This document shows positions 1 to 64,000 of a DNA stretch of 64,000 nt, in pieces. The notes below the pieces were generated by a model that saw nothing but the letters and a program-made list of their open reading frames with translations, made no database searches and was not told where the DNA came from. The position numbers were made by a program, and so were the translations under genes. The stretch lies in sequence record LC727701.1; one strand, given 5' to 3'. The number at the start of each line of letters is the position of its first letter. Within the stretch, counting starts at the first letter, position 1.

Positions 1-551
1 TGGGGGCCAAGGTGCTAATACCCCCATTAGTGCTGACCCTAATAAACCTAGCTGGAATATTGATTTTGTATGACCGACACCATTTACGAATTGCATTATC
101 CGATACCCCATACTTTTCTCCTATTTTCACAAGAGATAACAATGTAACGTCAAGGACGAGTTGTTCTTTAGATGGTCGATCAACCTTACGTCGACCTTTG
201 GCAGAACACTCAGGGTTACAGAATTTAATCAATTTATGATTCATTACCCTACCACAAGCACCACAAAGTTTTGTAGGATAGTTCTTTGGATCAATGCCCA
301 GTCGTTTCATCCATGCATGTAGTTTTAGATGCTGTGATTGAGGGAGGATCAAAAGATTATCGGGATGGTTATTGAGTTTGTTCTCATCCAAATGATGAAC
401 CTCTTCGTCATCGTAAAGAGATCTTCCGATTGTATCTTCACCGACTACACGGTGTTCGTATACCCATCCAAACATTTTGGGGTTAGCTTTTGCCTGCCGA
501 TGTTCAGGTAAATACAGAGCCCGATAACCATTAATTATTTTTTTCTTTCAT
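1..551 (-). pseudogene. HNH homing endonuclease (HNH + Cys zinc ribbon + HTH), frameshifted near 5' end, 3' end beyond window
   Basis: Hand translation: ATG at 551 gives MKEKNN-stop because of an A7 run (538-544). The shifted frame reads IINGYRALYLPEHRQAKANPKMFGWVYEHRVV..EVHHLDENKLNNHPDNL..CGAC..CNPEC..IGEKYGVSDNAIRKW and stays open to position 1. Confidence 0.8.
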
Positions 552-603
552 ATCGAACCTAGGGTTTAAAAAATAGATAGCTAGTTCGATCTATAGAACA
601 AGA

Positions 604-629
604 TAAAAGTAGCCAGCTGGCTACTTTTA
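604..629. terminator. Intrinsic terminator-like palindrome
   Basis: TAAAAGTAGCCA-GC-TGGCTACTTTTA, A/T tracts on both sides, 3' of tRNA. Confidence 0.6.
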
Positions 630-634
630 GAAAT

Positions 635-721
635 TGGCTGGTAAGGTAGGATTCGAACCTACGGTGGGCTTTCGCCAACGGATTAACAGTCCGCTCCCTG
701 CTGCCACTCGGGTACTTACCA
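635..721 (-). tRNA. tRNA-Asn(GTT), atypical long variable arm (class II, Tyr-like body)
   Basis: rc TGGTAAG..CCCGAGTGGCAGCAGGG A GCGGA-CT-GTT-AA-TCCGT TGGCGAAAGCCCACC GTAGG-TTCGAAT-CCTAC CTTACCA G CCA. Confidence 0.85.
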
Positions 722-730
722 ATGAAATCG

Positions 731-768
731 TAACAGTCACTTGCTCTACCGACTGAGCTATCACGGAA
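731..768 (-). repeat. Exact 38-bp copy of the 5' half of tRNA-Asn (2857-2894)
   Basis: taacagtcacttgctctaccgactgagctatcacggaa is identical at both positions. Confidence 0.95.
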
Positions 769-928
769 GAATTATGGCGATTTTATATTAGAGATGAGTT
801 ACTGACAACCTAATATAGATATGTAATAACTACATATTATTACAATCTGAGTATTATTTATTTCTTGTTATGACATTATGTAAATAACGTGTAGTTAATC
901 TTATTAGAAACTATCAAAGTTACTAATT

Positions 929-1441
929 CTAACTAAAACGAACCACCATTACCTCTGTACCAAAAGTATCTGCAACCCACTGGTTAAATTCTTTATCAGT
1001 GATACCGCGTAGGTTCAGATTAAATGAGGCATTGTCAACAAGAATATATTTTACAGACGATATTAATTCTTCTTTAATATCTTTTTGAATAGATGATTCC
1101 TCAGGTTGATGAATATATTTACGGAGTTGGTGTGTAATTAAACAAGAAACAATATTATCTTTAGCATTCTGGAACTTAGCCAGTACAGCCTGTTTAATTT
1201 TATCTTCTACAAATACAGCTAGACATTCGCCAGGATGACGATTAGCAAACTCAATCAATGCAGTTGTACTACCACATTGCCGACCTACAAATAATCCAAC
1301 AGTCCTGTATTCACGAATAACAATATGACCAATAGAATTAGATCGATAATTAACCCAGTTCTCATTCGTTTTTTGAATTAAAGCATCTAGGATATCTTGG
1401 TACTTTACAATAGTTCTTACAAACTGATTAGAGTTAGTCAT
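929..1441 (-). CDS. Hypothetical protein, degenerate P-loop (GRQCGST) and Walker B-like YILVD
   Basis: 170-aa ORF; motifs by inspection. Confidence 0.7.
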   Translation of the reverse strand: MTNSNQFVRTIVKYQDILDALIQKTNENWVNYRSNSIGHIVIREYRTVGLFVGRQCGSTTALIEFANRHPGECLAVFVEDKIKQAVLAKFQNAKDNIVSCLITHQLRKYIHQPEESSIQKDIKEELISSVKYILVDNASFNLNLRGITDKEFNQWVADTFGTEVMVVRFS

Positions 1442-1725
1442 AATAGACTCCTTTATTACAATGTAGCATAGATTCAGTTTTTTAACTGGAATTAAATGCC
1501 GATTTTGAAAAGGTGATAAAACCTTTTCTCATCTATAAATGAATTTATAATAGTAACAATGAATATAACCAGGGGTGGCAAACCCCTGGCATTTAGACAC
1601 ACTCTATAATAAGTTCTACCACCGAGTGTGTTTAGTGGATAGATTTAAGAATACTTTATTATAGTACTCTTACATAATATCATCGTGCCAGTATAATTAT
1701 CTAAATAGTTATAAATATTATTATT

Positions 1726-2733
1726 TTAATCAATGATTAATGGTGCTAGTTTTACCTGATAGATACCTGATAACAATTGGCTTTTCAACATATATGCTCC
1801 ACCACCAACTGGCATTTTAGATCCACCTACAATGATCATGCTATTATCCGGACCTTTAGCTATAGATGAAATATTAAGGAATCCGATACCTAGTTCAAAT
1901 GGTTCAGCCCATTTCCGGCGCCTAATATTAAAACGTTGTGCAAACATTTTAGTTACACCGCCGACATCAACAGCGTTAAGGTAATTAAAATAGTCCCCAT
2001 CTACATAACCATTACCTTGCCAGATTGTTCCTTTATCAGCAGGTATAATCATCCAAGGTGTTTGCTCCCATATTAAGGTAGTTGCATTATATCGATAAAC
2101 TTCAAGATTAGGTATGTTCTTTGTATTATCCCAACCACCAAAATGGTAAAAGTAACCATTATAAAAGAATAACTGTTGACCTGAACGAGCACCACCTGAA
2201 TAGTCTTGCCCGCTAAGCCAAGACTTACTTGATGGTTTTAATCGCATTGCGTTTACGCCAATTGGGTTAACGCATAGAATAAGATCATTACCATCTGATG
2301 CGGAGGCTGTGCCCCAAAGTGGTACGGGACCACTATATCGCTCAACCCTATTGCCTGTAGCTATATCAAAATGTTGTATAAAGTTAGATGTTCCCGTACC
2401 ACCATTACCAGCCGAGTTCCATCCAGTAATACCGCCATAAACAATAAAGTTATTCTTATGTAATGTCCCAAATCCTAAAGATACCCCTGGTAAGAATGTT
2501 CCAGAAGCAGTTGCACCTATATCGGCAAATGGCGATATGGTAAAACGTCTGAACACAGTTGCAGCTGTTTGTCCTTCAGTATGATGACCAGATCCAACAT
2601 ACAGTGTATTTCCATCCACATATGACATTGTACCAGCTAACGCTACAGGTAGATCACCTAATTTAATAATTTCATTAAATCCAACCAAGGGTAACTCTTC
2701 GCCTATATCTGGTGATAATAGTAATTCAAACAT
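1726..2733 (-). CDS. Kelch-repeat beta-propeller protein
   Basis: Repeated hhhhGG motifs (IVYGG, YHFGGWD, IIVGG) with downstream Y/W. Confidence 0.7.
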   Translation of the reverse strand: MFELLLSPDIGEELPLVGFNEIIKLGDLPVALAGTMSYVDGNTLYVGSGHHTEGQTAATVFRRFTISPFADIGATASGTFLPGVSLGFGTLHKNNFIVYGGITGWNSAGNGGTGTSNFIQHFDIATGNRVERYSGPVPLWGTASASDGNDLILCVNPIGVNAMRLKPSSKSWLSGQDYSGGARSGQQLFFYNGYFYHFGGWDNTKNIPNLEVYRYNATTLIWEQTPWMIIPADKGTIWQGNGYVDGDYFNYLNAVDVGGVTKMFAQRFNIRRRKWAEPFELGIGFLNISSIAKGPDNSMIIVGGSKMPVGGGAYMLKSQLLSGIYQVKLAPLIID

Positions 2734-2787
2734 GAGTGTGCTCTCAAGTAAATCATTTTAATTCATAAGATAACCCATGGCAACATA

Positions 2788-2811
2788 AAAGAGTAGCCGA
2801 AGCTACTCTTT
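2788..2811 (-). terminator. Intrinsic terminator after tRNA-Asn
   Basis: 10-bp stem, TTCG loop on minus strand, T tract. Confidence 0.75.
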
Positions 2812-2817
2812 AGAATA

Positions 2818-2893
<76 letters not shown>

Positions 2894-2899
2894 ATTAAA

Positions 2900-2976
2900 T
2901 GGCGCGCCCAAGGGGACTCGAACCCCTGACCACCCGCGTGACAGGCGGGTATTCTAACCAACTGAACTATGAGCGC
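2900..2976 (-). tRNA. tRNA-Asp(GTC)
   Basis: 77-nt cloverleaf, CCCGC-CT-GTC-AC-GCGGG, encoded CCA. Confidence 0.95.
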
Positions 2977-3028
2977 AAACGTATGGACATGACTTCCTAC
3001 ATAGTATTACATAACCAGTAATATTTTA

Positions 3029-3376
3029 TTACGGGCGATCAGTCCAGTGCTTGAAATAGTTACCATCCTTGGGACGATCGTACTTAGCAAGAATATTTTT
3101 AAGTTCTTCGCCGGACAACTTAATACTATCGCCTACTGGGCTATCCAGTTCAGGGCAAGGTTCAGTTTTACGTGTAATGATTAAATTATCAGTCCCATCT
3201 TTGAAGATAAAGATAAACTGCGTTTCATTAGCACTAATCTTTTTCTTAACGCAATGCTTTACTTCTGGATGTTTCTTGTGGATCGCTACAAAAGATTCAA
3301 CAAGAGTTAGCTTTATAAACTCAGGGCTAATAAATGTGAAATATACAGCGCTCTGCGTTGGGGTTAGATGATCCAT
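3029..3376 (-). CDS. Hypothetical protein in tRNA cluster
   Basis: 115-aa ORF, GGAG RBS, co-oriented with cluster. Confidence 0.65.
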   Translation of the reverse strand: MDHLTPTQSAVYFTFISPEFIKLTLVESFVAIHKKHPEVKHCVKKKISANETQFIFIFKDGTDNLIITRKTEPCPELDSPVGDSIKLSGEELKNILAKYDRPKDGNYFKHWTDRP

Positions 3377-3378
3377 AT

Positions 3379-3684
3379 TTACTCCGTATGTTTGAGATAG
3401 GCTTTAACTGCTTTAAGACCTTTATTAAAGAACATAGCTTCAACATAAGTAATGTTACTTACATCCTCGCCGATAAGTTCCCATTTGATGCAACGTGTAA
3501 CAGCGTTGATTGTAATATCTAATCCGTTTGGGAATAGGGTTACTTCATCGGTCAGGTGAATCCAATCGGGAGCCTTCGCTCCATTACGTAAACGGGGACT
3601 AAAAGTAAGATTATAAAGTGTTTGTAATGGTTGTCTCAATAGTTCTTTTTGTTCTTGATGTTCCATGTATTTTCCTAGAGACAT
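3379..3684 (-). CDS. Hypothetical protein in tRNA cluster
   Basis: 101-aa ORF packed between neighbours. Confidence 0.6.
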   Translation of the reverse strand: MSLGKYMEHQEQKELLRQPLQTLYNLTFSPRLRNGAKAPDWIHLTDEVTLFPNGLDITINAVTRCIKWELIGEDVSNITYVEAMFFNKGLKAVKAYLKHTE

Positions 3685-3896
3685 TTAAAAATATAAATAG
3701 AATGGTTATCTCTTTCGGTTATCTTTAGAGTATTCTCATTTCGAATAACTTCAAGAGACTTGTATTTATGTTCCAGAATATCCAGATGAGAAATACACTG
3801 TTCCCTATTTTCAAATAGGATATTACTTTCATTAGTCGAAATGAAACCAAATAATCCAACTTTGATAGATAATACCAACATTATTACTGTATTCAT
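3675..3896 (-). CDS. Small protein with hydrophobic N-terminus
   Basis: ATG 3896 after GAGG RBS; MNTVIMLVLSIKVGLFGF. Confidence 0.55.
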   Translation of the reverse strand: MNTVIMLVLSIKVGLFGFISTNESNILFENREQCISHLDILEHKYKSLEVIRNENTLKITERDNHSIYIFKCL

Positions 3897-3921
3897 GTTT
3901 TCCTCAATGAGACAGTATAAA

Positions 3922-3942
3922 ACCTCCCTCAAGTGGGAGGCT
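3922..3942 (-). terminator. CCTCCC/GGGAGG hairpin after tRNA
   Basis: Stem-loop followed by T tract on minus strand. Confidence 0.55.
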
Positions 3943-3948
3943 AGTATA

Positions 3949-4025
3949 TGGTGGGCCCAGCAGGACTTGAACCTGCGACCAAGCGATTATGAGTCGCCTG
4001 CTCTAACCAACTGAGCTATAGGCCC
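3949..4025 (-). tRNA. tRNA(CAT), most likely tRNA-Ile2 (lysidine, reads AUA) rather than Met
   Basis: GAGCAGGCGACTCATAATCGCTTGGTCGC matches the enterobacterial ileX-type body as recalled. Confidence 0.85.
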
Positions 4026-4032
4026 TTTTTAT

Positions 4033-4326
4033 TTATTCTGGTAAGAATGTTCCATCTTTTTGACGGACTAATACACCTGACCATTTGAATGTATTTGTAT
4101 CACTAGCAGGGCACTCTCTAATTACATTGGTTCTAAATGTGCCATGTGGATAGGTTACAGTGAATGTAATATGATTATTACAAACATGCAATACAGAAGA
4201 CTTTGCTTCTGTTAGATAGTGTAAGCCTTGAGCTAATTGAATATTAGTTAATTCAGGGTCACTAAGAATAGCGTAAAGAGCTGTTCCTATAATTTGATGT
4301 TCCCATGATATCCATTTATTATCCAT
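4033..4326 (-). CDS. Hypothetical protein in tRNA cluster
   Basis: 97-aa ORF with AGGA RBS. Confidence 0.6.
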   Translation of the reverse strand: MDNKWISWEHQIIGTALYAILSDPELTNIQLAQGLHYLTEAKSSVLHVCNNHITFTVTYPHGTFRTNVIRECPASDTNTFKWSGVLVRQKDGTFLPE

Positions 4327-4347
4327 CCTATTTACCTATTATTAAAA

Positions 4348-4423
4348 TGGTCGGAGTGGGGAGACTCGAACTCCCGACATCCTGCTCCCAAAGCAGGTGC
4401 GCTACCAACTGCGCTACACTCCG
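4348..4423 (-). tRNA. tRNA-Pro(TGG)
   Basis: CCTGC-TT-TGG-GA-GCAGG, encoded CCA. Confidence 0.95.
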
Positions 4424-4432
4424 TATTTAAAT

Positions 4433-4517
4433 TGGTGCCCGAAGTCGGATTCGAACCGACAAGACCGTAGCCGGAAGATTTTAAGTCTTCTGTGTTTACC
4501 AATTTCACCATTCGGGC
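4433..4517 (-). tRNA. tRNA-Leu(TAA)
   Basis: 85 nt, GAAGA-CT-TAA-AA-TCTTC, long variable arm, encoded CCA. Confidence 0.95.
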
Positions 4518-4575
4518 ATTGTGCTTCAATACATAACATGTAATACTAGGTATTTTATTACAACTTATTTTAAAT

Positions 4576-5028
4576 TCAACGTGGCCATTGTAAAGAAGTT
4601 ATCTTATTACCATTAATGTAGACATCGGTCACTTCGCACCAATCATTAATTCTGTGCTCAATAATTGGCACATCATTTCGGCCAGCCACTCCAATCATAT
4701 TCCATTTAACATAAATATTCATTAGATCAATTGTTAATTTCTCTTTTATGAGTTTAGGAGAAATTAATTTAATATTATTAATGTTAAAGAAGTAATTATT
4801 AACTTCTTCTAAATATTCATTAGTATTAGTAGTACTAACTTTACCTTCATGTTCAAGTGAAGATGGTTTATTTTGATTTACAATATTATTCACTAGACTT
4901 CTTAAAACGGCGCTTGCCCTACCAGCTTCACGTCTTTTATATTTATCATAGTCTTTTACATTAGCTGCAATTTTATCAAATTCTTTTTGGGCATAGATTA
5001 ACCCTGGTAAAAGTTCATTCTTAATCAT
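4576..5028 (-). CDS. Hypothetical protein
   Basis: 150-aa ORF, GAG RBS. Confidence 0.6.
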   Translation of the reverse strand: MIKNELLPGLIYAQKEFDKIAANVKDYDKYKRREAGRASAVLRSLVNNIVNQNKPSSLEHEGKVSTTNTNEYLEEVNNYFFNINNIKLISPKLIKEKLTIDLMNIYVKWNMIGVAGRNDVPIIEHRINDWCEVTDVYINGNKITSLQWPR

Positions 5029-5084
5029 TTTATAATTACTCTATGTTATTTGTACATATTTTAACATACTCACGTAAAAACAAA

Positions 5085-5239
5085 ATATAAAGCCTCCCCG
5101 AAGGGAGGCGATATATCGTCATTAATGCCCAGCAAAGAGTTTTACTCTCTGGGAGCCAGTTGGAAGGGGGACTGGCTCCGATTTATTATGACTAATGTAG
5201 AAACGAGGGGGAGGGATCATTTCTACATATCATTACATA
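5085..5239 (-). ncRNA. Candidate sRNA with two C-rich-loop hairpins ending in a UUCG terminator
   Basis: Stems 5194-5202/5220-5228 and 5151-5159/5170-5178, terminator 5092-5109, TATG at 5239-5236; no ORF. Confidence 0.5.
5092..5109 (-). terminator. Intrinsic terminator
   Basis: GCCTCCC-TTCG-GGGAGGC then T-rich tract on minus strand. Confidence 0.85.
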
Positions 5240-5248
5240 CTCAGTAAG

Positions 5249-7132
5249 TTATTCTTCAATACCAATGACCGTATTGCGTTCATTGGTGTTCTCTACGGTT
5301 GAACCACTTGGGAAGCTACTGACAGATGCTTGCATTAGTTTCAACATGTCGATAGCAAATACTCGATATGTAGATTCAACCTTAGCGTCGTCGTACGATG
5401 CATGAATGTTAAGAATGGCATTATCGGCCCTTTTAGCCAGCAGATATACATCCTCAAGAGCATCTTTATCTTTAATAGTGGATAGCTTATGTTTGTAGAT
5501 ATCCCCATTGACAGATAGGTCAGGATACTGGGCTACCCAAGTGTCCGCAATAGTCTTAGTGTTGTTAGACAGAACGTCAATGATAACGTTAGCTGCTTCC
5601 ACAATACCGGTAGCATCAAGCAACTTAATCTTAGCACCAGCATTATCTGGCCATTTGGGTTCTTGGAAGTTTGTCTTTACATTGGGTTTCCATTCAGCCA
5701 GAAGAGTAGCGACTTTCTTAGGGTCTTGCCAATCATTCCCTTTGAACAGATTAACCACGGGGGCTAGTATCTTACTGTTCTCATCCAGAACTTTCTGGTT
5801 GTGACGATCAGCTTTAGCTACAGCATTAGTGATATTGGCTTTTGCGGTCTTAGGATCATTAGACGCGAACGTCTCGTAACTCGATACTTTTACTTCGCCG
5901 GTTTTAAGCTTTGCTTCTGCCACCCATTTGGCATCACCATAGGTACTTTTCAGTGTAGCAATAGCTTTCTTCTTTTTATCAAGATTGATCTCAGGGCCAG
6001 AGTCGAAGATACTCTTAATGGTGTCGATAAGACCTTCATTTGAGACTTGTATAAAACCGGGAGTATTAATGATGGACTTCTCTACATACCCGCCACGAAT
6101 AACTCGATTTATAAAACCATTAAGACCACTACCAGTTTCGGCCATATCTTTCATGATTTCTATATTTGTTTCACCAGCACTCTGGGCATTGTATAAATAA
6201 TAAGAACCATCTTTAAATTTTAGTATAATCCAGTCATCTCCAGTTAGATATGAATCAATATTACTATCATTCATACTTTGGTATTTAATGAATTCTGGAT
6301 TAGTACTTAGTACTTCTTCAATAAACTCTTCTAATGCCGCAGAATTATTAATAGCATCAACAGGTGGAATTTCACCATCAATGGGTTCAGTAGTTGGACC
6401 AGTAACAATGGCAGGTAACGGATCCTCCTCTACAATAACAGTTTCTTCCACTGGTAGAGCACCACATGAAGCATCAATTAGTTTATTAAAACTACTAATG
6501 ATCTCACCAAGTGCTACAAGAACTGCTGGCTGTTCAACTTGTTCAACTTTAGCAATACCAGTTTCTGTAAATTCTTCAGTGATTCGGTTATAAACTTCTA
6601 CTAGTTGGTTAGTAAGTTCTGCTACTTTTGGCAGAGTCTGCTTAGACAGAGGTTCAACTACAGTTGTATCTGCTTCAACAAAAATAGAATCATCTTCTTC
6701 TAAACGGCTAGTATTAGCTGAGCCAGCTGTGAAGTTATAAGGCATATCTTGAATTACTTCATTAATTTCAGATGCCTCCATATCTTCATTTAGACGACCA
6801 CTATAAGTACGCATCATACCTTCTGCTTCTTTAATAGTGGAATGCGCTAAGCGTCCCCAATCACCACGCATAATACCGCGCTCGGTAAGACCGCGTGCAG
6901 CTGAACCAAGATCAATAGGTTCTTCAATAAATGATTGTTCTTCAACCCACTCTTCATTACTGTAACATTCTTTTAGAATGGTTTTAAATTTAGTACTAAA
7001 GGGTTGTAGAATCTTTTTATCTACTTGTTCAACATTTGTTTTAAAGTGTTCTAGACTTGGTGTAGCTTTTGAAGATACTTTTTCAGTACCGCTATATAGC
7101 GTACGGTTTAGGAAGTTTAGCATTTTATTCAT
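5249..7132 (-). CDS. Virion head/ejection protein (phiKZ gp303-like)
   Basis: 627 aa; S-x-E|G prohead-protease-type site (VSNE|GLID); position next to nrdB. Confidence 0.65.
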   Translation of the reverse strand: MNKMLNFLNRTLYSGTEKVSSKATPSLEHFKTNVEQVDKKILQPFSTKFKTILKECYSNEEWVEEQSFIEEPIDLGSAARGLTERGIMRGDWGRLAHSTIKEAEGMMRTYSGRLNEDMEASEINEVIQDMPYNFTAGSANTSRLEEDDSIFVEADTTVVEPLSKQTLPKVAELTNQLVEVYNRITEEFTETGIAKVEQVEQPAVLVALGEIISSFNKLIDASCGALPVEETVIVEEDPLPAIVTGPTTEPIDGEIPPVDAINNSAALEEFIEEVLSTNPEFIKYQSMNDSNIDSYLTGDDWIILKFKDGSYYLYNAQSAGETNIEIMKDMAETGSGLNGFINRVIRGGYVEKSIINTPGFIQVSNEGLIDTIKSIFDSGPEINLDKKKKAIATLKSTYGDAKWVAEAKLKTGEVKVSSYETFASNDPKTAKANITNAVAKADRHNQKVLDENSKILAPVVNLFKGNDWQDPKKVATLLAEWKPNVKTNFQEPKWPDNAGAKIKLLDATGIVEAANVIIDVLSNNTKTIADTWVAQYPDLSVNGDIYKHKLSTIKDKDALEDVYLLAKRADNAILNIHASYDDAKVESTYRVFAIDMLKLMQASVSSFPSGSTVENTNERNTVIGIEE

Positions 7133-7187
7133 GTCTACTCTCTCGTTGATGACTGTTAATAAGAGTGCTATAGAATTGTTAGCATAA

Positions 7188-7209
7188 ACCCTCCCAATTA
7201 AGGGAGGGT
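7188..7209 (-). terminator. Terminator hairpin
   Basis: ACCCTCCC-N6-GGGAGGGT. Confidence 0.7.
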
Positions 7210-7217
7210 CATTATGT

Positions 7218-7631
7218 CTACATTATATCTCGTGTACCATCATTCATTTCAACAACAGTGACTTTATCACCAACCTTTGGTTTTTCATTGGTAACTGTTT
7301 GAACCATGTACTGCTTGCCATCTGTATTAACAATCAGTTTACATTGAAATGTTTCAGTAGCACTAACATTATTACCGACTGCGCCGCCTGCGGCACCACC
7401 GATTAAACCACCTACCCAACCTCCAGATTTACCAAAGATTGCTCGACCTAACACAGCGCCTGCGGTGGCTCCAACCGCACCTCCAACAGTAGTGCCGACA
7501 ACACTACTATCTTTAGCAACTAGCTGACATTCTGAATGTGCAATAATACCATCTGTAGTTGATTTTACTTCAGTTGCTGCAAATAGGACAGTGGACCACA
7601 TTAAAACTACGAATGCGATAATCTTAATCAT
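7218..7631 (-). CDS. Glycine-zipper 2TM exported protein (YcfJ/SlyB-like)
   Basis: Signal peptide then GGAVGATAGAVLG..GGLIGGAAGGAVG. Confidence 0.75.
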   Translation of the reverse strand: MIKIIAFVVLMWSTVLFAATEVKSTTDGIIAHSECQLVAKDSSVVGTTVGGAVGATAGAVLGRAIFGKSGGWVGGLIGGAAGGAVGNNVSATETFQCKLIVNTDGKQYMVQTVTNEKPKVGDKVTVVEMNDGTRDIM

Positions 7632-8791
7632 AAGAAGTCAACCTCAAATTCTTCTTCTTCACCAACATCATTTACAACGTTGACCATGTAATCAGGCTTC
7701 TCTTCTTCCTGAGGAGATGCTTGGGTTGATGAAATATCTAGGTAGTCTTCCATATAAAGAAGTGGGTTCTTCTCTGGCCAAACAAAATCAAATCCAGCTG
7801 ATTCTTTAAACTCCACTTGATACTGTTCTACAACATCATTTTCAATACTTAGGAATGTTGCTGCGGCATTAGCATTGAAAAGTACCCAGTTAATAAGTTT
7901 AGTCGCATTAACACCAGTTAGTTCACGACCTTCAGAGAATAGATAATTAACCCAGGTAACTTCAGTCTTTACAATTTCCCATAGTAGTTCAATGATTTTA
8001 TCTTTACATTGACTGTAAGCGAGTTTACCGCGTTCAGTTGCCAGTAGTGCACGAATAACTTCTTGTCCATATTGTGCATGGATTTCGAATTCGTCTTGGG
8101 CAATTTTCTTAACAGCGGCTGCAATTTGCTGGAATGCACCAGTACGACCAATAGCAAAGGTTACTGCAAAGGATGCCATGAACTGGATACGTTCTAGGAA
8201 ATATAGAGCGATGAAGAACATGAATACTTTATTGTAAAGTTCTTGATCATTGGGTACCTGATTAAGAGCATACGCATGAACTGCGTCATGTGCTTCACCC
8301 ATAGTGCGGGCTACTGCAACCATTCGTTCTTGTGCTTCTTCTACCCTAAGAATTTCGTCTAGAATAACTTTAGGATCTTTAAAGCTATTACGTACAATTT
8401 CAGAATAAGTTAAAGCATGTACGTCTTCATTATCATTAATACGTACATATCCCGCCCATACTCGTGAATCTGTCATGACAGGTGATAGAATATTAACAAT
8501 GGAACGACTGGCTACAGAGTCAGCTTCCCATTGCCAGGCCAGTGTCTTAATCATCATGTCATAAGTTGATTTATCACACGTTTCAAATTCTACTAGACAA
8601 GTGGAAAAGTCAAATTCTAGCTCATCCCAATCAAGCATCTTTAGACGCTTATATAGCTCCCACATTTTAGGATAATGAGTGTGGATTGAATCTAGTAGAC
8701 CTGGATCATCTCCAAGAATAATTTCCGGTAGATGATAATCACTCTTAGCAACATTGAAGATTTTCTTTGGTAGTTGAGATTTAGTAGACAT
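7628..8791 (-). CDS. nrdB: Ribonucleotide reductase class Ia beta subunit
   Basis: EADS, NEDVHALTY (radical Tyr), LERIQF, DEFEIH diiron motifs. Confidence 0.95.
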   Translation of the reverse strand: MSTKSQLPKKIFNVAKSDYHLPEIILGDDPGLLDSIHTHYPKMWELYKRLKMLDWDELEFDFSTCLVEFETCDKSTYDMMIKTLAWQWEADSVASRSIVNILSPVMTDSRVWAGYVRINDNEDVHALTYSEIVRNSFKDPKVILDEILRVEEAQERMVAVARTMGEAHDAVHAYALNQVPNDQELYNKVFMFFIALYFLERIQFMASFAVTFAIGRTGAFQQIAAAVKKIAQDEFEIHAQYGQEVIRALLATERGKLAYSQCKDKIIELLWEIVKTEVTWVNYLFSEGRELTGVNATKLINWVLFNANAAATFLSIENDVVEQYQVEFKESAGFDFVWPEKNPLLYMEDYLDISSTQASPQEEEKPDYMVNVVNDVGEEEEFEVDFL

Positions 8792-8860
8792 ATCAGTTCC
8801 TTTACAATTTAAAAATATTTCTTACAATAAATAATAGAGGTTAGTATAAATTGGGAATAA

Positions 8861-8884
8861 CACCCTCCCAATTAAGGGAGGGTG
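8861..8884 (-). terminator. Terminator hairpin between nrdA and nrdB
   Basis: CACCCTCCC-N6-GGGAGGGTG. Confidence 0.65.
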
Positions 8885-8891
8885 TATACAC

Positions 8892-11180
8892 TTAAAGAGT
8901 GCACGAACCGCCTGCACACCCAACTTCAGTATTAGTTACCTCAACAGCACGTTCAAGTGATTTAATATCAAGTCCTGCTGCTGTTTCTAGATTTACATAA
9001 TACCGGGTTTTCATTCCACGTTTCACCATGTAGAAGTGATTACCTAGCATTTCATTAGAAGAGATCTTTTCAGAACCTACAATGCGTCGGTAGAGGTCCG
9101 CACTGATTGTTTGATCAGTCCACTTTTGAATAATGGCATAGCAATCAATAAGATCTTTAGTGGGGATATCATAAGCTGATTCATACACATAGGAGTCATC
9201 ATCTCCATATGGAGCAGCCCATAGCACACGTGCACCATTATCAGTCTTATTAAGAATTAGGCGACGTACCGGGTATGGACCATTAGTTGACCCTAGTGCC
9301 TTAGATGATGCTTCACCAGGCATGTATGCAGCTAGTACGGAGTGTGCAATACCACCATTCTCCTTAATTTCTTTCTCTAGCTCATCCCATGGATAAAGTT
9401 CTTCAAAGCCACCTTCAATGATAGTATCCACTGACTTATTATAAGTCTTACGTGGAGTCCATCCCTCTGGCCATTTAGTCTTATGAATCCAAGGCGCATT
9501 CCCGCGTTCTTTAGAAATCTTAAGTGACGCCTTGATAAGGAAGTACATATGCCGTTCAGCAATGAAGTGGATTTCAGCTTTACCAGCATCGCTGCTATAT
9601 TTAAGGCCAGCACGTGCCATATGTGTGGCTAGACCCATGATACCAACACCAGCACTCATTCGATTCTTAGCGGTTAGTGCAAGGTGTGGGAAAGCATACT
9701 CTGCATTAAGGATACAATAGTCAATCATCTTAAGTGCGTAGTAAGCCGCCATTTCATAAGTTTGCTTATCAGGAACGTTATCCACTGCAATAGCAGCCAG
9801 TGAACAAGTAGCAATCTCACCGCGCCCGTGATCCTCACTAGAATAAAGATCTTCCATTCGATAGTAAGGCTTAGTGGGTTCTGCGATTTCAAGGCATAGG
9901 TTAGAACTGTAAATAGGTTCTTTAAATGGTGTATGATGATTGAGTTCATCAATTTGAGCTGAATAGATGGTTCCAGTCTCATATGCTTCAACTAGCATTG
10001 ATTTGAGAAGATCCCGAGCATTTACATAAGTTTTCTCAAATTTAGGATCCGCTTCATATTTTTCATAAAGCTTAATAAACTTATCAATATCACCACTATA
10101 GAAAGCATCATGTAGATCTGGAGCAGTAAATGGATTGAATACAAAGATCATGCCATCTTTCTGAGCCGCTTTCTTAGCAAAGAACTTATTACTTAGGAAC
10201 GCATAGTGAAGATCACGGTTCTTCCTATCCTCAGTAGAACGTGGATTACGTAGCTGAGTAATCATATCTGCTTCAGGATCGAAAGCACTGTAGTAACACG
10301 TAACAGCACCACCTCGACCATTTTGTAGGTTAGCCCTTACTGCTTTACCAATTACATCGATGTATGGTTTCTTACCTTGGTGAATGATTAGGCCATTACG
10401 GATAGGATCACCAATTGACCTAGTCATTAAGTTAACACCAATGCCTGCTGATGATTGGGTCATGATGTTAGCAATATAATCGCCCATTGCCAGTGATACA
10501 CCATTATCACCAGAAGCAAATAGGCAACATGATGCAAAACCACGAAGCTTAGTACCTAGGTTAACGTAGTTAGGTGTTGGCGCACTAAGAATTTTATTAG
10601 AAAGTAGTTTATAGTAATTCTCCACATGAGTCATGCGAGTTTCAGCTGGCTCTTTTTCAGCTAGAGCCATTGCCATTCGCATATATACAAACTGGGCAGT
10701 CTCATATTCTTGACCAGTTTTACGATTACGTAGAGCATACTTTCCACGAATGTGATGAAGTGAAAAATGCGGACAAAGTAGGTCAAGATCGTGATCAATG
10801 ATCTTTTCAATCTGAGCGTATTCTTTACTACTATAATCTAATTTAACAATGATACCATCTTTACGCATCCTGGTTTGAAGCGCTTTAACAGTTGGGATGC
10901 CATTTAGACCATAGAACTTCTTACGAAGATAAATCGCATATAGTCTACCAGCCATTAGATAATAAGACCATGTCTTACGATTTAAACATTCTTCAATAAG
11001 TTGTAATTGTAGTTCTTGTGATGAAGTTTTATCACCAAGAGCTTGAACAGCATCCATCACAACACTACTCCAATCCACCTTATCGCCAAGATGTTGGGCT
11101 GCCCATTCACCCCAACCATTAATCTTAGCAGGTGAGTATGCTTCTTCAGTACCGTCTAGTTTAATGATAGTTTTTAACAT
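8892..11180 (-). CDS. nrdA: Ribonucleotide reductase class Ia alpha subunit
   Basis: ATP cone IIKLDG, PTP, ASCC, SNLCLEI, MPGEASS, C-terminal CAGGSC; likely start ATG 11180. Confidence 0.95.
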   Translation of the reverse strand: MLKTIIKLDGTEEAYSPAKINGWGEWAAQHLGDKVDWSSVVMDAVQALGDKTSSQELQLQLIEECLNRKTWSYYLMAGRLYAIYLRKKFYGLNGIPTVKALQTRMRKDGIIVKLDYSSKEYAQIEKIIDHDLDLLCPHFSLHHIRGKYALRNRKTGQEYETAQFVYMRMAMALAEKEPAETRMTHVENYYKLLSNKILSAPTPNYVNLGTKLRGFASCCLFASGDNGVSLAMGDYIANIMTQSSAGIGVNLMTRSIGDPIRNGLIIHQGKKPYIDVIGKAVRANLQNGRGGAVTCYYSAFDPEADMITQLRNPRSTEDRKNRDLHYAFLSNKFFAKKAAQKDGMIFVFNPFTAPDLHDAFYSGDIDKFIKLYEKYEADPKFEKTYVNARDLLKSMLVEAYETGTIYSAQIDELNHHTPFKEPIYSSNLCLEIAEPTKPYYRMEDLYSSEDHGRGEIATCSLAAIAVDNVPDKQTYEMAAYYALKMIDYCILNAEYAFPHLALTAKNRMSAGVGIMGLATHMARAGLKYSSDAGKAEIHFIAERHMYFLIKASLKISKERGNAPWIHKTKWPEGWTPRKTYNKSVDTIIEGGFEELYPWDELEKEIKENGGIAHSVLAAYMPGEASSKALGSTNGPYPVRRLILNKTDNGARVLWAAPYGDDDSYVYESAYDIPTKDLIDCYAIIQKWTDQTISADLYRRIVGSEKISSNEMLGNHFYMVKRGMKTRYYVNLETAAGLDIKSLERAVEVTNTEVGCAGGSCTL

Positions 11181-11524
11181 TGTTAATTTCCAATTGTGAG
11201 TCGTAAGTTCATGTGAAAAAGTATTCAACATATCTTTAGATCAACTAAGTATTTTTACGACCCATTTTAAATGAATTTAGTTGATCTATTGTAAAAGCAT
11301 ATTATGGTACATTGGATATCTTTATCTTAAAAACCTCTGTAGCCTTAGTGCCTTAAGGGTTACAGCTATATAGTCCAATATCGTTCTACCATGCTATTTA
11401 AGAGCTTTAAATAATAACCCACTATGTACCCTTAGGTTTTATTTTATCAACAATATAGCTTAAAATAGAAATATACCTAAGTGCTTTTTACTATACTACT
11501 ATTATTTATCGGAGTTAATTAAGA

Positions 11525-11914
11525 ATGTCTTTTTATCTACCGAAATACACCGATCCAATTGAAGCAATCGAATGGAAAAAGAACGGTGATATACCTGGTG
11601 ATGGCGTTATCAATAATATCAACCAAGGTGCTATTGTTGGTTATGCTATACCTACTAAAGAGTCTACTCTTAGTAATGCGATTTGCCCATTATGTAATCT
11701 AACTGAATCTAGTCATGGTATTTTACGTGTAGGCCCAGATAAAGATAAAATTGTCTGTCCGGGTGATTTTATTATTTTAATTCGTAAAAATAATGGGCGT
11801 ATACTAGATTACAAATTAATGCGTCAACGTGAATTTAATAAACTTTATCAACTGGTAACAAAAGAGGAAGCTAAACAATGGGTAATGATGTTGGATCCAG
11901 AAAAGAAGGACTAA
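11525..11914 (+). CDS. gp1-like hypothetical protein with CxxC..H..C motif
   Basis: IEAIEWKKNGD..CPLC..HG..VCPGDFII. Confidence 0.7.
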   Translation: MSFYLPKYTDPIEAIEWKKNGDIPGDGVINNINQGAIVGYAIPTKESTLSNAICPLCNLTESSHGILRVGPDKDKIVCPGDFIILIRKNNGRILDYKLMRQREFNKLYQLVTKEEAKQWVMMLDPEKKD

Positions 11915-12462
11915 AGTTATATGAAGCTTTAGTTGAGGATATAATCATCACCAATGATCTTGGTACTGGTCTTCGACCATCTCTTAATATAACCACTAAT
12001 GATGGTGTAACTAGGAATGTTACATTTGATCAACTTGAGAATTTTATTAAAGTTATAAAAGCCACGCATGATACGCAAACTGTTGGCACTCCATTACAAT
12101 GGTGTATTTACAGGTATGCTCCTAATTTAGTTAAAGCTCGGTATATTGCAACTAGTTGGAAAATAACTGTAGACCATGTTAAAAAGACTTTGAATTTTCA
12201 AGGTACTTTAAATCACGAAGGTACTGTAATTGATCATCCTAACTATGATCCAGATATTACCGCAAGAGAACTAATGTTCGATGAAACTATTACTGATTTT
12301 AGTCGATTTGAACAAATTGCTCTGTCTGGAAATATCGCTAACTTTAAAGAAGAATTCAAAATGATGAAATATAGTTTTGACTTTAGTTACATTATTGAAG
12401 TTAGTAATGGCATGACTAGACTCAAGGAGTTAGCTAATGATCAAACTGGATTATCAGATTAA
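11878..12462 (+). CDS. gp2-like protein, probable nuclear-shell-associated ChmB
   Basis: 194 aa; assignment rests only on synteny (two genes before DHFR) and recalled literature. Confidence 0.5.
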   Translation: MGNDVGSRKEGLKLYEALVEDIIITNDLGTGLRPSLNITTNDGVTRNVTFDQLENFIKVIKATHDTQTVGTPLQWCIYRYAPNLVKARYIATSWKITVDHVKKTLNFQGTLNHEGTVIDHPNYDPDITARELMFDETITDFSRFEQIALSGNIANFKEEFKMMKYSFDFSYIIEVSNGMTRLKELANDQTGLSD

Positions 12463-12943
12463 ATCAGAAGTCAATCATCTATTAAATAGATTATTAGTTA
12501 AAAACTTAGATGGCACTGTTTATTTTAGAACAACTATTAAAGAAGACGATTTAAAAGACTTACCTGTTAATCTGATTAGCCTACAAGTACTTATAAATCT
12601 ATTGATAGGTTATGAAGGACTAGATATTACAACTAATATTGAGGAATTCACACAGCAGATTAGTCTGATTCTTTGGGACATGCCCATACTAGAAAAAGGC
12701 GAAGTGGAATACCTCTATATTGAACAAGATATTAAGTTGAATGAATTAGTTATTAAACATAAAAGACCTGGTGTATTAATTGATGAGAAAGTATATGGTG
12801 AATTAACGCTATTACAAATGGCTCAAATTAATTACCTATTAGCGTCTACATTTAAGTTTAAAACTAATTTCACTTGCTGTAGTTGGGCTATTGAATTTAA
12901 AGATAATGAAGTATCTTGTAAATTCTGGCCTAAGGAAAATTGA
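12437..12943 (+). CDS. gp3-like hypothetical protein
   Basis: 168-aa ORF, overlapping both neighbours. Confidence 0.7.
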   Translation: MIKLDYQIKSEVNHLLNRLLVKNLDGTVYFRTTIKEDDLKDLPVNLISLQVLINLLIGYEGLDITTNIEEFTQQISLILWDMPILEKGEVEYLYIEQDIKLNELVIKHKRPGVLIDEKVYGELTLLQMAQINYLLASTFKFKTNFTCCSWAIEFKDNEVSCKFWPKEN

Positions 12944-13464
12944 TGGCTATTAAATTAATCGTTGCCCATGACCTAAATGGTGTCATTGGATATAATAATC
13001 TATTACCTTGGCATATACCTGAGGATTTAGCTTTCTTTAAAGAAATGACAACTGGTTGCTGTGTTATCATGGGTAAAAATACTTTCTTATCCTTAGGTAG
13101 TAAACCGTTACCTAATCGTAATAACATTGTTGTATCATCAAGTTTATATCGTAACGGTAATTACCCAGTATCCTGTGATAATAAATTAGGTGTACTCCCT
13201 AATCTAAGTGCAGCTGTTATTTATGCCACTCATTTCAATAAAGAAACTGGAAAGGATGTATGGATCATTGGCGGTTCTCAACTTTATAAAGAAGTCATTG
13301 AAAAGGATATTTTAGACGAAATGTACATTACTACTGTCAAGATGGAAATCGATAATAGTAGTTGTGTTTATTTCCCTAAAGAAATCATTAAATGGGATAA
13401 ATGGAAATCAACCATTATTAAAGAAACTGACCTATGTACATATACCCATTGGATTAAAACATAA
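12943..13464 (+). CDS. folA: Dihydrofolate reductase
   Basis: LIVA..NGVIG..LPWHIPEDLAFFK..VIMGKNTF..PLPNRNNIVVS..WIIGGSQLY. Confidence 0.95.
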   Translation: MAIKLIVAHDLNGVIGYNNLLPWHIPEDLAFFKEMTTGCCVIMGKNTFLSLGSKPLPNRNNIVVSSSLYRNGNYPVSCDNKLGVLPNLSAAVIYATHFNKETGKDVWIIGGSQLYKEVIEKDILDEMYITTVKMEIDNSSCVYFPKEIIKWDKWKSTIIKETDLCTYTHWIKT

Positions 13465-13468
13465 TAAT

Positions 13469-13490
13469 AGCCTTCCCCCAGGGGAAGGCT
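13469..13490 (+). terminator. Terminator
   Basis: AGCCTTCCCC-CA-GGGGAAGGCT-TTA. Confidence 0.75.
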
Positions 13491-13521
13491 TTATGTCATG
13501 TATTCAAATGTATTTAAAGGG

Positions 13522-13529
13522 TATATTAC
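13522..13529 (+). promoter_or_regulatory. Early (virion RNAP) promoter TATATTAC
   Basis: Matches phiKZ early consensus; upstream ATTCAAA..ATTTAA. Confidence 0.75.
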
Positions 13530-13580
13530 AAAGGTGAATTAAATACAGATTATTCTATTTATTATTGAGGGGTGCAGTCC

Positions 13581-13985
13581 ATGAAAAACACTAAGAAAAC
13601 AACTTATAATGCTATCGATCTAAATAAATTAAGTAAAGATATGTTCAGCGGTGGTAGAACCTGGGCAGCGGTTGAGTTTGCAATAAATTGTGCAAATGAG
13701 TTAATGGAATTAAATAGTAAAGGAAATACTATTTTATTTGATGATGATATTGTCGACAAAGTTGAATTTGAACTTAAGATCTATGATTGGTGTGATGCAC
13801 CACACGGCTGTTATCTTTATAGATCTTTATGGAAGAATACTCAGGAAATTGTCTTTGGTGATAATGTAAACAAAGATGGAAGACTTGTATTGACTAAAAA
13901 AGAAGTACGTGAATACTTTTCAAGATTCAAAATTTTCCGTAGTGTCATGTACTTATCCAATAGTATTAAAAAGTTAAAAGGGTAA
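13581..13985 (+). CDS. Early hypothetical protein
   Basis: ATG 13581 after GAGG. Confidence 0.7.
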   Translation: MKNTKKTTYNAIDLNKLSKDMFSGGRTWAAVEFAINCANELMELNSKGNTILFDDDIVDKVEFELKIYDWCDAPHGCYLYRSLWKNTQEIVFGDNVNKDGRLVLTKKEVREYFSRFKIFRSVMYLSNSIKKLKG

Positions 13986-14005
13986 CCCTCCCCTACCGAT
14001 AATAC

Positions 14006-14069
14006 ATTCAAACCATTTTAACCAGTATATTACTAACTTGATATTTAACCTTCAATTAATGTAAAAAGG
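14006..14069 (+). repeat. 64-bp promoter-leader-RBS cassette, copy 1
   Basis: Identical to 15857-15920; TATATTAC at 14026-14033; AAGG RBS. Confidence 0.95.
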
Positions 14070-14079
14070 AATCTATACC

Positions 14080-14595
14080 ATGTTCGAAATTAAATTTTCT
14101 AAAAAAGAACAATTCCCTGGCCGTGGTCACTGCATCGAACTTTATGGTGATTATGTCACCGAGCGTGTATGGCATGCAGTGAAACAAATGGTTGAATGTA
14201 ACATTACCAATCACGAGTTTTATAAGGCAAAAGAAGGTTTCTGTGTATTCTTCCAAGGTGGGCATGATAACCCTCATGGGAAATGGATCCTTCTGGAATT
14301 CTGGGTAGACGACATCGAGAAGACTCGTGAGTTCGTTCGTCTCTTGACCATCACTATTAATCGAGTATTGACGGAGCGTTTTACTCAAATCTGCGTTAAC
14401 CCTAATCAAATGGGTTATGCAGATGGGGCAGGTGCATATACTGTACTTGGCGAAATCCATAAAGAAACTGGATGTCGTGTTAATTGGGGTAGTCCGACTA
14501 CACCCATTACCTTCTATCCAGAAAATAACTTGGAACATCGTAAAGTACTCGACTTGTGTGAAACCTTCGAACTCCCAGTAACTAAATGGGTATAA
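14080..14595 (+). CDS. Early hypothetical protein
   Basis: 171 aa downstream of cassette. Confidence 0.75.
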   Translation: MFEIKFSKKEQFPGRGHCIELYGDYVTERVWHAVKQMVECNITNHEFYKAKEGFCVFFQGGHDNPHGKWILLEFWVDDIEKTREFVRLLTITINRVLTERFTQICVNPNQMGYADGAGAYTVLGEIHKETGCRVNWGSPTTPITFYPENNLEHRKVLDLCETFELPVTKWV

Positions 14596-14612
14596 TTAGA
14601 GGATAAAGTACC

Positions 14613-14849
14613 ATGTACATCGTTATCCACAGAGACGAGTCTGAAAGACATGAATTGACTGTAGGTGATCCTAAAGATCTTATCGCGATCTTAGTCATTC
14701 TGGAGAATAGTGATAAAGTCATTGAATATAAGGTTATCGATTCGGATGTTGGTGTAATCAAGGACTTTAGATACTCATTTGGTTGGGGTAACGGGTTCTT
14801 CACTAAAAATGCAAAAGATAATTTTAACTGGAATCAATCGAGGAAATAA
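14613..14849 (+). CDS. Early hypothetical protein
   Basis: 78 aa, GAGG RBS. Confidence 0.7.
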   Translation: MYIVIHRDESERHELTVGDPKDLIAILVILENSDKVIEYKVIDSDVGVIKDFRYSFGWGNGFFTKNAKDNFNWNQSRK

Positions 14850-14851
14850 TA

Positions 14852-15064
14852 ATGGCTAACAGTAAAATCAGTGGCGAAGCTGTAATGAAATATCTACGTT
14901 CTCGAAATGACCACGTGGATTTTATGCGAGATAAACTGTCGGTTTACATTGAAAATGATGAAGTGGTAGTTAAGATTATAGATACTACTTCAGGTGGTTC
15001 TGCAACACACCACTCAGGTTATGATGTAAACAACTTTGAAAGAACGTATGGTCAAACTAACTAA
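14852..15064 (+). CDS. Early hypothetical protein
   Basis: 70 aa, GAGG RBS. Confidence 0.65.
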   Translation: MANSKISGEAVMKYLRSRNDHVDFMRDKLSVYIENDEVVVKIIDTTSGGSATHHSGYDVNNFERTYGQTN

Positions 15065-15095
15065 ATAAATTAGTAACACTTATTGGCGACATACA

Positions 15096-15113
15096 CCCTC
15101 CCTTCGGGGAGGG
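15096..15113 (+). terminator. Terminator
   Basis: CCCTCCC-TTCG-GGGAGGG then T-rich tract. Confidence 0.8.
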
Positions 15114-15165
15114 CTTTATTTTCAATATAGACATATTTTTTTAATACATTAGTTGGAGTTTAAAA

Positions 15166-15498
15166 ATGTTTAATAAAAATTTTATCAATGGTATTCAAAT
15201 TTTTGTTGCCGCAACTACTGTTGCTACAACTATTGTTAAGTTAGTCGAATCATACAACAAATTAAATGAAGAAAAATCGGCTAACGATGTATGTAAGAAA
15301 ATCCATATGGAAATCCATAAATTAACTAGCCTGTTTATCGAACAAGATATACCTAATGAAGAACGCTGTGTTAGGTTACGTAAAACTGTTGATACATTAG
15401 TTAATAAACACTGCTCTAAATTAACTGGCCGCCGGCGACTCAGGGCTGTTGCAGAAATCACTCGACATGTAGATGACTATTGTCGTCTGTGGAAATGA
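15166..15498 (+). CDS. Hypothetical protein with N-terminal hydrophobic helix
   Basis: 110 aa, GGAG RBS. Confidence 0.7.
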   Translation: MFNKNFINGIQIFVAATTVATTIVKLVESYNKLNEEKSANDVCKKIHMEIHKLTSLFIEQDIPNEERCVRLRKTVDTLVNKHCSKLTGRRRLRAVAEITRHVDDYCRLWK

Positions 15499-15500
15499 AA

Positions 15501-15573
15501 TAATACATTCAAACCATTTTAACCAGTATATCACAACAGTGTAATTAAACCTATTAAATCAGTAAAAAGGAAT
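15501..15573 (+). repeat. Promoter-leader-RBS cassette, diverged copy 2
   Basis: taatacattcaaaccattttaaccagtatatcac..gtaaaaaggaatc; TATATCAC 15527-15534. Confidence 0.9.
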
Positions 15574-15579
15574 CAAACT

Positions 15580-15840
15580 ATGACAACTTTCCTGACTTTT
15601 AAATCTGACGAAGACTTGGAGAAAGAAGCAATCCGTCGTGCACGTGCTATCATGGGTTTCCGTGGTGACCGTGATGCAGCTACTCGTCAGGTATGCATCA
15701 ATCCTGTACGAGGTAAGGATTACCGTAACTGGTTATCCCATAGCGCTACCTGGAAAGATGGTAACATTGTTGTTGATGAAGATAGTCTCATTGAGCTAGC
15801 CCGTGCCATCATTGATGAGACCTACCTGCACGATATGTAA
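15580..15840 (+). CDS. Early hypothetical protein
   Basis: 86 aa after cassette. Confidence 0.75.
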   Translation: MTTFLTFKSDEDLEKEAIRRARAIMGFRGDRDAATRQVCINPVRGKDYRNWLSHSATWKDGNIVVDEDSLIELARAIIDETYLHDM

Positions 15841-15856
15841 TAACTACTACTCCCTT

Positions 15857-15920
15857 ATTCAAACCATTTTAACCAGTATATTACTAACTTGATATTTAAC
15901 CTTCAATTAATGTAAAAAGG
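15857..15920 (+). repeat. 64-bp promoter-leader-RBS cassette, copy 3
   Basis: Identical to 14006-14069; TATATTAC 15877-15884. Confidence 0.95.
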
Positions 15921-15930
15921 GACTTTAAAA

Positions 15931-16080
15931 ATGAAAGCATTCGCACTAGTGGTTATTGGTTTGACTTTTGGTGGACTGTTTGTAAACGCTAAGTTTGAAG
16001 AGCAAACTATTTCTAATGAAACTGTTATCCTCGGTCATCGTATCGGTCCCAATGGTCAAGAAATGCTCGTAACTAAATAG
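15931..16080 (+). CDS. 49-aa membrane/secreted peptide (not in ORF track)
   Basis: MKAFALVVIGLTFGGLFVNAKFEEQ..; first gene after promoter cassette. Confidence 0.7.
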   Translation: MKAFALVVIGLTFGGLFVNAKFEEQTISNETVILGHRIGPNGQEMLVTK

Positions 16081-16090
16081 AGAAATAAAA

Positions 16091-16432
16091 ATGGAAAAGT
16101 CCGTAGCAGTTAAAGTAATCGACAACATGTGCCGTCCGAATATCGTTGCTCGCATGAATGGTAAACTGGTCTACCATGCTCGTAATGTAAAAATAGTAGA
16201 AGGTAAGGATCTATGGCCGAACCGCACTGACGTAGATGATGTTCGTGTACTGGTCGGTGAAGCCTTCCGTAACGGTGAATGGGTACCCATGCGCAGTTCT
16301 AGCCTGGTTAACGTAGATGCTGTTACCGGTGTATACGAAACCCTCAACTCTGTTTACATTGCTCCGGATCTTCTGGGAAGTCTCTCGGTGGGTCCTGATA
16401 TCTTCAATGATGATGCAACTTTGAAAGGATAA
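16091..16432 (+). CDS. Early hypothetical protein
   Basis: 113 aa; RSSSLVNVD..GVYETLNSVY motif. Confidence 0.75.
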   Translation: MEKSVAVKVIDNMCRPNIVARMNGKLVYHARNVKIVEGKDLWPNRTDVDDVRVLVGEAFRNGEWVPMRSSSLVNVDAVTGVYETLNSVYIAPDLLGSLSVGPDIFNDDATLKG

Positions 16433-16437
16433 TCAAT

Positions 16438-16836
16438 ATGAACTTCATCAAAGAAAACGCACTTGGTCTTGGTCTTATTGCACTGGCAGTTGGCGCAACA
16501 GCCGTTGCTGCCATCCTCGCGGTCAAAGCTACCGTAAAGGAAGACGGTCAGGCTGTAGCCGAACAGATCGAAAGCAGTATCTCTGATATTCTTATCGATA
16601 AGATCTCCACCTACCGTAACAGTGAACAACATCGCAAGCTGGTAAATCATCTTCGTCGAGATCACGAGTTGGATGTCGCAGAGTTCATCTCACGGACCCA
16701 ATTGGACATCGCGCTCAACATTCTTCCAGAGGTAGAAGTACTTCTGGAATCTCATCGTGATCAGCTGACCGTGGAAGAGTTCGATCGACTGGTTGCAAAT
16801 CTCCAACATTTCGTGCAACGGATCATCACTAAGTGA
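16438..16836 (+). CDS. Early protein with N-terminal TM helix
   Basis: 132 aa. Confidence 0.75.
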   Translation: MNFIKENALGLGLIALAVGATAVAAILAVKATVKEDGQAVAEQIESSISDILIDKISTYRNSEQHRKLVNHLRRDHELDVAEFISRTQLDIALNILPEVEVLLESHRDQLTVEEFDRLVANLQHFVQRIITK

Positions 16837-17006
16837 AAACCAAAATAGTGGTAGGTTTTCTTGCAGTTCTAATAGAACTCACTACTGCTGGTAGTGAGTT
16901 CTATTATGAACTGACCAAACCCGAAGGTAAGGTTTCGAAGGAATGGTGTCAACAGCCGGCTAAACCGAAATGTACTATGTTTGTATTTACTATTACTGAG
17001 GAATAA
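16833..17006 (+). CDS. 57-aa small protein (not in ORF track)
   Basis: GTGA-coupled start; MKTKIVVGFLAVLIELTTAG..WCQQPAKPKC..; fills the gap exactly. Confidence 0.55.
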   Translation: MKTKIVVGFLAVLIELTTAGSEFYYELTKPEGKVSKEWCQQPAKPKCTMFVFTITEE

Positions 17007-17009
17007 TAA

Positions 17010-17417
17010 ATGGATAGTCGTCTGTCGAGAGTCTTCCAAAACGTGGACCATGTGTTCACCCAAGAACAGACCAATGAACTGGTCAACCGTCGTAATGAAG
17101 ACATGTTGTTGACTGTACAGGTTGATGACATGTTGGCATTGATCCATAACGACCATGTTAAGTACAGGGACCTAGTAAAGATTATCATCGAAGATACTAT
17201 CGCCTTCATAAAAGCAGAGCGTCTCTCGCTCATTGGTATAGGTCTTTTCAACAAGATGGTCTATGTTGATCAAGGCCCGGATGCTGTTGGCTTTTTAGAA
17301 TATATTAAGGTAGCTGAGTACACATCCACTCACGTGGATGAGTCCAATGCATGGGTAAATATGTATCGCAATAAGATAAAGACTTTCATGCTACCAATTC
17401 TCTCTCAGCTTCTGTGA
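17010..17417 (+). CDS. Early hypothetical protein
   Basis: 135 aa, GAGG RBS. Confidence 0.75.
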   Translation: MDSRLSRVFQNVDHVFTQEQTNELVNRRNEDMLLTVQVDDMLALIHNDHVKYRDLVKIIIEDTIAFIKAERLSLIGIGLFNKMVYVDQGPDAVGFLEYIKVAEYTSTHVDESNAWVNMYRNKIKTFMLPILSQLL

Positions 17418-17418
17418 T

Positions 17419-17538
17419 ATGAATAAACCAGCGCCCGAGGGTACTGTCAAAGAACTGACCCAGGAATAAAAGATGGGACTCTTCGGAGACTCCATCCCAA
17501 TGTATCTTGGAAAGGATGCATTGGGATGTACATAATCC
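17419..17538 (+). promoter_or_regulatory. 16-aa uORF plus overlapping hairpins (leader of phiKZ014-like gene)
   Basis: MNKPAPEGTVKELTQE* 17419-17469; UUCG hairpin 17472-17496; 15-bp hairpin 17493-17528. Confidence 0.55.
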
Positions 17539-17566
17539 AAATTAATCGTAAAAAGGAAAATACACC

Positions 17567-18679
17567 ATGAAACAATATCGTGAACCCGTAACCCGTCTGA
17601 CCAAAGAAAAACTGGAATGGGTTATCAGCCGTCGTAAAGAAAGAAAGGCCGAACAACCTTTCGGTCGTGCCCATTTCCCTGCCGGTACTCGTGCTATCTT
17701 CGAATCCTGCTCCCTTCGTTACCTGGATGAGAATGAACGTGTGTATCCTGGACAGCGCTACGAGACATTCGAAGCTACTGTTCTCGGCGTTGTGGCCAAT
17801 GGTCATAACAGTTATGTCGCTATTCTGGACATGCCCTGTGATCTTACTGAAAGCCGTAACAAGGCAATCAACGTCAGTTGGTGCCGTGGTATTGTATCGC
17901 GCGGTGAAGGTAATTTCACCTGGTTCAAAGAAGAGTCAACCGAGTATGATCGCAATCATGGTTGGAACATCCGTGAGAAACATCCGACTGTTCGTTGGGC
18001 AGAAGGTCCTCGTCCTACTAAAGTACGTAGCCTTACCTGGGCAGAGGAATTCGATTATAACCGCGCAGTAGATCCGGTATACATCGAAATCAACAAACAT
18101 CACAGTCAGTACTATATCACTGACATGCGTTCGTTTGTGATGTTCACTCTTCGGGAACATCCTGCTTATGCAAACTCGTTTAAAGATCATCTGCACAAAC
18201 TGGACAAGCTAGTCATGGCGCTGTACTCCGATCCGACTATCAAAGCAGCTGAAGTAAAGCTGTCTCGCTACTCTGTTAGCTGGTTGATCAGCAAGAAGAA
18301 GTTCCATAAAGTCCTGCAACGCCTGCTTCCGTTCTACAAGACTTCTCGTCGTAAGGCGCAAGAAGAAGACGATAAAGCAATTAGCGAGATGTATGAGGCT
18401 GAACTGGACCGTGACCTCAGTGAACAGTATGGTGAGTCTGATGATACCTCGGATGAATCAAGCTATTCATGGAATGACATCACGCCCCTGGATGATGATG
18501 ATCTGAATGTGTTTGATATGTACGACGACTCGGCATGCTCGCGTGAAATCAGTGATGATGTTCAACCCAAAACTATTGGTGAACTCCTGCGTGAAGCAAT
18601 GGAGAACCCTGAAGAAGAGAAATCCAAATTAGTTATTGGAAGTATGGAAACTCTTTCTAAAGCGGTTATCATCAAATAG
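17567..18679 (+). CDS. phiKZ014-like early ribosome-associated factor
   Basis: 370 aa, basic N-domain, very acidic C-tail; size and position match phiKZ014 as recalled. Confidence 0.7.
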   Translation: MKQYREPVTRLTKEKLEWVISRRKERKAEQPFGRAHFPAGTRAIFESCSLRYLDENERVYPGQRYETFEATVLGVVANGHNSYVAILDMPCDLTESRNKAINVSWCRGIVSRGEGNFTWFKEESTEYDRNHGWNIREKHPTVRWAEGPRPTKVRSLTWAEEFDYNRAVDPVYIEINKHHSQYYITDMRSFVMFTLREHPAYANSFKDHLHKLDKLVMALYSDPTIKAAEVKLSRYSVSWLISKKKFHKVLQRLLPFYKTSRRKAQEEDDKAISEMYEAELDRDLSEQYGESDDTSDESSYSWNDITPLDDDDLNVFDMYDDSACSREISDDVQPKTIGELLREAMENPEEEKSKLVIGSMETLSKAVIIK

Positions 18680-18694
18680 ATTACACGCAATAAT

Positions 18695-18712
18695 GGGAGT
18701 CTTCGGACTCCC
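18695..18712 (+). terminator. Terminator
   Basis: GGGAGTC-TTCG-GACTCCC-TTTT. Confidence 0.85.
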
Positions 18713-18783
18713 TTTTATTTTCTACATCGTAATATTTTTTTATTTAGCAATATATTCATAAACTGTAAAAAGGAAGATATCTC

Positions 18784-19785
18784 ATGATCATCAATGCAAC
18801 CATCACTCGCGCAATGTTGAGTGCTCAAACTACAGAATCATCGCTTCTGTTTATTCTGACACACCTACATGGCAGTCCAGATGCTACTTCGTCGGATATG
18901 AACGACACCAAGCGCATTCTCGCCTCTAACGATCCTCTAAGTACCCTGTGGCAATGTGGTTGCCATTTGGTCGTATCGGAAGACGAACGCTGGTTCATTT
19001 CTCCATTCGGTGATACTGTACGCCTGGCATACCAGCACAAAGTACGTGGTAGCTGGATTACTTTCGGCATAGACCTGTTCGATCCGGAAGAATCCGAATC
19101 GGTACTATTGGCTATCCGTAGGCGGCTCCGCACCGGTTTCCCAGCAGATGAACTTGAAGTTAACTGTGGTATCAAAGGTTACCTCGAAGAAAGTTACGAG
19201 GTCAACGGGACCGGTTTGTGGAGCGTAGGTCGGATCATTCTGGCACTGCATCCCACCAGCCCTTTCCGTTTTGCTGCTCTGGAACGTTTGTACGAGATTG
19301 CTAAGTTCCATAAGAACTACGCTGACATCGTGGATAATGTCGGGATCAATCATGATCGTAATTACCTGAATAACATCGTTGATGGAAAATGGGTGGTCGA
19401 AGAGAAAGATGCTCAAGCTGTATTGAACAGCTACTTCACTTCGATGCTGAAGTTATTCTTCGACCGTGGTTTCTACTATCAGGACACTATCGATGGCGGT
19501 AGGATCGATGTTCGTAGCAATGAAGGATCGTACTACCTCATTGGTGGTAATGCCACTGTAAATACCATCAATATCACTTACCTCAGTGCTAACAAAATAG
19601 AGATTCGTGATGGAGAATGGGAGTTTGCTTGGGACTGCAACAATACCGAATACTTCCCCATTGAAAATCCGGTAGATGCTCTGCTTGGTTTCCACAAGCG
19701 TGTAGGCCAGGAACATATCTACATGGCTTCTGGTCTGGGTACTAGCCTGGAAGACATCCACAAGGTCCAACATACTCTAAAATAA
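18784..19785 (+). CDS. Early hypothetical protein
   Basis: 333 aa, AAGGA RBS. Confidence 0.8.
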   Translation: MIINATITRAMLSAQTTESSLLFILTHLHGSPDATSSDMNDTKRILASNDPLSTLWQCGCHLVVSEDERWFISPFGDTVRLAYQHKVRGSWITFGIDLFDPEESESVLLAIRRRLRTGFPADELEVNCGIKGYLEESYEVNGTGLWSVGRIILALHPTSPFRFAALERLYEIAKFHKNYADIVDNVGINHDRNYLNNIVDGKWVVEEKDAQAVLNSYFTSMLKLFFDRGFYYQDTIDGGRIDVRSNEGSYYLIGGNATVNTINITYLSANKIEIRDGEWEFAWDCNNTEYFPIENPVDALLGFHKRVGQEHIYMASGLGTSLEDIHKVQHTLK

Positions 19786-19797
19786 GGAAAATTAATT

Positions 19798-20277
19798 ATG
19801 TCGTATAGCTTAGGTATTGTCACTCGCAATAAGTCGGCACTGATTGTCACCAATGATTACAAATATGATGAGTTCGTTCTACTAAAACCGACCAGTGGTC
19901 TCAAGGTAGAAGGTCAGTTGGTGCAATTGGTCTGTATCTGTTTCGGTGACAAGGAAAAGCGTTCTCTGACTCACAAGATCATGACCAATGCTGAACAAGC
20001 AGATTACACCAAGGAAGACATCCTGGCTATGATGAAGGAACACGGTGTAGAACTGCGAGTGATCACTGATAAGGCAGTTCATGTATTTCAGTACATTCGT
20101 GATGTGGCTATCCATGGTGTGGTTGATTCCAATAACACCACCTTCTGGTTCGGCGACACGGAACACCGAAAATTGTTTTATCCGTATTGCGGTATTGAAG
20201 GTAAATCTTTTCATCATGCCCATCGTGATAAAGAATTGTGTCGGGTATTTGAGTTTGTCGCTGTAATCAATTGGTAA
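19798..20277 (+). CDS. Early hypothetical protein
   Basis: 159 aa, AAGGA RBS. Confidence 0.75.
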   Translation: MSYSLGIVTRNKSALIVTNDYKYDEFVLLKPTSGLKVEGQLVQLVCICFGDKEKRSLTHKIMTNAEQADYTKEDILAMMKEHGVELRVITDKAVHVFQYIRDVAIHGVVDSNNTTFWFGDTEHRKLFYPYCGIEGKSFHHAHRDKELCRVFEFVAVINW

Positions 20278-20281
20278 CGAT

Positions 20282-20311
20282 ATAAATACCCTCCTTCGGG
20301 AGGGTATTTAT
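20282..20311 (+). terminator. Terminator
   Basis: 13-bp stem, TTCG loop, T tract. Confidence 0.85.
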
Positions 20312-20333
20312 TTTGTGATTAGAGGAATAAAAA

Positions 20334-20477
20334 ATGGTAGGTTATCGTATTATTGCTTTTAATGGTACTCAGTGGGAATCTCCGAGTGGGTACACCATTC
20401 AGCAAGCGGTGAATGAGTTCCTAAAGAAATATGATTTACATGAATTAGATATTCGCAGTATTACCGCATTACACTAA
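20334..20477 (+). CDS. 47-aa small protein (not in ORF track)
   Basis: AGAGGA RBS; MVGYRIIAFNGTQWESPSGYTIQQAVNEFLKKYDLHELDIRSITALH. Confidence 0.65.
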   Translation: MVGYRIIAFNGTQWESPSGYTIQQAVNEFLKKYDLHELDIRSITALH

Positions 20478-20505
20478 ATCCAATTTTAAATAGGAATACG
20501 TATTA

Positions 20506-20898
20506 ATGAATTATAATGCAGAGAAATATGCCGCACTGCTAGTTTCAATTGCAGCAAACATTGACACTGTAAATAAACTCACCAAAGAAATTTTATCGTC
20601 TTCTGATAATAGGGATTTTCTCTATGATGTGCATCAAATGACTGACATGTCCCTCGCCAGTCTTCATACGCATCTAACTAAAGAAGTCGAAAAGTTGGTA
20701 GAAACAATGGATCTAGTTAAAGATGGTCTATATGTCCAGGATGTTGAACTCATTAAGGGTAAGGGAAACTGGCGACATATCGCGGATAATGAACCTACCA
20801 TCAACGCTATTAAAGCACTGCGTAAACACATTGGCGAAATCAGTGCATTAGAAGCTAGAACTGTTGTTAAAGGTTACAAGGCAGGTGTCTTAAAATAA
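20506..20898 (+). CDS. Protein with bL12 (L7/L12) C-terminal-domain-like motif
   Basis: INAIKALRKHIGEISALEARTVVK resembles bL12 I-x-x-IK-x-x-R..G..L-x-EAK-x-x-V. Confidence 0.5.
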   Translation: MNYNAEKYAALLVSIAANIDTVNKLTKEILSSSDNRDFLYDVHQMTDMSLASLHTHLTKEVEKLVETMDLVKDGLYVQDVELIKGKGNWRHIADNEPTINAIKALRKHIGEISALEARTVVKGYKAGVLK

Positions 20899-20960
20899 CA
20901 TCGAATAGTATTAAGTCTATCTTCTAGGAGGTATACTTAATAAATCATGAGGAAAATATA

Positions 20961-21290
20961 ATGTCCAATATGAAAAAATCTAGTTTGAAAGAATTCTTCG
21001 AACATATCACTCAGGCTGATCCATTTAATCCTTATTCCTTCATCTACTCCAGACCTATACAATACATTGGTGAAGATAGCGAGTACGCACTACATGTTAC
21101 GTATGTGCATGGTGCAGCTTACATTGAAGGTCTTGTTGGCCATGAAGGAATCAAAATCAATGTATTCTACAATAAACTCCAAGGTATTCAACTTTGGACA
21201 TACTTTGATAACGAACCTCGTGTTGATTCATGGCCGTATTATCAAGTTGATGCAGCTTTAGAAGAAATCATCCGCCTAACTAAACTATAA
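20961..21290 (+). CDS. Hypothetical protein
   Basis: 109 aa, GAGG RBS. Confidence 0.7.
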   Translation: MSNMKKSSLKEFFEHITQADPFNPYSFIYSRPIQYIGEDSEYALHVTYVHGAAYIEGLVGHEGIKINVFYNKLQGIQLWTYFDNEPRVDSWPYYQVDAALEEIIRLTKL

Positions 21291-21309
21291 ACTCTATTTA
21301 TAAAAATAG

Positions 21310-21528
21310 GTGAAGAAAATGATCTATCTAGGGTGGTTTACTATTATCTTTGTTACAATGAGTCTGTGTCTGTTTTATGTATTTTGTCACCGTAGTATTC
21401 GTGAATCACACCCAGGTGTAATAGAAAAACAGACTACTCGAAAAATTGTTATTTGGGCTGGTATTCTATTGGTACTCGCTTACTTAAATGAAATCAGCCG
21501 AGTTTATATAGAACAGATGGTAACCTAA
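21310..21528 (+). CDS. Two-TM small membrane protein
   Basis: Two hydrophobic segments. Confidence 0.6.
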   Translation: MKKMIYLGWFTIIFVTMSLCLFYVFCHRSIRESHPGVIEKQTTRKIVIWAGILLVLAYLNEISRVYIEQMVT

Positions 21529-21585
21529 ATATTCAATAACTCCGAAATAATCAAAACTATTTAATATATCAAAAGGAATATTTCA

Positions 21586-21852
21586 ATGTTCGAAACTCAA
21601 GTCGCCCTTACTGATGAACTCAAACAGACTTTTGATCAGATGACTCAAGAATTCATCCGTGAAAAAGGTTACATCACTTGTGAATTCTCGATTCAACAAA
21701 AATACCTCGTGGCAGCGCATGACTACGTTTATGTGAAAAACCGCGAGCTGCCTTCGTATGGCATGTGGCGGATCTTCAAATGCGAGACGTGCGTGGGTCA
21801 CAATGCTGATAGTCCTTATCATGTCGTAATCATGGCACTGGAAGATGTATAA
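21586..21852 (+). CDS. Early hypothetical protein
   Basis: 88 aa, AAGGA RBS. Confidence 0.7.
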   Translation: MFETQVALTDELKQTFDQMTQEFIREKGYITCEFSIQQKYLVAAHDYVYVKNRELPSYGMWRIFKCETCVGHNADSPYHVVIMALEDV

Positions 21853-21974
21853 GTGAAAAAGTTCTATCTCTGAGTGACTACACGGTTTATATTCGTGTAA
21901 CTCGTTTGACTAAACCTGCATCTGATACCTAGATCGTAACGATTCGGGACCTTATTGTCGGTTGACGGCATAAA

Positions 21975-21996
21975 GCCCCTATCCGAAGGTAGGGGT
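21975..21996 (+). terminator. Terminator-like hairpin
   Basis: GCCCCTATC-CGAA-GGTAGGGGT. Confidence 0.6.
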
Positions 21997-22026
21997 TGTC
22001 TATTCAATTTTTAACAGGGAATTATA

Positions 22027-22362
22027 ATGGAAGGCTTCAAAGACATCGAGATTTACAGCATGGCGTTCATCGACCATTCGGAAAATGCTTCTCGTGTAGT
22101 GGTTGCACAGATCACTACTCTGGATGATCGTACTGTTTACGGGGTAATGGAGGTCAATGGTTTCGGCGGCCATACCACTACCAACCGGTATCAGTTCGAA
22201 CAGAACCGTCAACACGCTCGTTACTTCTTCACCAAGTCGGTAGCCACTGCTCACGCCGAGGCTTACGTCAAGTACCTGAATGACGACATGGTCGAACAAG
22301 ACTATCTCGATATGAATACCGGCTACAACTACGCCGAATTTATGAACATGGTAAATATCTGA
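22027..22362 (+). CDS. Early hypothetical protein
   Basis: 111 aa. Confidence 0.75.
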   Translation: MEGFKDIEIYSMAFIDHSENASRVVVAQITTLDDRTVYGVMEVNGFGGHTTTNRYQFEQNRQHARYFFTKSVATAHAEAYVKYLNDDMVEQDYLDMNTGYNYAEFMNMVNI

Positions 22363-22369
22363 GGTCATC

Positions 22370-22463
22370 ATGGACAAAAAATTGAAGGAATTCCAAGCAG
22401 TGACTGGAGATTGCAGAAGGCGCCATTGCATTCCGCAACGAAGTAAAAGGTTGGGATGAATAA
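22370..22463 (+). pseudogene. Probable internally deleted/frameshifted mini-gene
   Basis: MDKKLKEFQA.. in one frame; LEIAEGAIAFRNEVKGWDE* in another, ending TAATG-coupled to the next gene. Confidence 0.35.
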
Positions 22464-22900
22464 TGGCGATGCAACATAAAAAGGATGCTGAACTTTACAC
22501 CCACAAAGAGGATGGTGGGATTTACTATTACCATGGCTTGGCTCATGGTACTGGTGACCAACGCGGGGAACTGTTGCACATCTACAGTGATTACTTCACT
22601 GACATGATGTACTACCGTAACCACACCTGGTCAACTCGGATGGAACGTGTTTCTGCTCCAGGTCTTCGCCTGAGCCGTTCCTTGCACCCGCACCTCTGGA
22701 TCACCACTCTGATCGGTTTGATTGTCATTATCATTACTCGGGTTATTTTCGGCACCGAGTTCAATGCAATCACACCCCAAGAGATCGTCGGTACGGCCAT
22801 TGCAGGTGTACTGGCTTTAGGTGTTCCGAGTTTCATCCTGCACCAACTGTACAAATGGAAGTACAAAAAGCCTACTAAAAAGAAGGCCGAGACAGCATAA
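22463..22900 (+). CDS. DUF1653-like small domain fused to two TM helices
   Basis: YTHKEDGGIYYYHGLAH..IYSD..MYYR; two C-terminal hydrophobic helices, Lys-rich tail. Confidence 0.55.
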   Translation: MAMQHKKDAELYTHKEDGGIYYYHGLAHGTGDQRGELLHIYSDYFTDMMYYRNHTWSTRMERVSAPGLRLSRSLHPHLWITTLIGLIVIIITRVIFGTEFNAITPQEIVGTAIAGVLALGVPSFILHQLYKWKYKKPTKKKAETA

Positions 22901-22901
22901 A

Positions 22902-23056
22902 AGGAATTCCTCATTGGCTGCTAAACCAATTGGGTTCCAAATAGTGCATTCGCGACTACACTGTCAGTAGGTGCCGTCCAAGAGAACTGCGGATTAGCTA
23001 TTTACCTATCATGGGTATTTTCGCTAGCAGTATTATAACAATACCGTAAGTTCTGA
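22902..23056 (+). ncRNA. Candidate structured RNA upstream of terminator
   Basis: No ORF; nested stems incl. AGAACT-GCGG..CCGT-A-AGTTCT. Confidence 0.3.
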
Positions 23057-23063
23057 AAAAGAT

Positions 23064-23091
23064 TAGCCCTCCTGTGCAACCAGGAGGGCTA
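23064..23091 (+). terminator. Terminator hairpin
   Basis: TAGCCCTCCTG-N6-CAGGAGGGCTA. Confidence 0.75.
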
Positions 23092-23156
23092 TATGTTGTC
23101 AAGTTTAAGCTTGACATTTTCGCCCAAAATGGGCTTTCTTGCAGAGGAGACTTCGA

Positions 23157-23423
23157 ATGAAAGTCTTTGAAACAAGTTCCAGACCTGATCCAATTTATGG
23201 ATACATGGCTGGTTTAGAAGTAACAGCATTCAATGGTAAGCCACTAGTTTACGGACGAAATGAGCTAATCAAAATTGCTGTATATGATAATAAAACTTTC
23301 CTAGGTTACATTGGCAATGGTCAGCTTGTAAACAAGATTTCCGATGCTAAATGGATTGACGGATCGTCTAACTATCATATTAATTCTGACTCCAGTAATC
23401 TTTTGTTCGCTAGAGTTGCTTAA
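23157..23423 (+). CDS. Hypothetical protein
   Basis: ATG 23157 after GAGGAG; 88 aa. Confidence 0.65.
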   Translation: MKVFETSSRPDPIYGYMAGLEVTAFNGKPLVYGRNELIKIAVYDNKTFLGYIGNGQLVNKISDAKWIDGSSNYHINSDSSNLLFARVA

Positions 23424-23430
23424 CTTCAAA

Positions 23431-23455
23431 TACCCTCTTCATTGCGAAGAGGGTA
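23431..23455. terminator. Bidirectional terminator
   Basis: TACCCTCTTC-N5-GAAGAGGGTA between convergent genes. Confidence 0.75.
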
Positions 23456-23476
23456 ACGTATTATTATTTTTTTTGT

Positions 23477-25630
23477 TTAATACCAACTATTTTTAGAATA
23501 TCTGTTAATACGCACTCTACGTGTACGCTCTGCACGAGCTTGATTTAACATGGCATCAATACCTACACCGCTGCTATCATCAATATTAACACGTTTAGAC
23601 AATTGTTTCAAACGCATTTCTAATTTAGCTGCAATCATCGGGTTCTTTTCACCGCGAAGCTGTTCAATTATCTCTTCAAATTCTTTACGACCTTGCTGTT
23701 CTTTCTCTTCATGATATTTTTCAAGTTGGCTTGGTTCTTTATCACGTAATTTTGATTTACCTAAGATGGGAACATTGATACCATAATAAGATAAATTCTT
23801 ACCTTGTATTAATAACCAGTGGGCTAATAATAATGATACTACTAAGTCGTCATGGTTCCCCTTAGCATGGTCAATTCTACCATTACGGATAGTAAGTGCT
23901 AATAACTCCGTGCTAAGTGGTTTATCATAGATGGTCCTTACCCCATAATGCATTGCTGATGGTAATGCCACCTTAAATAGATTATCACGAGAATACTCAC
24001 CAGTACCTGACGTTGCATAACCAAAATAACGTTTAAACCTATCATAGAACGATGGTTGTCTTGCTGATAGCGGAGTCTGAATGTCTCTGAAATCATTTTC
24101 TCTTTCTGATGATTCATTGACAATTCTGTTAAAGATACGCCGGAATGGATCTACTCCTTTAGTATGTAGAATCAAGATAACATGGTCAATTAACGATATA
24201 CCTATTGATTTACGTTCTGGTATCCAAAGAATATTAGGATATCTCAATAGCATTGTTGCAAAGAAATTACCCATTGATGGCACTGATGATTCATTGTATC
24301 TACCAACACACATAACCTCATGTGTTTCTACATCAACTACAACTGTGCCGGTGGCGTCATTATCTTCACCAAGAAGTTCAGATGGGTCGGTACCCATAAC
24401 GAACCTACCCTTCATCATCCGTGAGGCTACTTCTTCTTTTGGTATATACCAACGAAGTGTGTAACCATCATCCGTGATTTCTGTCCAGCTTGGCTCACGC
24501 ATATTGTTTTTAAGTTTATCTTTCTCATCTGATGATAAGGGTGAACCTTCACCACCAACTGTCCAGATATTGAAGAAGTCCCTATCGGCAATTTCACCGA
24601 ATGAACCTGATTCACGAAGTGTGTTATATAACCACTCATCGGTACGTCCTAATTGACGGTGGTTAAATGCACCATAAACTAGAGGTTTCTTTCCAGTAGT
24701 GCCTTTTTCTACAACACGATGTAGAGTTTTCTGATCTGGTAGATCAAAGAATTCCTCTGACCATGGGCAACCACCTGTTAAGAAGTGATATGCAAATTCA
24801 CCATCACGGGTAGTGATGTTACCAGCTGTAGTTGTATAGATGTTACCATAAGGCTGGTTCTCACGGCGAGCTTCATCACGAGCTGCTGAACCTGACGCAA
24901 GTGCAACAGGTAGTGAAACACCAATTAAGTTAATATAGGCAAGTTCGTCAAAGTGCATATTTGGTACAGTAAGACCACGACCTAATTTATCAGCTGCGTT
25001 AACATCATTTCGACCAACAGCTGTTAAATACCTATTACCTAATCTAATACATGTCATCAATTCGGAGTTATCCGCATCTAATGGATCGGTATAGTGGATA
25101 TACTCTGGTAACAAATCACGCATTACTTTTAGACGCTCGATGTTAGCATTGCGTAGTTTGTTATCTTTAGTAATAAGGTTAATCTTAGTGTTCTCGCCCC
25201 AGATATACATCATGCCTGTATTGAGCACGTCAGTTGATACGGACTTACCTGTCTGACGAGGCTGTAATAAACCAAAATCTACGTGATTGAAATAACACCA
25301 GAATAAAGCAATATTACCACGGTTAGCTTGGAATGGAATTGGGTTATTACCCGAGTTAGGGGGGATTCTTGCCACTTCCCTAAAAAAATACCAAGGATTA
25401 TATTTGCATTCCATGTTAATACGGAACTTCATTTCTTCGCTAAGATTAGGGTCATATGGATCCACCCCAATTAAACCTTGGTCCAATATAGCTAGTATAA
25501 ATTTGTAATTTTTAATACCCATCTTTTTATAAGTTAAAGCTAACTTTATAAAAGATTTATTTTTAGTAGTAAGATCAACACTAGCGCTGTAGTATTTATC
25601 CCAATCACTATTGAAAAGTATAACGTCCAT
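23477..25630 (-). CDS. terL: Terminase large subunit (gp25-like)
   Basis: Walker A PRQTGKS, Walker B MHFDE, nuclease GTDP..D and HDDLVVS. Confidence 0.92.
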   Translation of the reverse strand: MDVILFNSDWDKYYSASVDLTTKNKSFIKLALTYKKMGIKNYKFILAILDQGLIGVDPYDPNLSEEMKFRINMECKYNPWYFFREVARIPPNSGNNPIPFQANRGNIALFWCYFNHVDFGLLQPRQTGKSVSTDVLNTGMMYIWGENTKINLITKDNKLRNANIERLKVMRDLLPEYIHYTDPLDADNSELMTCIRLGNRYLTAVGRNDVNAADKLGRGLTVPNMHFDELAYINLIGVSLPVALASGSAARDEARRENQPYGNIYTTTAGNITTRDGEFAYHFLTGGCPWSEEFFDLPDQKTLHRVVEKGTTGKKPLVYGAFNHRQLGRTDEWLYNTLRESGSFGEIADRDFFNIWTVGGEGSPLSSDEKDKLKNNMREPSWTEITDDGYTLRWYIPKEEVASRMMKGRFVMGTDPSELLGEDNDATGTVVVDVETHEVMCVGRYNESSVPSMGNFFATMLLRYPNILWIPERKSIGISLIDHVILILHTKGVDPFRRIFNRIVNESSERENDFRDIQTPLSARQPSFYDRFKRYFGYATSGTGEYSRDNLFKVALPSAMHYGVRTIYDKPLSTELLALTIRNGRIDHAKGNHDDLVVSLLLAHWLLIQGKNLSYYGINVPILGKSKLRDKEPSQLEKYHEEKEQQGRKEFEEIIEQLRGEKNPMIAAKLEMRLKQLSKRVNIDDSSGVGIDAMLNQARAERTRRVRINRYSKNSWY

Positions 25631-25737
25631 ACACTGCCCTTTAAGGTACTTATTTTAATGTGCCATAATAAAGCCGTATTGAACGGCAATTGTAAAGTAT
25701 AGTCTCATATGGATAATGTGTTAAAAGACGTTATAAA

Positions 25738-25762
25738 GCCCCCTAGGTGGTTCCTAGGGGGC
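25738..25762 (-). terminator. Terminator hairpin
   Basis: GCCCCCTAGG-N5-CCTAGGGGGC. Confidence 0.7.
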
Positions 25763-25769
25763 AGTATAT

Positions 25770-31100
<5,331 letters not shown>

Positions 31101-31224
31101 TACCGCTACTCCTTAAATGGATAGTAAAAAATAACTAGTATGGTCAACTATGATTAATATCTATGATTGACTGTTAGTTAACACTCATAACATCGAGTTC
31201 AAAGCTCCAACTTGGGAGAATTAA

Positions 31225-33315
<2,091 letters not shown>

Positions 33316-33343
33316 GTGGGTGGCTTTCAGAATGAGGAAAAGT

Positions 33344-34227
<884 letters not shown>

Positions 34228-34228
<1 letters not shown>

Positions 34229-34410
34229 TGGCAAAAGTATATCCGATGGTCCCACCTGGGAAGACTCGCAACCAAGATCAGAACTTTGATATCAATGCAT
34301 TCTTTTCTCCCGATGTAGTTGCGGCTGACAATGGTCTGGTTAGTCAACTTCGGCGAAATGCTCAAACTGAAAAGAATGAGCAGACTGTCGGTACTAACCA
34401 AAAAAGCTAA
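34228..34410 (+). CDS. 60-aa protein coupled to tail tube
   Basis: TAATG overlap, ends just before terminator. Confidence 0.6.
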
Positions 34411-34418
34411 AGCATATC

Positions 34419-34436
34419 GCCTCCCTTCGGGGAGGC
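34419..34436 (+). terminator. Terminator
   Basis: GCCTCCC-TTCG-GGGAGGC-TTT. Confidence 0.85.
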
Positions 34437-34476
34437 TTTATGTTGTTAAAAACTATGCTAAAAAATAATTAAGATA

Positions 34477-34484
34477 TATATTAC
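34477..34484 (+). promoter_or_regulatory. Early promoter TATATTAC
   Basis: AAAAATAATTAAGATA-TATATTAC context. Confidence 0.7.
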
Positions 34485-34537
34485 ATGTTTGCTTATTCAA
34501 TAAGTAAAACTAGATTGTAAATTTTAGAGAGGTTAAA

Positions 34538-35734
34538 ATGAAAATTAATGAACTTACAAATACTGATTTATTATTAGAAAACCACACTATTAATAAAATT
34601 GATTGTTTACTAGGATTACTTTATAAACATAACTTCGATAAAGAATTTACATCTAAAATTAATTTTGGTATTCTAACGCAAATGACATATCAGAAGGATG
34701 ATGTCAGTTTCGTAGTGAAGCCTAGCTTTGAACAAGGTTTTATTAATATCACTTTTAGTAATGATACATCATGGAATGTTAATTTTGCACTCATCGATGG
34801 TAAACCTAAATACATTGGTTATACTGATCAAGAAGTGACAATTGAAGAGCCGCATAGCAGGGAATATTACACTCTAACAAGTGAGAGTATTCGGCAATTA
34901 ACAATTCAAGTATTAATTAATACATGGTATCAAGTAAATAATATTCCAAGCGAAGTATACGAGTATCAACATCACTGGAAACTGGATAAAAATATTCTTA
35001 ACGATGATGATATTATTCGATACTATTATCGTTTCATTTTAGCTACCTATTGGGGAATGCCAACACCTGATAGACAAGCTACATTTGAAAAGTGGTTAGA
35101 AAATGACATTGCAAATGGGGAAGGTGATGACACAACTAATAGTCATTTAAAATGGCTATTCAAACAGGATCATTCTAATATTACTGAAACAACTAATGTT
35201 AGAGATGAAATTAATGCATGTAGCATCCACCACATTTATCCGTCAGGCAATATTACGTGTGTTTTAACTGATAATAAGAAACCCACACGTTGGCGAGAAT
35301 ATGTAATGCATGCCTTCTATAAAACCATTGGGTATACTTGGGTTAATCCAATTGAACTATATTGGCATAAAGGTACTTCTGTGGAGTATGTTAGTTTAGA
35401 AACGGTTAATGCCAACCTTTTACTAGCTGCAAATATTTTCACTGTATACAGTAATTGGAATATTACGGAAAATAGCCATACTTCAGATAACTCTGTATCT
35501 ATCCCAGCTATTAACCTATTTTGCATCAATAGTGAAAATAGTCAATATGCAGTATCCTTTAAGAATAAAAATAATAACTCTTATGAATTATTTGATTCAT
35601 TATCCTTAAGTGGAAATCAAATAATTTCATACACTGAAACCGCTATTGAGAAATCTAATTGTTCTGGTCCATTGAAATTTGTAAGTGATCACGTTATCAA
35701 GTTTATTTGTAAGGAACTAACAACGTGTCGATGA
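34538..35734 (+). CDS. Hypothetical protein
   Basis: 398 aa, GAGG RBS. Confidence 0.75.
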   Translation: MKINELTNTDLLLENHTINKIDCLLGLLYKHNFDKEFTSKINFGILTQMTYQKDDVSFVVKPSFEQGFINITFSNDTSWNVNFALIDGKPKYIGYTDQEVTIEEPHSREYYTLTSESIRQLTIQVLINTWYQVNNIPSEVYEYQHHWKLDKNILNDDDIIRYYYRFILATYWGMPTPDRQATFEKWLENDIANGEGDDTTNSHLKWLFKQDHSNITETTNVRDEINACSIHHIYPSGNITCVLTDNKKPTRWREYVMHAFYKTIGYTWVNPIELYWHKGTSVEYVSLETVNANLLLAANIFTVYSNWNITENSHTSDNSVSIPAINLFCINSENSQYAVSFKNKNNNSYELFDSLSLSGNQIISYTETAIEKSNCSGPLKFVSDHVIKFICKELTTCR

Positions 35735-36087
35735 AGAATGAAATTGATAGTTTAACTAAAATTATTAATGATTTATTAAAAGAGCACTTTACTAATCGTA
35801 AAGAATTTATTACGAAGATTGGTAATAAACGTATAGTCGTTCCGGGTGCTCTAGTTTTCTTCAAAAAGTTACGTGGAGAGATTACTGCTAAGGTTTATGC
35901 AAAGCGTAAAGTAGATGGTGGCTATCATGAGCCAGCTATTAGCACCGTATGCGTTAGTAATACAAATGTATCATGGGGTGGATTCAGTGGTACCCCGCGT
36001 AAGGAAATTAAAGATAGTTTAACTATTTTTACTTATGTGGCTATTTACGATGCTCTGAAAAATTTATGTAATGATCAATCTAGCTAA
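35725..36087 (+). CDS. Hypothetical basic protein
   Basis: 120 aa, AAGGA RBS. Confidence 0.7.
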   Translation: MSMKNEIDSLTKIINDLLKEHFTNRKEFITKIGNKRIVVPGALVFFKKLRGEITAKVYAKRKVDGGYHEPAISTVCVSNTNVSWGGFSGTPRKEIKDSLTIFTYVAIYDALKNLCNDQSS

Positions 36088-36105
36088 TGTTACTTAACAG
36101 CATAA

Positions 36106-36126
36106 GCCCTCCCATTGCGGGAGGGC
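36106..36126. terminator. Bidirectional terminator
   Basis: GCCCTCCC-ATTGC-GGGAGGGC. Confidence 0.75.
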
Positions 36127-36133
36127 ATTATGT

Positions 36134-37408
36134 TTATTTTGTTTTTGTATAGTAATTCTTAGTCATAGCACGTAGAATTAAATACAACATCAACCCAGTC
36201 CTAGTTGCTGCGATATATGCAGGTACCCTAGAATTAGTCGCATCCCTAACTAACTTCTCACCTTCTTCACGCATGAAAATAACTTGAGCATTTTCTGTTT
36301 TAGATGCCATTATCTTTGCTCGTATTTTTACAAGCAATGTTTGTAGATCATTATTTCTAGCAACAATTGTACGGAGTGATTGCATATAATCGAAAGCATA
36401 CAATAAGCACTCATCTACGAGTTTCTCAAGCTTTTGTGCTCTAGGTTGACCGATGTTACGGGAAAGGTGTCTAAGCGTTGCCATGAACATTTCTGGAGGC
36501 ATTGTGGGCATTATCTTTTCAATAATACCGACTAGCTCAGGTCTAATGAAATTTTGTTCTTGTTGCGCAACTTGATGGATATAAGTAAGATATGAGCGAT
36601 ACCCAGTAGACTTATCGCGTAGAATCTGCTCACCATCAGAATTAACAGCCATATCCGATGAAATAACTAATTTACCACCTGATTGCAGTGTTCTGATATA
36701 AACATCATAGTACTTGTTGATTAATTCACGTAGACGTGTTTGAGTATCAGATACCACACGACCAGACCAATAATCCAGTTCTTGTGTTTTACCAGTTAAG
36801 AAAGGTGCATAAATAGAATCAGGTGCAATGATACCTTCAGCCCGTTGCCTAAATAGTTTCTCCCATGACCCAATTGTCTTAATGTCAAATCGATAATTGA
36901 GTGCGGCGAATGCAGCTTCGGCTACTTCTTTACGTGCAGGATATTTAAAGCGTGGTACAAGTAAAGATGTTAGATATTTAAAATGCAACACCATGAAACA
37001 ACTAACCATTGCTTCATGTCTAATATTCAAAGGAACATTAGTTGTTTTTAAAAGCCTAGAACAAATATAGGCAGGAAGATGATTGAATACATCTGACATT
37101 ACACGATGGTTAGGGTCAATGAATTCAACTGTCTTAAAATCTTGGACTAACAGAGCTTCATCAATTCGTAAAACATCATCATACCAAATCTCACGATCCG
37201 TATCGAAGAATTTAACTTGTTGTACACCTAGTAATACACCACCAAAGAAAGCAGAGTGATCAGCATTCCTATTCATAAAACTGATAGTAAAGTCAATAAT
37301 TCTTTTACATAAATCGCGATCAAATTGAACATCCTTAAAATTTCTATCAAGGACTTCTTTAATAGTTGCCATTGGGAAAACCTCCTGGAGAATCAAATCA
37401 TAAGTCAT
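36134..37408 (-). CDS. Conserved virion structural protein (gp32-like)
   Basis: 424 aa; synteny. Confidence 0.7.
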   Translation of the reverse strand: MTYDLILQEVFPMATIKEVLDRNFKDVQFDRDLCKRIIDFTISFMNRNADHSAFFGGVLLGVQQVKFFDTDREIWYDDVLRIDEALLVQDFKTVEFIDPNHRVMSDVFNHLPAYICSRLLKTTNVPLNIRHEAMVSCFMVLHFKYLTSLLVPRFKYPARKEVAEAAFAALNYRFDIKTIGSWEKLFRQRAEGIIAPDSIYAPFLTGKTQELDYWSGRVVSDTQTRLRELINKYYDVYIRTLQSGGKLVISSDMAVNSDGEQILRDKSTGYRSYLTYIHQVAQQEQNFIRPELVGIIEKIMPTMPPEMFMATLRHLSRNIGQPRAQKLEKLVDECLLYAFDYMQSLRTIVARNNDLQTLLVKIRAKIMASKTENAQVIFMREEGEKLVRDATNSRVPAYIAATRTGLMLYLILRAMTKNYYTKTK

Positions 37409-37462
37409 AAAAGTACTTATGTTATTTATTCCATGTAATTACATAAATTAGAGGATAATAAA

Positions 37463-38332
37463 ATGGTTTATAAAATGATTAGTTTATTAAACCTAGCTAA
37501 CCCTAGTTTAATTCAGCAATTAAGTCAATCGGTATCTAATGAAAAAGATCTAGAAAATCTTAGAACTAGTGGTTGGCTAAAAGATGATCTTAACAATAAT
37601 GTGTTTTTCATTTATTCTGAAACATCTTCCGATATTCTAGCTAGTCTAAGGATTAATTTAACTATTGACCCATGGATAGATAGTGATAGTCCCTATCAGA
37701 AACTAGATGTTGGTCAAGTTAGTCGATACATGACAACTGCACTTGCTTGTACTAATAATGATTATGAAGTTAATGTTATTAAAACTATTTCTAAATTATT
37801 ATTATCATTTATTAATAATCAGATATGTTCAGTTAATAATATTAAGTTTAACAATAGTGGTAATGAAACTCAACTATCAGTTGGATTAATACATAATTCT
37901 TATACCCTGGACATAGATTTAAATATTGGAATGAAATCATTTATTGATAATAAAACTATTATTGATAAATATAAATTATTTGAAACATCGTTAAGTAAAA
38001 CTAAGAATGAATTTAATTTTTCTATAGTCACTGATGACAAAGTTAATAAAGTTGCATCCATATACAAGACCGCATCTACATGTGAATATGATGATGCAAT
38101 TCTATTTAACAAAGATTCGCTAGTAAGTATAAAACCATTTATTGATGGTCATTCACTTATTACTACTGATCTTATTGAATCACTTATCGAAGAAATTCAA
38201 AATAAAGAAACTAAAAAATTAAAGTTAATCAAAGTTATGTGTTCCAACCATTATCAGAGAACTCATGGAGATTTAATCACAATTGTCTTATGCAGCCCTG
38301 TTAATATTTGGTCCATAACTATCTATGTATAG
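37463..38332 (+). CDS. Hypothetical protein
   Basis: 289 aa, GAGG RBS. Confidence 0.7.
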   Translation: MVYKMISLLNLANPSLIQQLSQSVSNEKDLENLRTSGWLKDDLNNNVFFIYSETSSDILASLRINLTIDPWIDSDSPYQKLDVGQVSRYMTTALACTNNDYEVNVIKTISKLLLSFINNQICSVNNIKFNNSGNETQLSVGLIHNSYTLDIDLNIGMKSFIDNKTIIDKYKLFETSLSKTKNEFNFSIVTDDKVNKVASIYKTASTCEYDDAILFNKDSLVSIKPFIDGHSLITTDLIESLIEEIQNKETKKLKLIKVMCSNHYQRTHGDLITIVLCSPVNIWSITIYV

Positions 38333-38339
38333 GTAACAT

Positions 38340-38543
38340 ATGGATTTAAATCCTCATGACATCGATAATCAAGCAATATTTAATTATTTAGAAATGTTGC
38401 CATCTACTTTTAAGATAACTGAATCTACTTTTGTTGCTGCTGATTTTGATAGTAATGGCGATGTCATCATACAACTAGAGCAATCATTAATTTATACTGG
38501 TTGCTCTTTATCTAAATTTAATGCGTGTTTTAACACTATGTAA
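38340..38543 (+). CDS. Small hypothetical protein
   Basis: 67 aa, AGGT RBS. Confidence 0.55.
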   Translation: MDLNPHDIDNQAIFNYLEMLPSTFKITESTFVAADFDSNGDVIIQLEQSLIYTGCSLSKFNACFNTM

Positions 38544-38550
38544 ATATAAT

Positions 38551-38572
38551 GCCCTCTCCTTATGGAGAGGGC
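38551..38572 (+). terminator. Terminator
   Basis: GCCCTCTCC-TTAT-GGAGAGGGC. Confidence 0.7.
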
Positions 38573-38629
38573 TTATGATGTATTTTCTCTTTTATCATCT
38601 GTAGTACAATAACTCAAATATAATTGTAG

Positions 38630-39409
<780 letters not shown>

Positions 39410-39418
39410 GGTACAACC

Positions 39419-40234
39419 ATGGCTAAACGAAAAGCTCGCGCAGTAAGTGCACCAGTAACATTATCAGAAATTAGTGAAATCCCTAATGAAGTAACTAATG
39501 CAGAGGATAGTGTCAATGAACTTGAAACCACTCCTACTGAAATTGTTTCTACTGAATCAAGTGAAAATGAAAATACCACTGCCGATTCAGAAAGCACAGC
39601 CGCAACTGACTCGACAACAGATGAAGAATCAGAAGACACGTCTTCTACTGAAGCAAATGGAGATGGGGAATCAGAAGAGCCCGATCTATCGGAGAATCAG
39701 GAAGATCCGAAGGAGCCTATAGAAACGCCTGAGGAGCCCGTTGAAGATGATGATGGTTCAGGTGACCCTGATGGTGGCACATCTGAAGAAAAGCCAACAG
39801 AAGGCGATCCAGAGGATCCTGAAGAGCCAACTGAACCTACTGACCCTGAAGAACCCACTGATCCAGTTGATCCGGTGGAACCACCGCCTGAAGAACCTAA
39901 AGCATTCCAATTAAACCTAGCTACAGTGAAATCACAGTTTGGTGATTTACCAACGTATTGGGCTATTGAGTTAATTAAACGTTATTTCAGTGCGCCACCT
40001 GCTATCTATATCCCAGATGTAGTCGATAACCCTGATTTCAAAATAATGGTTCAACAGGTAAAATTCTTTGGTAATGGTCTACGTCCGATATATAACTCTA
40101 AGAACATGATTACTTTCACCACTATGTTAGAAGGTGCAAGTGAAGCAACAATCTTAGAGGATATGAAGAAACAACAACCGGCATTACTAAGTTTATTACC
40201 TTGGTATGATCCAAACGCTGAAATAGATAAATGA
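39419..40234 (+). CDS. gp35-like protein with long acidic disordered region and PEEP/TDP repeats; probable capsid decoration protein
   Basis: Low-complexity E/D/S/T/P N-terminal two thirds, compact C-terminal domain; function from synteny only. Confidence 0.6.
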   Translation: MAKRKARAVSAPVTLSEISEIPNEVTNAEDSVNELETTPTEIVSTESSENENTTADSESTAATDSTTDEESEDTSSTEANGDGESEEPDLSENQEDPKEPIETPEEPVEDDDGSGDPDGGTSEEKPTEGDPEDPEEPTEPTDPEEPTDPVDPVEPPPEEPKAFQLNLATVKSQFGDLPTYWAIELIKRYFSAPPAIYIPDVVDNPDFKIMVQQVKFFGNGLRPIYNSKNMITFTTMLEGASEATILEDMKKQQPALLSLLPWYDPNAEIDK

Positions 40235-40241
40235 ACATATT

Positions 40242-40259
40242 GCCTCCCCTAGGGGAGGC
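40242..40259 (+). terminator. Terminator
   Basis: GCCTCCCC-TA-GGGGAGGC-TTT. Confidence 0.7.
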
Positions 40260-40289
40260 TTTATGCTGAGTTAAAAAAAGTTTAAGATC

Positions 40290-40297
40290 TATATTAC
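40290..40297 (+). promoter_or_regulatory. Early promoter TATATTAC
   Basis: AAAAAAAGTTTAAGATC-TATATTAC. Confidence 0.75.
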
Positions 40298-40337
40298 ATA
40301 TTTGCAATAATAAACAATATTCAAATAGGTATCTATA

Positions 40338-41150
40338 ATGACTGAATCAACTACTTTTAGTTTTACCCCTAATCCACATCTAAAAGAAATATACGATAAT
40401 TTTAAAAATAAATATCCTAAAAACAGTGTAATCTACGGTTGGATAAATAAAGAAAATAATAAATGGGGAATTACCGGTAATACGAAATATAATTCAATTA
40501 CAGGTACTGGCCATAATGTTCAATACATTAATCATCTAATTTCTAGACTACTAGAAGAAGAACAGCATTTTGAGAATACACGTATTGAAAGAGCATGGCT
40601 TAATTTAATTGAGTCATATGAAGACAGTTATAAAAGCGATGTATCTCACTATACTAATCTGCCATTAAAAGCCACCTTACCAATTGGTAAGCTCAATGTA
40701 TTTCAAATCGGAAGAGCACACTCAGATGAACTAGGCATGATTACACTAAAATCTGCCAATGTATCAGAAATCATTATTGAGTCTAAATCAGCTCTTGATG
40801 AAGCTCTTAATTCTATTGATTGCATTATTCATGAAAACATTAAAACTGATTTTAAAGTACTCATGCATGAATTTTATAAAAATGAACCATATAGGCCTGA
40901 TTGGTTAAAAGAAAATGGTACATGCAAATTTATTCAATCAACCTTTAACATTGGTTCATCATTTGATTTAATTTACTATGGATGGAAGTGGGAAGGTGTA
41001 ACCAGCAAAACAAGTGATCGAGATGCAGCTGATATGCTGTATTCTGGTATTATTATTAATACATCAAAATTAGTTAATGATCCAGATAATGAACCGTTAT
41101 TTGAACAATTAGTTAATGTATGTGAAGTATCAACTGCTAAAGTAAAATAA
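40338..41150 (+). CDS. Early hypothetical protein (gp36-like)
   Basis: 270 aa. Confidence 0.75.
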   Translation: MTESTTFSFTPNPHLKEIYDNFKNKYPKNSVIYGWINKENNKWGITGNTKYNSITGTGHNVQYINHLISRLLEEEQHFENTRIERAWLNLIESYEDSYKSDVSHYTNLPLKATLPIGKLNVFQIGRAHSDELGMITLKSANVSEIIIESKSALDEALNSIDCIIHENIKTDFKVLMHEFYKNEPYRPDWLKENGTCKFIQSTFNIGSSFDLIYYGWKWEGVTSKTSDRDAADMLYSGIIINTSKLVNDPDNEPLFEQLVNVCEVSTAKVK

Positions 41151-41186
41151 GTGTATTATTTTTAATAAATGAAGAGGTTAGAAAAA

Positions 41187-42008
41187 ATGACTCAATTTAA
41201 CATCACCTGGGAAGAACAACTCCAAGCCCTATCTAAGCTAGATGGTTTACATCATCCACATAAATTAGAGGATATCTCTGTTCATTGGATTTTTAATCCA
41301 GTAGATATTTCAGTTTTTGTTACATGTGCGACCATGAGTAGTCATAACACCCACTATACTTTTAAACCGCAGTCAAGTCCAGATGATGCCATGGTGCGAG
41401 AATATGTACTATCTCGCATTATTGCCGATAATCTGAAATATGTTGATAATTTATATCTAGCGGCTGGTGCCGTTATTTGCGGTAATGACGAATACATTAG
41501 TGATGGTAATGTGATTGGAATTCATATCGCTGACGGCGTAGGAGGTAACAAGCTTATTCTACCAGTCATTGAATTTATGCCAGGCGTTCATGTTGATGAT
41601 ATCAGTGATGAACTAATCGAGTCGTCATCTTATCAAGGTATTTTCAAAACAGATAACCTTGAAGAGTTTGAATTCCTTGTTGATAAGAAGAATGCAATTA
41701 ATGTAAAAGAATTAATTCTAGCCCATACTGATTATTTCGCTAATAAGCTGGCCTTTAAAGATCCAGCTGAACCAGCTGTAGAAATGTATCAGTTTATTGA
41801 TCGGACTGAAGTATATTTTAGTTTCGAAGGATGTCATTCAGATGTTGAAGAAGTTCTATTTACTATTAAGATCACACGTTATAATCAACCGCTCAATTCA
41901 ACCGCGATGCAAGTATTTTTGAAAAACCCGCTATTACCGCACATCCGGACCATCGTCCGGCAGGCCAATCCGACGCAACGGACGCGCGGTGTACTATTTA
42001 ATTTTTGA
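41187..42008 (+). CDS. dip: Degradosome-interacting protein (RNase E inhibitor, gp37-like)
   Basis: MTQFNITWEEQLQALSKLDGLHHPHKLEDISVHW N-terminus recognised; two genes before PhuZ. Confidence 0.85.
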   Translation: MTQFNITWEEQLQALSKLDGLHHPHKLEDISVHWIFNPVDISVFVTCATMSSHNTHYTFKPQSSPDDAMVREYVLSRIIADNLKYVDNLYLAAGAVICGNDEYISDGNVIGIHIADGVGGNKLILPVIEFMPGVHVDDISDELIESSSYQGIFKTDNLEEFEFLVDKKNAINVKELILAHTDYFANKLAFKDPAEPAVEMYQFIDRTEVYFSFEGCHSDVEEVLFTIKITRYNQPLNSTAMQVFLKNPLLPHIRTIVRQANPTQRTRGVLFNF

Positions 42009-42255
42009 GAAATTCATTACTTTAATAGACTGTATTTCTCTTATTTATCTCTTTTCTTCTAAAAAGAAAATTATATAAATAGTATATTATGTGGGGGGGA
42101 CCCTTTGGGGGGGTCCCATATAATATTCCTTATTATTAGAGAAGGGGTATAACCCATCCTTAGTTCGAGAATCTATTACTTTTAGTAATAAGGGATTGGC
42201 TATAAAAAGCCAATACCGTTTAATTTGAAAATAGAAAAATTGGAAAAAATGAAAA

Positions 42256-42768
42256 ATGACTGAACAGAAAGATTACACTCTAGTACGTACTCCACTAACT
42301 CATGATGAACTAAAGAAAGCATTTAAAGAAGATAACATTCATGCATCTGATGTTCAACTAGATAGGTTAGTTAAGTTATCTGAAGAAGTATGCAGTGTTA
42401 AAGGTAATTATAACATTCGTCCTTTAGCTAACACAAAAGGTATGGTATTTGAATTCACTAACAAAGATGGTGAGATCATTGCATTAATTCCTTTTGATAT
42501 TTCTAAAGAACGTAAAAATGCCAAAATCCCAAAAACGAAATGGCTTACTGAACTTCTAAGTATTTACCGTTATAAAGTCAGTAAGATTGAAGTTAAGAAT
42601 GTACTAAACATGATTATTGATTGTGTTAAGTCCGGTGGCACTTGGCAAACCTATATGTGTCGAGATAAGCTTGCAATTGAATTTAAATCAGATATTGGTA
42701 AAGTGGTTAATGAATTAATTGTTCATCAAGAACGAACTCATGAAGAGATCGTTACTTTTAAGCACTAA
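42256..42768 (+). CDS. Hypothetical protein (gp38-like)
   Basis: 170 aa. Confidence 0.75.
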   Translation: MTEQKDYTLVRTPLTHDELKKAFKEDNIHASDVQLDRLVKLSEEVCSVKGNYNIRPLANTKGMVFEFTNKDGEIIALIPFDISKERKNAKIPKTKWLTELLSIYRYKVSKIEVKNVLNMIIDCVKSGGTWQTYMCRDKLAIEFKSDIGKVVNELIVHQERTHEEIVTFKH

Positions 42769-42818
42769 TACCATTTACAAGTTGGTATATGAATTTATAT
42801 TAAACACAATGAGGTGTA

Positions 42819-43802
42819 ATGATGTCTAAAGTAAAAACTCGAATTTACTTTTGTGGTGGTGCTGGTTTCCGTATTGGTGAACTATTCCATGGTTATCATG
42901 AGGATGTTTGCTACATTGATACCAGTGTACAAAATAAACACAAACATAATACTGATGATAATACGATCATTATTGAAGCGGATACTAAGCTAGCTGACCA
43001 GACCGCACGTAAACGGGCTATCGGTATGGGTAAAGATCGTAAGGCAGCCGCAGAACTAATCTCTTCACACATTCCTGCCATTGCCCATCATTTCCCAGCA
43101 GGGGATGCTAACATTGTAGTGTATTCAATGGGTGGCGCTTCTGGTTCAACTATTGGTCCTTCCCTTGTTAGTCATCTACAACAACAAGGTGAAGTAGTTG
43201 TAAGTGTAGTCATTGGATCTTACGACAGTGATATTAGTCTTCGAAATAGTAGTGGTAGCCTTAAGACGTTTGAAGGGGTTTCCTCTGTTAGTAAAGTTCC
43301 GATGATTATTAACTACCATGAGAATGTTGAAGGTGTACCGCAGTCAATGGTGAACCAAAACATTCTTGAAGTGCTAGATGCACTAGTAACTCTATTTAAT
43401 CAAGAACACCAAAGTCTTGATCTAATGGATATCACTAACTGGGCACACTTCCATAAACACCATGATGTACCTGTACAGACTGTCCAATTACACGTGTGTT
43501 TTGATCGTCAAGAAGCCCAGGCTATTCTGGATCCAATTTCTATTGCTTCACTATACACTGACCCTGATCGCGAAGTATCCATTAACACTGTTTTAACTCG
43601 TACTACTGGTTATGCTGATCCCGAGAAATATGATTTCGATCAAATGCATTTTGTGATCACTAGTCTATCTGTTGAAGATATTCGAAAACGATTAGAAGAA
43701 CGTCGTGAAATGATGAATCGAGCCAAAGCTAATATGCGTAAGCGTCAGTCTACTCTAGATGTGGATGACCAAGCGACTAGTAGTGGTCTTGTATTCGATT
43801 AA
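42819..43802 (+). CDS. phuZ: Phage tubulin
   Basis: CGGAG, YIDTS, GMGKD, GGASGST tubulin-type motif, C-terminal LDVDD tail. Confidence 0.95.
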   Translation: MMSKVKTRIYFCGGAGFRIGELFHGYHEDVCYIDTSVQNKHKHNTDDNTIIIEADTKLADQTARKRAIGMGKDRKAAAELISSHIPAIAHHFPAGDANIVVYSMGGASGSTIGPSLVSHLQQQGEVVVSVVIGSYDSDISLRNSSGSLKTFEGVSSVSKVPMIINYHENVEGVPQSMVNQNILEVLDALVTLFNQEHQSLDLMDITNWAHFHKHHDVPVQTVQLHVCFDRQEAQAILDPISIASLYTDPDREVSINTVLTRTTGYADPEKYDFDQMHFVITSLSVEDIRKRLEERREMMNRAKANMRKRQSTLDVDDQATSSGLVFD

Positions 43803-43809
43803 TATAACT

Positions 43810-43827
43810 GGAGCCCTTCGGGGCTCC
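43810..43827 (+). terminator. Terminator
   Basis: GGAGCCC-TTCG-GGGCTCC-TTTT. Confidence 0.9.
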
Positions 43828-43855
43828 TTTTATTTTTTTTGTAACGAGGTGTAAT

Positions 43856-44338
43856 ATGAAGCCAGTAAATACAGTTACTTATATTCCTTTACATGTAGCT
43901 GAATCATTTTATTCCCCTAGAAATATGATCTGTCTACTGGAGAAAGGTAGAGTCCCACTTTATTCAGCAAGACATCTTAATTATTTACGTATCAATGTTG
44001 ATGACATTGAGGATTATGTTGATTCTTCTTATGATCTATTTGATCATCGTCATGCACAACGTATTATTTCTTTCTGTGAAGCTCTTGGTAAGGATCAACA
44101 CCTATTTGTACACTGTGAGGCAGGTATTAGCCGATCGGCTGCTGTAGCTAAGTTTCTGTGCGATAAAATGGGATTCATTCATGTACCGCATAATCCATCT
44201 TTATTTAATTTTGATGGTTACAATGGTCACATTTATGGAGTTTTATGTAATGCTAAAGCAGGGAAGCTTTATTATGACGATAGAGCCGATGGTATTTTTA
44301 TGGGTAAAGTAAATCAGAATTTTGCAGATATTAAATAA
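43856..44338 (+). CDS. CX5R (PTP/dual-specificity) phosphatase
   Basis: VHCEAGISRSAAVA active-site loop. Confidence 0.85.
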   Translation: MKPVNTVTYIPLHVAESFYSPRNMICLLEKGRVPLYSARHLNYLRINVDDIEDYVDSSYDLFDHRHAQRIISFCEALGKDQHLFVHCEAGISRSAAVAKFLCDKMGFIHVPHNPSLFNFDGYNGHIYGVLCNAKAGKLYYDDRADGIFMGKVNQNFADIK

Positions 44339-44377
44339 CTAGCGATAATTAATAATCTGTATATTAGGAGATAACCG

Positions 44378-44851
44378 ATGGCAAAGAACACTGCTAAAAA
44401 GCTCGACGAGCAAATGGCAGCTGAACTTGATCTGACGTTATCTCCGTTTACTATGGTTCTGAAACACGTAGTTCGTCTCCCCAACATAGTTGAGGGATTT
44501 ATCTTTGTAATGGTTAAGGATGGAATTATTAGCTATGATCGGGTAGACAAATGGGCTGAAGTAAACGGGATGCGTTTGCGAGTTCCTCGTTTCAAATCGC
44601 ATTCGGTTATTGAGAAGCGGTTAAACGATAAGCTGTATAGACGTTGGTATGTTTGGGGGAATGGTATTTTATATCCATTGCAAACATCCAAGGTTGAAGA
44701 TTTAAAAGATAATTTCTATTTCAAGATTGACAGTAACCCCCACTGTTGTACCATCCACATTCCAAATATAGATGCAGACAGTATACGAAATAATACATTA
44801 CCATTTTTCGAAAGAGTCCACCCTGGATGGGGTGTTATATTAACTAATTGA
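44378..44851 (+). CDS. Hypothetical protein
   Basis: 157 aa, AGGAG RBS. Confidence 0.75.
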   Translation: MAKNTAKKLDEQMAAELDLTLSPFTMVLKHVVRLPNIVEGFIFVMVKDGIISYDRVDKWAEVNGMRLRVPRFKSHSVIEKRLNDKLYRRWYVWGNGILYPLQTSKVEDLKDNFYFKIDSNPHCCTIHIPNIDADSIRNNTLPFFERVHPGWGVILTN

Positions 44852-44862
44852 GATTTACGTAT

Positions 44863-45180
44863 ATGCTATTATTGATTGATTATCCTGAGGTTAAGGAACT
44901 GGCAGATTATGTAATGTCTGAATTTGAACAATATCCTAAATTAGTTAGTGGTTCTATTCTTTCACTTGAACACCACACTAAAGGATCATTTGATTTTATC
45001 TGGAGATATGACGGATGTGTTGATATTAGATATAAAAATCATATCTGTGGGACTATTACATTTATGGGTTCATATCCAACTTATTTAACTTATAAAAATG
45101 TTATTACCATCAATGTCCAAGATATGATTATTTCATTAACAGATATCGAGAAATCATTATGTCAACAGTTGCTCAGTTAA
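44863..45180 (+). CDS. Hypothetical protein
   Basis: Likely ATG 44863. Confidence 0.6.
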   Translation: MLLLIDYPEVKELADYVMSEFEQYPKLVSGSILSLEHHTKGSFDFIWRYDGCVDIRYKNHICGTITFMGSYPTYLTYKNVITINVQDMIISLTDIEKSLCQQLLS

Positions 45181-45446
45181 GTATTTATGTAAAACAGTTT
45201 GTTCGTCTTAATCTTAAAGATGAGGATGTTATTTTAGCCGATGGCGAGAAATGGAATATTTTTGTTTTAAATAAAAATAAACTATTGATCCGTGATAGTG
45301 ATCGAATAGCAGTTACAACTATCGATTATGATTCATTCGGTAAGATTATTAAGATTGATCATTCTGATTTTGTCAATAGTTCCATGGCAACTGATAAGGC
45401 ATATGAGGTATTAAAAACATATATAGCTCATCGCTATGGGGTTTAA
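45159..45446 (+). CDS. Hypothetical protein
   Basis: 95 aa. Confidence 0.6.
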   Translation: MSTVAQLSIYVKQFVRLNLKDEDVILADGEKWNIFVLNKNKLLIRDSDRIAVTTIDYDSFGKIIKIDHSDFVNSSMATDKAYEVLKTYIAHRYGV

Positions 45447-45471
45447 TAAATATTTAAATACATTTAAAGGC

Positions 45472-45479
45472 TATATTAC
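45472..45479 (+). promoter_or_regulatory. Early promoter TATATTAC
   Basis: ATTTAAATACATTTAAAGGC-TATATTAC. Confidence 0.7.
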
Positions 45480-45513
45480 AAACATGATAATAATCCATGT
45501 TAAAGGAATAATC

Positions 45514-45741
45514 ATGAATAGCCTTGCATATAAAACAACTGTTGTATTCGGTAAGACATATCGCGTAACAGGTAACAAAGCATTTATATCCATTCTAGAT
45601 TCACGTGGCAATATTTGCTTTGAATTAAATATCGTTGAAAAGAAAGCATGTCAACCGTGTAATAACTTTAGACGGTATTGTTCAGGTATTGGTATTGCAC
45701 CTGGTGATCTCATCAAAAAGATTCTCAACAGTATTAATTGA
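45514..45741 (+). CDS. Small early protein
   Basis: ATG 45514 after AAGGA, downstream of promoter. Confidence 0.65.
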   Translation: MNSLAYKTTVVFGKTYRVTGNKAFISILDSRGNICFELNIVEKKACQPCNNFRRYCSGIGIAPGDLIKKILNSIN

Positions 45742-45804
45742 TGATGGGTTATACCAGTATGTTTTTAAATATAGTGTTATTTAGATATTATCTTAATGGC
45801 ATAA

Positions 45805-45825
45805 GCCCTCCCGCAATGGGAGGGC
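45805..45825. terminator. Bidirectional terminator
   Basis: GCCCTCCC-GCAAT-GGGAGGGC. Confidence 0.75.
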
Positions 45826-45849
45826 ATTATGTCTTTTTTTTTATTTTTT

Positions 45850-46659
<810 letters not shown>

Positions 46660-46786
46660 CTATAATGCGCTGTACGCGTTTTTTCGATGGAGATAATACC
46701 CAACTAAGGTATAATATACATCGGCTTACCACGAACAGATTTGACTAAAAATATTTTTAGATCTATATCATGTTCCTGAACATTTA

Positions 46787-47215
46787 ATGAGAGATTGTAC
46801 TGTGACTACTCCCCAAGTAGCTGACCTGTATGTAATAGATGTAACGAGGGTGATAGCCAAGTTAGTACCAAGATCGCCAAAAGAGCTAATAAATGCTCGT
46901 TTAGCAATTAGGTGCCAAAGCTTTGGAATACATCCAGATGACTATGGTACATTAGAGCATATATTTAAATCAGTAGAGGACAGCTTAATTGATGACTTCT
47001 TTAAATATTCTATTGACTCTTTTGAATTCATGTATACTACTGGATATAATCCAATAAATAACACCCCTCAAGAAATCCAATGGTTTCATGATAATCATGA
47101 GGCCGCATCTGATCTTTGGGATATATTAAAAATTATACCTAGAGTAAATGCAGGTAAGTTTGTAATATTTTATCGGTTAAAGAACACAGTTTGGATCGCT
47201 ATTCCAAAAAATTAA
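46787..47215 (+). CDS. Hypothetical protein
   Basis: 142 aa; TATATCAT promoter variant at 46764. Confidence 0.65.
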   Translation: MRDCTVTTPQVADLYVIDVTRVIAKLVPRSPKELINARLAIRCQSFGIHPDDYGTLEHIFKSVEDSLIDDFFKYSIDSFEFMYTTGYNPINNTPQEIQWFHDNHEAASDLWDILKIIPRVNAGKFVIFYRLKNTVWIAIPKN

Positions 47216-47228
47216 TTGGAGAAATATA

Positions 47229-48302
47229 ATGTCGAATAAGCTCATTGTACTTGATACGCGCCACCAAGAAAAAGCAATATACGATTTACTAGGTCAGCTT
47301 ACAGCTTCAGCTTCAATTGATGAAGCGATTGGGGTGAAATTGAGTAAAGATGTGGCTCAACAGTTTTTACATCTAATGGTTGAAAATATAGTAGAGAGTT
47401 TAGTTTCATATAAAACAGCCAAAGACCAGTACACCAATCTTAAGATGGCAGCAGCTATTTTTAATTGTGCTGTAACTGACGTAGATAGTAATAAAGTTGC
47501 TTGGGTAGAAAATCTAATGAAACTACCTTATCTAGAAACTATCTATCTAGATATCTATAAACAAGTAGCTAAATATATCGATAGCGGTACATGGATCCAA
47601 TGGGATGTAGTTAAAGCTGGTTCAGTTATAACTTTAATCAGTGGCAAAGATTATCGTATCGCGGAATATGATCGTGTCCATGGGATTGATAATGGTGATG
47701 ATCATGCAGTGGTATCACTTAACCTACTGAACCCATTAAACTATTTATTTAGTGAATTTCTCCGTACATTCTTCCATGGCTTTGACAGAATTAATTTACA
47801 AACACTAGGTTATAGTATCTACGAATCTAGGCGTAAAACTCAGCTATCTCTTGCTAATGGTGGTAGCTATACTTTAAATAAAGACCACATCACCACTAAC
47901 CATGCATATAACATCGCAGTAGAATATATTCAAGAACAGTTAACTGCATTACTTATTGGTGTAATTGTTAAACAATATAGTAATATTAAAGTATCTTATC
48001 TAATACCTAAGGTTAACCATGATTTCTTTGCAAGTTTAGGACTTGATAATTTATTACTATTTGAAGAGAAATATATTAGCCCTCTAGTTAGTTCTATTAA
48101 CATGGCATATTTTTCAACCAGAATTGAGCATGACGTTAAGTATGAACTAGAGTATCATAGCTATGTAATTTCTGTATACAAGAATAAGAATGCAACTTAT
48201 CCTATTGAGAAATTAGTATTTGAATATCAACGTGGTGATTATTTACCTGATGATCAGCGAGCGCAAGCTGAGCGATACATTTTAGAAAATAATCTATACT
48301 AA
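47229..48302 (+). CDS. Hypothetical protein
   Basis: 357 aa, GGAG RBS. Confidence 0.8.
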   Translation: MSNKLIVLDTRHQEKAIYDLLGQLTASASIDEAIGVKLSKDVAQQFLHLMVENIVESLVSYKTAKDQYTNLKMAAAIFNCAVTDVDSNKVAWVENLMKLPYLETIYLDIYKQVAKYIDSGTWIQWDVVKAGSVITLISGKDYRIAEYDRVHGIDNGDDHAVVSLNLLNPLNYLFSEFLRTFFHGFDRINLQTLGYSIYESRRKTQLSLANGGSYTLNKDHITTNHAYNIAVEYIQEQLTALLIGVIVKQYSNIKVSYLIPKVNHDFFASLGLDNLLLFEEKYISPLVSSINMAYFSTRIEHDVKYELEYHSYVISVYKNKNATYPIEKLVFEYQRGDYLPDDQRAQAERYILENNLY

Positions 48303-48304
48303 AT

Positions 48305-48329
48305 AAAGCCCTCCTTATGGGGGGGCTTT
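48305..48329 (+). terminator. Terminator
   Basis: AAAGCCCTCC-TTAT-G7-CTTT. Confidence 0.6.
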
Positions 48330-48352
48330 ATACCGATTATAAGGTTTTTATA

Positions 48353-48742
48353 ATGAACATATCTAATGATAAAGACACATCAATGTGTATCAGAATGGAA
48401 GTAAGATCTTTTGTACAAGATCAACATTCTGATATTTGGAAATCTATAAAAAATAGTATTGGTGCAGAATATGCATTAACAATTGTATTGGCAGCAGCGT
48501 CTGAGAGGGCATCGGGTAGCACATCTAATGATGTCATAGAACTAATTAATCAGATGCTGGGTTATAGGGATATTTGTGATATTGATTTAACAACTTATCT
48601 GTATAATTGTTCTAACCGGGTAGTTCTACCATCAGCTGGTAACATCCAGTTAAATAGGGTTATTTATGATACTGAGAAACCAGAAGATCTATACGTCACC
48701 ATTACCCACACCACAACCTCGTTTTTTACTAAGAGCGACTAA
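48353..48742 (+). CDS. Hypothetical protein
   Basis: Likely ATG 48353; the track start at 48317 lies inside the terminator. Confidence 0.65.
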   Translation: MNISNDKDTSMCIRMEVRSFVQDQHSDIWKSIKNSIGAEYALTIVLAAASERASGSTSNDVIELINQMLGYRDICDIDLTTYLYNCSNRVVLPSAGNIQLNRVIYDTEKPEDLYVTITHTTTSFFTKSD

Positions 48743-49118
48743 AAGTAAACTTATTAAAGATGATAACTATCTAAGATTTGTATTGGACTTTTTAGATATT
48801 AGTTATATCGAAGCAATGCATTTGCTTGTTGCATTGGCAGAACAGAAGCTTATGCAAATGGTCGTTAAAGAAGAAATGTTCTATGAATATGCTAAAGACA
48901 TTCATTTCATGCATAAACTAATAGAACTTCTCGATGAGGGTGCTGAGCAGATCATGCACCTCATTCCAACAAATACTAAGGAACTGTGGTATGAAACAGA
49001 AGCACGAGATGGATTGTACATCGGAGGAAGTACAACGTCTGGTATATGTATTGCCAATCGAAGTGGTATTCCCACAATTAATCACATTGATAAAGAAATT
49101 TACTTACCTAACAAATAA
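48666..49118 (+). CDS. Hypothetical protein
   Basis: 150 aa; start uncertain. Confidence 0.55.
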   Translation: MILRNQKIYTSPLPTPQPRFLLRATKSKLIKDDNYLRFVLDFLDISYIEAMHLLVALAEQKLMQMVVKEEMFYEYAKDIHFMHKLIELLDEGAEQIMHLIPTNTKELWYETEARDGLYIGGSTTSGICIANRSGIPTINHIDKEIYLPNK

Positions 49119-49164
49119 AGATGAAGCTACAGTCATCGTCTTATTAACTCAATGGGTTGTTAAG

Positions 49165-49449
49165 ATGATGTCTAAATTACAACAGGATAATACGGTTATT
49201 CCTTTTGTGGATATATCAATACAACTAGGAAATGGTCCAGATTGGGATGAGTTCATTAATTTGTTCTATACAACTGGAATCCAATTACTACATAGAACAC
49301 CGAAGAATTTAATAGACTATAAGTTCATTAGTGTAATAGATAACAAAGTTGTTCTATTAACTATAGTCACTGGTAAAGAGTGGAGTCAATATGCAATTGT
49401 TGCTAATTTTGAAACCGCGTTCTTTTACGGAAGAGCTAGGTGTAGATGA
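49165..49449 (+). CDS. Hypothetical protein
   Basis: Probable ATG 49165 within longer open frame from 48934. Confidence 0.5.
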   Translation: MMSKLQQDNTVIPFVDISIQLGNGPDWDEFINLFYTTGIQLLHRTPKNLIDYKFISVIDNKVVLLTIVTGKEWSQYAIVANFETAFFYGRARCR

Positions 49450-49825
49450 ACCGACTGACTTTGTACTGTGGTGTATCAATAGACTTCTAGCAGCATATGT
49501 AGAATACTTTAACCACTGGCAGAGATTAGATTGGCCTACCTTTTTAGAGCAATGGTTAGAAGATTACTTAAGCGATACCTATATAGAACCAGATAGACCG
49601 ATGAGCATGATGGTATTTGATCATCAGGGAAATCCTAATACTATCAATTGGCACTTAAGATCTGCTGAGATTATCGAAAGGGTATTGGATTTATTTGGAA
49701 CTGATTTCTTAGAGATAATCCAAAAACAAGTTATTCAAGCAGGTAATCTTATTACTAGTCTTAAATGTATAGAAGTAGATAAATATAAGATGGTAACTAA
49801 ATTAGTTATGAGGTCTCAAACATGA
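49391..49825 (+). CDS. Hypothetical protein
   Basis: GGAG 5 nt before ATG; 144 aa. Confidence 0.65.
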   Translation: MQLLLILKPRSFTEELGVDEPTDFVLWCINRLLAAYVEYFNHWQRLDWPTFLEQWLEDYLSDTYIEPDRPMSMMVFDHQGNPNTINWHLRSAEIIERVLDLFGTDFLEIIQKQVIQAGNLITSLKCIEVDKYKMVTKLVMRSQT

Positions 49826-50358
49826 TGCATCCACTTCTTTATAGACAACAAGAAATGCAGCGGATAAATGATGCTAATAACATAACTCCAGGCCAACAAG
49901 GAATGACGAGTTTCGTAGTTATTAACATCAGTGATATCTGGCCCATTGTTAATAAAATGGCTGATGTAGTTGTCAATAAGTCTTACAATACTCCTTACCC
50001 ATATACTGAACACCAATCTATAGAACAGTTATGGTATCAGGCGATTAATGCATATATTGAATTTCTAGCACAACAGCCTACTCAACCAATTATAGGGGTT
50101 GACTATTATTTACAAGAATACTTTCCATCAGTAGCGCCTGTGATTATGCAAGATAAATATGCATTGAGTATTCTTAATATGTGGTTTGCAGCTGTGTGTA
50201 AAACACTGGCTAGTAAACTACAATCTGAAATAGCGTATCTTTATCAGAATGGATATGGTGTAGAAAGAATCCAATCAATAGCAGTTGATCAACATAATCA
50301 AGGTTATATTCTAGAAGGTGAAGACTTTGGTATGGACTGCTACAATGATGTGGATTAA
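49822..50358 (+). CDS. Hypothetical protein, Q-rich
   Basis: 178 aa, ATGA coupling. Confidence 0.7.
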   Translation: MMHPLLYRQQEMQRINDANNITPGQQGMTSFVVINISDIWPIVNKMADVVVNKSYNTPYPYTEHQSIEQLWYQAINAYIEFLAQQPTQPIIGVDYYLQEYFPSVAPVIMQDKYALSILNMWFAAVCKTLASKLQSEIAYLYQNGYGVERIQSIAVDQHNQGYILEGEDFGMDCYNDVD

Positions 50359-50430
50359 GTGACACATATTAACAATTGACGTAAATAGGAAAGCCTATCG
50401 GTTCACATAGGCTTCCTACTAGGAACCGAT

Positions 50431-50814
50431 ATGGAAAAACGAGTATTTATCGTATTTAAATCTAAAGAGTCAGAAATATATTCGCAACATTTGCTTCGTG
50501 AATATACAAAACGAATGATATATCCAGATTGTCCAACACCACTTGATTTATTTGAAGAATCACGTAAGTTAAGTTATATGGATTCGCTTAATAATGACAT
50601 ATATATCCATATGCTGATGTATGGACATGACTCATTTGATGATCCTGACGAAGATATTGAGTTAGAGAATTATTCTACTAAAGGATATGTTATTGAATAT
50701 TGTACCGACTTTATCAATAGCTTTAAAGAAAAATATCCAAATGGACATGTATTAATTACAGTGCCAATGGATACAAAAGGTCTGTTTGGTGTAGTTGTAT
50801 TACTAGATGAGTAA
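50431..50814 (+). CDS. Hypothetical protein
   Basis: 127 aa, AGGA RBS. Confidence 0.7.
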   Translation: MEKRVFIVFKSKESEIYSQHLLREYTKRMIYPDCPTPLDLFEESRKLSYMDSLNNDIYIHMLMYGHDSFDDPDEDIELENYSTKGYVIEYCTDFINSFKEKYPNGHVLITVPMDTKGLFGVVVLLDE

Positions 50815-50839
50815 TACCCTATGTAACCAACTATTTTAG

Positions 50840-51265
<426 letters not shown>

Positions 51266-51270
51266 CTATA

Positions 51271-51293
51271 AAGGAGCCATTATGGCTCCTTTT
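51271..51293 (+). terminator. Terminator
   Basis: AAAGGAGCCA-TTA-TGGCTCCTTT. Confidence 0.75.
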
Positions 51294-51465
51294 ATGTTGT
51301 ATTATTTTTACTTGCTTACATCATCTAATGTGAATGTAAGTTGATGTGCTACCTCTCAATTTAGGGTGCCCGTATAGGGTACCCATTCTTTCCTTTTCTT
51401 TTTTAGTTAAAGAGAGAGAAATCATTCACTATAATTAAAAATAAGTATACTGAGAGATATGTGAA

Positions 51466-53661
51466 ATGACCGCATTTGCCCAACCAAATCCGTTTTTAAA
51501 AGATGTCAATGATTACCATCGTGATATTGATATCATTAATGCATGTCTTGATGATAATGCCAAATATCTTCAATTAATGACAAAAGATGAATTAAATATT
51601 AGTTTAGAAGAATGTAAAGAATTTGTTAAAGAACAATTACGTCAAAATGGCGAATATGCACTTCGTAATCCATTAGCAACTATTCTAGATAAAAATAAGT
51701 TTGGTGATAGGGAATTAAAGACGGTTTCATTTATGGCTTTTCTTAACCGTGTTAAGAAACAGAATCTATTATTATCTCCATCAATGACCGCATATTTACC
51801 AGAGTCTGTTAGACAGTCTACGCACTCCATCTATATTGCCGAAGGTGTGAAAAACCGTAAGCGTGTTAAAGGTGAACAGATGCAGGCTGAACGTGAAGCA
51901 GCTGCTTTCCTACAGGCCGGCGATAAAGAGAATTCACAAATTAAAACAGAACTTGCACAAGTACGTAAAGGCGAGCAAGAAAACTTCAAAATTAACAATA
52001 ACTCATATTCAGGCGGTACTGTATCTGCTGCCACTATTCTTTATTATAAGTCCACACACTCTAGTTTAACATCTACCTGTAGAACTGGTACCTCTTATGC
52101 TAACTCAAATAATGAAAAATTCATTATGGGTAATAGGCATTATTATACTCCAGAAATCACAAAAGCTAATTTAGTAAACACTATTAATGTAGCTGATATG
52201 GAGTTAATTCAAAAAGCAGTAACTAATTTTAATCTACATTGCCCAACGCCAGAAGAAGTAGTTGATATGGTTCTTTATTCAACTAAACACTATTGGCAAA
52301 ATAAGTACTACACGGCGCAGATTTTAAAACTAGCTACTGGGATGACACCAGTCGAACGAGCAGCAGTTATGTACGTAGGTGATCTATATCACTTATATAA
52401 ATACAATAAAGAATTAATCAAGAGCTTTCTAATTAAATTAAGCCAGGTTGGAACAAAAGAACAAATCATCACTGAAGAAGAATATTCAACTTATGATGGT
52501 GATATGGATCTATTGGCTAGCTTTATTTGCTTTGATACTGTTAAAGGTCGATCTAAAGCTAAACTAAAAGAATCTGATCCAGATACACTGAATCAAATTT
52601 TTGCAACTGGTCGAAATATCGCTGAAACTCTTAATGAATATCGTCTATTGATTGAAGCTTTCTTCTTGACTAAATGTGTACCATCAAGTATTCATGCTTT
52701 TCCAACGGTATATAGGCGAGCTGCTGTTATTTCAGATACTGACTCCACTATGTTTACATTACAATGGTGGGTTGAGGAATTCTTTGGTAAAGTAACTTTT
52801 AGCAATGAAGCTAAACGACTAGTATTTGCACTAGTGTTTCTAGTATCTGAAGTAGTTATGCATATCTTAGCGATTCAATCCGCTAATATGGGTGTATCTA
52901 AAGATAAGCTTCGTCTATTTGCAATGAAGAACGAATTTTATTTCGCAGTACTGGCCTTAACTACTCGTTCTAAACATTACTTTGCATCACAGGATGCCCA
53001 AGAAGGGGTGATGTTTAATGAATCTCGGATGGAGATTAAAGGCGTGGGGCTAAGGGATAGTAAAGTACCTAAGAAGATTAATAGTCGTGCTAAAAAACTC
53101 ATGGAAGATATTATTAAGACGGTAAAGGCTGAAGAGAAAATCGACTTAGCTTCAATTCTAAAAGAAGCCGGTAATATCGAAAGAGAAATTATTGAGTCTG
53201 TTAGAAGTGGTAAAGCCGAGTATCTTACAAGTGGTCAAACTAAACGACCTGAATCTTATAAATCTGAAGATAACTCAACTCATAAAAAGGGATTGGTGTG
53301 GAAGACTGTATTTGCTCCGTCATTTGGTGAAGCTGGTGATCCACCTTATTCACATGTAAAGATCTCAGTTACTCTTAATAATAAAACTGCGATCAAAGAA
53401 TGGATTGATGGTATCGAAGATAAGAAATTAGCTGCTCGTATTCAAGCATGGGTTACTGAAGAAAATAAAACCAGTATTGGTGATTTCCATATTCCTAGTA
53501 CAGTAGTAGAAACTGGTCGTATTCCAGAAGTTATTACGCGTGTTGCTGACGTTAGAACAATCATTGGAAACACTATGGGTGTATTCTATCTAACCTTAGA
53601 GTCCCTAGGTATTTTCCTTATTGATAAAAATAACGATCGACTCATCTCTGACTTCTATTAA
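51466..53661 (+). CDS. Family B DNA polymerase, polymerase subunit of split enzyme (gp50-like)
   Basis: K-x-x-N-N-S-Y-S-G (KINNNSYSG), ISDTDS catalytic motif, KHY, EIKG. Confidence 0.88.
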   Translation: MTAFAQPNPFLKDVNDYHRDIDIINACLDDNAKYLQLMTKDELNISLEECKEFVKEQLRQNGEYALRNPLATILDKNKFGDRELKTVSFMAFLNRVKKQNLLLSPSMTAYLPESVRQSTHSIYIAEGVKNRKRVKGEQMQAEREAAAFLQAGDKENSQIKTELAQVRKGEQENFKINNNSYSGGTVSAATILYYKSTHSSLTSTCRTGTSYANSNNEKFIMGNRHYYTPEITKANLVNTINVADMELIQKAVTNFNLHCPTPEEVVDMVLYSTKHYWQNKYYTAQILKLATGMTPVERAAVMYVGDLYHLYKYNKELIKSFLIKLSQVGTKEQIITEEEYSTYDGDMDLLASFICFDTVKGRSKAKLKESDPDTLNQIFATGRNIAETLNEYRLLIEAFFLTKCVPSSIHAFPTVYRRAAVISDTDSTMFTLQWWVEEFFGKVTFSNEAKRLVFALVFLVSEVVMHILAIQSANMGVSKDKLRLFAMKNEFYFAVLALTTRSKHYFASQDAQEGVMFNESRMEIKGVGLRDSKVPKKINSRAKKLMEDIIKTVKAEEKIDLASILKEAGNIEREIIESVRSGKAEYLTSGQTKRPESYKSEDNSTHKKGLVWKTVFAPSFGEAGDPPYSHVKISVTLNNKTAIKEWIDGIEDKKLAARIQAWVTEENKTSIGDFHIPSTVVETGRIPEVITRVADVRTIIGNTMGVFYLTLESLGIFLIDKNNDRLISDFY

Positions 53662-53668
53662 TAAATAT

Positions 53669-53689
53669 AGCCTCCCCTAGTGGGAGGCT
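53669..53689 (+). terminator. Terminator
   Basis: AGCCTCCC-N5-GGGAGGCT. Confidence 0.7.
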
Positions 53690-53759
53690 TATATACTAAA
53701 AAATAATTAAGATTTATATAGTCTGATTGCCAATTACTAACTTAATATGGTTCAATATA

Positions 53760-53936
53760 ATGACAAATCATACCGAATTTAATTTTGACTTAGATCGGAT
53801 GAAGAAGGCAATTAACAGTGGTACTATCACATTACCAACCGCTCCACCTGGGTTAACTCGTGAAGAAAAACGAGCATTTATCCGAAGTTATATTAAAGAC
53901 AAATTAAAAGAGGTAACTAATGATGAAAGAGAATAA
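53760..53936 (+). CDS. Small hypothetical protein
   Basis: ATG 53760; 58 aa. Confidence 0.55.
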   Translation: MTNHTEFNFDLDRMKKAINSGTITLPTAPPGLTREEKRAFIRSYIKDKLKEVTNDERE

Positions 53937-54642
53937 AGAAGTCCGCGTAATTACCTGGAATGATTATAGTAAATTAGTAAATGATAATCGTATTAGGATC
54001 CATGGGTTAGCACCTGATGATTCCACCAAAGCAACAGCCTATGTTCTTTTGGATGACGGTAGTGAAGAATTAGTATATGTAACTTATACCAACGAATTAA
54101 AAGAAGTTGATGTTACTACTGAAACAACTGCAATTACTAGTGATAAAAGTTCACTAGATGATGTTCAACCAATTGGTTTAATTACCTCTAGTAACGAACC
54201 ACCAAAGTTAATGAGTCTAAATGACTATATTGATGAATTCAATTGGCACTCAAGTGCTGACAACGATTACAATAATGTCTCACTTGAATTAATGTTAAAT
54301 ACCCATCATACAACTCTTTGGGAATGTGATAATATCCTGGTAAAAGACGTAACTATTAAACAAGCTCTTAAAGAAGGTGTTGATAAACAACTTATTAATA
54401 CCGATAGTTCATTTGATGAACTAGTTACTCATCTAAGATTGACTGCTAAAGCTATTATGGACCCATTAGATGAAATGGATAATGGAGTTAAAAGCAGTGA
54501 CCAAGCTGTAGTTGATCAATTACTAAATCATGACCGCAAGCCAGGTAAGTTTAGTAATAAAATGCTATTACCAGCTATCCCAGGAATTAACCGAGCTGAA
54601 CGTAGAAAATTACTTTCTAAAATGAAGAAAGGTAATTTCTAA
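53920..54642 (+). CDS. Hypothetical protein with C-terminal NRAERR motif
   Basis: 240 aa, GAGGT RBS. Confidence 0.7.
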   Translation: MMKENKEVRVITWNDYSKLVNDNRIRIHGLAPDDSTKATAYVLLDDGSEELVYVTYTNELKEVDVTTETTAITSDKSSLDDVQPIGLITSSNEPPKLMSLNDYIDEFNWHSSADNDYNNVSLELMLNTHHTTLWECDNILVKDVTIKQALKEGVDKQLINTDSSFDELVTHLRLTAKAIMDPLDEMDNGVKSSDQAVVDQLLNHDRKPGKFSNKMLLPAIPGINRAERRKLLSKMKKGNF

Positions 54643-54655
54643 TAAAACGGCATAT

Positions 54656-54681
54656 AACCCCCTCCAATTTAGGAGGGGGTT
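54656..54681. terminator. Bidirectional terminator
   Basis: AACCCCCTCC-N6-GGAGGGGGTT. Confidence 0.75.
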
Positions 54682-54685
54682 TATG

Positions 54686-55777
54686 TCACATTTCTTTTCT
54701 TTTAAGTGCATCTATCATCCAATCAACTTGTGCCTGTTGAGCTTTTACAAACTCGCTATTTGCTTGTTGCTTAAATGCTTGATCATTAGATGCTTCTATA
54801 AGATCAATTAATACAGTGTTAACAGAAGATTGATCATAACCAGTATTCTTTAAAAGCTGTCCTACAAGATACTTAATGAAGGGTGTACGAGCCAATACAT
54901 AAGCCCATTCATTATTCCTGTTAATAGGTTCTCGTGGGAGCCGCATCATATCGAACAAATTAGATTGTACGATAGCTGGTGTTATCCATGATAAACCTTC
55001 CATATCTACACCTTTTAATATGGATTCTCTATTGATAGTTGTACATAGTTTATCAATACGTGGATTCATATCGGTGATGTAAAATGGATGCGGTATAGGG
55101 AATGTTGGATTTTTAATATCTAAAGCATTCCTTGCTAACCTGTTAAAGAAAGAAATATCTAAATAAGAGTCAACCATATTTGGCAATACAAATGATCCTA
55201 TAAACCTATAAGTGTCTTCTACTTCATCAGGATTCTTCTCAACTTGCCATCGATACCAGTAACGGTACATCACAAGAAGCATTGGTATATTTACTAGAGT
55301 TACACCATAGCCTCTACCCTGTGTGGTATTGTTCATGATAGGTAAATTAGTATCAGTACGTGTATGATACAGATACGTAACAGGGGAAAGTTTATACCAT
55401 GTTTTATTTAGATCTTTTAGATCAAAGCTCTCTGATGTGGATACTAGAACTTCTTCAGTTTGAGGACCAAGTGTAACACCACCTACATGAACCTTACCTT
55501 TATTTAAAGATGATGTAATACCAAATGAACGAATAATAGCACGTGAACGATCGTCCACGTTCTTTATAAAAGTAGCATCATCACTTAGTAACTCTACGTT
55601 AAAATGTCGAATCATTTGTGCTAATATGTTTTTAGATTCAACATACTTCGGTGCCCGTCTATAATAACTTTTAACGTCCCTAATTTGCTCAGCGTAGATT
55701 CGTCGGATATAATGGATGTTAGGATCAACCACCTGCCCCAATTTACGTGACGGAGCATTCTTAAATAAATTATACAT
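54686..55777 (-). CDS. Conserved virion protein (gp52-like)
   Basis: 363 aa; synteny upstream of chimallin. Confidence 0.7.
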   Translation of the reverse strand: MYNLFKNAPSRKLGQVVDPNIHYIRRIYAEQIRDVKSYYRRAPKYVESKNILAQMIRHFNVELLSDDATFIKNVDDRSRAIIRSFGITSSLNKGKVHVGGVTLGPQTEEVLVSTSESFDLKDLNKTWYKLSPVTYLYHTRTDTNLPIMNNTTQGRGYGVTLVNIPMLLVMYRYWYRWQVEKNPDEVEDTYRFIGSFVLPNMVDSYLDISFFNRLARNALDIKNPTFPIPHPFYITDMNPRIDKLCTTINRESILKGVDMEGLSWITPAIVQSNLFDMMRLPREPINRNNEWAYVLARTPFIKYLVGQLLKNTGYDQSSVNTVLIDLIEASNDQAFKQQANSEFVKAQQAQVDWMIDALKRKEM

Positions 55778-55858
55778 GGTTATTATCCGATTAAAAATTA
55801 ATTGAGATCTATATCATAGTTTGGTAACAACAGTAGTAATTACAAATAGGAATATACA

Positions 55859-56224
55859 ATGGCTAAAAATAATGTTGAAGATCCGCCACTATATTTAGGT
55901 AATAACAAAGATCTTACTGTATACATGACTAGCAAAGAAATTGTAGTAAACTTTTTCAATGTCGAGCGTAGGATTAAGATAGATCCTAATGATCCCAATC
56001 CATTAGCAACTGCTACTAAACTCCATGAGGAATTAATAAAGGTATTAGTCGCATATCGATTTGGTAGTGTAGTTAAAGTAAATGAAACATCTGCTTCGGC
56101 ACATTCACCATTTATTGCTAAATTTGATACAACTGATAATAATAAAGTTGATCCAGTTAGTAAACTATACAAACTGTATCATTCTCTTTTTGGAACAGTT
56201 CGTAAGTATATGCGAAGTAAATGA
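55859..56224 (+). CDS. gp53-like protein upstream of chimallin
   Basis: 121 aa, AGGA RBS; TATATCAT at 55810. Confidence 0.7.
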   Translation: MAKNNVEDPPLYLGNNKDLTVYMTSKEIVVNFFNVERRIKIDPNDPNPLATATKLHEELIKVLVAYRFGSVVKVNETSASAHSPFIAKFDTTDNNKVDPVSKLYKLYHSLFGTVRKYMRSK

Positions 56225-56455
56225 TAACTGCATTTTATAAAAATACTGATAGTTATTATTTAATACAGGACTGACGTAAATTAGTTTCTGGATTCAAACT
56301 TTATACCCATAAACTCAAAAAAGAAGATATGGAAATTGTAAGATGAAAAATAAATAATACTCAGATTGTAATAATATGTAGTGAACATAGTTTTCGTTAC
56401 GATCTGCTGATAGCAGATTATAGCGTCTATGTTGTAATGAAAAAAATTTGAGATT

Positions 56456-56463
56456 TATATTAC
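56456..56463 (+). promoter_or_regulatory. Early promoter TATATTAC of chimallin
   Basis: AAAAAAATTTGAGATT-TATATTAC, ~75 nt before ATG. Confidence 0.75.
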
Positions 56464-56535
56464 TAAATTGAATCTAGTATACTAAGTACTTAGGTTCTTC
56501 TTGATCAAGAAACCATAATCGTAAAGGTATTTAAA

Positions 56536-58416
56536 ATGGCTGTTAACGAAAACGAAATCGGCACCGTTCAAACTCAAGCTACCGCTCCGGCTCCGCAACC
56601 CACTGCACAACGTCAAGCTCAACGTCCGGCTGGCGCACCTGGGTCCACTACTGGCATTAACCACCTAATGCGCCGTTCTGGCCGGCTAGATGGTTCTGAT
56701 GCTCGTTCAGCAGATGCCCTACAAGTATTCACTAAAGTAAAAGAAGAAGCAATCCGCCATCAGGACCTACCTGATGACTTCGATATCCATCGTTTCGATC
56801 GCGATGCGCAGCAAGTTGGTATGGCTGGTCTACTCATTGTTAAACTAGCTAAAGATATCAATGGTTCCATGAAGGCATTCGTTCGTACTCTAGTACTCGA
56901 TAACCTACCTGGTACTCGCATCCGTCCCCGTACCCACAAAATCAACAATGGTCTAACTGATGACATCATTGAAGAGAAGGTACTACCGCGTGATGTGTTC
57001 ACTGCTCAATACTGGAGCAAGATCGGCGAGTTCCTACGGAACCGTTACAACATCCCTGGTCTAGAAGTACTATCTGCCGGTCCCCGTGCAGTGTATGCTG
57101 ACTTCGACTTCAAAGATGAACTAGCTGTTAAGAACCTACTAGTTGAATCTGTTAATATCTGTGAAGATGCTATTGCGCGTCGTAACAATGAGACTCCGTT
57201 CTCTATTGCGACCCACATCAAAGCAGAAAACGAACAGCTTACCTGCAATCTAGACTACAATGGTATTCCGGTTAAAGATAGCTGTGGTAATCCGATCCGT
57301 TCTGACCTGGTCATCTCCACTAGCCGTGGTAAGAAAACCAACGTACCTGAGAACGAGTTCTATGATACCGATAGCCAGCTAAACCAAGTTAGTCTATTCG
57401 TAGATCTACATTGGACTCCGACCACTGGCCAGCAACAAGGCATGTTTGGCGTAACTCTACCTGGTGCAGTTCTACCTCCGCAGTTCACTCCTTACATCGT
57501 TATTACTGACGTTCGTAAGGCGTCCTGGATCCAAGCATGGACTCTAGAAATGTGGCTGTTCGCGCTTGGTAACGCGTATCGTGCAACTGCATCTCAGGCA
57601 TGGGCTCGTACTCTAATGCCGAAGATCGCTACTAGTAAGATGCGTGATATTGGTGCACTTGGTTATTACTCAGAGCTAGGTAAAGCGATTGAAACTCGCA
57701 CCGAAGCATTCATGGCAGACGACAGCAACTTCGTAATGCTAATGAACAAGATGGTTAACCAGAACCCTGCATTCCAGATCGATGTCGATCCAATGGGAGA
57801 CAACTCAGCTATTGAGCAAGTCGTCCTAGATGCAGCTGGTGGCGTAAACCAAGCTCGTGCAGTTAGTCTGATCTTCCAAGCTCTAACTAACCTATACGGC
57901 ACTGATTTCCGTCAGTTCTATAATCTAGCTGAAGCTGGTCCGATTATCTTTGACAACCATCATGAAGTAGACCTCGGTCACTACACTGATGAGCATGGTG
58001 AACTAAGCGACCGTCGTGATCTCGACGTTCTAGGTGCCATGAACATGTCTGAAGGTAATGACCAAGAGTGGAAGACCTGGTATGCTACTCAGGTAGGTAA
58101 TGACCACATTGTGCGTCGTATGAATAACAGTAAAGGCTTCGACAAGATGTACCTAGGTAACGTTACCTATACTGGTCGTGCTCGTCGTCTAACCTTTAAC
58201 CCGAAATTCATCACCGCAATGGATGCCGCAGCAGCAGCAGCTGGTGTAACTGTAACCATGGAAAACCTAATTACCAACTTCGGTCAACAGCGCTTCGCTG
58301 GTTACACCGGTATGGGTAACATGGCTGTTTCTGGTAGTGCACAAGTTGGCATGGCTGGCAGCATGGGTCAAACTTACGGCGCTCCTTCCTATAATGCACC
58401 GGGTACCTGGTACTAA
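56536..58416 (+). CDS. chmA: Chimallin, major phage nuclear shell protein (gp54-like)
   Basis: 626 aa, disordered N- and C-tails, C-terminal PGTWY, position before nvRNAP beta'N. Confidence 0.92.
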
Positions 58417-58785
58417 TAGGAAATACCTCGGTAGATAGGGATGTTAAATAAGTAACATCCCGATTCTAATACTGCGACCCTGGTTCACTTCGGTGATAAC
58501 GGTTAGGAGTAGGTTCCGTGAAGTAATCGACTAGTGGACTTAGTCTAGGTCGACCTATCACTACACGAGGATGATAGATCACTTAACCGAAAGGAGTTAC
58601 TCAAAAGGTAACGTGTGATCAAAAACTACAATGGATGGTAAATGAGACTAGTGCCGGTATGCTACAAAGAAGAGCGGAGGTTAAGCTTTGTAGATGATGC
58701 TAGGCTCGGGCCAGGCTCCGTTGGTGGTCCATTGTAAAAACTGATATAGCGGCTCCTTCGGGGGCCGCTTATATCTCCTTTTTTT
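58417..58785 (+). ncRNA. Candidate ~365-nt multi-stem RNA (chmA 3' region)
   Basis: No ORF; at least seven hand-paired stems and a loop-loop complement; ends in a strong UUCG terminator. Confidence 0.6.
58743..58785 (+). terminator. Strong terminator
   Basis: GATATAGCGGCTCC-TTCG-GGGGCCGCTTATATC then T9. Confidence 0.85.
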
Positions 58786-58810
58786 GTTAATCGATAAACA
58801 GGAGTTTGGT

Positions 58811-60055
58811 ATGGGTCTTTATGCCAAAGTTGTTGATCATAATGAAGTTCATGATCAATTTACGGGTAAACGAATTTATGCCAATGATTACAATACGAGT
58901 AACTCAGATGAGAAAGAAGAATTTGATAGGCATTTCTATTCTCATTTCCAAGATTCAGAAGCAATTGAAAGTAGTGTAAGCTGTGATTGTCGAGCAATCG
59001 AAGACGCACATAAACTCGGAGTAATCTGTGATATTTGTAATACTCCAGTTGTCAATACTTCTAGCCGCCCTATCGAACCATCAATGTGGGTTCGTACACC
59101 AAAACATGTACGTAGCCTAATTAACCCACGTTTAATCATTATGCTAACCGGATATCTAGTAACTAAAGAATTCGATTTCTTAGCATATCTAACTGATACT
59201 TCTTATCGATACGATGTAGAATCTATTGGTTCTAAGGAAACACGCAGGAAAGTAGATAGGCTACTGCATCGAGGATTTGAAAGAGGATTAAATCACTTCA
59301 TTGATAATTTCAATGAGATCTTCCAATTCCTACTAGATGCAAATATTATTTCTAATAATAAATCCGAATTCGCTCAATTCGTTGCTCAGAATAAAGATAA
59401 GTTATTCCCTAAATATTTACCAGTTCCTTCTAAACTCTGTTTCGTAGCAGAATCAACCACATCTGGTACTTACTTAGATAAACCAATTGAAGCAGCAATT
59501 GATGCTACCTTAACCTTCGCTAGTATTGATGCATCATCTGTACCACTTAGTCCAATTAAAGCTCAGAATAGGACTATGCGAGGACTAAGACTATATGGCC
59601 AGTTCTACGAGATCTACGCAAAATCACGAATTGCTCAAAAGCCTGGTCTTGCTCGGCGTCACATGTTTGGTGCTCGTCTCAACGCTACGGCACGTGCAGT
59701 AATCACTTCTATTAGTGACCCGCATGATTATGATGAACTACATATCCCTTGGGGGGTAGGTTGTCAATTATTAAAGTATCATCTAACCAATAAACTAAAA
59801 GCAAAGTTTAACATGACAACTCGTGAAGCATTCTCATTTGTATATGAGAATGTACTTCAATATAACCAAATCATCGCAGATCTATTTAAAGAGTTAATTG
59901 CAGAAGCAGCCCCTTATAAAGGGATGGGTTGTACTTTTCACCGAAATCCAACCCTTCAACGTGGATCTACACAGCAGTTCTTTATTACCAAAGTAAAAGA
60001 TGACATTAATGATAATTCTATCAGCATGTCAGTATTATGCTTGAAAGCGCCTAAT
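58811..60055 (+). CDS. Non-virion RNA polymerase beta'-like N-terminal subunit, exon 1 (gp55-like)
   Basis: Zn ribbon CDC..CDIC, FGAR..ARAVI, HRNPTL, ends ..KAPN; ATG 58811 after AGGAG. Confidence 0.9.
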
Positions 60056-61428
60056 CGGATAAGCAAATAACTAAATAAGGGTAAAAACAATGGAACAAAA
60101 CGGAGTAGTGTCCGTCTTTGATCCGGCTTCATTTAAAATTGAATGGCGAGATATTCCTGGATACTCAGCATATGAAGCTAGTAACTTAGGAACAATCCGT
60201 CATAAGCGGTTAAATAGAATATGTAAGTTATACAAAGTACCTACCTCAACTGGTTCATATCTGAAGCTGGGTGCAAAAAATGATAATGGCAGAAGTAATT
60301 CTACATTATCACATATTCTAATTTGTACCGCATTCCATGGTCCATCACCTGGACCAAATTATGAAGTCAATCATAAAGACGGTAACAAACATAATAACTT
60401 ACCTTTTAATTTGGAGTGGATGACTCGTGGTGAAAACATTGAGCATGCTTACAAAAATGGATTAAGAAAAGAAAATAGACGGGTAATTGCAACTGATGTT
60501 ACCACTGGTGAAAAGACTACTTATTACTCGATGAATGAACTTGCTCGGGCATTAGGAGTTAATAAAAATACGGTTTGGGTTATTATACGTGATCATAAGA
60601 CTAAGCCGTATAGAAATAGATTCACATTTGAATTTATTACCGGTGAGACTAAGATTGCTGATCGAGATAGTACCAAGACAGTTTATGTTTTAGACTATAA
60701 GACTAAGACATTACATGTGTTTCATAACTTAGCAGAAATGGAACTTGCACTAGGTACTAAACGTAATAAAGCCTATTACCATCTAGTTAGAGGTAGTAAG
60801 GAAATCATGGATGGTTTGGTATTCTCATATACCGCTAATCCTGAAGATTTCCCTAAATATACTCAGAAAGAAATTGAAGCCTCATTTGGAAAACCTAGTA
60901 ATGGAAAAGGTACTCCAATTGAAGTAACCGACACCATCTTGAACACTACCAAAGTGTATCCGAGTATTCCACACTTTGCAAGAGATGTCGGTATTAAGCA
61001 TCCGAATACTGTTCGAAGAGCAATCTTTGAAAAGAATGGGGTGCTTGATAAATACCTTATTAAGTTAATCAAATCTAGTTCCCCCAATGAGTAATCGTTG
61101 GGTTGAGTTCTCTCTAATTGCTGGGATATCCTGTTAAACTAATCTACCACTGCGAGTCGAAAGACAAAGCCAAGGTTTGAAAAAGATTAGGTAGGGCCAA
61201 TCAGCAGCCAAGCTCCGTAACATTCCATTTAGGAATAGGAGAAGGTTCAACGACTATTACGGTATCAGGTGCACCGGTCCTAGAAATAGGATGTAGGGTC
61301 AAGTGACTCGAAATGGGAGACACCCCACTCCGAAAGGAAGGGTGAAGATATAGTCTGGTCTTCTAGCGAGAGCTAGAGCTGCACGTAATGGTGCGGGTAT
61401 CAATTAACGACTGATACTGAACAATACG
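60056..61428 (+). mobile_element. Group I intron with embedded HNH gene
   Basis: Exon ends in U, intron ends in G; P 61116, Q AATCAGCAGC 61199, R GTTCAACGACTA 61245, S AAGATATAGTCT 61345; splicing restores N|ADFDGD in frame. Confidence 0.93.
60090..61094 (+). CDS. Intron-encoded HNH homing endonuclease (NUMOD4-HNH-3x NUMOD1/IENR1-like)
   Basis: EWRDIPGYSAYEASNLG; VNHKDGNKHNNLPFNLEW; three helix-turn-helix-like C-terminal repeats. Confidence 0.9.
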   Translation: MEQNGVVSVFDPASFKIEWRDIPGYSAYEASNLGTIRHKRLNRICKLYKVPTSTGSYLKLGAKNDNGRSNSTLSHILICTAFHGPSPGPNYEVNHKDGNKHNNLPFNLEWMTRGENIEHAYKNGLRKENRRVIATDVTTGEKTTYYSMNELARALGVNKNTVWVIIRDHKTKPYRNRFTFEFITGETKIADRDSTKTVYVLDYKTKTLHVFHNLAEMELALGTKRNKAYYHLVRGSKEIMDGLVFSYTANPEDFPKYTQKEIEASFGKPSNGKGTPIEVTDTILNTTKVYPSIPHFARDVGIKHPNTVRRAIFEKNGVLDKYLIKLIKSSSPNE

Positions 61429-61650
61429 GCTGACTTTGACGGCGATCAATTGAATCTTACGTTAATGCCTGATGTGTATTTAACTAAAGCAACTGAACGC
61501 ATTGCTCCACATACATGGGTTCTATCTATTGATGAACCACATGAAATCTCAGGTAACCTTGAATTACAGGGTCCTGTTGTAGAAACAATTATTAACTGGG
61601 CGCATGAGAAGTATTTACCGCCATTAGAAGAATGGCTAAAAGCAAAATAA
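61429..61650 (+). CDS. nvRNAP beta'-N subunit, exon 2
   Basis: ADFDGDQLNLTLMPD..; spliced product 488 aa. Confidence 0.9.
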   Translation, partial: ADFDGDQLNLTLMPDVYLTKATERIAPHTWVLSIDEPHEISGNLELQGPVVETIINWAHEKYLPPLEEWLKAK

Positions 61651-61652
61651 AT

Positions 61653-61679
61653 TAATAGGGGAGTTAGACTCCCCTATTA
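61653..61679 (+). terminator. Terminator
   Basis: TAATAGGGGAGT-TAG-ACTCCCCTATTA. Confidence 0.75.
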
Positions 61680-61698
61680 TTTCTTTGAGGCTGGTAGC

Positions 61699-62082
61699 AT
61701 GCATGATTTAGTCATCTATTGGAAAGCTCATGATGGTTACTACATACAAGATGAACATGGCGAACATCCTGTAACTTTCCAATTCGCAGAAATTAATTGG
61801 AATTTCACCGGAGCTTATGAATACGGTGGTTCTGAATTGATTGATGGTCATTTAAGATTTGGTATAGATTTCAAAATACGAAATATTAAGTGGTGCATTA
61901 GGTTTAACCTAGACGGTAAGTTTACTTTTTACAATATGTCAAATAATGATCGGGATGATACCCTTGTAATTCCAGCTACTTCAAAATTTGCACAATTCTT
62001 TAAAAAGACAGGTAAACATGTAGTTACTAATGAAGTTATCACTATCCCAATTAATTGCTCTTTTGATAAGCAAATTTATTAA
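61699..62082 (+). CDS. Hypothetical protein
   Basis: 127 aa, GAGG RBS. Confidence 0.7.
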   Translation: MHDLVIYWKAHDGYYIQDEHGEHPVTFQFAEINWNFTGAYEYGGSELIDGHLRFGIDFKIRNIKWCIRFNLDGKFTFYNMSNNDRDDTLVIPATSKFAQFFKKTGKHVVTNEVITIPINCSFDKQIY

Positions 62083-62094
62083 AGGTAAATAAGG

Positions 62095-62520
62095 ATGAAT
62101 AGTAAATGTAATGAATGTACTAAGCAAATCGATAATTCCCACGATGTACCAAAAACACTTGGTATCTGCCATAAGCATTATCGATTCAATGTATTTGGGG
62201 ATAATGGTTTACTTAAAGATTCAGATAAACTAGTTACATTTAAACTTAATAAAGAAACTAATCTATTTGAATGTATTCTAGAAAATACTAAAGGTGAGTA
62301 TGCGGGATTCCATCACCCTAAGTTTGGATTCCGTATTAAACATGATGATCCAATCACTATTGTGGTGACTGCACCTGAACATGACATCCATGTTGAATTA
62401 ACTGTAACTGTTGAAGGTGTTACAAAAGCTATCAATTGGATCGGTCAGGAACTAGACACATTTAACCTACCTATACAACATCCGTTTAATCTATGTTGGT
62501 CATATACGGCCAATAACTGA
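62095..62520 (+). CDS. Hypothetical protein, N-terminal CxxC..CxxH
   Basis: 141 aa. Confidence 0.7.
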   Translation: MNSKCNECTKQIDNSHDVPKTLGICHKHYRFNVFGDNGLLKDSDKLVTFKLNKETNLFECILENTKGEYAGFHHPKFGFRIKHDDPITIVVTAPEHDIHVELTVTVEGVTKAINWIGQELDTFNLPIQHPFNLCWSYTANN

Positions 62521-62572
62521 AGTGTATAATGGTTATAGATACTCATGGTGTGGACCTATTGGACAGTTGCGC
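62471..62572 (+). repeat. 102-bp diverged direct repeat, copy A
   Basis: 80/102 identical, ungapped, with 62837-62938 (hand alignment). Confidence 0.9.
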
Positions 62573-62642
62573 CGTGAAGTTATACTGAATTCAATTTCAG
62601 ATTTATATCACTAAGGTGCAATAGTGATAAGGGGAATACCCA

Positions 62643-62825
62643 ATGTCTAATATTCGTGAAATTATTCGACGTAACCCGGAATGTTTATCACAAGCTGAAC
62701 GAGATGAACGTGAAGCCAGATCGGTAGCCATGATAACTGGGAGATATATTACTCGTGGGAATGGTGATGTAGTGGTAAACAGTAGGTTTGTCGATGCATA
62801 TGTCGAAATGATCTCTAAGCTTTAA
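62643..62825 (+). CDS. 60-aa protein inside the duplicated interval
   Basis: AAGGGGA RBS; own TATATCAC promoter variant at 62604. Confidence 0.65.
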   Translation: MSNIREIIRRNPECLSQAERDEREARSVAMITGRYITRGNGDVVVNSRFVDAYVEMISKL

Positions 62826-62836
62826 GGGGTAATCTA

Positions 62837-62938
62837 TTATGCAACATCCATTTAATCTATGCTGGGTATATGAGTACAGTATCTGAGGTGAATAATGATT
62901 GTAGATGCACATGGTGTAGACCTATTGGACATCTGTGC
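62837..62938 (+). repeat. 102-bp diverged direct repeat, copy B
   Basis: See copy A; period 366 bp. Confidence 0.9.
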
Positions 62939-63506
62939 AGGTGGCCATCTTACACAGCAAACAACCCAATGGTTGGGTGAGCGTAGTCAGGCACTGCGTT
63001 CAACTATGTCAACTGCTGCTGCTAGCTTTTTCAATACTGCACAAAATATGTACAGTATGATTAGTGAATCAGCTGCTGTTCAAGCACTGCGGAATCTAAC
63101 CACAAAGAAAGATAATTTATGGCAGTCGAACAACATTGTGTATCTTGAGACTTTAGCTGAACTACAAACAGCTGGTCCGATTATGCAACGTTGGGTTATG
63201 GCGCATGAGCGTCTAAGAACTATGTATCTTAATAATGAAGTTGATGGATATAGTGGTTCTTATAATAACATCCAAGGTGATGCAGTAGGTGAACGACAGT
63301 TTGATTATCGTCGCGTGATGGATGGAGTTATGTATACCGATAAGAAAGAATTCGGTTATAAAAACTATCACGAAGATATCAAGAGTGATCGTAAACTTAG
63401 TCTGCATGAAAAAGTTGACATCATCCGTATGTGGAATGCTATTGATGGGCATCTGGACGCAGGTGAAGAAGATCCAACTTCAGTCGTAGGTAATCTTCTA
63501 GGTTAA
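62895..63506 (+). CDS. Conserved nucleus-forming-phage protein (gp59-like)
   Basis: 203 aa, GAGGTG RBS; synteny. Confidence 0.7.
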   Translation: MIVDAHGVDLLDICAGGHLTQQTTQWLGERSQALRSTMSTAAASFFNTAQNMYSMISESAAVQALRNLTTKKDNLWQSNNIVYLETLAELQTAGPIMQRWVMAHERLRTMYLNNEVDGYSGSYNNIQGDAVGERQFDYRRVMDGVMYTDKKEFGYKNYHEDIKSDRKLSLHEKVDIIRMWNAIDGHLDAGEEDPTSVVGNLLG

Positions 63507-63512
63507 ATAAAT

Positions 63513-63535
63513 GAGAGTCCCGTACAGGGGCTCTC
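63513..63535 (+). terminator. Terminator-like hairpin
   Basis: GAGAGTCCC-N5-GGGGCTCTC. Confidence 0.6.
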
Positions 63536-63557
63536 TTCTATCGTTTAGGAGAGATCT

Positions 63558-63893
63558 ATGTCAATTGATCTACTCGTACCAAATAAACTAAAGATGTTTC
63601 AAAAAAGTCCAGATGGTACGGGATATATGTATTTTAATAGTACAGATGGAATAGAACTTAAACACGATAATCAAACACGACTATTGTATCTTCCTGATAA
63701 TGTCTATGTAACTGGTGATTATGTTTCACCTGATACTAAATTTATTTTCACAGTTATTGAAGGTGAAGTGGTCTCTATTAAATTAGATACTGGCGAGGAA
63801 ATACATAGTTATAGTTTTTGTGATGAGAGTCCATTGTGGAACCATCCACATATTGCTTTTTACGTTAAGGAAAATACAGATGCTATTAATTAA
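63558..63893 (+). CDS. Hypothetical protein
   Basis: 111 aa, AGGAG RBS. Confidence 0.7.
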   Translation: MSIDLLVPNKLKMFQKSPDGTGYMYFNSTDGIELKHDNQTRLLYLPDNVYVTGDYVSPDTKFIFTVIEGEVVSIKLDTGEEIHSYSFCDESPLWNHPHIAFYVKENTDAIN

Positions 63894-64000
63894 GCGTAAT
63901 GACTCATCAATGCCACTACACCCTATTCTTAAATTAACTACTGCTGTAGTTGATTCAACTCGTTTTAATCTTGAAGAATATTCTTATCTTAAAGAAGCAT
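63880..64000 (+). CDS. Partial ORF running off the window
   Basis: AAGGA RBS; MLLIKRNDSSMPLHPILKLTT.. open to the end. Confidence 0.55.
   Translation, partial: MLLIKRNDSSMPLHPILKLTTAVVDSTRFNLEEYSYLKEA

Follow-up and report, generated by a model that had tools for sequence, protein, structure and literature searches.

We describe here a tRNA gene with a GUU anticodon and a long variable arm, located at positions 635-721 (- strand) of a 64,000-nt stretch of DNA (hereafter, the window), which is predicted to encode a working tRNA-Asn and which we propose is carried as a nuclease-immune replacement within a homing cassette, a reading to which we assign a probability of roughly 0.6. The gene is accompanied by an HNH endonuclease gene, and both lie in an insertion that interrupts a canonical tRNA-Asn gene. 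The window derives from the phiKZ-type phage NK1 (LC727701): its bases 1-3000 correspond to NK1 positions 1-3000 with 100% identity, and by BLAST they are 99.3% identical to phiKZ (NC_004629, 268,924-271,923). All 55 records matched by these 3000 bases are P. aeruginosa phiKZ-like jumbo phages.

ARAGORN reported six tRNA genes on the - strand. One is the 87-nt tRNA-Asn(gtt) at 635-721; another, canonical and 76 nt long, is a tRNA-Asn(gtt) at 2818-2893 (-), also recognized by Rfam and hereafter called the site-2 gene. The 87-nt sequence belongs to the Rfam tRNA family (RF00005; score 53.7 bits, gathering score 29; E 9e-10), and its minimum-energy fold computed with ViennaRNA is a five-armed cloverleaf that agrees with the structure we had drawn. 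The acceptor stem comprises 7 bp (UGGUAAG/CUUACCA) closed by U1-A72, followed by discriminator base G73 and an encoded CCA; the D arm has a 3-bp stem and an 11-nt loop; the anticodon loop is CUGUUAA; and the T arm is normal. The variable region of 14 nt forms a GGC-GAAA-GCC hairpin, with a 3-bp stem and a GAAA loop, plus four unpaired bases, as in class II tRNAs. The bacterial tRNA-Asn identity set is thus represented by GUU and G73, together with U1-A72, the GatCAB determinant in hosts lacking AsnRS, whereas the features of a class I body (a 4-5-nt variable loop, a 4-bp D stem and a D loop free of supernumerary bases) are not found in this molecule.

The surroundings of the gene define an insertion with precise boundaries. 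Directly 5' of the long-arm tRNA, the segment at 731-767 (-) matches the initial 37 nt of the intact 2818-2893 gene exactly and represents the remnant, positions 1-37, of a canonical tRNA-Asn gene that is intact in relatives; it ends with ...CUGUUA in the anticodon loop. A 9-nt linker, CGATTTCAT, at 722-730 (-) forms the 5' edge of the cassette, as indicated by the breakpoint at 731 in BLAST alignments with cassette-free relatives; phage Churi has an identical linker at its other Asn site. The long-arm tRNA is followed immediately on its 3' side by a terminator-like hairpin (604-629, -), identified by scanning and sequence inspection, which resembles the native hairpin that follows the canonical tRNA-Asn at site 2. 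The remainder of the insertion within the window is the HNH endonuclease gene, of the phiKZ gp296 type (1-544, -), identified by Pfam, translation and annotation, the last three codons of which run off the start of the window. Past window position 1, the NK1 and phiKZ records continue for 43 nt and then read AUCACUGGG...GGAGCCA, which is the missing 3' half of the canonical tRNA-Asn, lying beyond gp296 in phiKZ and, for NK1, where the record ends. At the same site (site 1), KEN19, PA_ZH1 and Churi each carry one uninterrupted 76-nt tRNA-Asn without an HNH gene. The insertion is therefore 774 nt in length, consisting of linker, long-arm tRNA, terminator and HNH gene, with no target duplication, and occurs at anticodon-loop position 37/38 of the canonical tRNA-Asn (or 36/37, an A being shared).

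About half of the phiKZ-like genomes retain the split gene in its intact form. Close relatives accordingly differ in the precise presence or absence of the insertion at this conserved site, the kind of polymorphism by which a homing cassette is recognized. The canonical gene at site 1 has, in our estimation, probably been reduced to two dead halves and functionally replaced. A preliminary description of this DNA had placed the long-arm gene alongside a canonical copy at 2818; that copy does exist there, but the cassette context and the second, split canonical gene had been missed. A weak sigma-70-like promoter match (10/12 positions in a consensus scan) just upstream of the 5' remnant, at 780-808 (-), would drive the remnant and the long-arm tRNA if it has promoter function; sigma-70-like matches in that scan yielded no more sites than shuffles predict.

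The HNH gene product gp296 contains a homing-type nuclease domain (Pfam HNH_3, E 7.8e-10), and the beginning of its gene is disrupted. As annotated, the ORF begins at 475, a point 25 residues inside the conserved protein, while the conserved N-terminal frame reaches 544 and is out of frame with an ATG at 549-551 through one extra A in an A7 run at 538-544, a change common to NK1, phiKZ and 124.01. In phiHQ and Psa21 the start is intact (MKEKIINGY..., MEKIKQKVINGY...). Searching with gp296 (tblastn) revealed close relatives in Pseudomonas jumbo phages only. Those of phiHQ (88% amino acid identity) and of the P. syringae Tepukevirus Psa21 (63%) lie directly 3' of a long-arm GUU tRNA, with a class I tRNA 5' fragment upstream of that tRNA in both phages and, in phiHQ, a 3' fragment downstream as well. 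The Psa21 long-arm tRNA keeps the acceptor stem and shows compensatory changes in its variable and T stems. Partial matches to the C-terminal part of gp296 were also found in three viral contigs, at most a few hundred bases from a long-arm GUU tRNA. Phage tRNA arrays often include HNH genes in any case. Two further phage HNH genes were considered as gp296 homologues and rejected: that adjoining the long-arm tRNA of Pseudomonas phage Milchi is unrelated and of a different HNH type, and that of Klebsiella phage N1M2 gives no match to gp296.

The state of the nuclease gene parallels the presence of its presumed target. A canonical tRNA-Asn gene was not found in the whole genomes of phiHQ or Psa21, where the long-arm gene is the sole tRNA-Asn gene and the HNH start is intact; in the phiKZ clade, the frameshifted HNH start coexists with a canonical tRNA-Asn. 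This is the pattern that would arise were an active nuclease incompatible with the presence of its target, in a correlation that rests on three lineages.

Among phiKZ-clade phages, nine carry the cassette at site 1 (NK1, Brmt, phiKZ, 6B, 9Ps-7B, 9-Ps-8B, 124.01, 2PS and 14Ps5-6), and a diverged copy with 82-88% identity occupies site 1 in the ~300-kb phages phiLBG22, phiHQ, PA1C and BRkr. In eight others (Churi, OMKO1, fMGyn-Pae01, HUST_1, T2P, U1B, U5 and phi9_PA9) the long-arm tRNA is located at site 2, next to tRNA-Asp, with the same 5' remnant and linker and without the HNH gene or the 3' half, whereas both Asn sites are canonical in approximately 25 genomes. Site-2 tRNA-Asn and tRNA-Asp are cleanly deleted from 124.01, 2PS and 14Ps5-6; the whole genome of 124.01 gives five tRNA matches, of which the long-arm gene is the only tRNA-Asn. 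Because the hairpin after the long-arm tRNA resembles that at site 2, a deletion between these similar terminators could have yielded the Churi form. The Churi-type state requires a second event beyond insertion of the cassette.

From these features we propose the following cycle. The 774-nt element would be a selfish cassette with, in the phiKZ lineage, the long-arm tRNA as its cargo. During co-infection, the HNH enzyme would cut the canonical tRNA-Asn genes of cassette-free phages near the region coding for the anticodon loop, and repair from cassette-bearing genomes would copy in both the nuclease and the long-arm tRNA-Asn. The DNA common to the long-arm gene and the canonical target amounts to only 11 nt around the anticodon (GACTGTTAATC), so that the incoming gene is proposed to restore tRNA-Asn function while being immune to the nuclease. 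Such an arrangement would amount to "drive plus rescue", in which decoding capacity is kept while the target site is destroyed. The states found in relatives fit a homing cycle: empty sites; an intact HNH gene (the phiHQ clade and Psa21); a frameshifted one (phiKZ and NK1); and loss of the HNH gene with retention of the tRNA (the Churi type, at the second Asn site). The site-2 tRNA-Asn of NK1 and phiKZ has the presumed target sequence, and an active nuclease should cut the genome that encodes it; the HNH frameshift may explain the survival of this target, an explanation that is post hoc and draws on three lineages.

Long-arm tRNAs with this anticodon extend well beyond the phiKZ-like phages. 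BLAST searches with the 87-nt gene retrieved genes annotated as tRNA-Asn and 80-87 nt long from hundreds of Tequintavirus records, as well as from Serratia phage CBH8, Phapecoctavirus and Pseudomonas phage Milchi. A degenerate pattern describing a GUU loop, a GAAA-looped arm and a T arm, in that order, matched 67 contigs of IMG/VR and, in a cellular set containing one genome for each of 185,579 species, six contigs, all from MAGs; judged from these counts, which depend on a single motif-restricted pattern, long-arm GUU tRNAs are a family found almost only in phages. Among 58 distinct members, G73 is present in 56, U1-A72 in 37 and G1-C72 in 20, and these acceptor-end features mirror those of the class I tRNA-Asn of the same contigs. 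The commonest variable-region length is 15 nt. Rough profiles class 27 of the bodies as Ser-like, 24 as Tyr-like, three as Leu-like and six as class I Asn-like, a heterogeneity suggesting that the family may have several origins or that the arm may be gained and lost.

The most serious alternative to the replacement cassette, and the main idea of the preliminary description, is that the long arm serves mainly for protection at the RNA level. The molecule would then be a backup or decoy tRNA-Asn against host defences that target tRNAs (anticodon nucleases, or systems like PARIS AriB or Septu/PtuAB), and its linkage to the HNH gene would be incidental. In many unrelated viral contigs the long-arm Asn tRNA directly adjoins a class I Asn tRNA, suggesting non-redundant roles, and long-arm versions of other class I isotypes are present in the same phages; moreover, phage tRNAs are known to rescue infection from tRNA nucleases, and tRNA-Asn is a target of AriB (10.1101/2025.02.04.636281). 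The anticodon loop and the U36-A-A-U-C stretch are nonetheless unchanged, so that nucleases reading the loop should still cut the long-arm molecule, about half of the phiKZ-clade genomes do without it altogether, and no P. aeruginosa nuclease directed at tRNA-Asn came to light in this analysis. Rescue of phage T5 from PARIS by tRNA-Asn, which might be taken as functional proof, was set aside as such since T5's own tRNA-Asn, the one featured in the AriB work, is a class I molecule of 78 nt. We consider RNA-level protection unlikely as the main role of the arm, although it could operate together with the cassette model.

A second alternative concerns the amino acid carried, and its appraisal depends on the relationship of the long-arm tRNA to other isotypes. 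Comparisons of the body were made with home-made profile HMMs constructed from collected phage class II tRNAs with the anticodon masked. Scores were 29.3 bits for TyrII, 25.8 for SerII, 14.1 for class I Asn and 9.7 for LeuII, the gap between the Tyr-like and Ser-like profiles being only ~3 bits. The nearest neighbour without a GUU anticodon is a phage tRNA-Tyr, and the matches in E. coli are to tRNA-Tyr only and weak (E 0.7); a Tyr-like label for the scaffold is modestly supported. Like bacterial tRNA-Tyr, the molecule has a 3-bp D stem in a CCCGAG...GGG-type D arm, a short 3-bp variable stem followed by three or four unpaired bases, and an anticodon just one base removed (GUU versus GUA); unlike it, it has G73 rather than A73, U1-A72 rather than G1-C72, and U36 rather than A36. 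Relative to bacterial tRNA-Tyr, it looks like the product of an anticodon shift and a re-tuned acceptor end. Derivation from the phage's own tRNA-Tyr was rejected as a specific source, as the D arm of the phiHQ tRNA-Tyr is different and Leu-like.

Bacterial GatCAB recognizes U1-A72 and excludes tRNAs with a supernumerary D-loop base (PMC2330236, PMC1635274, PMC2811023), and one of these sources, citing Akochy 2004, describes P. aeruginosa as using a non-discriminating AspRS with GatCAB as an Asp-amidotransferase (PMC2330236). Read base by base, the long-arm GUU tRNAs of Pseudomonas phages (the phiKZ group, phiHQ, Psa21 and Milchi) have U1-A72, whereas those of phages infecting AsnRS-bearing enterobacteria have G1-C72. 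The combination of U1-A72, G73 and GUU in the Pseudomonas-phage tRNAs points to Asn identity, and the long-arm tRNA most likely reads AAC and AAU and carries asparagine. In P. aeruginosa it would be charged with Asp by the non-discriminating AspRS, through GUU and G73, and then amidated by GatCAB, through U1-A72. As class II synthetases, AspRS and AsnRS come up to the tRNA from the side of the variable loop. The tail of GatB has likewise been modelled beside the variable loop (PMC2811023), and the long arm and enlarged D loop, lying where both would approach, could hinder either enzyme.

Were the long-arm tRNA instead a mischarging device, SerRS (through the long arm, G73, G2-C71 and C11-G24) or TyrRS would place Ser or Tyr at Asn codons. 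The masked body does score as Tyr-like or Ser-like, G73 and G2-C71 are shared with tRNA-Ser, and there is a precedent in V-arm tRNAs that have class I anticodons and receive their amino acid from a class II-tRNA synthetase (PMC4033280). Nevertheless, the discriminator and first pair, taken together, are of Asn type rather than Tyr, Leu or Ser type: phage tRNA-Tyr has A73 in 20 of 20 cases and G1-C72 in 17 of 20, tRNA-Leu has A73 in 30 of 30, and U1-A72, invariant in the subfamily and occurring here in phages of GatCAB-requiring hosts, is found in none of 39 phage tRNA-Ser, whose variable region is mostly 18-19 nt as opposed to the 14 nt and 3-bp stem of the long-arm tRNA. In phiHQ, Psa21 and 124.01, furthermore, mischarging would affect the sole tRNA-Asn gene. 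We regard it as improbable. The preliminary description was correct in recognizing a tRNA-Asn with GUU, U1-A72 and G73 on a Tyr-like class II body (as ARAGORN, Rfam, the fold and the masked profiles confirm, with SerII close behind), and its statement that P. aeruginosa makes Asn-tRNA through AspRS and GatCAB, with U1-A72 as determinant, agrees with the literature cited above (PMC2330236, PMC2811023, PMC1635274); its suggestion of mischarging with Tyr or Ser is disfavoured by an acceptor end of Asn type.

The pairing of the long-arm tRNA is conserved well beyond chance. In a covariation set of 12 relatives, comprising the subfamily with a Tyr-like D arm, standard pairs occupy all 274 of 274 pair cells, and 13 of the 23 pairs, including two of the three in the variable arm, show compensatory changes on both sides, a count matched by none of 500 shuffles and compared with one to four in slid controls. 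U1-A72 and G73 are invariant (12 of 12). The preliminary description, which saw in this gene a purposeful second tRNA-Asn, had named a variable arm without covariation as grounds for abandoning that view; the arm does covary, and the view withstands that check.

Evidence for expression came from RNA sequencing runs in the form of Logan contigs rather than raw reads, of which only CCA ends with a poly-T tail were used. Runs from at least four studies contain the long-arm tRNA region. Six records from a nanopore cDNA run terminate at the CCA end (634/635) and then pass into poly-T, a signature also seen at the 3' ends of tRNA-Asp (2900) and tRNA-Leu (4432); this evidence, which is indirect, suggests a processed 3' end at the CCA. 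RNA-run contigs also cover 731-863. Depth of coverage was discarded as a measure of expression level, as host tRNA-Asn cross-maps through the shared T arm. In a Grad-seq study, phiKZ tRNAs occurred in ribosomal fractions during infection, with the long-arm species not singled out (PMC8545117).

The frameshift in the adjoining HNH gene, and the blindness of standard RNA-seq to charging, might together suggest an inert tRNA-like relic dragged along by the nuclease gene. Such a decaying passenger is very hard to reconcile with perfect pairing and many compensatory changes across phages whose HNH proteins are only 63% identical, with invariant identity nucleotides, with an RNA 3' end at the CCA, or with retention of the tRNA after loss of the HNH gene in eight phages, and we give it little credence.

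We dismiss the idea of a 774-nt intron spliced out to restore the canonical tRNA, to which the classic tRNA intron position (37/38, exactly in the anticodon loop) and the retention of both gene halves in phiKZ and NK1 might otherwise point, for a group I intron in particular and more generally: searches with the Rfam intron families gave nothing at E values up to 1; the insert finishes in A or T, where a group I intron would have G; the gene halves have decayed or been lost (phiHQ has no anticodon loop left, Churi lacks the 3' half and its remnant has a mutated anticodon reading UUU, and the 3' half in phiKZ and NK1 has T at T-loop position 57); and contigs from the RNA runs keep genome order all the way from the 3' remnant, across the HNH gene, to 760, with no joint between the halves.

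Textbook accounts restrict long variable arms to Leu, Ser, bacterial Tyr and Sec tRNAs. In the literature searched, in which coverage of subscription journals was thin, we found no description of a long-arm phage tRNA-Asn, and the phiKZ-type gene is named there only as tRNA-Asn. Phage tRNAs and free-standing homing cassettes are both known kinds of element; the variant found here, a long-arm tRNA-Asn in such a cassette, is undescribed in that literature. A conserved, expressed long-arm tRNA-Asn in the model jumbo phage phiKZ raises the question of how the arm can be accommodated by a class IIb synthetase and by GatCAB, for which natural isogenic variants with, without, or with only the long-arm tRNA offer a tractable system. 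The cassette further suggests a rule for selfish elements: where a homing nuclease destroys a tRNA gene, it brings along the lost function on a different scaffold. As to annotation, the "tRNA-Asn" genes of which phiKZ-type therapeutic phages have two are not equivalent, and one of them marks a mobile, polymorphic locus.

We also advance, tentatively and as something less than probable, a broader generalization: that recasting class I isoacceptors (Asn, Thr, Lys, Ile, His, Trp, Cys and Met) on long-arm bodies, with the acceptor identity of the isotype retained, is routine among phages, and that such a scaffold swap would hide the tRNA gene from a sequence-specific enemy. If so, the swap would be the RNA-gene counterpart of synonymous recoding, the enemy evaded would be either a homing endonuclease at the DNA level (the phiKZ cassette, as "gene drive with rescue") or a host tRNase at the RNA level, and the restriction of long arms to Leu, Ser, Tyr and Sec tRNAs would be a rule that fails in the virosphere.

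Long variable arms on tRNAs with the anticodon of a class I isotype are familiar from allo-tRNAs. They are likewise a feature of nematode nev-tRNAs, which keep Leu or Ser identity elements and mischarge, placing for example Leu at Gly codons (PMC4033280). The long-arm phage tRNA does not retain the identity elements of a source class II isotype in this way; unlike in nev-tRNAs, its acceptor end (U1-A72, G73) matches the isotype of its anticodon, and correct charging would therefore be expected. Comparison may also be made with the rescue tRNAs of T5, of which tRNA-Lys, -Thr and -Asn replace host tRNAs cut by PARIS AriB (10.1101/2025.02.04.636281) and tRNA-Tyr acts against retron-Eco7 and Septu (PMC11555353, PMC13096335). 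Like these, the long-arm tRNA is a phage isoacceptor with a sequence unlike that of the host; in the T5 variants a few bases close to the cut site are changed, whereas the long-arm tRNA differs in architecture.

The organization of the cassette has its nearest parallels among tRNA-associated nuclease genes. In Klebsiella phage N1M2, a tRNA-Asn 5' fragment, an HNH ORF and a tRNA-Asn that is diverged but intact are neighbours; as in the phiKZ-type cassette, a tRNA-Asn gene is split by an HNH gene and an intact replacement adjoins, but the N1M2 HNH is unrelated, the order is HNH and then tRNA, and the replacement is of class I. In intronless homing, T4 SegB, a GIY-YIG homing enzyme encoded among tRNA genes, drives their preferential inheritance (PMC2330249); the association of SegB with tRNAs, and tRNA gene amplification against Septu, have been described (PMC13096335), and the HNH genes hegA/C/D sit among the tRNA genes of T5. 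The phiKZ-type locus shares with the T4 and T5 systems a nuclease gene placed among phage tRNA genes, presence/absence polymorphism in close relatives and co-inheritance of flanking tRNA genes. Its nuclease is of the HNH_3 type as opposed to the GIY-YIG type of SegB, and its homing is proposed from sequence. Unlike those systems, the cassette of NK1 and phiKZ interrupts a tRNA gene at the anticodon loop and supplies its own tRNA, differently built and of the same decoding specificity.

The start of gp296, the HNH gene that accompanies the long-variable-arm tRNA-Asn in the cassette inserted in a canonical (class I) tRNA-Asn gene, is out of frame (window 538-551): an A7 run there contains one A too many. 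This frameshift is common to every gp296 copy checked in the phiKZ clade, and frame comparison showed the HNH start to be intact in phiHQ and Psa21, two Pseudomonas jumbo phages bearing the same tRNA-HNH pair. At the second Asn site, tRNA-Asp, the adjacent canonical tRNA-Asn and the hairpin of the latter have been cleanly deleted from phages 124.01, 2PS and 14Ps5-6; the deletion point in 124.01 lies at 5380-5400 of its record (L085).

Other arrangements of tRNA and HNH sequences occur in further phages. Klebsiella phage N1M2 carries, on the minus strand (L090 1466-2045), a row comprising the 5' fragment of a host-like tRNA-Asn, an HNH ORF unrelated to gp296, and a class I tRNA-Asn that is both intact and diverged and whose acceptor and D arm are like those of the long-arm tRNA of contig L059, minus the long arm itself. 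A row in Pseudomonas phage Milchi (L008 80-659) consists of a canonical tRNA-Asn, an HNH gene of a type different from gp296, and a long-arm tRNA-Asn with a Leu-like body and U1-A72. In Psa21, the stretch from tRNA-Pro to the cassette (L084 720-1320) contains several fragments that resemble tRNAs, together with a doubtful tRNA-Gly(acc); these may represent further wreckage of split tRNA genes.

Two signals in the RNA runs, short high-depth contigs with a G>A change at window 2852 and chimeric joints of 663 to 742 (within region 646-760 of the window), apparently derive from the tRNA-Asn of the host, P. aeruginosa, whose T arm is the same as that of the long-arm tRNA and whose 5' half is largely in common with the canonical phage copy.

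Elsewhere in the window, the homologues of gp298 and gp297 are separated by an intergenic space (1450-1740) that includes a strong GC hairpin near 1571-1590; a Grad-seq study reports that an RNA of about 100 nt, present in abundance, comes from this space in phiKZ (PMC8545117). The tRNA with a CAT anticodon at 3949-4025 is annotated as tRNA-Met in phiKZ and KEN19 but as tRNA-Ile in Churi, and may be a lysidine-type tRNA-Ile.

Viral contigs retrieved in searching for the Asn tRNA also encode tRNAs of other class I isotypes with long variable arms: Thr (L012, L050), Lys (L062, L020), Ile (L032), His (L065), Trp (L013), Cys and Met, the contigs named being examples among others. Each of these non-Asn tRNAs has a discriminator base typical for its own isotype. 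The tRNA-Asn of phage T5 (L076 5953-6525) is a class I form of 78 nt, overlapped by ORF T5.069, whereas many other Tequintaviruses, such as SHSML-45 (L005 576-658), have an 83-nt long-arm form in its place. Polymorphism of the Asn locus thus extends to T5-like phages.

Follow-up and report, generated by a model that had tools for sequence, protein, structure and literature searches.

Genomic context of the small-RNA locus

The 64,000-nucleotide stretch of sequence record LC727701.1 that was analyzed (hereafter the window) belongs to a phiKZ-like Pseudomonas phage, and the small-RNA locus described here is situated between the homologues of PHIKZ303 and PHIKZ302, the latter being followed by a tRNA-Leu/Pro/Met/Asp/Asn cluster. 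PHIKZ303 and many neighboring genes have been reported to be dispensable in phiKZ by Tn-seq, and a phiKZ orf302::Tn mutant reportedly fails on strain Env201, which represents a host-specific defect; PHIKZ302 is a candidate anti-defence gene. The features of the locus are listed below, and include all elements described in the initial annotation (a TATG motif at 5239-5236, the stems, a third hairpin, and a UUCG terminator), each of which is present in the sequence.

5249..7132, minus strand: PHIKZ303 homologue, upstream gene (627 aa, head structural protein)
5243..5251, minus strand: TAACTTACT, similar to the middle-promoter element AAanTTACc of phiKZ; centre at approximately -21 from G5226, overlapping the gp303 stop codon
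5236..5239, minus strand: upstream TATG named in the initial annotation; present in Pawinskivirus and phiPA3, TATC in phiKZ
5226..5229, minus strand: TATG promoter core, of which the G (5226) is the transcription start (RNA 5' end); present in 10/10 homologues
5085..5226, minus strand: small RNA of approximately 142 nt, almost certainly the orthologue of the phiKZ TU237/T131 ncRNA candidate (cDNA depth, ends, fold, published northern)
5197..5226, minus strand: hairpin P1 (5226-5217 with 5206-5197), with loop L1 UCCCUCCCCC (5216-5207, 10 nt); predicted in MFE and centroid folds
5118..5192, minus strand: predicted junction-closing helix P2 (GUCAU 5192-5188 with AUGAC 5122-5118), enclosing P3 and P4; MFE fold
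5152..5179, minus strand: hairpin P3, a perfect 9-bp stem GGAGCCAGT (5179-5171) / ACTGGCTCC (5160-5152)
5161..5170, minus strand: loop L3 of P3, CCCCCUUCCA, 10 nt
5133..5151, minus strand: hairpin P4 (third hairpin), loop AAA; MFE fold
5076..5116, minus strand: intrinsic terminator consisting of an AUAUA extension, GCCUCCC-UUCG-GGGAGGC (5109-5092), and a U-rich tail (5091-5076); terminator scan and RNA 3' ends
5055..5068, minus strand: two TATG motifs past the terminator (5068-5065 and 5058-5055), possibly the own promoter of the PHIKZ302 homologue
4576..5028, minus strand: PHIKZ302 homologue, downstream gene (150 aa), followed by the tRNA cluster

Transcript ends, abundance, and coding potential

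Transcription of the locus was evaluated using the public nanopore cDNA runs X10 and X13, which were obtained from infections with phiKZ rather than with the phage of the window. The RNA of the window is 97.2% identical to that of phiKZ over 142 nt and 100% identical to those of phages NK1, OMKO1, and PA02. The cDNA depth over positions 5078-5229 was 100- to 600-fold that of the flanks, amounting to 84,000-139,000 (X10) and 1,300-2,600 (X13) across most of the RNA (5097-5210), as compared to 160-630 (X10) and 15.5 (X13) downstream of it. The 5' adapter junction was found at 5226 and the poly(A) junction at 5085/5084, corresponding to an RNA length of 142-143 nt, and no cDNA depth beyond these ends would fit the other polarity. 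The raw reads of RIP-seq run X24 included 0 reads from the small-RNA locus.

In phiKZ, TU237 with terminator T131 has been described as a northern-confirmed primary transcript of 141 nt, listed as an "ncRNA candidate" with no function assigned (Putzeys et al. 2024, microLife, PMC10914365, Fig. 6B). The window almost certainly carries the orthologue of this RNA as a discrete transcript, which implies that the RNA is already known from the 2024 literature and is not a new discovery. Both the nanopore data and the published northern agree with the discrete species of about 150 nt that the initial annotation had anticipated, and the cDNA ends bear out the minus-strand polarity that it had deduced from the terminator. 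Its statement that the region has no ORF needs qualification, as a mechanical ORF of 32 aa does exist within the RNA (5220..5122, minus strand). This sole ORF is not conserved, its ATG start being ATA in phiKZ, T2P, and 124.01, and the coding reading was rejected on this basis. The RNA is therefore the product of a stand-alone minus-strand gene that is independently initiated, intrinsically terminated, very abundant, and non-coding.

Promoter and transcription start site

The promoter core of the phage non-virion RNA polymerase (nvRNAP) is TATG, in which the terminal G is +1 (PMC4666361). The RNA 5' end coincides with the G of the TATG at 5229-5226, and transcription is thus initiated by this polymerase at G5226. 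The initial annotation had assigned a late promoter to the TATG at 5239-5236. That motif exists in the window, and the start in phiKZ is nevertheless at the second TATG (5229-5226), which places the 'AU' of the first stem as read earlier outside the RNA. The upstream tandem TATG is missing in phiKZ, where it was lost through a recombination breakpoint at approximately 5240; a second start at 5239-5236 is possible in the phage of the window, as the RNA runs are those of phiKZ, in which the motif is absent. Moreover, the middle-promoter motif AAanTTACc has been defined in phiKZ (PMC4666361), and judged from its letters TAACTTACT might represent such an element: AA(C/G)TTAC is maintained in Pawinskivirus and phiPA3, and the phiKZ counterpart AAAACTACC is found at approximately -25. 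Because of this AAnTTAC-like element upstream, the promoter class 'late' is uncertain.

Predicted fold and its conservation

The exact RNA (5226..5085, minus strand) has a minimum free energy of -54.7 kcal/mol, as compared to -30.7±3.8 kcal/mol for 200 dinucleotide shuffles (z -6.39), none of which (0/200) was as stable as the real RNA; by this folding model the RNA is more stable than expected by chance. The predicted fold comprises a 5' hairpin (P1) and a three-way junction containing P3 and P4, followed by the UUCG terminator. The initial annotation had recognized two perfect 9-bp stems. This is accurate for P3, but the first hairpin, which had been read as the 9-bp inverted repeat ATGTAGAAA / TTTCTACAT on the minus strand, has a stem of 10 pairs (GUAGAAAUGA / UCGUUUCUAC), and L1 therefore measures 10 nt rather than 17 nt. 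The extra pairs of P1 covary, for example as G-C in the window versus A-U in phiKZ.

Homologues of the RNA are present in Phikzvirus, Pawinskivirus, and phiPA3, and this cross-genus conservation is new here. Within the aligned helices, 98.6% of 430 cells were paired, and 14 pairs were altered on both sides, as compared to 6.1±1.6 in shuffles (0/500 reached the observed value) and 0-3 in slid controls. Changes on both sides were found in 6/9 modelled pairs of P1, compensatory changes in 2 pairs of P3 (100% of its cells being paired), and one covarying pair in P4 (A-U/G-C/U-A). In Pawinskivirus a longer helix with compensatory changes closes the same junction as P2. The P2 region adopts different pairings in Phikzvirus, Pawinskivirus, and phiPA3, its exact register being genus-dependent, and for this reason support for P2 is weaker and it was not relied on.

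The 8-nt core of L3, CCCUUCCA, is invariant in 10/10 sequences from the 3 genera. L1 varies in length and sequence between genera and keeps the CUCC motif across Phikzvirus, Pawinskivirus, and phiPA3, in which the flanking linkers are unalignable; the Pawinskivirus RNA has a third C-rich stretch, CCCCUCCUUUCA. Loops lacking conservation on stems that vary without compensation had been named in the initial annotation as evidence against a regulatory RNA; the stems were found to vary with compensation and the loops to be conserved. Both the fold and the loop cores have thus been preserved during evolution in three genera of nucleus-forming jumbo phages of P. aeruginosa. Within Phikzvirus the identity of the RNA is 93.7-100%, while that of the neighboring gene ends falls to 38.6% and 72.6%, a pattern that marks the RNA as an island of conservation between recombination breakpoints.

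All homologues found come from phages that infect a single host species, P. aeruginosa. A covariance model searched against the whole 201phi2-1 and Phabio records detected no homologue (best score 33.8 bits, terminator-driven), and a pattern scan of IMG/VR returned phiPA3 and PA7 records only, the 20 metagenome pattern matches all being negative by the covariance model. Within the genome of the related phage PA7 (G001), hairpins 1-3 have no paralogues and only the terminator cassette recurs; genome-wide, hairpins with C-rich loops are no commoner than in shuffled sequence.

These data bear on the proposal that the RNA is a by-product, i.e., the stable remnant of a promoter and a terminator that together serve as an insulator between PHIKZ303 and the tRNA region, with hairpins that merely block decay. 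An unrelated mini-unit of TATG plus hairpin occupies the equivalent position in 201phi2-1 and Phabio, suggesting that position may outweigh sequence, and the dispensability of PHIKZ303 and many of its neighbors would also fit. Nevertheless, the maintenance of three helices by covariation, the invariance of the 8-nt loop core in three genera with unalignable flanks, and the confinement of conservation to the RNA between recombination breakpoints make this explanation quite improbable.

The strand of the RNA is also reflected in the alignment, in which approximately 40 helix cells (about 9%) are G.U and fit a minus-strand RNA only. The initial annotation had mentioned a plus-strand sponge for RsmA/CsrA, presenting GGA/AGGGA motifs in its loops. 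The plus strand does fold, at z -3.16 only, and its loops would hold GGA. In a plus-strand RNA, however, the G.U cells would become C.A mismatches, and both the polarity of the RNA (poly(A) side at 5085, 5' adapter at 5226) and the promoter and terminator tail are those of the minus strand. In the minus-strand RNA the loops are C/U-rich and lack GGA, which occurs in the stems only, and a search of a related phage genome with RF00195 gave no match. The sponge reading can accordingly be dismissed with near certainty.

Termination and read-through

The terminator stops approximately 99% of the transcripts at 5085/5084, and read-through is approximately 0.2-1% by depth in the pooled libraries. The mapped 3' end reads ...GGGAGGC-UUUAUAU(U), with three consecutive U residues before an interruption, and a long uninterrupted U tail of the Hfq type is absent from it. 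The same terminator cassette is found in at least 15 places of the related PA7 genome. In X10 the depth is zero in 5059-5077 and resumes in 5040-5058, which is consistent with a separate promoter for the PHIKZ302 homologue.

The position of the RNA raises the alternative that it is a cis-acting 5' leader or attenuator, of which the short RNA would be the prematurely terminated form, with regulated read-through controlling PHIKZ302 and the tRNA cluster and with loops that sense a termination-modulating factor. The TU237 RNA has indeed been classed as 5'UTR-derived and 'controlled by conditional termination', and the northern also displays a full-length form (Putzeys 2024, PMC10914365). A read-through contig is present in X13 (depth 15.5), synteny with the downstream tRNA-Leu is kept in Phikzvirus, Pawinskivirus, and phiPA3, the orf302::Tn defect is host-specific, and L1 (CCUCCCC) is complementary to the terminator 3' strand GGGGAGG. 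Set against this are the low level of read-through, and the two TATG motifs after the terminator together with the zero X10 depth before the gene, which suggest a separate promoter. Furthermore, the next downstream neighbor is PHIKZ302, tRNA-Leu directly, or gp374 (in phiPA3) depending on the genus, and the RNA is kept regardless; no conserved antiterminator was found that would pair with the 5' strand of the terminator, nor did the RNA match a riboswitch or leader family in Rfam. On balance, a role as leader is considered unlikely.

Anti-Shine-Dalgarno-like loops and their potential targets

Two C-rich motifs reside in predicted unpaired loops, L1 with core CUCC and L3 with core CCCUUCCA, each with a predicted unpaired probability of 1.0. 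Hybridization of the loops to the -20..+3 intervals of predicted phage genes was compared with a baseline of CDS-internal intervals, yielding differences of -2.8 kcal/mol for L1, -2.0 kcal/mol for L3, and -3.1 kcal/mol for the 16S anti-Shine-Dalgarno (anti-SD) control. The loops are thus predicted to pair with phage Shine-Dalgarno (SD) regions almost like the 16S anti-SD, by a preference that is generic, and the unpaired, anti-SD-like character that the initial annotation attributed to them is upheld in these calculations. With the loops of the window, a value of -8 kcal/mol or lower is attained by only 5-8% of phage initiation regions.

The search for phage targets in three genomes, PA7 (G001), PA1C, and phiPA3, recovered generic SD complementarity alone and no specific conserved phage target. 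The top target matches in PA7 were mostly G-rich 3' strands of upstream terminators and not SDs, the ortholog-combined ranking over the three phage genomes contained no outlier, and the best conserved candidate, an approximately 760-aa gene with AAAGGAGGGC, reached a z of -1 to -1.9. The cross-genus matrix of loops by SDs was flat, with no signal of co-evolution between loops and phage SDs. Complementarity of the loops extends to the G-rich 3' strands of terminators in the phage itself, and descent from a common origin with terminator sequences could thus account for part of the C-richness of the loops.

A 14-nt perfect complement to nt 5-18 of the RNA, located by an ATG at G001:236792, was discarded as a target; it belongs to the terminator that follows the PHIKZ075 helicase, on the strand that is not transcribed, and represents same-sense similarity.

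In the proposed mechanism, the RNA would act in trans through its anti-SD-like loops by pairing with G-rich sequences of the GGAGG / GGAAGG type. The likeliest targets would be the ribosome-binding sites of host and/or phage mRNAs, of which translation or stability would be lowered, and by analogy with other C-rich-loop sRNAs the RNA would probably be Hfq-independent. A trans-acting anti-SD mechanism is put forward tentatively, its likelihood being judged to fall somewhat below one half, and the modelled hybridization makes occlusion of ribosome-binding sites by the loops plausible to a similar, cautious degree. It is rather doubtful that the RNA, as an abundant anti-SD mimic, masks strong ribosome-binding sites or other G-/GGA-rich host RNAs (RsmA-binding sites, RsmY/Z) and so reprograms translation mid-to-late in infection without Hfq.

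Some general observations speak against an anti-SD function. Any C-rich sequence has SD complementarity, L1 and L3 have no single motif in common, in contrast to the loops of the cuckoo RNAs or RsaE, and phiKZ transcription takes place inside the phage nucleus, which brings into question the access of a small RNA to ribosomes.

Alternatively, the C-rich loops, which are like the CCUCC of the 16S 3' end, could serve as a decoy that titrates a host or phage RNA-binding protein, such as a factor binding the 16S 3' end, S1, or a defence nuclease. Several properties would suit such a sponge: the very high RNA abundance, the 2-3 similar unpaired motifs per molecule on stable stems, the conservation of L3 that is stricter than pairing to diverse SDs needs, the occurrence of the RNA in phages of a single host species only, and the adjoining candidate anti-defence gene. 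RsmY/Z, which titrate RsmA with GGA loops, would provide a parallel. Conversely, the small RNA is absent from the list of a published Grad-seq study. Moreover, Pseudomonas is not known to have a C-rich-loop-binding protein, and the decoy explanation is regarded as improbable.

Significance

Very little work has been devoted to regulatory RNAs in strictly lytic phages. Phages of the phiKZ type are considered for therapy and also serve as the model in which the phage nucleus is studied. The present analysis adds to the catalogued RNA precise termini within the window, a secondary structure backed by covariation, its restriction to P. aeruginosa phages, and the exclusion of the coding and plus-strand RsmA-sponge readings. 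The two loop motifs, conserved across Phikzvirus, Pawinskivirus, and phiPA3, emerge as its likely business end. Together, these additions convert what was a catalogue entry into a hypothesis that can be tested directly. If the anti-SD mechanism is true, the RNA would give strictly lytic jumbo phages their first trans-acting riboregulator of defined mechanism, and RNA would still tune ribosome access in a phage whose transcription and translation are separated. If it is false, the strict conservation of CCCUUCCA would still point to a specific partner.

Comparison with known systems

An Rfam scan of positions 4500-5800 (E up to 10) gave nothing near gathering scores. Over the hairpins, the scan matched alpha-r14 RF02344 (19.9 bits, E 0.36, gathering 58.8) and SNORD20 (17.4, gathering 43). 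The cuckoo/alpha-r14 RNAs (CcsR1-4, NfeR1; RF02344) likewise consist of several stem-loops with C-rich anti-SD loops followed by an intrinsic terminator. However, the loop motif of the window is not their CCUCCUCCC, and its carrier is a phage of a gammaproteobacterium whereas the cuckoo RNAs are alphaproteobacterial; the likeness, which is without sequence homology, is at most convergent.

The UCCC present in L1 of the window also occurs in RsaE and RNAIII. In these S. aureus RNAs and in the actinobacterial 6C RNA, unpaired C-rich loops pair with G-rich SDs of several mRNAs, for 6C without a chaperone (PMC6486639). Their Rfam families gave no match in 4500-5800 even at E 10; they have another fold, occur in other organisms, and have experimentally known targets, whereas the targets of the window RNA are predicted only.

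Small stable non-coding RNAs are also encoded in the tRNA cluster of phage T4, i.e., 'species 1 and 2' (RNA C and D), of which the function is unknown. The T4 species are processed from a tRNA precursor, whereas the RNA of the window is transcribed upstream of the cluster, from a start of its own to a terminator of its own.

Among jumbo phages, the 71-nt phiKZ RNA upstream of PHIKZ221 (PMC10914365) and sRNA005 of 201phi2-1 upstream of the gp182/gp277 tail gene (PMC11512511) differ from the window RNA in locus and sequence and share its biogenesis, in which a promoter and an immediate, efficient terminator generate an abundant short RNA with rare read-through (PMC10914365, PMC11512511). The closest relative is phiKZ TU237/T131, reported without structure, cross-genus conservation, or function, which has the same locus, strand (Crick), and ends, and a length within 1-2 nt. 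The two RNAs differ at 4 nucleotides, two of which constitute a compensatory G-C/A-U pair in P1, and they represent the same gene in sister phages.

Transcription and promoter of the small RNA

In phiKZ terms, the small RNA is flanked by PHIKZ303 (head structural protein) and by PHIKZ302, with a tRNA-Leu/Pro/Met/Asp/Asn cluster just downstream; in the window, the homologues of both genes, the small RNA and the tRNA cluster are all encoded on the minus strand. The elements proposed in the initial annotation, i.e., a TATG motif, two hairpins, a third hairpin and a UUCG terminator, were all recovered on this strand where it had placed them.

Features of the small-RNA region
5239-5236, minus strand: TATG motif, read from the sequence
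Minus strand: repeat ATGTAGAAA / TTTCTACAT, read from the sequence
Minus strand: perfect 9-bp stem GGAGCCAGT / ACTGGCTCC with loop CCCCCUUCCA, read from the sequence
Minus strand: third hairpin, read from the sequence
Minus strand: GCCUCCC-UUCG-GGGAGGC followed by a U-rich tail, read from the sequence and found by terminator scan

The predicted fold of 5226..5085 (-) has an energy of -54.7 kcal/mol vs -30.7±3.8 kcal/mol in dinucleotide shuffles (z -6.39; 0/200 as good), whereas the plus strand reaches a z of merely -3.16. The region had been described as free of ORFs; a mechanical 32-aa ORF (5220..5122) does exist, but its start ATG is ATA in phiKZ, T2P and 124.01, and the region is therefore non-coding.

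As a gene, the small RNA corresponds to the phiKZ TU237/T131 ncRNA, which was found to be abundant by ONT-cappable-seq, confirmed by northern blotting, and listed under '5'UTR-derived ncRNA candidates' without an assigned function (Putzeys et al. 2024, microLife, PMC10914365). Public RNA runs were compared with window positions 4850-5400 using assembler contigs of infections with phiKZ, another phage than that of the window. Two nanopore cDNA runs, X10 and X13, carried phiKZ-type letters at 5183 and 5205. Taking contig depth as a rough measure, word depth across most of the small RNA (5097-5210) was 84,000-139,000 in X10 and 1,300-2,600 in X13, as compared to 160-630 and 15.5, respectively, downstream, and zero upstream of 5229. 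Plus-strand T runs, representing poly(A) added at the RNA 3' end, abut 5085/5084, and a GGG-ending adapter abuts 5226, which defines the RNA as 5226..5085 (-), a length of 142-143 nt that fits the published value of 141 nt. The discrete minus-strand species of approximately 150 nt that had been anticipated is thus real and already known. Hfq-dependent sRNAs typically end in a long U tail, which the mapped 3' end of this RNA, UUUAUAU, does not have.

The 'conditional termination' reading of Putzeys et al., which would make the RNA a cis-acting leader, is weakened by several of these data. Read-through into PHIKZ302 is in the order of 0.2-1% by depth, with one such contig in X13, and termination is therefore approximately 99%; moreover, TATG motifs (5068-5065 and 5058-5055) precede PHIKZ302, a depth gap separates it from the small RNA in X10, and the next downstream gene is not constant among genera.

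The phiKZ non-virion RNA polymerase requires TATG, with the terminal G serving as +1 (Yakunina et al. 2015, PMC4666361). The 5' end mapped at 5226 coincides with the G of a second TATG (5229-5226), located 10 nt downstream from the copy at 5239-5236 that had been taken as the promoter; the copy used in phiKZ is thus the second one. The tandem TATGTAATG(A/T)TATG is kept in Pawinskivirus and phiPA3, and its first copy is TATC in phiKZ, the source of the RNA data. The assignment as a late promoter is uncertain, since TAACTTACT (5251-5243, centred at approximately -21; AAAACTACC at approximately -25 in phiKZ) resembles the middle-promoter element AAanTTACc, centred at approximately -24 (PMC4666361).

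Conservation of the fold and loops

Ten distinct homologues were collected: five from Phikzvirus (142 nt), four from Pawinskivirus (PA1C, HPP-Temi, PS119XW and phiLBG22; 178-180 nt), and that of phiPA3 (Miltoncavirus; 157 nt; covariance-model score 76.5 bits, E 1e-15). All ten begin at a TATG directly after the stop codon of the PHIKZ303 homologue. RNAalifold, applied to the nine sequences from Phikzvirus and Pawinskivirus aligned with MAFFT, predicted 43 pairs, including 8 that show compensatory changes. When all ten were aligned to the covariance model, 98.6% of the 430 cells held standard pairs, and both-side changes occurred at 14 pairs vs 6.1±1.6 in column shuffles (0/500) and 0-3 after the partners had been shifted by 1-3 columns. 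Fitting to the model biases this alignment towards the structure, and the MAFFT-based result has the same direction. Independent events were seen in the 5' hairpin P1 (G-C vs A-U within Phikzvirus; U-A, U-G and C-G within Pawinskivirus), in the second C-rich-loop hairpin P3 (U-A, U-G and C-G; G-C to A-U or C-G), and in the third hairpin P4 (A-U, G-C and U-A). Approximately 40 cells hold G.U, which on the opposite strand would be C.A, indicating that selection acts on the minus-strand RNA; these pairs, together with the polarity of the transcript, exclude the alternative that the plus strand is an RsmA/CsrA sponge.

The predicted architecture, comprising P1 with loop L1, a junction bearing P3 (loop L3) and P4, and the terminator, is robust. 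Pairing of the junction-closing helix differs across the three genera, and no conclusion was rested on it; linkers between helices are unalignable from genus to genus. The Pawinskivirus RNAs (PA1C, locus L002 2409-2520, and the other loci) are approximately 36 nt longer and contain a direct repeat, CUCC(C/U)UGUUGUG, directly after P4 and again before the terminator. Either copy could pair with the junction 5' strand (CACAGC), and the repeat may be left over from a duplication or act as a structural switch.

Both loops are predicted to be fully exposed, as had been proposed, with an unpaired probability of 1.0 for L1 and L3 in the window RNA. The core CCCUUCCA of L3 (CCCCCUUCCA) is invariant in 10/10 sequences, while L1 reads UCCCUCCCCC in the window, UCCUUCCCCC in phiKZ, UCACUCCU in Pawinskivirus and CCUACUCCU in phiPA3, retaining CUCC (CUUCC in phiKZ); Pawinskivirus has a third C-rich stretch, CCCCUCCUUUCA, past the junction. 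Stems thus compensate and loops are kept, contrary to the pattern (loops unconserved, stems varying uncompensated) that the initial annotation had named as speaking against its reading. This covariation and the invariant loop core are difficult to reconcile with a by-product that has no function. To our knowledge, neither the structure of this RNA nor the conservation of its loops in three genera has been described in the literature searched.

Genomic context and distribution

Pseudomonas phages NK1, OMKO1, PA02 and others match the 1.1 kb around the small RNA at 100% identity, as compared to approximately 95% identity for phiKZ over part of that stretch. Homology to phiKZ proper ends at approximately 5240, where the 3' end of the PHIKZ303 homologue (5249-7132) is just 38.6% identical, which places the small RNA at a recombination breakpoint. 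In phage T2P, the 5' part of PHIKZ302 is 72.6% identical, and the small RNA is at least 97% identical in both phiKZ and T2P. Within Phikzvirus the small RNA is 93.7-100% identical vs adjoining gene ends down to 38.6% and 72.6%, and it forms a conservation island between mosaic breakpoints. The PHIKZ304 homologue (7218-7631; glycine-zipper 2TM protein) occurs in two forms, approximately 56% identical, among near-identical Phikzvirus genomes; OMKO1, whose small RNA matches that of the window at 100% identity, has the form not present in the window, a further sign of local mosaicism. A GC-rich hairpin, ACCCTCCC-AATTAA-GGGAGGGT (7188-7209), in the PHIKZ304/PHIKZ303 interval has a terminator-like score on both strands.

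Downstream, six tRNA genes (Asn x2, Asp, Met, Pro and Leu) lie among small ORFs at 635-4517 (minus strand). In Pawinskivirus the locus is without a PHIKZ302 homologue, and tRNA-Leu begins approximately 40 nt past the small-RNA terminator. According to PMC12676376 (bioRxiv 2025.11.23.690004), a phiKZ orf302::Tn mutant (homologue at 4576-5028) adsorbs normally and does not grow on P. aeruginosa Env201, and gp302 is termed a defence inhibitor, which would mark this neighbourhood as accessory or anti-defence. The defect described there may partly reflect polarity on the tRNAs further downstream.

Elsewhere in the genome only the terminator cassette is repeated, in at least 15 copies. This cassette (5085-5125; ATATCGCCTCCC-TTCG-GGGAGGCTTTAT and close variants) occurs in the PA7 genome (G001) at 3913, 109320, 72016, 229183 and at least 11 other positions; many copies have the tail TTTATG, i.e., a TATG promoter core straight after the terminator, and these include the small RNA's own terminator in Pawinskivirus and phiPA3. 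A stretch of 14 bases (AAATGATCCCTCCC) is identical between the terminator after the PHIKZ075 helicase (G001:236770-236810; L047 16770-16810) and the small RNA, where it falls in loop 1 and the 5' half of hairpin 1, which hints that the C-rich loop may have descended from terminator-type sequence.

The covariance model found no small-RNA match in 201phi2-1 or Phabio, both searched as complete records, an IMG/VR pattern scan returned the phiPA3 and PA7 records alone, and 20/20 metagenome pattern matches were negative with the model. Among the records searched, the small RNA is confined to P. aeruginosa jumbo phages. In 201phi2-1 (L027 4770-4880) and Phabio (L026 4680-4750), a TATG after the PHIKZ303 homologue is followed within approximately 60-90 nt by a U-tailed hairpin; this mini-unit is without sequence similarity to the phiKZ RNA, and the position of a short transcription unit may be conserved even though its sequence was replaced.

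Target search and comparison with known RNAs

Three genomes (PA7, PA1C and phiPA3) were assembled, their genes called crudely, and loop-target duplex energies computed. The preference for -20..+3 gene windows over CDS-internal ones was -2.8 kcal/mol for L1 and -2.0 kcal/mol for L3, as compared to -3.1 kcal/mol in the same windows for the 16S anti-SD sequence used as a control. By sequence, L1 and L3 are indeed anti-SD-like, in line with the complementarity originally proposed. The signal is generic: a duplex energy of at best -8 kcal/mol or stronger is attained in just 5-8% of initiation regions, the loop-by-genome matrix of the three phages is flat, with no sign of co-evolution, and orthologue-combined ranking over these genomes gave no outlier target, the best candidate being a gene of approximately 760 aa with AAAGGAGGGC upstream of its start (z -1 to -1.9). 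Many top matches in PA7 are G-rich descending strands of upstream terminators. A 14-nt perfect complement by an ATG was rejected, as it is the untranscribed strand of the PHIKZ075-helicase terminator, reflecting same-sense similarity.

Base-pairing of the loops with ribosome-binding sites would occlude them; this mechanism is reasonable and tentatively proposed, falling somewhat short of probable. Titration of a protein partner by the small RNA also fits its abundance, repeated motifs and strict L3 sequence, but comes without a candidate protein. In architecture, the small RNA resembles the C-rich-loop anti-SD sRNAs 6C, RsaE and RNAIII, as well as alphaproteobacterial cuckoo/alpha-r14, for which the Rfam match over the hairpins scores 19.9 bits, below the gathering threshold of 58.8. 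It belongs to none of these families, and its likeness to C-rich-loop sRNAs may point to a possible mode of action, not to descent.

Follow-up and report, generated by a model that had tools for sequence, protein, structure and literature searches.

A structured, modular RNA predicted at the tail of the chmA transcript in phiKZ-related jumbo phages

What occupies the 394 nt between the stop codon of chmA, the gene of the phage nuclear shell protein, and the start of the next gene in phiKZ-like phages, and what might it do there? The question was addressed in a 64,000-nt stretch of sequence record LC727701.1 (the window), which represents a phiKZ-like phage: a 3-kb query from it matched Pseudomonas phage NK1 at 100% identity and phiKZ at 98.5%. 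Here, chmA (chimallin, PHIKZ054 homologue; 56536-58416, + strand) is a complete ORF encoding a protein with 99 to 100% identity to the nuclear shell protein of the phiKZ group, and a second in-frame stop, TAG, follows at 58417-58419. The next gene encodes an nvRNAP beta-type subunit (PHIKZ055 homologue; 58811-60070, + strand) and has its ATG at 58811. Between the two lies an intrinsic terminator (58743-58785, + strand), composed of a 14-bp stem (58743-58756/58761-58775) with a UUCG loop, followed by UCC and U7 (58779-58785). This hairpin is kept after chmA in all relatives, including those devoid of the RNA described below. A simple terminator scan, with a stated limit of 0 to 2 nt between stem and T run, missed this hairpin; the likely reason is the distance of 3 nt from the stem to the start of the T run. 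The early-promoter-like motif TATATTAC is found upstream of chmA. In published passages on phiKZ transcription, early and middle promoters are reported for PHIKZ054 and chmA is included in a six-gene operon (PMC8244752), and chmA is placed in many transcription units (PMC8244752; PMC10914365). Since the RNA lies upstream of the chmA terminator, it should be co-transcribed with chmA. Elsewhere in the window, six tRNA genes are clustered at 638-4517 on the - strand (Rfam tRNA, 54 to 73 bits).

The initial annotation described the stretch between the chmA stop and its terminator as ORF-free and as the site of a large multi-domain RNA, and both descriptions hold. The + strand of 58417-58785 folds with a minimum free energy of -124.3 kcal/mol (z = -4.1), a value matched by none of 100 shuffled sequences and better by 21 kcal/mol than that of the - strand, which reaches only -103. 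As G-U pairs are numerous, the RNA was assigned to the + strand, which is that of chmA. A search for a conserved ORF in 58417-58785 returned none, and the coordinates of the ORF-free stretch proved right. The ATG of a 31-aa ORF on the + strand (58642-58737) occurs only in NK1, and a 38-aa ORF on the - strand is broken in relatives by a 2-nt indel. A coding role was rejected on these grounds, the ORFs being either private to single lineages or interrupted by indels. GenBank "hypothetical proteins" extend across the RNA and terminator in loci L007 (574-681 and 827-1015) and L008 (574-681 and 826-1014); such small annotated proteins, which overlap chmA or the polymerase gene, are probably mis-calls. 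On the sequence evidence, in which the fold outperforms shuffled controls and the stems covary among relatives, positions 58420-58740 are a genuine, selected, structured RNA of ~330 nt that would form the tail of the chmA transcript.

As modelled, this RNA is a string of self-contained modules, namely a 5' domain, hairpin D, and a 3' core, separated by short A-rich linkers at 58571-58576 and 58621-58628 and closed by the terminator, all on the + strand. The multi-branched 5' domain (58426-58570) is closed by helix P1, CCUCG/CGAGG (58426-58430/58566-58570), which encloses three arms. Hairpin A is formed by 58432-58435/58465-58468 and 58438-58446/58453-58461 (GGGAUGUUA/UAACAUCCC), hairpin B by 58470-58479/58501-58511 with the tip UCAC-UUCG-GUGA at 58485-58496, and hairpin C by 58518-58523/58555-58561 and 58527-58539/58543-58553 (UCGACUAG/CUAGGUCGA). 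In hairpin D (58577-58620), which is likewise three-way but small, the stem GAUCAC/GUGAUC (58577-58582/58615-58620) encloses an unpaired UUAA, the mini-hairpin CC-GAAA-GG (58587-58594), and the hairpin GUUACU/GGUAAC (58596-58612). The 3' core is a three-way junction of ~106 nt (58629-58734). Its 8-bp closing helix, CAAUGGAU/GUCCAUUG (58629-58636/58727-58734), encloses the CUACAAAG/CUUUGUAG arm and leads into the junction GGUAAAU (58637-58643). The long arm of ~20 bp (about 22) is made up of 58644-58653/58698-58707 and 58660-58669/58686-58696, with an asymmetric 6-nt internal loop (58654-58659) and a 16-nt apical loop (58670-58685). The short hairpin consists of 5 bp, GCCAG/UUGGU (58710-58714/58721-58725), and the loop GCUCCG. 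In NK1, the core arm (58642-58660, 58695-58706) differs at clustered positions from that of all other phiKZ-like phages, with GAGAC/GGCUC in place of GGUCC/GGAUC and GGUAUG in place of AGAGCG. These changes are mostly compensatory; there is one A-G mismatch, and one change creates the private ATG of the 31-aa ORF mentioned above.

Two pairs of complementary loop segments suggest contacts between these elements. CGGAG in the apical loop (58675-58679) and CUCCG in the loop of the short hairpin (58716-58720) are perfect complements and invariant in all 12 distinct sequences. As neither partner varies, covariation is impossible at these positions, and we infer a candidate kissing contact in which the long arm probably bends back, so that its apical loop would reach the short hairpin. 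The second candidate links UUAA(C) of hairpin D (58583-58587) with (G)UUAA of the apical loop (58680-58684), two segments that are invariant wherever both sides exist. Among the sequences without hairpin D, L047 has an altered apical loop and L071 has kept the loop, and the long-range contact is at most weakly suggested.

Support for the helices comes from comparison of relatives. RNAalifold of ten sequences yielded 106 pairs, 17 of them with compensatory changes, and two covariance models were built: R2 spans the 5' domain (58420-58576), and R1 combines hairpin D with the core (58571-58741). Across model alignments of 12 to 14 sequences, which represent a small family of about four lineages and, being fitted by covariance model, lean towards that model, 96 to 99% of cells were paired, compared with 28 to 50% in controls with slid partners, and 25 to 28 pairs were changed on both sides; none of 500 shuffles reached the observed values. 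Changes on both sides were seen in 18 of the 28 pairs of the core helices (helices 5 to 7 of the alignment), and five to six of the six pairs in the outer stem of hairpin D carry compensatory changes across relatives (PhiPA3, L057). The 5' domain is less variable. In R2, 99.2% of cells were paired (30 to 44% with partners slid), double changes affected five pairs, one each in P1, the outer and inner parts of hairpin A, and the outer and inner parts of hairpin C, and no pair was broken between phiKZ and Pawinskivirus types. Compensatory substitutions beyond controls, the general hallmark of a structured functional RNA, are therefore present, and the comparison of chmA 3' regions revealed conservation and covariation rather than their absence.

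Most of the stems that had been proposed by hand in the initial annotation are borne out by these data. Covariation confirms GGGAUGUUA/UAACAUCCC and UCGACUAG/CUAGGUCGA, and equally backs GAUCAC/GUGAUC with the enclosed GUUAC/GUAAC and the long-range CAAUGGAU/GUCCAUUG with the enclosed CUACAAAG/CUUUGUAG; the UUCG hairpin (58485-58496) is present but invariant. Two proposals have to be revised. The stem CTATCA/TGATAG is not kept in PA1C-type sequences, and UCAC (58558-58561) pairs instead with GUGA (58517-58520), where a compensatory change was seen. CCTCG/CGAGG, taken for a tertiary contact, is an ordinary long-range helix (P1), in which U-A is replaced by C-G in Pawinskivirus. The other proposed loop complements, CGGAG/CUCCG and CUUAACC/GGUUAAG (the latter containing UUAA(C)/(G)UUAA), do exist and never vary, and covariation is neutral on whether they touch.

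The RNA is better conserved than the genes that flank it. ChmA of the phiKZ type shares 48 to 49% identity with that of Pawinskivirus and PhiPA3 and 43 to 45% with that of L047 and L057. Between NK1 and PA1C, the RNA is 82 to 89% identical, chmA 45 to 68%, and the polymerase gene 57 to 68% (nucleotide identity in 100-nt windows), and at this resolution the edges of the identity island coincide approximately with the chmA stop and a point just past the terminator. Nowhere else in the ~6.4-kb chmA-nvRNAP locus is conservation relative to PA1C as high as in the RNA. Recent exchange in the common host P. aeruginosa could account in part for the high identity of the RNA in phiKZ-like and Pawinskivirus phages. 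Between phiKZ-type and L047-type cores, 19 to 22 of 33 pairs have changed, of which 16 to 19 are still paired, 13 to 16 of them via double changes; only 5 to 7 of 44 unpaired columns differ, and the apical-loop segment GAGCGGAGG as well as the entire short hairpin are identical in every copy. Such a pattern, with loops held constant on stems that drift, marks an RNA as recognised by some partner.

Among jumbo phages, the distribution of the RNA is patchy. About 49 phiKZ-like records contain the same stretch at 94.5 to 100% identity, and in phiKZ itself it corresponds to AF399011 47529-47900. In the Pawinskivirus phages PA1C, PS119XW, HPP-Temi, HHBS36_1, and BRkr, identity is about 85%; phiHQ carries half of the RNA, and PhiPA3 has recognisable pieces of it. 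R1 detected the core, which has the widest distribution of the three modules, in phiKZ-like phages, Pawinskivirus, phiHQ, and the metagenomic jumbo phages L047, L057, and L071. In the latter three, the core is situated directly after chmA, L071 being without a tblastn match to chmA. All copies of the type seen in the window (type A) are on the chmA strand, between stop and terminator. Exact-pattern scans of IMG/VR, JGI metagenomes, and GTDB genomes uncovered no type-A copy away from chmA, the remaining matches being chance occurrences inside coding regions. R1 and R2 identified one copy in the 64-kb window and the pattern scans one per genome, without repeats. By tblastn, the order chmA to nvRNAP was present at 35 of 37 loci queried, the exceptions being one locus cut at a contig end and L071, and the gap between the two genes ranged from 78 to 874 nt. 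A gap of 78 to 105 nt holding the terminator only was found in D6, Noxifer, L048, L054, L055, L060, L061, L064, Goslar, and RAY. With terminator-only gaps in at least 10 lineages, the RNA does not occur in all or most nucleus-forming phages, and this distribution marks it as accessory, present in some jumbo phages, and not as a general part of nucleus building. The gap was also considered as a hotspot for homing endonucleases, and this was rejected, as the gap ORFs of 201phi2-1, Phabio, and Viktualia are without HNH/GIY-YIG or PHROG matches. One of these ORFs, 201phi2-1 gp106 (L012 3984-4550), resembles the PhiKZ major capsid protein family PF25620 at a score below threshold (E = 3e-5, 22.8 bits, cutoff 27).

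Comparison of close relatives suggests that the modules are exchanged as units. PA1C and phiHQ have identical ChmA, and phiHQ keeps hairpin D and the core, whereas its 5' domain has been swapped, exactly at the domain boundary, for a module of another type (type B). L047 possesses the core only, and L057 a D-like element, a variant of hairpin D, together with the core. PhiPA3 retains closing helix P1 and hairpins A and D, has its 5' domain expanded by an insertion of ~130 nt, and is without the core loops; Phabio contains a weak look-alike of hairpin D. In the ChmA tree, Psa21, D6, L042, L045, L046, L047, and L057 form a tight clade, within which Psa21 has 370 nt of type B, D6 has nothing, L047 and L057 have the elements just described, and L042, L045, and L046 have other small junction-type modules. 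These last three are IMG/VR contigs with ChmA nearly identical to that of D6 and hairpin modules in the chmA 3' UTR (4259-4400 in L042); the modules of L042 and L046 seem to be of one type, L045 has a hairpin-A-like UAGAUAG...UCUA element, and none of the three had a match in the phage collection.

Type B is a second, unrelated structured RNA, found in Psa21 (L011 3756-4140) and phiHQ (L002 2694-3000). Its second half occurs also in Ralstonia phage RP13 (L119 2470-2570), in a non-coding gap just upstream of tRNA-Leu. Across Psa21, phiHQ, and RP13, the type-B stems show compensatory changes and ACGGU/ACCGU is a conserved pseudoknot candidate; Rfam yielded no match for it. Recurrence of this module beside the RP13 tRNA-Leu gene implies that such modules can work outside chmA. 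In RP13, 2.4 kb upstream of the type-B-like module, a match to the Twister-sister ribozyme (RF02681) was found at L119 62-137 (LC554890.1, about 139392-139467), with 36 bits against a threshold of 34.

The type-A RNA itself does not match a known family. At gathering thresholds, the Rfam scan of the 64-kb window assigned no family to 58417-58785; a permissive Rfam 15 scan of the region gave at best 13 to 18 bits against thresholds of 42 to 90 (E = 1.2 to 8.4), and ten related loci produced no match at E up to 0.5. The families covered include tRNA, tmRNA, RNase P, SRP, 6S, riboswitches, ribozymes, GOLLD/ROOL/OLE/HEARO/raiA, and EAR, in agreement with the first impression that this is not tmRNA, RNase P, or SRP. 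A group I intron was rejected as well, as RF00028 remained unmatched in 58300-58900 at E up to 10 in the same search that detected one at 61057-61378. An intron interrupting chmA was likewise discarded, with ChmA complete at Tyr626 and a terminator and a new gene following. This terminal Tyr is invariant in nine homologues, among them phages without the RNA, which means that there is no downstream exon and nothing to splice. The group I intron at 61057-61378 (+ strand; RF00028, 75.6 bits, full-length model) lies 2.3 kb downstream, its start being slightly ahead of the stop codon of ORF 60090-61094, two genes past chmA; in Goslar, a group I intron is annotated directly after the nvRNAP beta gene.

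For the function of the RNA, we tentatively favour a role in trans, to which we give somewhat less than an even chance: autonomous modules carried on the chmA transcript would survive as a 3'-UTR-derived RNA and bind a specific partner. The modules may hitch-hike on chmA as the earliest and most abundant phage mRNA, and their compact folds, together with the terminator hairpin, would let them outlast the coding part. The invariant unpaired nucleotides might then bind a specific phage or host protein or RNA, in an accessory role that would not be required for nucleus assembly itself. Processing, stability, and partner are all things that we infer here. An RsmA sponge was rejected, since inspection of the fold places the GGA motifs in helices and not in hairpin loops.

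All type-A copies adjoin chmA, so that a cis role would fit too, and a lineage-specific effect of the RNA on ChmA output is possible. The rival that survives best, although we consider it unlikely, is that the RNA acts solely in cis, stabilising chmA mRNA from its 3' end or serving as its retro-regulator. Either the folds and long irregular duplexes would shield the message from 3'-to-5' decay, or RNase III/RNase E processing signals would set ChmA output, perhaps differently on terminated and read-through transcripts. Retro-regulation in cis has precedents in lambda sib and the RNase III sites of T7. The position of every type-A copy between chmA stop and terminator agrees with such a role, as do the core arm, a ~20-bp helix with an asymmetric internal loop, and the reported transcription of chmA from an early and a middle promoter and in many units (PMC8244752; PMC10914365). 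However, D6, Noxifer, Goslar, and RAY manage with only the terminator after chmA, the invariance of the loops and short hairpin is better explained by sequence-specific recognition than by a need for bulk stability, and a sister module adjoins a tRNA gene instead of chmA.

A bolder version of action in trans, which we regard as distinctly unlikely, would make the chmA 3' UTR a landing pad for interchangeable trans-acting RNA payloads that serve as decoys or inhibitors of host RNA-directed defences or RNA machinery. As the first and strongest phage transcript, chmA mRNA would supply such compact, aptamer-like modules in large amounts. If true, such payloads would target the one layer from which a nucleus-shielded phage cannot hide, and the turnover of modules in near-identical phages would be the RNA counterpart of anti-defence gene islands.

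Control in cis of terminator read-through into the nvRNAP genes, either by a riboswitch-like aptamer or by a put/EAR-like, polymerase-modifying element, appears improbable. Aptamers are commonly built as a three-way junction with kissing loops, only 8 nt separate the core from the terminator, and the terminator is followed by the essential nvRNAP beta gene; the reported six-gene operon including chmA (PMC8244752) would also suit this mode of control. Nevertheless, by inspection the complementarity between the core and the 5' strand of the terminator amounts to only about 4 nt (GGAG/CUCC), the closing helix is clear of the terminator, relatives possess this terminator on its own, and the Rfam searches gave no riboswitch or antitermination match.

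It is very improbable that the tract has no function of its own, as a decaying or selfish insertion (an intron or mobile-element remnant) or a young exchanged tract. Its patchy distribution, its presence or absence among near-identical phages, the domain-exact swaps, and the group I intron 2.3 kb downstream could be read in this way. Yet its stems covary and its loops are fixed over lineages with 43 to 49% ChmA identity, a pattern that neutral decay does not yield; moreover, RF00028 is unmatched at E up to 10, the last residue of ChmA is the invariant Tyr, and the window holds no repeats or extra copies. Least probable of all is the function originally proposed, in which the RNA would serve chmA mRNA as a scaffold or in its localisation or export, or would nucleate or decorate the shell: physical linkage to chmA in all type-A copies and the early promoter motif TATATTAC, which predicts early, abundant expression (PMC8244752), speak for it. 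The main points against it are that many nucleus-forming phages of the same gene order lack the RNA and that modules are swapped between phages with identical ChmA; a sister module located away from chmA also weakens it, and no comparative signal ties the RNA to the shell.

Phage phiKZ is a model nucleus-forming phage and a phage-therapy candidate. The RNA belongs to this heavily studied phage, yet term searches of main texts, covering the phiKZ studies by dRNA-seq, ONT-cappable-seq, Grad-seq, and antisense oligomers as well as the transcriptome study of 201phi2-1, returned no mention of it. At ~330 nt, with a pseudoknot-capable core, invariant loops, and covariation, it is a good target for structure and partner work, and its modular make-up, prone to swaps, suggests a trade in folded RNA domains among jumbo phages, comparable to that in accessory genes. 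Action of the modules in trans, on machinery of the host or the phage, is the reading that we favour and would open an RNA layer of jumbo-phage biology; action in cis would instead reveal what sets the level of the key shell protein.

How does this RNA compare with known systems? It resembles a group I intron in size, multi-helix organisation, and long-range pairings; however, its covarying helices span a candidate pseudoknot, which a P3-P7 core would forbid. GOLLD and ROOL are large, ornate noncoding RNAs that are often carried by phages. The RNA of the window is similarly large, highly structured, and phage-borne, but is smaller than these, modular, and without an Rfam model match, and its type-A modules occur only in the chmA 3' UTR among the phiKZ-related phages sampled. 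T4 species 1 and 2 are stable structured RNAs within a tRNA cluster. By description, the RP13 sister module beside tRNA-Leu can be likened to them, whereas the RNA of the window lies outside the tRNA cluster at 638-4517. In purine-riboswitch-type aptamers, a three-way junction is combined with kissing loops. The core shares with this type a closing helix, two arms, complementary invariant loops, and unpaired nucleotides more conserved than the stems, and departs from it in its arms (about 22 versus 5 bp), its 3'-UTR site, and its lack of an overlapping expression platform.

The closest parallels are phage noncoding RNAs derived from 3' UTRs, such as those described in passages on phiKZ 3'UTR_PHIKZ298 (PMC8545117) and on ncRNA1 and ncRNA2 of PAK_P3 (PMC10914365). 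Like these RNAs of Pseudomonas phages, the RNA of the window extends from stop to terminator, where an own promoter is not expected; it lies downstream of the stop codon and shares the terminator of the mRNA, also in relatives, as does a 3'-UTR-derived small RNA. The known examples are simple stem-loops of 90 to 210 nt, whereas the present RNA, as predicted from sequence, is multi-domain at ~330 nt, with a pseudoknot-capable core and deep covariation. By Rfam and literature term searches, it adds a new family to the familiar kind of structured RNAs borne in 3' UTRs, and is unusual for that kind in its size, modularity, and conservation.
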